DNA of 24,446 nt from a virus (taxonomy: Duplodnaviria > Caudoviricetes): the IMG/VR virus record IMGVR_UViG_3300047564_000143, positions 1-24,446 of that record; one strand, given 5' to 3'. How positions within the stretch are numbered: the stretch's first letter is position 1; each line of letters begins with the position of its first letter. The notes beneath the pieces were generated by a model. The model ran no database searches and was not told the origin of the DNA. It worked only from the letters and a program-made list of their open reading frames with translations. A program made the translations under genes and the position numbers. This document shows, in pieces, positions 1 to 24,446 of this stretch.

Positions 1-13
1 AAAAGGCGGTAGC

Positions 14-613
14 GTGAACATTCACAACCTATTTCCTACCGCATTGGGTATGTTCGACCTCGGGCGTGACTTCACCGAGACAGAAATTGCGTTCATCAAG
101 AACCAAGAAAAGCGCAATAACATGGGCAATACCACAAGCGTCGATAACACGATCCTAAAGAGCCCTGAACTTAAAGGGGTCAAGGACTTTATCGAGGCGT
201 CTGTTGCCAACTACTTCAAGGCCGTCTACGCCCCCAAGCACGAGACTACCCTGCGGATTACGCAGTCCTGGTGCAATTACACCGAGCCGGGGCAGTTCCA
301 CCATAAACACGCTCACCCTAATTCATTTATCAGTGGTGTCTTTTACCCCCAGGCCGACAAAGAGACAGACAAGATCTATTTCTACCGTGACGGGTATCAG
401 CAACTAAAGACCCCTACAGAAGACTTCAACCCGTACAACTCTGAGTCTTGGTGGATGGAAGCCTACACAGGCCGATTGTTCATTTTCCCGTCGCACCTGA
501 CGCATATGGTCGAGACCGTAGAGGGTAAACAGACCCGCATCAGTCTGTCGTTTAACACCTTCCCTATTGGCAACTTTGGGCAAGACGAATCATTGACGGG
601 GCTGCACCTGTGA
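14..613 (+). CDS. 2OG-Fe(II) oxygenase, TIGR02466/2OG-FeII_Oxy_5-like phage family
   Basis: GTG start. Motifs LFPT near the N-terminus, SWCN...HHKHAHPNSFISGVFY, FPSHLTHMV and RISLSFN fit a double-stranded beta-helix with HxH...H metal ligands and an RxS 2OG-binding motif. Confidence 0.85.
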   Translation: MNIHNLFPTALGMFDLGRDFTETEIAFIKNQEKRNNMGNTTSVDNTILKSPELKGVKDFIEASVANYFKAVYAPKHETTLRITQSWCNYTEPGQFHHKHAHPNSFISGVFYPQADKETDKIYFYRDGYQQLKTPTEDFNPYNSESWWMEAYTGRLFIFPSHLTHMVETVEGKQTRISLSFNTFPIGNFGQDESLTGLHL

Positions 614-1182
614 CGCCGCAGAACCTCCTCGATTACGTCAAGGTGTATGAGAACCACCTACCTGCGGATCTATGCAAGTCGGCCTCAGAGAACCTAGACA
701 AGATCAACTGGCAGCAGCACACCTTTTATCAAGCAGGGTCTGATTCGTTTGTCAGTTACGACCACGAACTAGCCATTAGCCATGACGATATTGCAGAGAA
801 GGCCGAGATCAATAAGCAGGTCTGGTTTGCCGTCGAGCGCTATGTCTTAAAGGACTTCGCTAGTTTTGAGCCTTGGTTCGGTGGTTGGAATGGTTATACC
901 AACATTCGGTTCAATCGGTATGACCCCACTACGCAGATGAAACTGCACTGTGACCACATTCATTCGATGTTTGATGGTCAGCGAAAAGGCATCCCAACCT
1001 TGACGATACTGGGTGCTTTAAACGACGATTACGAAGGCGGTGAGTTGATGATGTTTGGTGACCACCGTATTCATCTGCCTGCTGGGGCGGTAGTAGTTTT
1101 TCCCAGTAACTTCATGTATCCGCATGAGGTAAAGCCTGTGAAATCGGGCATTCGTTATTCATACGTTTCATGGACTTGGTAA
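610..1182 (+). CDS. 2OG-Fe(II) oxygenase, prolyl-4-hydroxylase-like (2OG-FeII_Oxy_3)
   Basis: GTGA overlap with the upstream stop. HxD (LHCDH), LNDDYEGGEL, FPSNFMYPHEVKPV and RYSYVSW motifs. Confidence 0.9.
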   Translation: MTPQNLLDYVKVYENHLPADLCKSASENLDKINWQQHTFYQAGSDSFVSYDHELAISHDDIAEKAEINKQVWFAVERYVLKDFASFEPWFGGWNGYTNIRFNRYDPTTQMKLHCDHIHSMFDGQRKGIPTLTILGALNDDYEGGELMMFGDHRIHLPAGAVVVFPSNFMYPHEVKPVKSGIRYSYVSWTW

Positions 1183-1197
1183 AGGAGAATTATTTTG
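1181..1197 (+). promoter_or_regulatory. Shine-Dalgarno site (AGGAG) with TTG start codon
   Basis: AAAGGAGAATTATTTTG: AGGAG at 1183-1187, 7 nt upstream of TTG at 1195. Confidence 0.7.
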
Positions 1198-1575
1198 GCG
1201 CACTTTGTGAAACTCGACGAAAACAACGTGGTGACTCAGGTCATCGTGGTAGCCAACAAAGACACGGCAGACGCTAATGGTGTGGAGAAGGAATACATCG
1301 GGGCTGCGTTCTGCGAGAAACTCTTTGGCGGCACATGGAAGCAGACTTCCTACAACGGCACCATCCGCAAGAACTATGCTGGTATCGGTTACACCTACAA
1401 CGCCGACATTGATGCGTTTGTACCGCCCAAACCTTTTGCGTCTTGGCTGCTGAACAATGACACGGCCCAGTGGGAAGCGCCGGTTCCTATGCCTGAAGGC
1501 GGTATGTATTCGTGGGATGAAGACACGGGTTCTTGGATTGAAATGCAGGTCGCAGGCAACGTAGAAGCGGAGTAA
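1195..1575 (+). CDS. Conserved phage tail-fibre-associated small protein (possible fibre assembly chaperone)
   Basis: The pattern MAHFVKLDENNVVTQVIVV...WKQTSYN..RKNYAGIG..Y....DAF.PPKP..SW....WEAPVPMP..Y.WDE is typical of small genes next to tail fibres in aquatic phages. Good SD before the TTG start. Confidence 0.7.
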   Translation: MAHFVKLDENNVVTQVIVVANKDTADANGVEKEYIGAAFCEKLFGGTWKQTSYNGTIRKNYAGIGYTYNADIDAFVPPKPFASWLLNNDTAQWEAPVPMPEGGMYSWDEDTGSWIEMQVAGNVEAE

Positions 1576-1578
1576 ATC

Positions 1579-3039
1579 ATGGCAAGTGATTACAGCCCAT
1601 TAAAAGTCGAGCTTATTGGTACTGGTGAACAGGCTGGTACTTGGGGTACGACCACCAACACTAACCTTGGCACAGCGCTAGAAGAGGCAATTACCGGTCG
1701 GGCTACAGCAACATTTCCATCGGATGCTAACTACACGCTGCCCTATGCAAGCAGCAATGCTTCACAGGTCTTTCGTAACCTGGTACTTAATGTCACGTCT
1801 TCTGGTAACTTGTCTGCTACACGGGACTTAATTGTCCCTGAAATTACTCCTGGAGTAAGTATTGAAAAACAATACTTCGTTGAGAACAACACCTCTGGCG
1901 GACAAAGCATTCGTATCAAAACCGCTACCGGCACAGGCGTAACAATCCCTAACGGCAAAGTAGCGAATGTTTACTGCGATGGCACCAACGTTAGACTTGC
2001 TGATAACTTTGTAGGAATTACCGGCGGAACTATATCTGGGTTAACAACTGCATTGGAAGTAACCTCAGGTGGTACTGGTTTAAACAGTGCAACACAAGGA
2101 GACATTCTTTATGCATCGGCAACCAACACTTATGTTGCATTGCCAAAGAACACTACCGCTACCCGCTACCTCGCCAACACCGGCACGAGCAACAACCCTG
2201 CTTGGGCACAGATTGACTTAAGTAATGGCGTGACAGGTGATCTACCGTTTGCAAACCTTGCACAAGGTACTGCTTTATCGGTATTAGGCGTTACCGGCGG
2301 CTCAACTGCTGACAATGCAAGTATTGCTGCTGCATCAGACCATCAGGTTCTTCGTAGATCTGGTACTTCTTTGGCTTTTGGTGCCGTAGCTCTTAACCAA
2401 ACAAACGCAGTTACAGGGGCATTACCCGTAGCAAATGGTGGCACTGGTTTGGCAACACTAACTGCCAACAACGTCTTGCTTGGTAACGGCACATCAGCGC
2501 TTCAGGCTGTAGCCCCTGGTACTACGGGAAACCTACTAACCTCTAACGGCACTACTTGGACTTCCGCTGCTCCGCCGACTAGCTTCATAGCTGGCATGAT
2601 CATGATGTGGTCTGGCACCATAGCCACCATACCAACCGGTTGGGTGCTGTGTGACGGCGCAAACAGCACGCCAGACCTTAGAGACCGGTTTATCATCGGC
2701 GCTAGACAAGATGATGGTGGGGTTGCAAAAACTAATGTCACGGGGTCACTGACTCAGACTGGTGGCTCTAAAGATGCAATTGTCGTTAGCCACACCCACT
2801 CTGCAACATCTTCTGTAACAGACCCAGGCCACACTCACACAGCCAACATCGTCAACGAGATTCTTGCTGGTGGCCCGTTTAGTACAGTTCGACCCGTTGG
2901 CGCTGGTTCTGGAACAATCGGTATGACAACCTCGACGACTGGTATCACAGTAGCAACTACAGTCTTATCCACTGGCTCGTCTGGCACCAACGCTAATCTG
3001 CCTCCGTACTACGCTCTTGCGTTCATCATGAAGACCTAA
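1579..3039 (+). CDS. Tail fibre / tail-collar-domain protein
   Basis: Thr/Gly/Ala/Ser-rich with LPVANGGTG-type fibre repeats. C-terminal phage tail collar signature GMIMMWSG..IPTGWVLCDG...TPDLRDRFIIGA, two HTH metal-binding motifs and a terminal NLPPYYALAFIMK. Confidence 0.85.
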   Translation: MASDYSPLKVELIGTGEQAGTWGTTTNTNLGTALEEAITGRATATFPSDANYTLPYASSNASQVFRNLVLNVTSSGNLSATRDLIVPEITPGVSIEKQYFVENNTSGGQSIRIKTATGTGVTIPNGKVANVYCDGTNVRLADNFVGITGGTISGLTTALEVTSGGTGLNSATQGDILYASATNTYVALPKNTTATRYLANTGTSNNPAWAQIDLSNGVTGDLPFANLAQGTALSVLGVTGGSTADNASIAAASDHQVLRRSGTSLAFGAVALNQTNAVTGALPVANGGTGLATLTANNVLLGNGTSALQAVAPGTTGNLLTSNGTTWTSAAPPTSFIAGMIMMWSGTIATIPTGWVLCDGANSTPDLRDRFIIGARQDDGGVAKTNVTGSLTQTGGSKDAIVVSHTHSATSSVTDPGHTHTANIVNEILAGGPFSTVRPVGAGSGTIGMTTSTTGITVATTVLSTGSSGTNANLPPYYALAFIMKT

Positions 3040-3041
3040 CA

Positions 3042-3617
3042 ATGACAGCACTCTCCAACAATCTGTCTGACTACATCATGTACCTAGAGAACGTGGTGCC
3101 TGAGCAGCTAATTAGCGACATTCTTGCCGAGTACGATACAGACGAAGATTGGGAAGACTCAAAGATTGGTGTCGATGGACAGGTCATGACGCAGGTTCGT
3201 GGTGCCAAAATCAAGAGCTTGTCTCGGGTAGAAAGCATCCAGAAGAACGAGGCGGTGCGAAAAGAGATAGACGCTCAGTTATTTAGGTGTGTTGAGGCTG
3301 GGCTGCTGGCTTATACAAAACAGTTTCCTACCTGTGTGGTGGAAAAAGACACTGGCTACGACCTACTTAAGTACGAAACCGGCACTGGATACCGCAAACA
3401 CGTGGATAACTTTCTGGGGTTTCAGCGAGCGCTGTCATGTTCTATAGTGCTAAACGATGGCTTTGAAGGCGGTGAGTTTGAGTTCTTTAATGGTGAGGTT
3501 TCCTACAAACTAGCTAAGGGAAGTATGTTGTTATTTCCTAGTTCGTTTCAGTATCCTCATCAAGTAAATCCCGTTACCTCTGGAACGAGATACTCAATTG
3601 TTACTTGGTTTAACTAA
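3042..3617 (+). CDS. 2OG-Fe(II) oxygenase, prolyl-4-hydroxylase-like
   Basis: HxD (KHVDN), LNDGFEGGEF, FPSSFQYPHQVNPV and RYSIVTW motifs. Paralogous in motifs to 610-1182. Confidence 0.9.
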   Translation: MTALSNNLSDYIMYLENVVPEQLISDILAEYDTDEDWEDSKIGVDGQVMTQVRGAKIKSLSRVESIQKNEAVRKEIDAQLFRCVEAGLLAYTKQFPTCVVEKDTGYDLLKYETGTGYRKHVDNFLGFQRALSCSIVLNDGFEGGEFEFFNGEVSYKLAKGSMLLFPSSFQYPHQVNPVTSGTRYSIVTWFN

Positions 3618-3631
3618 GAAAATGTTTGACG

Positions 3632-4099
3632 ATGCTACTCGAACTAGCCGCCGCCAACGCAGCCTTTGCGGTCATCAAGGAGGCTATAAATAACAGCGGG
3701 GAGATTATCCAGGCTGGTAAGGCAGTATTTGAGTATTTCGACAACAAGGCAAAGATCCAAGAGAAGGTAGCGGCAACACCGGATCATAAGCGCAACGACC
3801 TAGAAGAATTCTTTGCGCTAGAGCAGTTAAAGAAGCAAGAGCAGGAACTGCGGGAAATGTTTATTTACCAGGGCCGACCTGGGTTGTGGGATGACTGGCA
3901 GGCGTTTCAGGTTAAGGCTAGGCAGAATAGAGAAGCAGCAGCACGAGAAGTAGCAAGGATAGCGCAGGAGAAGAAGGCTCGTCGTGCAAGGATCATGGAG
4001 CAGCTTCTTCTGGGGTTCTGGTTGTTTGTGGCAGGATCGATATTTGTTGGGCTGATGGTCGGTGCTATTTGGCTGTATATGCTTAAAGGCAGGTCATGA
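3632..4099 (+). CDS. Phage membrane-anchored coiled-coil protein (lysis-region associated)
   Basis: ATG at 3632 is preferred to TTG at 3626. Helical charged middle region and one C-terminal hydrophobic segment (LLLGFWLFVAGSIFVGLMVGAIWLY). Confidence 0.6.
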   Translation: MLLELAAANAAFAVIKEAINNSGEIIQAGKAVFEYFDNKAKIQEKVAATPDHKRNDLEEFFALEQLKKQEQELREMFIYQGRPGLWDDWQAFQVKARQNREAAAREVARIAQEKKARRARIMEQLLLGFWLFVAGSIFVGLMVGAIWLYMLKGRS

Positions 4100-4374
4100 A
4101 TGAAAAGCAGAGGGTGTGGAACATACTCAAAGGGTCTGGTATGAAATACACAGCGGAAGAAATTCAAACGATGGTCTGGGCCACGGTGGTCATAGGCGTG
4201 CTGTCGTTGCTGGTTATCTCAACCATTGGCATCATTCTTAGTGTTTTGTTCGTAGACCATGACCTGACACAGATGGCTCCCATAGACCAGAAGTTTCTTG
4301 AGATTTTGAAAGAGATTATGCTGGTGGCTATTGGTGTGATCTCCGGCGTCGCAAGCACAAGGATAGGAAAGTAA
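4096..4374 (+). CDS. Small two-TM membrane protein (holin/antiholin-like)
   Basis: Two hydrophobic helices (VWATVVIGVLSLLVISTIGIILSVLFV; IMLVAIGVISGVA). ATGA overlap. Alternative start at 4141. Confidence 0.55.
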   Translation: MNEKQRVWNILKGSGMKYTAEEIQTMVWATVVIGVLSLLVISTIGIILSVLFVDHDLTQMAPIDQKFLEILKEIMLVAIGVISGVASTRIGK

Positions 4375-4812
4375 ATGCTACCCATAGCCGCCCTGTTATC
4401 GATTGGTGAGAAGGTCTTAGATAAGGTCATTCCAGACCCCGGTGCTAAAGCAGAAGCCCAAGCCAAACTCATGGAGATGGCGCAGAAGGGTGACCTTGCT
4501 GAGCTGGAGTTCATGGCTAAAGAGATGGACTCAGCCAGACGGCGGGAGATTGAGATTGCCGTATCAACCAATGCACCCTTTATCAGCAAGGTGGTGACGC
4601 CTATCCTGGCGCTAGGCACGGTTGGTCTGACCTTTATCCTCTTTACCGTCATCATCTTTGTGGATGTCAATGCCCAGTCAAAAGACATTCTGGTCTATGT
4701 GCTAGGTGGTCTTACCTCTGCTATGACGATGGTGCTTGGGTATTACTTCGGTAGTTCTGCTGGTAGTAAAGAGAAAACCAAGCAAATTGACGATCTGCTG
4801 GAGAAGAAATGA
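4375..4812 (+). CDS. Putative holin (3TM/GTA-holin-like)
   Basis: N-terminal 'IGEKVLDKVIPDP..KAEAQAKL', then DSARRRE, two TM helices and YYFGSSAGSKEK. Lies directly upstream of the endolysin. Confidence 0.7.
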   Translation: MLPIAALLSIGEKVLDKVIPDPGAKAEAQAKLMEMAQKGDLAELEFMAKEMDSARRREIEIAVSTNAPFISKVVTPILALGTVGLTFILFTVIIFVDVNAQSKDILVYVLGGLTSAMTMVLGYYFGSSAGSKEKTKQIDDLLEKK

Positions 4813-5276
4813 CCCAACTGACCAAGAACTTTAGCCTTGCCGAGATGGTGAAGTCTGAGACTGCGCTGCGCCATGACCTACCAAACAACCCTGGCCCAGA
4901 CGAACTGAACAATCTTTTGAACCTCTGCGCCAACGTATTGCAGCCTATCCGTGATCACTACCAGAAAGGCGTCAAGGTCAACTCGGGCTATCGCTCGCCG
5001 GATGTAAATGCTAAAGTAGGGGGGTCTAGAACCTCGGATCACTGCCGAGGAATGGCTGCTGACATTGAGATACCGGGGGTAGGAAATCCAGATTTAGCAG
5101 AATGGATAGCAAATAATTTAACGTACACCCAATTGATTCTTGAGTTTGTAACGCCGGGCGTACCTGATAGTGGATGGGTACACGTGTCGTATGACCCACA
5201 AAACTTAAAGAAACAAAATCTTACTGCAACAAGAAGAGACGGTAAGGTGATGTATCTACCTGGATTGGTTGCTTAA
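4809..5276 (+). CDS. Endolysin, peptidase M15A family zinc metallopeptidase
   Basis: [11 protein letters not shown]-terminus, SGYRS..VN..VGG..TSDH..G.AADI and GWVHVSY motifs, giving Zn ligands H, D, H. Confidence 0.9.
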
Positions 5277-5278
5277 TC

Positions 5279-7408
5279 ATGTCGTTTATACGCCTACAGT
5301 TTAAACCTGGGATAAACAGAGACACGACCAACTACGCCAACGAAGGCGGTTGGTATGAATGCGATAAGGTCCGGTTTTATTCTGGCTATCCACAGAAACT
5401 AGGCGGATGGGTCAAGTACGCACCAGATCCGTTTATTGGTGTATGTCGTCAGATGTTGAATTGGTTTACATCGTTTACCGATGATTTTATGGCGCTAGGT
5501 ACCGATAAAAAACTCTATATAGAGGTTGGCGCAGAGTTCTATGACATTACCCCTATTCGAACCACATTAACCACCCCCGCAACAGATAACAGCGTTGAAA
5601 CGGGGTTTACAGGTACCGGCAGTATCTCCGGAACGACGCTCACCATATCGGCGGTTACCTCTGGCGCTTTGGCTATTGGTAGCGTAATAACGACTGGCGC
5701 TTCTGCTGGCACAACGATTGTTGCTTTTCTTACCGGTTTAGGCGGCGTAGGAACGTATCAAGTTAATACCTCTCAAACTGTTGGATCTACAACGATTGCC
5801 GTTGCCGCATCTACCACAGTGACATTTGGTATTACCGCTCATGGATGTTTGGTTGGTGATTACATCACCATATCTGGTGTTACGGGTAACGTGGGTGGAG
5901 TACCTAATGCTGATTTAAATAAAGAACTTGTAGTCACCCAAGTAATAGACGCCAATAACTTTACGGTTGTTGTTGCCACTGCATCTACATCAGTAGCTAC
6001 TGGCGGTGGCACAGGCATAACTATTGTTTGTCAGATCCATACGGGTTTTGGTACTCAAACAGCCGGTTATGGTTGGGGTACAGGCGGATGGGGTAGTGTT
6101 GGATGGAGTCTTTCCTCATCACAACCTGTTTATTTGCCTCAACGAGACTGGTTCTTGGATAACTTTGACAATGACCTTGTTGCAAATATTAGAGCAAATA
6201 CAACCGGTGCCGGAGCAGCTATTGGAGGACCGGTATATTATTGGGAACGAGGATCTTCAGTAAGTCCATCATCAGCCCTTGGCACCCGAGCAGTCTTACT
6301 TTCTTCTCTGTCTGGTGCGGATTCAGTCCCAGTAACTGTAGGTCAAGTGCTTGTCTCACAAAACGACAAACACCTTCTTGCTTTTGGATGTCAACCATTT
6401 GGCGGTACGGCTGCTGACTATGATCCGTTGCTTATTCGTTGGGCTAGCCAAGATGAACCAATGTATTGGAATCCAACAGGAACTACACCTAATAGTCTGC
6501 CAAGCTCTGCTGGATCTTTGCGTGTATCCCGTGGTTCACGGATCATTCGGGCTATACCTACCAGACAAGAAGTAGTGGTTTTTACTGACACTCATGTCTA
6601 TTCACTACAGTTCTTAGGAACCACTGATGTGTTTGGCCTGCAAGAACTGTCAGACAGCATTTCTATTATTTGCCCTCGTGCGCCCGTGTCAGTAAATAAC
6701 GTGGTGTTCTGGATGGGGACGGACAAGTTTTATATCTATGATGGTCGTGTACAGGTTCTCCCCTGCACTATCAAAGAATATATCTTTAAAGATATAAATC
6801 TTGTACAGGCCGAACAGATTGTTTCTGGAACTAATGAAAGCTACAACGAGGTTTGGTGGTTCTACTGTAGTTCCACATCTTCAGTAGTTGATCGTTATGC
6901 CATATACAATTATCTAGATCAAATTTGGTACTATGGAACAATAAACCGTACTGCATGGCTAGATAAAGCATCTTCAGGAAAACCATTAGCAACGGCTTAT
7001 AACCCTGATACTGACTTGTCTTTGTTGTACGAGCATGAGAATGGTTTAAACGATGATGAAACTCCTATGGTTTCATATATCCAATCCTCAGACTTTGATA
7101 TCGGGGATGGAGAGAAGTTTATGCTTACCCGGCGGATGATTCCTGACATCAACTTCACAACATCCACAGCACAGACTCCAGAGATTGATATAACTGTCCG
7201 TCCAAGGAACTGGCCTGGGTCTAATTTCACCAATGACCCATCTGATACCCAACGGGTGATACAGACATCTATCAGTCAATACACAAATCAGATCTTTGTT
7301 CGGGCACGAGCCAGACAGTTAGCGGTCAAAATTGCATCTGATGATCTTGGAGTGTTCTGGCAGTTGGGTGTGCTTCGTTTAGATGCTAGAGAGGATGGTA
7401 AGCAGTAA
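5279..7408 (+). CDS. Tail hub / tail tubular protein B (P22 gp10-like stabilisation protein)
   Basis: 709-aa beta-rich protein (KPGINRD..Y..EGGW..CDKVRF; IRWASQDE...W; FWMG.DKFY.YDG; EVWWFY; RTAWLD; RARARQ; WQLG.LRLD...DG). Positioned before the ejection genes. Confidence 0.75.
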
Positions 7409-8080
7409 ATGGGGATGATCAAGTTCAAGTCTCCTGCGTTACCGCTCCCCCGTGAGTTGTATGACAGGCAGTACTTCGACCAGTTCATTCGTGTCCTGAC
7501 TCTTTATTTCAACCAACTAGACTCCACAACACCGCTTCAAAATGACTATTACGTCGGTGGCGGATGGAAGTTAGTAATTCCTCACATCTCCGCTTCAGAC
7601 TCTACCGATCAGATTGCTGGCGGTGATGACACGCCCACGGTTGTAAAGTGGAACACGCTTGACTCAAGCTTTGGCTGGACGTTGGCTGCACCGGGCACTG
7701 CTACGGCTCAGTATGATGGGGTCTATAAGATCACGTACAGCTTGCAGTTCATTAACACGGCTAACGCTATTCACTACGCCACGGTATGGATAAAGGTTAA
7801 CAATAATGACGTAGCTGACTCAGCCACAATCTTTACCGTACCGGCCCGTAAAAGCGCTAGTCCTGGCGAAGAGGGGTACATTGCGGCCTATTCTGAAGCT
7901 ACATTTAGCATGAACGCTGGGGATGAGGTAGAACTTTATTGGGCTACAGATCAGGCTGGTGACCCTACAGTACCGACAAATGGGGTCTATATTTTTCACG
8001 ACAACGCTCAGACAACCCCCTTTGCTAGACCAGCAATTCCCTCGGCAATAGGTTCCATAACCTTTGTCTCTTCCACCTAA
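7409..8080 (+). CDS. Virion protein with C-terminal C1q/TNF-like jelly-roll (possible tail needle/knob)
   Basis: Short helical N-terminus (YDRQYFDQFIRVLTLYFNQLD) followed by a beta domain with GVYKITYSLQF, WIKVN and AGDEVELYW patterns. Sits directly after the hub gene. Confidence 0.55.
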   Translation: MGMIKFKSPALPLPRELYDRQYFDQFIRVLTLYFNQLDSTTPLQNDYYVGGGWKLVIPHISASDSTDQIAGGDDTPTVVKWNTLDSSFGWTLAAPGTATAQYDGVYKITYSLQFINTANAIHYATVWIKVNNNDVADSATIFTVPARKSASPGEEGYIAAYSEATFSMNAGDEVELYWATDQAGDPTVPTNGVYIFHDNAQTTPFARPAIPSAIGSITFVSST

Positions 8081-8120
8081 CCATGACAAAATACAACTAT
8101 CTGTTTAAACGGGTGAAACT

Positions 8121-9356
8121 ATGTACGACATGAAACCTATGGCGGAATCCCTAGCCTCTCAGGGCAGATACGGGGACTCCATGCTTGTTCACATGAACCC
8201 CGTTGAGGTTGCTGGCCTAAGGGCTGCTGCCCAAAAGATGGGCGGAGATCTCACCACCAATCCCCGAACAGGACAACCAGAAGCTTTCTTACCCTTCCTT
8301 ATCGGTATGGGTTTACAAGGCCTTGGGATGTCTGCTCTAGGTGCCGGTATTGCTACCGGACTTGGAACAGCGGTAGTGACCAAAGACATTGGTCAAGGCC
8401 TTATGGCAGGCCTAGGAGCCTATGGCGGTGCTGGTATAGGGGAAGGATTAGGGGCAGCTTCTTCAGCCGCTAATGTTGCTCAGGCTGCTCCAACAGCAAG
8501 TGCGGATCTTTTGGCTGGTGCTAGCCAATCAACCGCAGTCCCAGGCTCTATTGGTGCTAGTATGACCCCCACAGCCGCACCGGCAAGCTTTGCTCCTATT
8601 CCTGGTGGAGCAACTCCAATGCCAATGGATGTCATGACCGGAGCAGGTGATTTATCGATGGCTCAGGTTGGTGGAACTTCTGTTCCTGGAACTCCTGTTG
8701 GGTTTACACAACCAGTTCCCCCACCTAGTTCTCCATCAATGTTTGCTGAACCTCTAGCGGCAGGCCGAGATATAGCCCTAGCCCCTCCAAGCCAAGGATC
8801 ATTGGCTGGTCTTGACGCCGTTACTTCTACCGGTCCCACCGGAGAGGCGGCTAGGGGAGCTTTCATGCAAAAAGTTGGCGGTGGCTCTGGATTGTTAACC
8901 AAGACCGCTTACGGGATTGCTCCTTATGCTCTTGAGAAAGCATTTGAACAACCAGATTTCAATGCTCCAGAAGATAACTCTCTGATCCGTCCTTATGACT
9001 ATGATCCGACTACCCGCCGGTTCACTGCTCGGGAACCCTACAAAGCACCCGGACCTGAGTACATGGCTAAGGGTGGATTAGCTGGTCTGACTGGCTACAA
9101 GGAAGGAAACATCCTCCGAGGCCAGGGAGACGGGATGAGTGATGAAATCAAGGCAAGCATTGATGGTGAACAGGATGTTCTCCTATCTGATGGAGAGTAT
9201 GTCATTCCTGCTGATGCGGTAGCCATGCTTGGCAATGGATCGACTGATGCAGGAGCGAACAGGCTAGATGCCATGATTGCTCGTCTTAGGACACAGAAAT
9301 ACGGACGCAACAAACAGCCTCCAGAGATGAAGGCGGAAAGTGTTATGCCTGCATGA
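8121..9356 (+). CDS. Putative internal virion / DNA ejection protein
   Basis: N-terminal GRYGDSMLVHMNP.EV...TTNPRTGQPEAF, a Gly/Ala hydrophobic segment, a Pro/Ala low-complexity linker and a C-terminal GDGMSD..LSDGEYVIPADAV domain. Confidence 0.6.
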   Translation: MYDMKPMAESLASQGRYGDSMLVHMNPVEVAGLRAAAQKMGGDLTTNPRTGQPEAFLPFLIGMGLQGLGMSALGAGIATGLGTAVVTKDIGQGLMAGLGAYGGAGIGEGLGAASSAANVAQAAPTASADLLAGASQSTAVPGSIGASMTPTAAPASFAPIPGGATPMPMDVMTGAGDLSMAQVGGTSVPGTPVGFTQPVPPPSSPSMFAEPLAAGRDIALAPPSQGSLAGLDAVTSTGPTGEAARGAFMQKVGGGSGLLTKTAYGIAPYALEKAFEQPDFNAPEDNSLIRPYDYDPTTRRFTAREPYKAPGPEYMAKGGLAGLTGYKEGNILRGQGDGMSDEIKASIDGEQDVLLSDGEYVIPADAVAMLGNGSTDAGANRLDAMIARLRTQKYGRNKQPPEMKAESVMPA

Positions 9357-9790
9357 TTCAAGTCTCTCATGTTCCAAGAGAATATGTAGATCAGTGCTGG
9401 CTTAATGTTGAAGAGTATTTAAAAGCAGCAGCGGAATATACGCACGGTAGATACGAAGTTGATGATATCTACAACGCAGTAATGGATTACGACCACCATC
9501 TGTGGGTCGCCTTTGAAGACAACGAAGTTTTGGGTGCGGTTGTCACAAACTTTATGCATTACCCCAGAAAGAAGTTTCTCTGTATGTCTTTCTGTGGGGG
9601 GACAAGATTATCGGAATGGAAAGATCCAATGTTGAAACTTTTACAGCATTGGGCATTTGATAATCACTGCGATGGTGTTGAGGCAACTGCTAGAATTGGA
9701 TGGGCAAAGGTGTTTAAACAAGATGGACACAAAGCCCTTTGGCAGACATTTGAACTACCAGCGGGTAGTGAAGGGATAAATCATGGGTAA
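9353..9790 (+). CDS. GNAT-fold protein (P22 gp14-like position)
   Basis: LWVAF...LGAVVT...YPRKK.L...FCGG...W...L..WA....C..VE...RIGW.KV pattern typical of acetyltransferase-fold virion assembly proteins. Confidence 0.6.
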   Translation: MIQVSHVPREYVDQCWLNVEEYLKAAAEYTHGRYEVDDIYNAVMDYDHHLWVAFEDNEVLGAVVTNFMHYPRKKFLCMSFCGGTRLSEWKDPMLKLLQHWAFDNHCDGVEATARIGWAKVFKQDGHKALWQTFELPAGSEGINHG

Positions 9791-11009
9791 AGGCGGATCT
9801 TCTCCTCCTCCACAGCCTACTCAGGTTAGTCAACTAACCATACCGGAGTATGCCCAGCCATACATGGAAAAGCTTCTGGGCAAATCAGAGGCTTTAACAG
9901 AACAACCTTTGCCTTCTTATACCGGTGAAAGAAGGGCTGCTCCCAGTCAATCTCAGTTGGATCTATACAAATCTGTGTCCCAGATGCAGACCCCTGGAGG
10001 GTTTAAAACTGCTCAGGATATGGCTAAGTTTGGCGGCTCAGAAGCTTTGCGGCTTTCTCAATACACTCCCACTCAGTTTCAAATGCAGAATGTGAGTGGT
10101 CAACCCCTTCAACAGTACCAAATGACTGCCGCCCAGACTGGGTTTAGGCCTGATATCCAGCCAGCAGAACAGTTTACCGCCGAGACAGCACAGCAATATA
10201 TGTCTCCCTATATGCAACAGGTGGTTGACATCCAGAAGAGGAAGGCTATCGATGATGCTCAACAGGCTCAACTGGGACAGAACTTAGCTGCTTCCCGGCA
10301 GGGAACCTATGGCGGAAGTCGGCAAGCAGTTCTCCAAGCACAAAGGGAAAAAGCCCTTGGAGAGAACCTGTCCGATATCCAGTTTAGAGGCCAACAAGCG
10401 GCGTTTGAACAGGCCCAGCAGCAGTTCGAAAGGGATCGGGCTGCAAAGATGCAGACACAGGCCTTATCGGTCGATGTAGGCCTTAAAACAGCCCTTGCTA
10501 ATCTGGACGCAGATGCACAGTCCCGAGTGCAAAACCTGGCGGCACAGCTTCAAACTCAGGGTTTATCAGCAGATCAGGCGTTGAGGTCAGCACTTGCTAA
10601 CCAACAACAGTTTGCTGATATGCAGAAGATGGCAGAGCAGTCTCGACAGTTTGGTACTGAGACCGGCCTTAGAGGTGCTGAACAGTATGCACGGGCGGGT
10701 GCGTTAACTGGTGAGCTTGCTGGTGCAGAAGCGCAAGCAAATGTTGCCCTTACACAATTGCAGTCCCAGATTGCTTCTCTTGAACAGCAAGGAAGACAAG
10801 CAGAGATTGATGCTCTTATTGCTAAGTTCCAAGAAGAGCAGGCAGGACCATTTAAACAACTTGGCTTTATGTCTGACATCCTTCGGGGCACCAGTGCTTT
10901 GCAGGGCGGTAGAACTCTTTATGAAGCTCCTCAGAGTTTTGCCCAACAAGCGGTTGGTTTGGGATTACCGGCATATGCCATGTACAGAGGGTTGACACAA
11001 CCAGGATAG
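9783..11009 (+). CDS. Putative DNA transfer/ejection protein, Gln/Ala-rich coiled coil
   Basis: MGKGGSS start, YMSPY.QQVVD, GTYGGSRQAV, long Q/A-rich helices and a hydrophobic C-terminal tail. Confidence 0.6.
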   Translation: MGKGGSSPPPQPTQVSQLTIPEYAQPYMEKLLGKSEALTEQPLPSYTGERRAAPSQSQLDLYKSVSQMQTPGGFKTAQDMAKFGGSEALRLSQYTPTQFQMQNVSGQPLQQYQMTAAQTGFRPDIQPAEQFTAETAQQYMSPYMQQVVDIQKRKAIDDAQQAQLGQNLAASRQGTYGGSRQAVLQAQREKALGENLSDIQFRGQQAAFEQAQQQFERDRAAKMQTQALSVDVGLKTALANLDADAQSRVQNLAAQLQTQGLSADQALRSALANQQQFADMQKMAEQSRQFGTETGLRGAEQYARAGALTGELAGAEAQANVALTQLQSQIASLEQQGRQAEIDALIAKFQEEQAGPFKQLGFMSDILRGTSALQGGRTLYEAPQSFAQQAVGLGLPAYAMYRGLTQPG

Positions 11010-11013
11010 TGTT

Positions 11014-12510
11014 ATGAACCTTATTGAAATTTCTGAACAGTTAAAGGATGTTCCTGACCAGTATCTGGTTAGTGAAGTCCAGAACCCCACAGGTTCTTAT
11101 CCCGCCTATCTGGTGGTGTCTGAACTGACCCGCCGGAAACGGATGCGGGAGGGGGCTTTAAAAGAAAAACCTGAGACTAGCGTCACAGAAGACTTGATAG
11201 GTATTGCCGCCACTCCTGAAGCGGCTGATTCCACCTTGGGATCTGCCAAGCAGATGATGGCTCAGGCTCCTCAAATGGCTCCTCAGATGCCTGCTCAATT
11301 GGCGGGACAGATGCCTCAGATGCCCCAAATGATGTCTGGTGGTGGGTTAGTTGCCTTTGAGAAGGGTGGCCCTATCCGGGCATTCGATGGAATGTTTACT
11401 GGGGATTACACGCAACCAACTTTTGAAGATGAATTAGAGGCCTATCGTCCAAAAGGATTGTCCCGTATTTTGGGGGGTCCAGAAGGCATTGGCGCTGGAG
11501 ATGTTCGGTTTCGTCTTTCTCAGTTAGGATATACAAATCAAGATATCGCCAACATGGATCCTGCCATGCAACGAATGATCGTTGACAAGGCTTTGCCTAC
11601 GGGCGTTACACCCATGGCTCCTGCTGTTGCGGCTCCTGTCGCTGCTGCACCTAAACCTGCTCCTAGTGCCGCTCCGGGTGTTACTCCTAGTGCTGCTCCT
11701 GCCCCTGCTCCCACCGGCATTAGAGCGGCGGCTCCTCAGTTGCCTATTGATTTGCAAGAGTTATTGAACTCTGCAAAAGGTCAAACAGGGATTCCTTCTA
11801 CTCAAGATGTACAAGCTGCTAGAACAAAAGCAACTTCTGAGTTTGATGAACGTTTTCCCTTCAGACAAAAAGAGATCCTTGAGAAAAGGATTGCTGAAAG
11901 AACAGAAGAACTTCAGCGGGACAAGAAGATGAGCTTCAATGATGCTCTGCTTGCCGCAGGAGCGGCTGTTCTGTCTGCTCCAGGCGGCGGTACCAAGTGG
12001 ATGGGTGAAGGCCTTAAGGCGTTTAACCAGACCATGATTGAAGGCAAGAAGGATATGCGGAAGGCTCAACAGCTTATTGAGCAGTCTGAGATGGATCTTA
12101 TGCAGGCAGAAAGTCTTCGGGATCAAGGCAGGTTTGCTGCTGCTGACCGGGCGGAAGAAAAAGCGTTTACACGGGCAGAGAAGGCAAGACAGTTTGCTCA
12201 GAGTGATGCTGCTATTGGTTTACAAGCGTATAAAGCACGGGCTGATGCGCTTGAATCAGAATCTAAGGCTGGTTACTACGATGCCGCAGCAAGAACTGCT
12301 GGTATTGCTAAAGTGAAACCCGCTGAACCTCTTACAAGTATTGAGGTGATGATGGAGAAGCAAAGAATCAAAGAAGCCAATCCCAAAGCAACTGATGCAC
12401 AAATTGAACAGTTTCTTAAGCAGATGTATGGGGATAGATATGTTGCTGTACCAACCATACCCCCATTGGTTAGAGGTACTGGAACAACTGGCGCAACTCT
12501 TCCTCAATAA
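11014..12510 (+). CDS. Putative internal virion/ejection protein
   Basis: Helical protein with PQM and Ala/Pro low-complexity linkers. Lies between the ejection-like gene and the giant gene. Confidence 0.55.
   Translation: MNLIEISEQLKDVPDQYLVSEVQNPTGSYPAYLVVSELTRRKRMREGALKEKPETSVTEDLIGIAATPEAADSTLGSAKQMMAQAPQMAPQMPAQLAGQMPQMPQMMSGGGLVAFEKGGPIRAFDGMFTGDYTQPTFEDELEAYRPKGLSRILGGPEGIGAGDVRFRLSQLGYTNQDIANMDPAMQRMIVDKALPTGVTPMAPAVAAPVAAAPKPAPSAAPGVTPSAAPAPAPTGIRAAAPQLPIDLQELLNSAKGQTGIPSTQDVQAARTKATSEFDERFPFRQKEILEKRIAERTEELQRDKKMSFNDALLAAGAAVLSAPGGGTKWMGEGLKAFNQTMIEGKKDMRKAQQLIEQSEMDLMQAESLRDQGRFAAADRAEEKAFTRAEKARQFAQSDAAIGLQAYKARADALESESKAGYYDAAARTAGIAKVKPAEPLTSIEVMMEKQRIKEANPKATDAQIEQFLKQMYGDRYVAVPTIPPLVRGTGTTGATLPQ
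11257..11713 (+). repeat. Low-complexity coding repeats (PQM-rich and AAP/PSAAP-rich)
   Basis: MAQAPQMAPQMPAQLAGQMPQMPQMM (about 11257-11334) and APAVAAPVAAAPKPAPSAAPGVTPSAAPAPAP (about 11615-11713). Confidence 0.7.
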
Positions 12511-12513
12511 GTT

Positions 12514-15500
12514 ATGGCTTATCAAATCACCCTGCCTGATGGGTCAATCGGCCTAATCGATGATTCAGTTCCTCGTAATCGGGCTATGGAAGCAGCCCAA
12601 GCGGCTTATCCAGATGCCTTCCCTGGTATTGGAGAACAGCTTCTAGGTGCCCCAGGAGAGCTTCTAAAGGGTCTTGGAAGAGGGATTGTTGATCCAGTTA
12701 CAGGTCTAGCTTCTACCGCCTATACAGGTCTTAGAGCGGCAGGGGTTGAGATGGCCCCGTTTGCAGAGACTGGGGTAGGTAAAGGACTTGCAGGCGTTCA
12801 GGAGTATCTCGCTCCTGACTACGGGACGGTTTCTGAGTTTGCTGGTGCGGTGGGTGGACTGGGTTCTTTTTTAATTCCCGGCACCTTAATGGCAAAAGGA
12901 CTGGGAAGAGCCGCCACTCTAGGTGGCATGGCTACCGGTCTGGGTGCAGAAGAAGCCAGAAGCCGGGTAGAACAGGCCAGAGCAGAAGGAACCGATGTTT
13001 CAACGGGCCAAGAGTTTGCTGCTCAGTTAGGCGGTACAGCAATCGGTCTGACTGAACTTGCTCCTATTGAGCGTTTAACTGGGCCATTACAAGCAATCCT
13101 GCGTGGGGTGAAGAAGTCTGACGCCGATATGATTGCTCCCGGACTGTTTAACAGTGCCAAGAGGATGGTTGAGACCGGCGGTATCGAAGGTCTTCAAGAG
13201 GGTATGGCGAATGTCGCTCAGGATCTTCTTGCCAAAGGTATATATAACCCAGAACTGGACATTGGTGAATCTGCTCTAGGTGATGCGGCAATGGGTGCCT
13301 CTGTGGGTGCCTTTGCTCAAGGGGTTATTGAACTCGTCACCAAAGGAAAGAGAAAGACTCTCTATGACAACCTTAAAGCCGAGGAAGATGCGAAGACCAG
13401 AACCGCTGAAGCCGAAAAGGCAAGACTGGCTGAAGAGGCGGAGCGAAAGAAAACTCTTGAAAACTTTGGTATTGAAGGACAACCCCTCCTTCTAGCGGCA
13501 CCTCAGGCACAGGTCACCCCCAGCAGGGAAGAGAAGTCTGCTCTTGATAAATACGGCGTAGAAGAAAAAGAACTCTTTGAGCCTTTTGGAACTTTTAGTC
13601 GGGATGAACTAGATCCTACTGTCGTTAAGGAACTAGACAAGCGCCGCAAAGAGGCAGGGCGTCCCAAGACAGAAAGCTTCACCATTCAAGACATCGCAGA
13701 TACCGGTGTTTACAGGGCGGAGTTAGATCGTCTGCTGGCTCAAAGGTCAGGGTTTACAGGTCAAGTTACATTCAAACCAGCAGAAATTGTTGGTTTAGCG
13801 CAACAAAAGAACATCGATACCTCCACCCAAGGGTTTTCAGACTTTGTGTCTCGGGTTACAGGCATCAAGCCGATGCCCAACCTTACCGGTGCAAACGCCC
13901 TAAGAGGTTTAAACGATGTAGAACTCTTTGCTGTCCGGGAGGCTTTAAACAAGCTACCGGTCTATGAAAAGTTAAAGATTCTACCGACCGGTAAGTCTGC
14001 AAAGATCTTTGATGAAAAGCAGGCCAATAAGACCCTGACATCGATTACCAAAACCTTGAGCGATAAGTTAGGCGCTGAAGGTCTTGGAGAAACAACTATT
14101 CTTCAAGAGATTGGTGATTTCTCTGGCTTAGGGGATGTAAACGACCAGAGAAGTCTGCTTGAAAAGTACATCACCGAAGGAAAGCTGGAGCGTACCGCTA
14201 CCCCCGCCTATGGGGTATTTGATGCCAAGGGCAATCAGGTCACTGTCATTAAAGGCAAGGACGGACAACTTACCCAGGCGGAAAGGGTACAAGCCCAGCG
14301 TAAAGCCCAAGAGATTGGTGGTACGGTCAAGGGCGTAACTATCAACAACATCAAACTTGCCAGCCCTGTAAACCGTTTAATCGGCGGTGCAGACATCCGA
14401 GAGGGTGTCTACGAGGATAACAAGATCCAGGGATATGACATCACCACCGAAACCGGTGAGGTGATTGGCAAGGCGGCAAATAACAGACAAGCAGAGATTG
14501 CGGCACAGAGAGTACGGGCTGTCCGGGAACAACGCCAACAACAGCTTGTAGATGCTAAACAGAAGATTGAACAATCTATTGCCGCCAGAGAACAAGAACT
14601 GGCAGACCTAGAGGCTTTAGGTCAGAAGAACTCTGAACAGTATTCAAAGCTACAAGGTTCTGTTGCATCGCAAAAGAGAAACCTGGGTAAGGTTGAACAG
14701 AGTATTCAAGAGTTTGGTAAAGGGGTGACGGTTAATCCTCGTCATGCCAAACAGAAAAGAACTGGTTACACCTTATTCCAAGGTAATAAACCTGTAGGCA
14801 CCTATAACTCTCGCCAAGAGGCTATGGATGCCTCTGTGGTTGGTCTACCTACCGATAAGCTAGAGGCGATCCTAGACGCTTTCCCAACCTTAAAAGCTGA
14901 TGCATTACCAGGGAAAGATCGTGCAGACATACAAAGGATTCAACAGGTTGCCTCACAAGAACTGGCGGCACGAACGGGACAGGTTCCTAGTGGCGTTGGG
15001 GTTACGGTGGAAGGTGACATTACAGCGGCGGAGGAGCGTTTAGCGCTGCAAGGGATCTTCAGCCCCAGGATTAAGGAACGTGTAAACGAGCTAGATAAAA
15101 AGCTTCGAGCTGCGCTTGATAGCTTGGGCCTAAAGGATGTTCGTTTAAATATCGTTGGGGCAATCAAGGGTGAACTCGGCGTTGCTGATGGAGCCTATGC
15201 CGCTCGTCTTATCAAGATTGCTCTGGATGCAGAGAACCCTATGCGGGTTCTTCGCCATGAGTCTATTCATGCCCTTAAAGAGCTTGGTGCGTTTACACCT
15301 GACCAGTGGCGGGTGCTTGAGAACAAGGCTAAGTCTGAGTGGATTCAGAAGTACAACATCATGGGGCGGTATCAGGGTCTAGATCCTGCATCGATGATCG
15401 AAGAAGCTATTGCTGATGCGTTCTCTGATTTCAGCCAGACTAAACCTCCTGCTGGGTTGATTCGTAACATCTTTGACAAGATCAAGGCGTTCTTTACCCG

Positions 15501-18500
15501 TTTGGATAATGCGTTTAAAGGGTTTGGATTCCAAACCTCTGATGATGTGTTTACACAAGCAGAGTTAGGCCAGCTTATACCTGGCATGGGAGAGAGAGCC
15601 GCCCAGGTTCAAGGACTACAAGCACAGCGGGTTACCGCAGAAGAACCGGAAAGATATTCTCTACGTCCCAGGAAGCTAAAGAGTGGGGAGATCGTTGGGT
15701 CTCCTCCTAATGCTAGGACAGAGCCTCAAAGGACTGCTCTTGTCCGCCAGATGACAGATCTTCTTCGTTCCCCGTTCACCATGCTGGACGAGTCCAAGAA
15801 CTGGTACGAGGACAGTGGAGCGGCTATCAGAAGTATTACCCGAGGTGATCCTGAGTTAACTGAGCGGGTAGTCCGTTTAATGGCCCTGTACTCCCAGGCC
15901 AATGGGGTAGGCGGTAATACCACCGCAACCATCAAGTCCATCTATCAGCTAGCAACAGGTCAACCCACCGCATTTGCTGGTCGGTTCCCTAACACCACCG
16001 CAGAAAGGATTCCCGCAATTCTTGCCGCACCAACGATGGATGATTCGTTGCCGGGTGTTGATGACAAGCTGATGAACTTCTATCGCAATCTGCATGATGC
16101 GACCTATCAAACCGACACCTTCGATGATGCGTCAACCATTGACCGCTGGATGATGCGTCTGTTTGGCTATCCTCACACCGAGGATCAGGATGTGGGCGGT
16201 GCTAGTGGTTTATCTAACACACAATATACCTATGCCAAGGATTTGGTACGCAGGATCTCTGATGCTCATTTCCGCCGTTCTGGTGAGCGTCTGTTGCCCC
16301 GTCAGATCCAGGCGGCTCTCTGGACATACGTCAAGAATAAGACTGACTATGACTCCCTACCGGATGATAAGAAGGCTTCCTTTGAGCCTTCTATCATTGA
16401 TTTCTCTGACTACATCACCAGAGCGACTGCAAATATCACCTGGGAGACTCGTCCTTCCACCAGCATTAATCTTTTACCAGGGATTCACAAAGCTCCTAGG
16501 AATGAGCAAGAAGCGTTTAACCGGGCTGTCCGGGAGATCTTTGTTGACGAAGACGGCAACGATCTGATATTCCAGCTTCTTGGCGGAGAGCAGTTGTACT
16601 CCAGCCAGTTCTCTATGGGTGCCTATGAGAACCAGATCGCTCCTAACATCATCACCAAGCTTGTCCTGCGTAAGGATGACAATAAATATCTAGGAGATGC
16701 GGCTAATAAATACGCATCCATCGTTGGTTATGTGACCAGACAGGATGCTGTTCCTTGGTACAGAGCAGATCCTACCGCTGGCGGTAAGTTTGCTTCTACT
16801 GGATTCAGGGTTACCCCAAGCGTTGAGAATGTTGATCCTGCCTTTGAGCAAAGTCTCTTTGACCATTTAAACACGGCAATGCCTGGTGTTGGGTTCACCC
16901 GGATCGACAACGCTTTTGACTTTGTGAATTTCCGAGGCGAGGATGGCAAACCATTCTTCATGGCGGATAAGAAGTACAAAGAAAAACTACAAGAAGCATT
17001 GGAATCATTCCCTGGGGATGTAGAATTCAATGTTGAGCCTTTCCGTGCGGAGAGTGCTTACATATCCAATAACTGGAAGGAGAACGCAAATGGCGAAGGT
17101 TACCTTTCTGCCTTTAGCCCCGGAGAACTCGCCGATATACAAAACACCCTTGATGGTTGGCGCTCGTCTTACGACACAATCGCCGACCAGTTCGGGCGAG
17201 ACTTCGGATGGAACAAATTCTCCCTTAGATCTCCAGAACCTGCCGGTGGATCCAGCACTGGAAGCGGCCTTGTACTCGGAGAGTCTCAGCCGGGGGCAAA
17301 GTCCTTCACAGGAACCCACTACGGCAAGCAACGAGTAGATGTTCTATCCGGTTCTTTCTATGGAACCGGCATCAAGGGAGCAGAAGCCGCTCGTCTGGCA
17401 CAGTCCAGAGATTTCCGAATCAAGAAGCGGGTCTATTTCTATGTTCCCTTTGAAACAGGAACAATGCCCAGGCCTGAAGCCGGTCTGGGTAACTTTGTCT
17501 ACAAGCAGACCCTAAACAACATTCTCCCGCCAGGAGAGATCATGTCTCGTTTTTACAACGAGGCGGGTCAGGATGCGAATGAGTTTGAGTCTGCGATTGT
17601 TGATGCAGGCTACGACGGATACGCCGTTCCCAGCATGGGGATGATGGTTGTCTTAAACCATGACGTGCCGGTTGAATTCCTGGGTACCAGAGACACCATA
17701 AGAAATCTTACCCCGACAGAAAAGTTTTCTCTTCGTACCACCGACACTCCAGAGTTTAAACAGTGGTTCGGAAGGTCAACTATCGTTGATGCCCAGGGTC
17801 GTCCAAAGGTCATGTACCACGGAACGGCTCGGGATATTACCGAGTTTAAACCTAAGCGGTCTAGTTCGATCTTTGTTACGCCAGATCCAGAGTTTGCTGA
17901 TGATTTTGGTATCCAGTCTGAAGATTGGATGGTTGACCATGCAACAGAAATTCTAAGCGAACAAGAAATTAAGAAGGCACTTGCCGAGGGCATTACCAAA
18001 ATGACTCCTGGCTTGTCCAAAGAAAAACGAATTGCAATGCTTGCGGAGATGTTGAAGTTTCCGCTAAAGAGTATTGTCAAAGATCAAGATGCAACAGAGA
18101 TTAGAGACGCTCTAAAAAGAAGGATGCCTGCTAGACGAAATATTATGCCGGTCTATGTTCGGGCAGAGAATCCTTTTGACTTTGAAAACCCAGAGCACAT
18201 CAGAACATTAAAGCAGTACGTTGGGATGACCCCAGATACTGTCGTTGCCATCAAGAATGGTAGCTGGGACATTATTGAAGAAGATTCAATTCAAGACGCT
18301 ATCAAAGAAGCTGGATTTGATAGTTTCTACATGAAAGAAGGTGGAAGAAAGAACCTGGCGGTATACAAACCAGACCAGATTAAGTCTGTCACCGGCAACA
18401 TTGGGACATATGGTCAGAGAGAGCCGACCCTTGAAGAAGCCAAGCAGTTTGGCTTAACCATTGAAGAAGCTAAAGCTGCTCAGAAGCGGGGTGATATTCG

Positions 18501-21500
18501 CTACTCCCTCCGTGCAACAAACACCCCCGAGTTTAAACAGTGGTTTAAAAAGAGTCCTGTGGTCGATGCTGTCGGCAAGCCACAAATGATGTTCCATGGA
18601 ACGGCGCTAGATATTGAAGAGTTCATCCCCGGACAGGCTAATGCTATCTATGTAAGCCCTGATCCAGAGTTTGCTGGAACTTTTGCCAAGTACAGTAGTG
18701 ACAGAGAGGTTATAAAGCTAGGAGAAAACCTAGACAAAGATTTAGATGCAAAGAGGTTAATTCTTGAACCTGTCATTGACAATGCAATGGCGGTTGGTGA
18801 TTTAACAAACGCTAACCTCCCAGAGCATCGCAGAATGGCAAAGGCTGGGTTTATCAGGAATCTAGACCAGTACACCAAAGAATACTGGATGAATGAATTT
18901 CTAGATATGCCCATGGCGGATGCCGCACGAACAATGGGCGTTGGGCCAGCATTAAAGCAGGCGTTGGCAAATCAATTGACCACAGGGCGCAATGTTATGC
19001 CTCTGTATGTCAATCCTCAAAAACCTTTTGATTTTGAAAATAAAAGTCATGTAAAGCAGGTTTCTGATCTTGTATTCAAGTATGACCCCGATACTTACGA
19101 TCAAAATCCATCCAATCAAAAGGCTTTGATTGACGATCTAAGAAATGGGGATTGGAGGCTGATAGAAGAGCCAGTGATCCAAGAAGCTATTAAAGAACTT
19201 GGATTTGATGCGTTCTATGTCAAAGAGCAAGGACTCTACAAAAATCTTGGTCTTTACAGACCCAATCAAATCAAATCTGCAATTGGCAACGAGGGAACAT
19301 TTAGTTCAAAGACGGGTGATATCCGTTACTCGCTTCGCTCAAATACCCCTCCGCCAGAAAACATTCAAAGATTTTTTGGTCAGGCAGAACGTTTAGAGAC
19401 CACCCCAGAAATTACTGAACTCAGGGATGCATGGATTGGTGGTGTATCTGATGCTGGTTTAAACGAGGCGGCTTACTACCTTGACCAGGTTCCTGGCGGC
19501 AAAGAGTACACAAAAAATGTTCAAAAGTTAGCCAGACAAATTCTTGGTGATCGCATCAAAGGATTCCGTTTGATGTCCAAGGAAGAGTTGGAAAACATTC
19601 AGGCGGGTGATCTTGATTACTATGCGGCATTTTCACTCAACCCAAACACCGCTTTATCGTTTGCAAACTTTGTTAATAACTCAAAGATTGCACCTCAGGA
19701 TCTGGTGGTTGTAGAAGCAGACATCAATCCCGGTGATATCCACATGATCGGCAAGGAAGGGGAGTCAGAGATTGTTGCTGACATGAGTCGCCTTGCTGGA
19801 GACCAGAGAAAGATCACCGAGTTTGCACAACCGGTTAGGTTCTCACTTCGTCAGCAGGCTGCACAGACCCTAGGCCAAGGCTATTTAAACACTGTAGAGC
19901 GCACCACAACCCCCAGGGTGGAGCAGGGGTTGAAGGATCGGATTGCTGAAGCAATCAGTCCAACGAAGGTCTCTAAGTTTCGGCAGATGTTTATCAACAA
20001 GTATGAAGCTATTGAGGTCTACTCTCGGGAGTTTGCCAAGAAGTTTGGCAATGCCGCTCTTTTGGCGGATACCTCTGCTATTTCCGCAGCGTTGATGTCT
20101 GATCGGGCAGCAGGTGTTGCTGCTGAGTCGTTTAAATCAGGCATCCCGGTCTATAACAAGGGCTACACCTACGTCGATAACATGAATGGCAAGGTCAAGG
20201 GACTGATGGATATCCTGATGCCCTTGGCCCAGAGGCAAGATCCGTTTGTCTATCGGATGTTCCAAGACTACGCCGGTAGAAGAAGGGGTGTTCGGCTAGA
20301 CGCCCAAGGGAAGGTCACTCCGTTTACATCTCAAGAACTAGCGGAGATCCCGAAAATCGAGAAAGCTTTCCCTGAATTTAAACAGGTGTTTGAAGACTAC
20401 CAGCGGTACAACGAAGGCTTAGTACGGTACATGAGAGACACCGGGGTGATTGATGCTAAGGCGGCTCAGGAATGGATGAAGTACGGAGACTACATTCCTT
20501 TCTACCGCCAGTTGGATGGGGAAAGAACTGTCGGCCCCAGCATCTTCTCGGCTATCTCTGGGGTCAAGGCACCCAAGAAACTTAAGGGTGGAGACGCTCC
20601 CCTTGGAGAATTCTTAGAGACTGTGATCCGTAATTCTCGGGCGGCAATCGAAGCCGGGATGAGGAACGTCGCCGCAAACCGGGTGGTTAACAACTTCCAG
20701 CGTTTAAACAGCCCATCAGGGGTGGGCAACCTGGTGGAAAAGGTAACGGAAAAAGAAAGAAACCTTCCTGATGTGGTGACTGTCCGGGAGAACGGTAAGG
20801 ATGCCTTCTATCAGGTAGCCGATCCCCTCTTGGTTCAATCCTTACAAGCTTTAAACATCCCTCAGATACCGGGATTGGATATCCTTGCCGCTCCCGCTTC
20901 TTTCCTGCGGGAGATGGTTACCCGAGACCCAGCCTTTATCGGAGCCTCAGTCCTTCGAGAATCCCTATCCGCATGGATCACCACCGGTCAAAGAATGACC
21001 CCCATCGTGGATGGTGTGAAGCAGTTTGGAAAGATTCTGGCAAATGCTTCCCCTGAGGTGATAGCCCTCCGCAGGGCCGGTATCGGTTCTGGCTATGAGT
21101 TCAAGGGAGATGTTCAAGCCACCTCTGGAGAGTTTGCCAAACAGTTAAAACAGAAGGCCGGGGATATGTCTGCCGCTCAAAGGGCGGTTAAACCTATCTC
21201 TTGGATGTGGGATTCGTTAGATAAAGCTTCTACCGCTGCTGACTTATCCACAAGGGCGGAAGTGTTTAAACGGGTCATGGAAGAGACCGGCAATGAGGCT
21301 GAGGCTGTATACCAGGCAATGGAGGTTATTAACTTCTCCCGCAAAGGATCTAGCCCGATCATTCAGATCTTTGCCGCCATCATTCCGTTCTTAAACGCCC
21401 GGATACAGGGCTTAGATCTGCTCTACAGGGCCGGTTTTGGGCGTCTGGCTAGTGCGAATAAGGTTACCCAACACAAGGCCTTTATGCTTCGTTCCTTGGC

Positions 21501-22395
21501 CCTTCTGGGCACCACGGCGATGTACTACGCCTTGGTACAGGATGATGATGAATGGCAGAGAGCAGACCAAGAAACCAGGGATAACTACTGGATCATCGGC
21601 GGGTTTAAGTTCCCGATCCCGTTTGAACTGGGTGTTATGTTCAAGGTTATCCCCGAGCGGATCATGGCCTACACCATGGGAGACGATACGGGTAAAGAGG
21701 TTCGGGAATCGATTGCCAGACAGGTCATGGGTACCTTGTCATTTAACCCGATCCCGCAGGCGGTTCTGCCTTTGATTGAGGCTTCCGCAAACTATTCATT
21801 CTTCCTTCAGCGAGACATTGTGGGCATGGGCAAGAGAGACCTTGCTCCTGAGTTCCAGACCTCTGAAGGAACTTCTAAGATCGCTATCGAACTTGGTCAG
21901 ACATTAGGGATTTCCCCAATGAAGATTGACTATGTTCTACGGGGCTACACAGGATCGATGGGAACCTATGCCATCACCGCCATGGATTCCATCATCCGGT
22001 CTGAGGATGACGCTACCAAGGCCACCTGGAGACTGGATCAGATACCCGTGTTGAAACGCTTTATGATCTCGGATCTCGGAGCCGGTACGGTCAATGACTA
22101 CTATGACCTGAAGGACAGGGTTGACGAGGTAGTCAGGACATCCAACCAGCTTGAAAGAACCGGTAATGTGAAGGCTCTGTCTGAGTACCTCAAAGAAAAC
22201 GGTCAGGTTCTTGGGATTAAGGACTATGTCCGAGACCTAGATAAGGACATGAAGTCTATCCGGGAATCCAAGATGGCTATCAATATGTCTCGGATGGATC
22301 CAGACCAGAAACGAGATGCTTTGGATGCCTTGCGTAGGGCAGAGATATCTCTAACCGAGAGGATCGGCACTCTTCGCAAGAGTCTTGGAGTCTAA
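12514..22395 (+). CDS. Large polyvalent protein (3293 aa): ejection-type N-terminus, zincin metallopeptidase, HhH-glycosylase-like and ADP-ribosyltransferase-like modules, LPD38-like C-terminus
   Basis: Single uninterrupted ORF. HESIH...EE motif, LPGVDDK...TIDRW...QAALW, two FKQWF..S..VD..G.P..M[YF]HGT...QIKS..GN.G domains, an R-S-ExE domain and a C-terminal RDNYW...PIPFELG...PER motif. Confidence 0.9.
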   Translation: MAYQITLPDGSIGLIDDSVPRNRAMEAAQAAYPDAFPGIGEQLLGAPGELLKGLGRGIVDPVTGLASTAYTGLRAAGVEMAPFAETGVGKGLAGVQEYLAPDYGTVSEFAGAVGGLGSFLIPGTLMAKGLGRAATLGGMATGLGAEEARSRVEQARAEGTDVSTGQEFAAQLGGTAIGLTELAPIERLTGPLQAILRGVKKSDADMIAPGLFNSAKRMVETGGIEGLQEGMANVAQDLLAKGIYNPELDIGESALGDAAMGASVGAFAQGVIELVTKGKRKTLYDNLKAEEDAKTRTAEAEKARLAEEAERKKTLENFGIEGQPLLLAAPQAQVTPSREEKSALDKYGVEEKELFEPFGTFSRDELDPTVVKELDKRRKEAGRPKTESFTIQDIADTGVYRAELDRLLAQRSGFTGQVTFKPAEIVGLAQQKNIDTSTQGFSDFVSRVTGIKPMPNLTGANALRGLNDVELFAVREALNKLPVYEKLKILPTGKSAKIFDEKQANKTLTSITKTLSDKLGAEGLGETTILQEIGDFSGLGDVNDQRSLLEKYITEGKLERTATPAYGVFDAKGNQVTVIKGKDGQLTQAERVQAQRKAQEIGGTVKGVTINNIKLASPVNRLIGGADIREGVYEDNKIQGYDITTETGEVIGKAANNRQAEIAAQRVRAVREQRQQQLVDAKQKIEQSIAAREQELADLEALGQKNSEQYSKLQGSVASQKRNLGKVEQSIQEFGKGVTVNPRHAKQKRTGYTLFQGNKPVGTYNSRQEAMDASVVGLPTDKLEAILDAFPTLKADALPGKDRADIQRIQQVASQELAARTGQVPSGVGVTVEGDITAAEERLALQGIFSPRIKERVNELDKKLRAALDSLGLKDVRLNIVGAIKGELGVADGAYAARLIKIALDAENPMRVLRHESIHALKELGAFTPDQWRVLENKAKSEWIQKYNIMGRYQGLDPASMIEEAIADAFSDFSQTKPPAGLIRNIFDKIKAFFTRLDNAFKGFGFQTSDDVFTQAELGQLIPGMGERAAQVQGLQAQRVTAEEPERYSLRPRKLKSGEIVGSPPNARTEPQRTALVRQMTDLLRSPFTMLDESKNWYEDSGAAIRSITRGDPELTERVVRLMALYSQANGVGGNTTATIKSIYQLATGQPTAFAGRFPNTTAERIPAILAAPTMDDSLPGVDDKLMNFYRNLHDATYQTDTFDDASTIDRWMMRLFGYPHTEDQDVGGASGLSNTQYTYAKDLVRRISDAHFRRSGERLLPRQIQAALWTYVKNKTDYDSLPDDKKASFEPSIIDFSDYITRATANITWETRPSTSINLLPGIHKAPRNEQEAFNRAVREIFVDEDGNDLIFQLLGGEQLYSSQFSMGAYENQIAPNIITKLVLRKDDNKYLGDAANKYASIVGYVTRQDAVPWYRADPTAGGKFASTGFRVTPSVENVDPAFEQSLFDHLNTAMPGVGFTRIDNAFDFVNFRGEDGKPFFMADKKYKEKLQEALESFPGDVEFNVEPFRAESAYISNNWKENANGEGYLSAFSPGELADIQNTLDGWRSSYDTIADQFGRDFGWNKFSLRSPEPAGGSSTGSGLVLGESQPGAKSFTGTHYGKQRVDVLSGSFYGTGIKGAEAARLAQSRDFRIKKRVYFYVPFETGTMPRPEAGLGNFVYKQTLNNILPPGEIMSRFYNEAGQDANEFESAIVDAGYDGYAVPSMGMMVVLNHDVPVEFLGTRDTIRNLTPTEKFSLRTTDTPEFKQWFGRSTIVDAQGRPKVMYHGTARDITEFKPKRSSSIFVTPDPEFADDFGIQSEDWMVDHATEILSEQEIKKALAEGITKMTPGLSKEKRIAMLAEMLKFPLKSIVKDQDATEIRDALKRRMPARRNIMPVYVRAENPFDFENPEHIRTLKQYVGMTPDTVVAIKNGSWDIIEEDSIQDAIKEAGFDSFYMKEGGRKNLAVYKPDQIKSVTGNIGTYGQREPTLEEAKQFGLTIEEAKAAQKRGDIRYSLRATNTPEFKQWFKKSPVVDAVGKPQMMFHGTALDIEEFIPGQANAIYVSPDPEFAGTFAKYSSDREVIKLGENLDKDLDAKRLILEPVIDNAMAVGDLTNANLPEHRRMAKAGFIRNLDQYTKEYWMNEFLDMPMADAARTMGVGPALKQALANQLTTGRNVMPLYVNPQKPFDFENKSHVKQVSDLVFKYDPDTYDQNPSNQKALIDDLRNGDWRLIEEPVIQEAIKELGFDAFYVKEQGLYKNLGLYRPNQIKSAIGNEGTFSSKTGDIRYSLRSNTPPPENIQRFFGQAERLETTPEITELRDAWIGGVSDAGLNEAAYYLDQVPGGKEYTKNVQKLARQILGDRIKGFRLMSKEELENIQAGDLDYYAAFSLNPNTALSFANFVNNSKIAPQDLVVVEADINPGDIHMIGKEGESEIVADMSRLAGDQRKITEFAQPVRFSLRQQAAQTLGQGYLNTVERTTTPRVEQGLKDRIAEAISPTKVSKFRQMFINKYEAIEVYSREFAKKFGNAALLADTSAISAALMSDRAAGVAAESFKSGIPVYNKGYTYVDNMNGKVKGLMDILMPLAQRQDPFVYRMFQDYAGRRRGVRLDAQGKVTPFTSQELAEIPKIEKAFPEFKQVFEDYQRYNEGLVRYMRDTGVIDAKAAQEWMKYGDYIPFYRQLDGERTVGPSIFSAISGVKAPKKLKGGDAPLGEFLETVIRNSRAAIEAGMRNVAANRVVNNFQRLNSPSGVGNLVEKVTEKERNLPDVVTVRENGKDAFYQVADPLLVQSLQALNIPQIPGLDILAAPASFLREMVTRDPAFIGASVLRESLSAWITTGQRMTPIVDGVKQFGKILANASPEVIALRRAGIGSGYEFKGDVQATSGEFAKQLKQKAGDMSAAQRAVKPISWMWDSLDKASTAADLSTRAEVFKRVMEETGNEAEAVYQAMEVINFSRKGSSPIIQIFAAIIPFLNARIQGLDLLYRAGFGRLASANKVTQHKAFMLRSLALLGTTAMYYALVQDDDEWQRADQETRDNYWIIGGFKFPIPFELGVMFKVIPERIMAYTMGDDTGKEVRESIARQVMGTLSFNPIPQAVLPLIEASANYSFFLQRDIVGMGKRDLAPEFQTSEGTSKIAIELGQTLGISPMKIDYVLRGYTGSMGTYAITAMDSIIRSEDDATKATWRLDQIPVLKRFMISDLGAGTVNDYYDLKDRVDEVVRTSNQLERTGNVKALSEYLKENGQVLGIKDYVRDLDKDMKSIRESKMAINMSRMDPDQKRDALDALRRAEISLTERIGTLRKSLGV
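15100..15560 (+). other. Zincin-like metallopeptidase domain within the giant protein
   Basis: G.Y strand (ADGAY), HExxH = HESIH at 15256-15270 (H915) and downstream EEAIAD at 15400. Boundaries are approximate. Confidence 0.7.
15652..19851 (+). repeat. Six dispersed copies of the peptide motif [RK][YF]SLR delimiting five modules
   Basis: RYSLR 15652-15666, KFSLR 17215-17229, KFSLR 17722-17736, RYSLR 18499-18513, RYSLR 19324-19338, RFSLR 19837-19851. Confidence 0.9.
17737..19323 (+). repeat. Tandem duplicated ART-PolyVal-like ADP-ribosyltransferase domains
   Basis: Both copies share TPEFKQWF, M[YF]HGT, PDPEFA, RN.MP.YV....PFDFEN, IQ.AIKE.GFD.FY.KE.G..KNL..Y.P.QIKS..GN.GT and GDIRYSLR. Identical DNA stretches are GAGTTTAAACAGTGGTT (17752, 18529) and GATCCAGAGTTTGCTG (17884, 18661). 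Confidence 0.85.
21500..22395 (+). other. LPD38-like C-terminal domain of the giant protein
   Basis: INFSRKG...IPFLNARIQG upstream, then WQRA....RDNYW...FPIPFELG..FK..PER and SPMKIDY.LRGYTG.MG. Boundaries are approximate. Confidence 0.7.
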
Positions 22396-22677
22396 CTCCC
22401 TGACCATCTCCTGAACGTCTTTAAACAGATCCCATTCGTCTCCGTAACGCTTCTCGAACTCCTTCTTCCAGGGATGCCGGGAAGCGTACATATCGTTGTT
22501 TAAACCGGCTCTGTGGTGGTAGTAACACAACGGGATGGTATGGAAGTCATCCACCCTCCGGTTGCCATTCCTATGCAGATGGTGAATGTCAGGCGGGGAT
22601 CTCAACCCAAACTCTTTTAAGCAGACGATGCATCCGATCTGCGTCAATGCGTTAAACCATCTCTCTTTCTTATTCAT
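22351..22677 (-). CDS. Ref-like (recombination enhancement/DUF968) HNH-type nuclease
   Basis: GCIVC...DIHH......DDFHTIPLC..HHR....H.....FE..YG.E.DL. Start at 22677 is preferred because it makes an ATGA overlap with the upstream stop. Confidence 0.75.
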   Translation of the reverse strand: MNKKERWFNALTQIGCIVCLKEFGLRSPPDIHHLHRNGNRRVDDFHTIPLCYYHHRAGLNNDMYASRHPWKKEFEKRYGDEWDLFKDVQEMVRELDSKTLAKSADPLG

Positions 22678-23099
22678 AGGGCAACTAGTGTCCATTTCTG
22701 TATGGGGACATCAAAGAAGTCTTCGTTGTCACATTCCTTGTTGTCCAAAAAAACAACCGGAGAGTTCAGAACCTCCCGCCCATCAATCCAGAAAGCTTTC
22801 TTCAGGTCACTCCGAACACTGAAGATTAGGTTGGTGGTCTCCGGGTTTTCAAAGAACTTCCTTTTCCTTCCGGGTACATGGATGGTTGAGTATGTAAACT
22901 CTCCTCGCCAGGAATGTCTCCTCTCAACCTCCACATAGCCTGCGATCTTCCCGTTCTTGTAACAGATGATATCTATCCCATAAAGATCTTTGTTCACAAC
23001 CGGGATGTACTTCCATCGTTTAAACAAATATCCACAGACGGCTTTCTTAGCAGCCGCATCGTCTTGATCGTACTGCTCTTGGGAGAATTGTTTTCTCAT
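22674..23099 (-). CDS. PD-(D/E)xK-fold nuclease-like protein
   Basis: DLYGIDII....G....YVEVERR.SW motif. Start at 23099 (MRKQF) is preferred because of the ATGA overlap with the DUF3310 stop. Confidence 0.55.
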   Translation of the reverse strand: MRKQFSQEQYDQDDAAAKKAVCGYLFKRWKYIPVVNKDLYGIDIICYKNGKIAGYVEVERRHSWRGEFTYSTIHVPGRKRKFFENPETTNLIFSVRSDLKKAFWIDGREVLNSPVVFLDNKECDNEDFFDVPIQKWTLVAL

Positions 23100-23314
23100 G
23101 CCTCTAGCTCTTCGATAAGCCTGTTTAAATACCACTGCGCCTTCTTCAGATCCTGTAAGGCGTCATCCTTGTAGCCCGTGCGGCTTAGATACTTCAGAAC
23201 TGTCAGCCTGAGATGGCCTCTGAACTCTTCTGGTGTGGACTTGGCTTTCATGTAGTCAATCGTTTCTATCCCGCCGACCTTGTAATGCGGGGGATGGTTT
23301 ACCGCATCTGTCAT
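23096..23314 (-). CDS. DUF3310 / SaV-like protein (T7 gp1.7 nucleotide-kinase-related)
   Basis: D.VNHPPHY..GGIE.ID...........KY..R...K....DLKKA.WYL.RLI signature. Confidence 0.9.
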   Translation of the reverse strand: MTDAVNHPPHYKVGGIETIDYMKAKSTPEEFRGHLRLTVLKYLSRTGYKDDALQDLKKAQWYLNRLIEELEA

Positions 23315-23559
23315 TGCTCCTCCTTAATCTTGCTCGTCCCATGTTCGAATCCGTCCTCGTCCTTGCAGAACCAGACATGGGGGTTCTCACATCTTCCTTC
23401 AGCAATCATTTTCTTCTGGTATTCCTTGGTGCAATCTTCACAGAACCCGTTCTTTGGATTGGGCTTGTATTGCTTGGCAACATCTTTCCAGAGGTTGTAC
23501 TGCTTCTTGGTTGAGCACAATGGGTAGGAATAAAAAAACATCACTGGTTTGTGCGTCAT
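23311..23559 (-). CDS. Small Cys-containing hypothetical protein (possible Zn-binding)
   Basis: FCEDCT.EYQ..M...GRC.NP pattern. Overlaps with both neighbouring genes. Confidence 0.6.
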   Translation of the reverse strand: MTHKPVMFFYSYPLCSTKKQYNLWKDVAKQYKPNPKNGFCEDCTKEYQKKMIAEGRCENPHVWFCKDEDGFEHGTSKIKEEQ

Positions 23560-23819
23560 TATTTCACCGGTTGCCTTTCAGACCACATACTCATACAGGC
23601 TTGTTCTAACTCCAATGACGGAGGGTTAGTTTTCATCGCATCCTTCAATCCCATGCGGTAAGCCTCGACCACATCCTTCGGCATATTGACTGAGCTGGGA
23701 TCTGGGCCAGTGTTTAAACGTTCGATAATAAGCACCACCAACAGCATGACCATGGCACCCAAGGCGGCACCAGTCCAATAAGTGCCGTTCTGTATCTTCT
23801 GCTCAAGTGTTGTCTGCAT
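23559..23819 (-). CDS. Small membrane-anchored hypothetical protein
   Basis: One TM segment (WTGAALGAMVMLLVVLII). GGAG SD-like sequence upstream on the minus strand. Confidence 0.6.
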   Translation of the reverse strand: MQTTLEQKIQNGTYWTGAALGAMVMLLVVLIIERLNTGPDPSSVNMPKDVVEAYRMGLKDAMKTNPPSLELEQACMSMWSERQPVK

Positions 23820-23949
23820 GGTTCTTCTCCTCTAGTGCTTTGCGTAGTTCATCAATCTCTTCCTGCATCCGCTCCATGATCATCTGGTGCGTGACAATGC
23901 CTCCGTGGTCTAGGTGCTCTTCGCACCGCTGTTGCCATGTCTTAATCAT
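23803..23949 (-). CDS. 48-aa hypothetical protein missed by the ORF track
   Basis: Manual translation MIKTWQQRCEEHLDHGGIVTHQMIMERMQEEIDELRKALEEKNHADNT*. ATGA overlap with the upstream gene, and it fills the only gap in the operon. Confidence 0.7.
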   Translation of the reverse strand: MIKTWQQRCEEHLDHGGIVTHQMIMERMQEEIDELRKALEEKNHADNT

Positions 23950-24191
23950 TTCTCACCCCTTGCTCGTATTGCGGCGGCGCAGTCGGCTTGATAACGCAGT
24001 TCAGCAATACCAACCTGCCAATCTTCAGCGACCTTCGCACACGCCTCACGCTCATCAGCCCTAACCAACTCGGCGAACTTCGCAACATCAAGACCATCGG
24101 CAAGGTTCATGCACTCGTCATACATCTTTATGTGCGTCATCTTTGCCGCCATGTATTCCTTGATACGTTTCTCGTCTTCTAGGTCTCTCAT
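23946..24191 (-). CDS. Hypothetical protein with EREACA...CAAAIRARG motif
   Basis: Motif common in small proteobacterial phage proteins. ATGA overlaps at both ends. Confidence 0.7.
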   Translation of the reverse strand: MRDLEDEKRIKEYMAAKMTHIKMYDECMNLADGLDVAKFAELVRADEREACAKVAEDWQVGIAELRYQADCAAAIRARGEK

Positions 24192-24379
24192 ACCCTTCCC
24201 CTCTCAACAAGGTTAAACGGGTCATGCCATCTGATGGTCATGGGCGTTGTTTCAAAATACATATACTCCCGCCCACGCTTCTTAATCATCGTTCCTTCCT
24301 CTACTTGTTTCTCTAGCCGATGCCTTGCCATCTTTAGAGAAATATTATTCTGTTGAGCATATTCTCTGATAGTTATCAT
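24188..24379 (-). CDS. Small winged-HTH-like DNA-binding protein
   Basis: TIREYAQQNNISLKMARHRLEKQVEEG fits an HTH, followed by a beta wing and a WHDPFNL tail. Confidence 0.55.
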   Translation of the reverse strand: MITIREYAQQNNISLKMARHRLEKQVEEGTMIKKRGREYMYFETTPMTIRWHDPFNLVERGRV

Positions 24380-24446
24380 GTGCCACGTCCCCTTGACTGG
24401 CAGGGCCAGATAGCTTCCAGCTTGTTACGAATAATGCTATCTGCCG
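24376..24446 (-). CDS. 3' end of a gene truncated by the window edge, Rap1a/Tai-like C-terminus
   Basis: Manual translation ...ADSIIRNKLEAIWPCQSRGRGT*. The stop overlaps the next ATG (ATGA). Confidence 0.45.
   Translation of the reverse strand, partial: ADSIIRNKLEAIWPCQSRGRGT

What the first reader, a model, noticed from the sequence alone, without database searches (positions are those of the whole stretch)
15100..19851. Cassette-type effector polyprotein: metallopeptidase followed by five modules each bounded by [RK][YF]SLR
Seen: in the 3293-aa ORF the pentapeptide [RK][YF]SLR occurs six times (aa 1047, 1568, 1737, 1996, 2271, 2442), exactly at the boundaries of recognisable domains. This gives modules of about 516, 164, 254, 270 and 166 aa. 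The six copies use different synonymous codons (AGATATTCTCTACGT, AAATTCTCCCTTAGA, AAGTTTTCTCTTCGT, CGCTACTCCCTCCGT, CGTTACTCGCTTCGC, AGGTTCTCACTTCGT), so conservation is at the protein level. A HExxH+E zincin domain lies just before the first copy. Known: phage/plasmid polyvalent proteins combine metallopeptidase, ART and LPD domains and are proposed to be delivered with the DNA. Inference: the motif is the recognition or cleavage site of the cis-encoded peptidase, which releases individual effectors in the host, analogous to MARTX toxin autoprocessing. It would also make the modules interchangeable between phages.
Basis: partly seen in the sequence, partly recalled or inferred. Interest (0 to 1): 0.92.

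Follow-up and report, generated by a model that had tools for sequence, protein, structure and literature searches.

The report
Lineage-specific junction tags in phage polyprotein
A giant protein that an uncultured phage likely injects into its host carries the same five-residue tag at six joints, relatives swap enzyme modules at this tag, and the tag differs between lineages of the protein's own zinc-protease domain, so it is likely a self-cleavage signal, though no cut has been measured.

Summary
Confirmed. [RK][YF]SLR occurs six times in the 3293-aa ORF against 0.008 expected. The ORF is a phage-type polyvalent protein: zincin peptidase, cargo modules, LPD38 arm.

In 120 homologues all 567 motif hits lie between peptidase and arm. 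Relatives swap modules there: 215 of 327 switch points fall within 5 residues, against 3.9% by chance. Conservation is at protein level (Ser codons TCN 29, AGY 21), and the coding 15-mer also serves as crossover microhomology.

The tag changes with the lineage. ART modules end in an R[YF]S-type word in 101 of 109 cases in this clade, and in an LxQ word in 8 of 8 in a second clade.

Self-cleavage by the cis peptidase is the best reading (about 0.6) but is inferred. The tag tracks the C-terminal arm as well as the peptidase, is missing at some joints, and no cut is shown. Peptidase processing was proposed in 2017; my searches found no junction motif in print. This scan noted similar tags on other DNA several times.

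The parts
12514..22395 (+). 3293-aa phage-type polyvalent protein, likely a virion ejection protein
   Evidence: follows virion structural, GNAT and three unannotated genes
12514..15060 (+). N-terminal arm, conserved scaffold without the motif
15061..15582 (+). Zincin-like metallopeptidase domain, aa ~850-1023; H915, E916, H919 and E963/E964 invariant in 61 aligned sequences
   Evidence: pLDDT mostly >90; zincins at the top, best Z 6.5
15652..15666 (+). Junction motif 1, RYSLR, about 24 aa after the peptidase
   Evidence: pLDDT <50
15667..17214 (+). Module 1, 516 aa; DUF7178 in its N-terminal part, rest unassigned
   Evidence: E 1.5e-6, 28.7 bits, cut-off 27
17215..17229 (+). Junction motif 2, KFSLR
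   Evidence: pLDDT about 32
17230..17721 (+). Module 2, 164 aa; compact predicted domain, no Pfam family, weak hint of an ART-like fold
   Evidence: one row, 9biw_B, Z 4.5
17722..17736 (+). Junction motif 3, KFSLR
   Evidence: pLDDT <50
17737..18498 (+). Module 3, ART-PolyVal ADP-ribosyltransferase, 254 aa
   Evidence: (E 1.4e-20)
18499..18513 (+). Junction motif 4, RYSLR
18514..19323 (+). Module 4, ART-PolyVal, 270 aa
   Evidence: E 1.4e-14
19324..19338 (+). Junction motif 5, RYSLR
19339..19836 (+). Module 5, 166 aa; no family hit; GFR...AF[ST]L...ESE pattern recalls R-S-E-type ARTs (label recalled, not from a call)
   Evidence: pattern kept in 7 of 7 distinct copies
19837..19851 (+). Junction motif 6, RFSLR, before the C-terminal arm
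19852..22395 (+). Conserved C-terminal arm with LPD38 (nt 21544-22053), without the motif

Best explanation
The ORF is a phage polyvalent protein with a fixed scaffold (N arm, zincin domain, LPD38 arm) and a swappable cargo array, and the [RK][YF]S[LI][RK] tag at the joints is likely the site that the protein's own zinc peptidase recognises and cuts, which would free the cargo, probably after injection. Shown: the tag, its confinement to the cargo region, protein-level conservation, module exchange at the tag, short direct DNA repeats at module insertions, and a different tag in another peptidase lineage. Once selected at protein level, the 15 coding bases also act as in-frame microhomology, so a newly inserted module arrives with a tag on both sides.
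For: (1) All 567 hits in 120 homologues lie between peptidase and arm; none in 176,682 arm residues (129 distinct contexts). In 81 diverse representatives, 167 hits in the middle against 12.3 shuffled, and 3 in the arms. (2) 215 of 327 module-switch contexts lie within 5 aa of a motif, null 3.9%; with the motif masked, 2219 of 8522 pair edges, null 3.6%. (3) 41 different 15-mers in 50 contexts, Ser TCN 29 and AGY 21. (4) Four modelled copies sit in low-confidence linkers; flanks are poor in hydrophobic residues, 0.196 vs 0.288. (5) Catalytic HE kept in 157 of 157 clade A domains and 46 of 49 clade B proteins. (6) Lineage code: ART modules end S-type in 101 of 109 and Q-type in 0 of 109 in clade A, Q-type in 8 of 8 in clade B. 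In each clade a tag copy sits next to the peptidase on the cargo side: 85 of 146 in A (7% in N-arm windows), 31 of 46 in B (6.3 expected). Cultured Limnohabitans phage DC33 carries an ART, a module-2 homologue and a module that by eye resembles the DUF7178 type, each opened by a Q-type word. (7) A stand-alone ART ends at the motif position. (8) Three short LPD38 proteins lack peptidase, Pfam cargo and motif together. (9) Precedent for sequence-specific cutting by a zincin: PprI on DdrO (PMC4374696), second-ranked fold match.
Against: No cut is observed. I found no relative with a dead peptidase, so joint loss could not be tested. The motif is absent upstream of 25 of 49 module-2 homologues and at most ends of module type M3 (2 of 7 upstream, 3 of 7 downstream). 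One 2525-aa protein without HExxH delimits ART modules with a Gly-Gly word, so tags can exist without a cis zincin. Several cultured LPD38 proteins with a peptidase show no evident repeated tag. Recombination itself copies one variant to both ends of a module, and within-protein concordance is modest (0.577 vs 0.515, 50 of 2000 permutations). N4 vRNAP, ArdC and TraC1 are reported as packaged or transferred uncut (PMC5512222), and ArdC E229A keeps its function (PMC7213743). The clade patterns were written after seeing the data.
Confidence: 0.6

Rival explanations
1. The tag is a binding label and is not cut: a scaffold part or portal/core protein would grip it to pack, order or thread cargo modules during packaging or ejection.
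For: Variants track the C arm as well as the peptidase. Gly-Gly tags mark joints in a protein without HExxH and recur in neighbouring genes. Related proteins are reported uncut. An ART-like domain is resolved within a 1071-residue chain of the cyanophage A4 pre-ejectosome (9k3a_B, Z 7.6, rmsd 3.4, 133 aligned).
Against: A tag copy sits next to the peptidase on the cargo side in both clades and switches side with the cargo. The general-base Glu is invariant. The arms, which must also be packed and ejected, carry no tag.
Confidence: 0.2
2. The tag is cut, but by a protease in trans: a phage head-maturation protease or a host protease.
For: Phage SPN3US gp245 cuts head proteins after A-X-E (PMC10052503). 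The window is a 24-kb fragment, so other phage genes are unseen.
Against: Only the cargo region of this ORF carries the exact motif among the window's listed ORFs. The tag differs between peptidase lineages that share cargo. SPN3US cleavages remove N-terminal propeptides.
Confidence: 0.11
3. The motif is only a recombination seam: a short repeat left by module shuffling, with no protein-level function.
For: Module insertions in close relatives are flanked by identical direct repeats of 10-17 nt at the motif.
Against: 41 different 15-mers in 50 contexts; Ser uses both TCN and AGY families. The peptide is kept in relatives from separate 50% clusters, and in 3 of 4 cargo-less proteins.
Confidence: 0.05
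4. The motif is a structural end-cap belonging to the cargo domains, chiefly the ART C-terminus.
For: Asp-Ile precedes many copies and is the conserved end of ART-PolyVal; D1994 forms a bridge in the model.
Against: Unrelated modules and the peptidase end in the same word. ART ends change with the scaffold. pLDDT is below 50 over most motif residues. A stand-alone ART stops there.
Confidence: 0.04

Closest known systems
Phage-type polyvalent proteins with zincin-like MPTase (Iyer et al. 2017, PMC5512222)
   Same: Large late-region protein joining MPTase, ART-PolyVal and LPD38; the paper proposes MPTase autoproteolysis into functional units and mentions possible cassette-like recombination for a kinase locus.
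   Different: In the parts read (abstract, section 3 parts 2, 4, 8, 9 of 14, word searches) no junction motif, cleavage site or lineage-specific tag is described; 'linker' has 0 occurrences. Its supplementary alignments were not seen.
phi24B gp47 (bioRxiv 10.64898/2026.04.10.717836)
   Same: 2811-aa LPD38 protein detected in virions by proteomics and proposed as an ejection protein.
   Different: The authors assign its metallopeptidase to peptidoglycan degradation; the passages read do not address processing of gp47.
N4 vRNAP (PMC13434306) and ArdC (PMC7213743)
   Same: Delivered proteins with an HExxH zincin domain.
   Different: Reported as packaged or transferred uncut (via PMC5512222); ArdC E229A is dispensable for its tested function; no cargo array or tag is described in the passages read.
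MARTX toxin autoprocessing (recalled, no call)
   Same: Cis protease, fixed delivery arms, swappable effectors freed at linker sites.
   Different: MARTX uses an inositol-hexakisphosphate-activated cysteine protease in eukaryotic cells; here a zincin in a phage protein, cleavage unproven, no homology claimed.
SPN3US prohead protease gp245 (PMC10052503)
   Same: Short-motif processing of phage head proteins.
   Different: Separate protease, A-X-E motif, removes N-terminal propeptides during head assembly.

Membership tests
Phage-type polyvalent proteins | Large protein joining disparate domains, including polyvalent-specific ones | tested here: met
   ART-PolyVal and LPD38 above Pfam cut-off; DUF7178
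Phage-type polyvalent proteins | Encoded among late virion genes | tested here: met
   Tail fibre, virion structural protein, holin and endolysin upstream on the same strand
Phage-type polyvalent proteins | Variable domain architecture between relatives | tested here: met
   447 segments, 31 clusters, 56 architecture strings in 120 proteins, some partial
Phage-type polyvalent proteins | Packaged in the virion and injected | not testable with these tools
   Inferred from context and from phi24B gp47 proteomics
Zincin-like MPTase | HExxH helix plus downstream Glu helix after a three-stranded sheet | tested here: met
   Invariant H915, E916, H919, E963, E964; model; top VIA rows are zincin-fold chains, best Z 6.5, rmsd 3.8, 126 aligned; Foldseek E >= 0.12
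Zincin-like MPTase | Proteolytic activity | not testable with these tools
   No assay
Self-processing effector polyprotein (MARTX-like working principle) | Conserved sites in linkers between effectors | tested here: met
Self-processing effector polyprotein (MARTX-like working principle) | Sites tied specifically to the cis protease | tested here: inconclusive
   Tag differs by lineage but tracks the C arm equally
Self-processing effector polyprotein (MARTX-like working principle) | Cleavage at the sites | not testable with these tools
   No assay
DNA-site cassette system (integron-like) | Nucleotide-level conserved recombination site | tested here: not met
   41 distinct 15-mers in 50 contexts; both Ser codon families

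The most novel reading that the evidence does not exclude
Phage polyvalent proteins run a lineage-specific protease-and-tag code. Each zincin lineage reads its own short tag (R[YF]SL here, LxQ, QFSR or FSR elsewhere), cargo domains are re-tagged when they move between lineages, and the tag's coding bases double as the crossover point. The protein is then a self-unpacking, self-shuffling cassette array for injected enzymes, and the peptidases form a family of small orthogonal site-specific proteases.
Probability: 0.45. Interest if true: 0.85.

Novelty: new variant of a known kind. Interest (0 to 1): 0.68.

Why it matters
Processing of polyvalent proteins by their own zincin was proposed in 2017, but I found no site or assay in the papers searched. 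This gives exact candidate sites, a catalytic mutant, a cross-lineage specificity test and culturable models with harmless hosts (Limnohabitans phage DC33, Caulobacter phage Jess A). It would explain how folded enzymes fused to an ejection scaffold reach separate targets, and how phages reshuffle early effectors in frame. The tag also gives exact module borders for annotating unknown cargo.

Tried and rejected
Complex prediction of peptidase (61-row alignment), junction peptide (51-row alignment) and Zn gave 'no answer', score 0.00, controls not folded; it counts neither way. AlphaFold2 of aa 850-1070 left the first motif undocked at pLDDT <50; uninformative about binding.

A k-mer breakpoint test was noisy (176 of 1586 within 5 aa vs 3.7%) because it caught allele changes; replaced. 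The ART tree (78 rows, quick search, long branches, some rows mislabelled by my pattern) showed no clustering of tail type but is too weak to rely on.

Sequence searches of solved structures found nothing for the peptidase profile, module 5 or modules 2-3. PHROGs gave nothing for modules 2 and 5. A viral scan with module 5 found no confirmed loci.

De novo 4-mer enrichment found no clear repeated tag in the 13 cultured LPD38/LPD39 phage proteins; candidate words beside their peptidases were seen by eye only. A DNA-level recombination site was rejected. Sequencing-read tools were not used. Literature searches that found no junction motif.
Full report
Observation. The ORF at 12514-22395 encodes 3293 aa. 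The expectation is 0.008, 20,000 shuffles gave at most two copies, and the most repeated pentamer of any comparable pattern reached at most four in 1,000 shuffles. HESIH lies at aa 915-919.

Context. The window is the whole record held. Upstream on the same strand lie a tail collar fibre, holin, endolysin, a virion structural protein and a weak GNAT, as expected for a phage late region. Pfam finds ART-PolyVal and LPD38 in the ORF. Per module it finds weak DUF7178 in module 1, ART-PolyVal in modules 3 and 4, and nothing in modules 2 and 5. The protein is therefore a phage-type polyvalent protein in the sense of Iyer et al. 2017 (PMC5512222; abstract, section 3 parts 2, 4, 8 and 9 of 14, and word searches read; supplementary files not seen). 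That paper proposes that the zincin MPTase processes such proteins, and notes that N4 vRNAP, ArdC and TraC1 are delivered uncut. A virion proteome lists an LPD38 protein as a candidate ejection protein (bioRxiv 10.64898/2026.04.10.717836, passages only, supplements closed).

The motif is confined to the cargo region. A search with the peptidase region found 450 proteins and returned the best 120. The slightly wider pattern [RK][YFW][SQ][LIVM][RK] hits 567 times, always between peptidase and C arm (173,380 aa), and never in 97,069 N-arm or 79,613 C-arm residues. These proteins are redundant: 129 distinct contexts. For diversity I took the best 150 of 1,944 representatives at 50% clustering. In the 81 of 151 proteins where both anchors could be placed, [RK][YF]S[LIVMF] occurs 167 times in the middle (shuffled mean 12.3, maximum 22) against 2 in N arms, 1 in C arms and 0 in the peptidase.

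Modules are exchanged at the motif. Cutting at the motif gives 447 segments in 31 clusters and 56 architecture strings, some from partial proteins. In 47 proteins, one per architecture among the 99 closest, I listed places where two proteins are near-identical on one side and unrelated on the other. Of 327 distinct contexts, 215 lie within 5 residues of a motif (null 3.9%) and 253 within 12 (null 8.7%). The contexts are not independent and the motif was unmasked. A masked BLAST version on 52 proteins gave 2219 of 8522 edges within 5 residues (null 3.6%). The remainder are mostly exchanges inside ART paralogues, further variants such as RYKLR, or motif-less joints.

Protein or DNA signal. Fifty motif contexts from 16 ORFs use 41 different 15-mers, and the Ser is TCN in 29 and AGY in 21, so selection acts on the peptide. 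Close relatives also show how modules move. An extra module in L002 is flanked by a 17-nt identical repeat over the motif, one in L027 by another 17-nt repeat, and one in L001 by a 10-nt repeat; the relative without the module has a single copy. The coding sequence thus serves as in-frame microhomology. This also means that some sharing of variants within a protein can come from recombination.

Structure. A model of aa 850-1070 (61 sequences) gives a confident domain with the HExxH and EE helices after a small sheet, and a disordered first motif. H915, E916, H919, E963 and E964 are invariant in that alignment. Foldseek gave only weak hits, led by IrrE/PprI. VIA ranked zincin-fold chains first (PPEP-2 Z 6.5, rmsd 3.8, 126 aligned; PprI Z 6.2). 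These scores are middling, but they agree with the motif. A model of aa 1550-2010 (29 sequences) shows two folded domains with motifs 2, 3 and most of 4 in segments below pLDDT 50. Its ART part matches PARP-like ARTs and a chain of the cyanophage A4 pre-ejectosome (PMC12002296, passages read, which do not mention an ART).

The tag changes with the lineage. ART modules from 32 viral loci end in different words depending on the peptidase: RYSL here, RKSL with KASL at other joints in one subclade, QFSR in L041/L046, LxQ in L051, and LRQI/MRDI in L049. A search with the L051 peptidase returned the best 120 of 828 proteins, 49 after dereplication (clade B). [RK][YF]S[LIVMF] is enriched in clade A (234 vs 44 shuffled) and not in B (9 vs 13); [LYF][FY]Q is enriched in B (120 vs 50) and not in A (167 vs 177). 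ART ends are S-type in 101 of 109 in A (8 other, none Q-type) and Q-type in 8 of 8 in B. A tag word follows the peptidase in 85 of 146 clade A proteins (7% of N-arm windows) and precedes it in 31 of 46 clade B proteins (6.3 expected), in each case on the cargo side. These patterns were written after seeing the data. Cultured Limnohabitans phage DC33 carries an ART, a homologue of module 2 (E 2e-35) and a module that by eye resembles the DUF7178 type, each opened by a Q-type word; Caulobacter phage Jess A bounds its ART with SLTQ and LLAQ; F116 gp60 uses AFSR and LFSR; a stand-alone ART of a Dickeya phage stops at the motif position.

Limits. Within clade A, aromatic and non-aromatic variants cluster on the peptidase tree (4 changes vs about 12) and on the C-arm tree (5 vs 12); 36 of 65 proteins were labelled and 29 mixed ones not counted. 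All 157 clade A domains keep HExxH, which argues for activity but leaves no natural dead control. The motif is upstream of only 24 of 49 module-2 homologues (44 downstream), at 17 of 18 ends on each side for the GP88 module, and at 2 and 3 of 7 for module type M3, so released units would sometimes be module pairs. A 2525-aa protein without HExxH separates ART modules by a Gly-Gly word. Of 13 cultured phage proteins fetched from 56 hits, 10 have HExxH or HExxxH and several of these show no evident repeated tag; the three short ones lack peptidase, Pfam cargo and motif. ArdC works without its catalytic Glu (PMC7213743, passages). The N4 vRNAP structure paper notes the HExxH domain and has no mention of proteolysis in the word search (PMC13434306, passages). 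Cleavage of crAss-like polyproteins by a zincin is also only proposed (bioRxiv 10.1101/2020.03.07.982082, passages).

Mechanism. I commit to self-processing (0.6). The protein is likely packed whole and ejected, the arms likely serve delivery, and the zincin likely cuts the tags to free the cargo and part the two arms; 3 of 4 cargo-less relatives keep one tag-like word between peptidase and C arm. PprI shows that such a fold can cut at a short defined sequence (PMC4374696, passages). The scissile bond and trigger are unknown. Rivals are an uncut binding label (0.2), a trans protease as in SPN3US (0.11; PMC10052503, passages), a pure recombination seam (0.05) and a structural cap (0.04).

Novelty. 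The family and the processing idea are known. My searches (PMC9503650 passages) found no junction motif or lineage code; the library lacks most subscription papers and the 2017 supplementary alignments may show the motif. Earlier notes of this scan describe other tags with the same reading on other DNA. They are unchecked and are not counted as support. Verdict: a real, well-supported feature, a new variant of a known kind, interest 0.68.

Noticed in passing
window 8121-9356 (aa 315) and 11014-12510 (aa 107, 115): A second short word, [MYF]xxGG (MAKGG, MSGGG, FEKGG), occurs in two upstream genes. ORFs of similar size in many related loci carry 2-4 copies, and it is rare in the polyvalent proteins (0.12 per 1000 aa).
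   Followed up: partly
L053:8076 onward (2525-aa ORF): A multi-module protein without HExxH whose ART and other modules are separated by a KAxGGxVxMAxGG-type repeat (9 matches to the short pattern).
   Followed up: partly
window 17737-19323 and homologues: ART paralogues also recombine internally at their conserved YHG and IKS/GNIGT blocks, swapping variable inserts.
   Followed up: partly
window 19339-19836: [quoted passage not shown] Not folded or confirmed.
   Followed up: no
window 14-613, 610-1182, 3042-3617: Three 2OG-Fe(II) oxygenase genes interspersed with tail genes.
   Followed up: no
PDB 9k3a_B: A chain of the cyanophage A4 pre-ejectosome matches the ART module (Z 7.6), while a word search of its paper finds no 'ADP-ribosyl'.
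   Followed up: partly
L072 (Limnohabitans phage DC33 record): The record is filed under Inoviridae although it is 39 kb and encodes a 3125-aa polyvalent protein; probably misclassified.
   Followed up: no
P0121: A 4460-aa protein with several near-identical copies of the peptidase domain.
   Followed up: no
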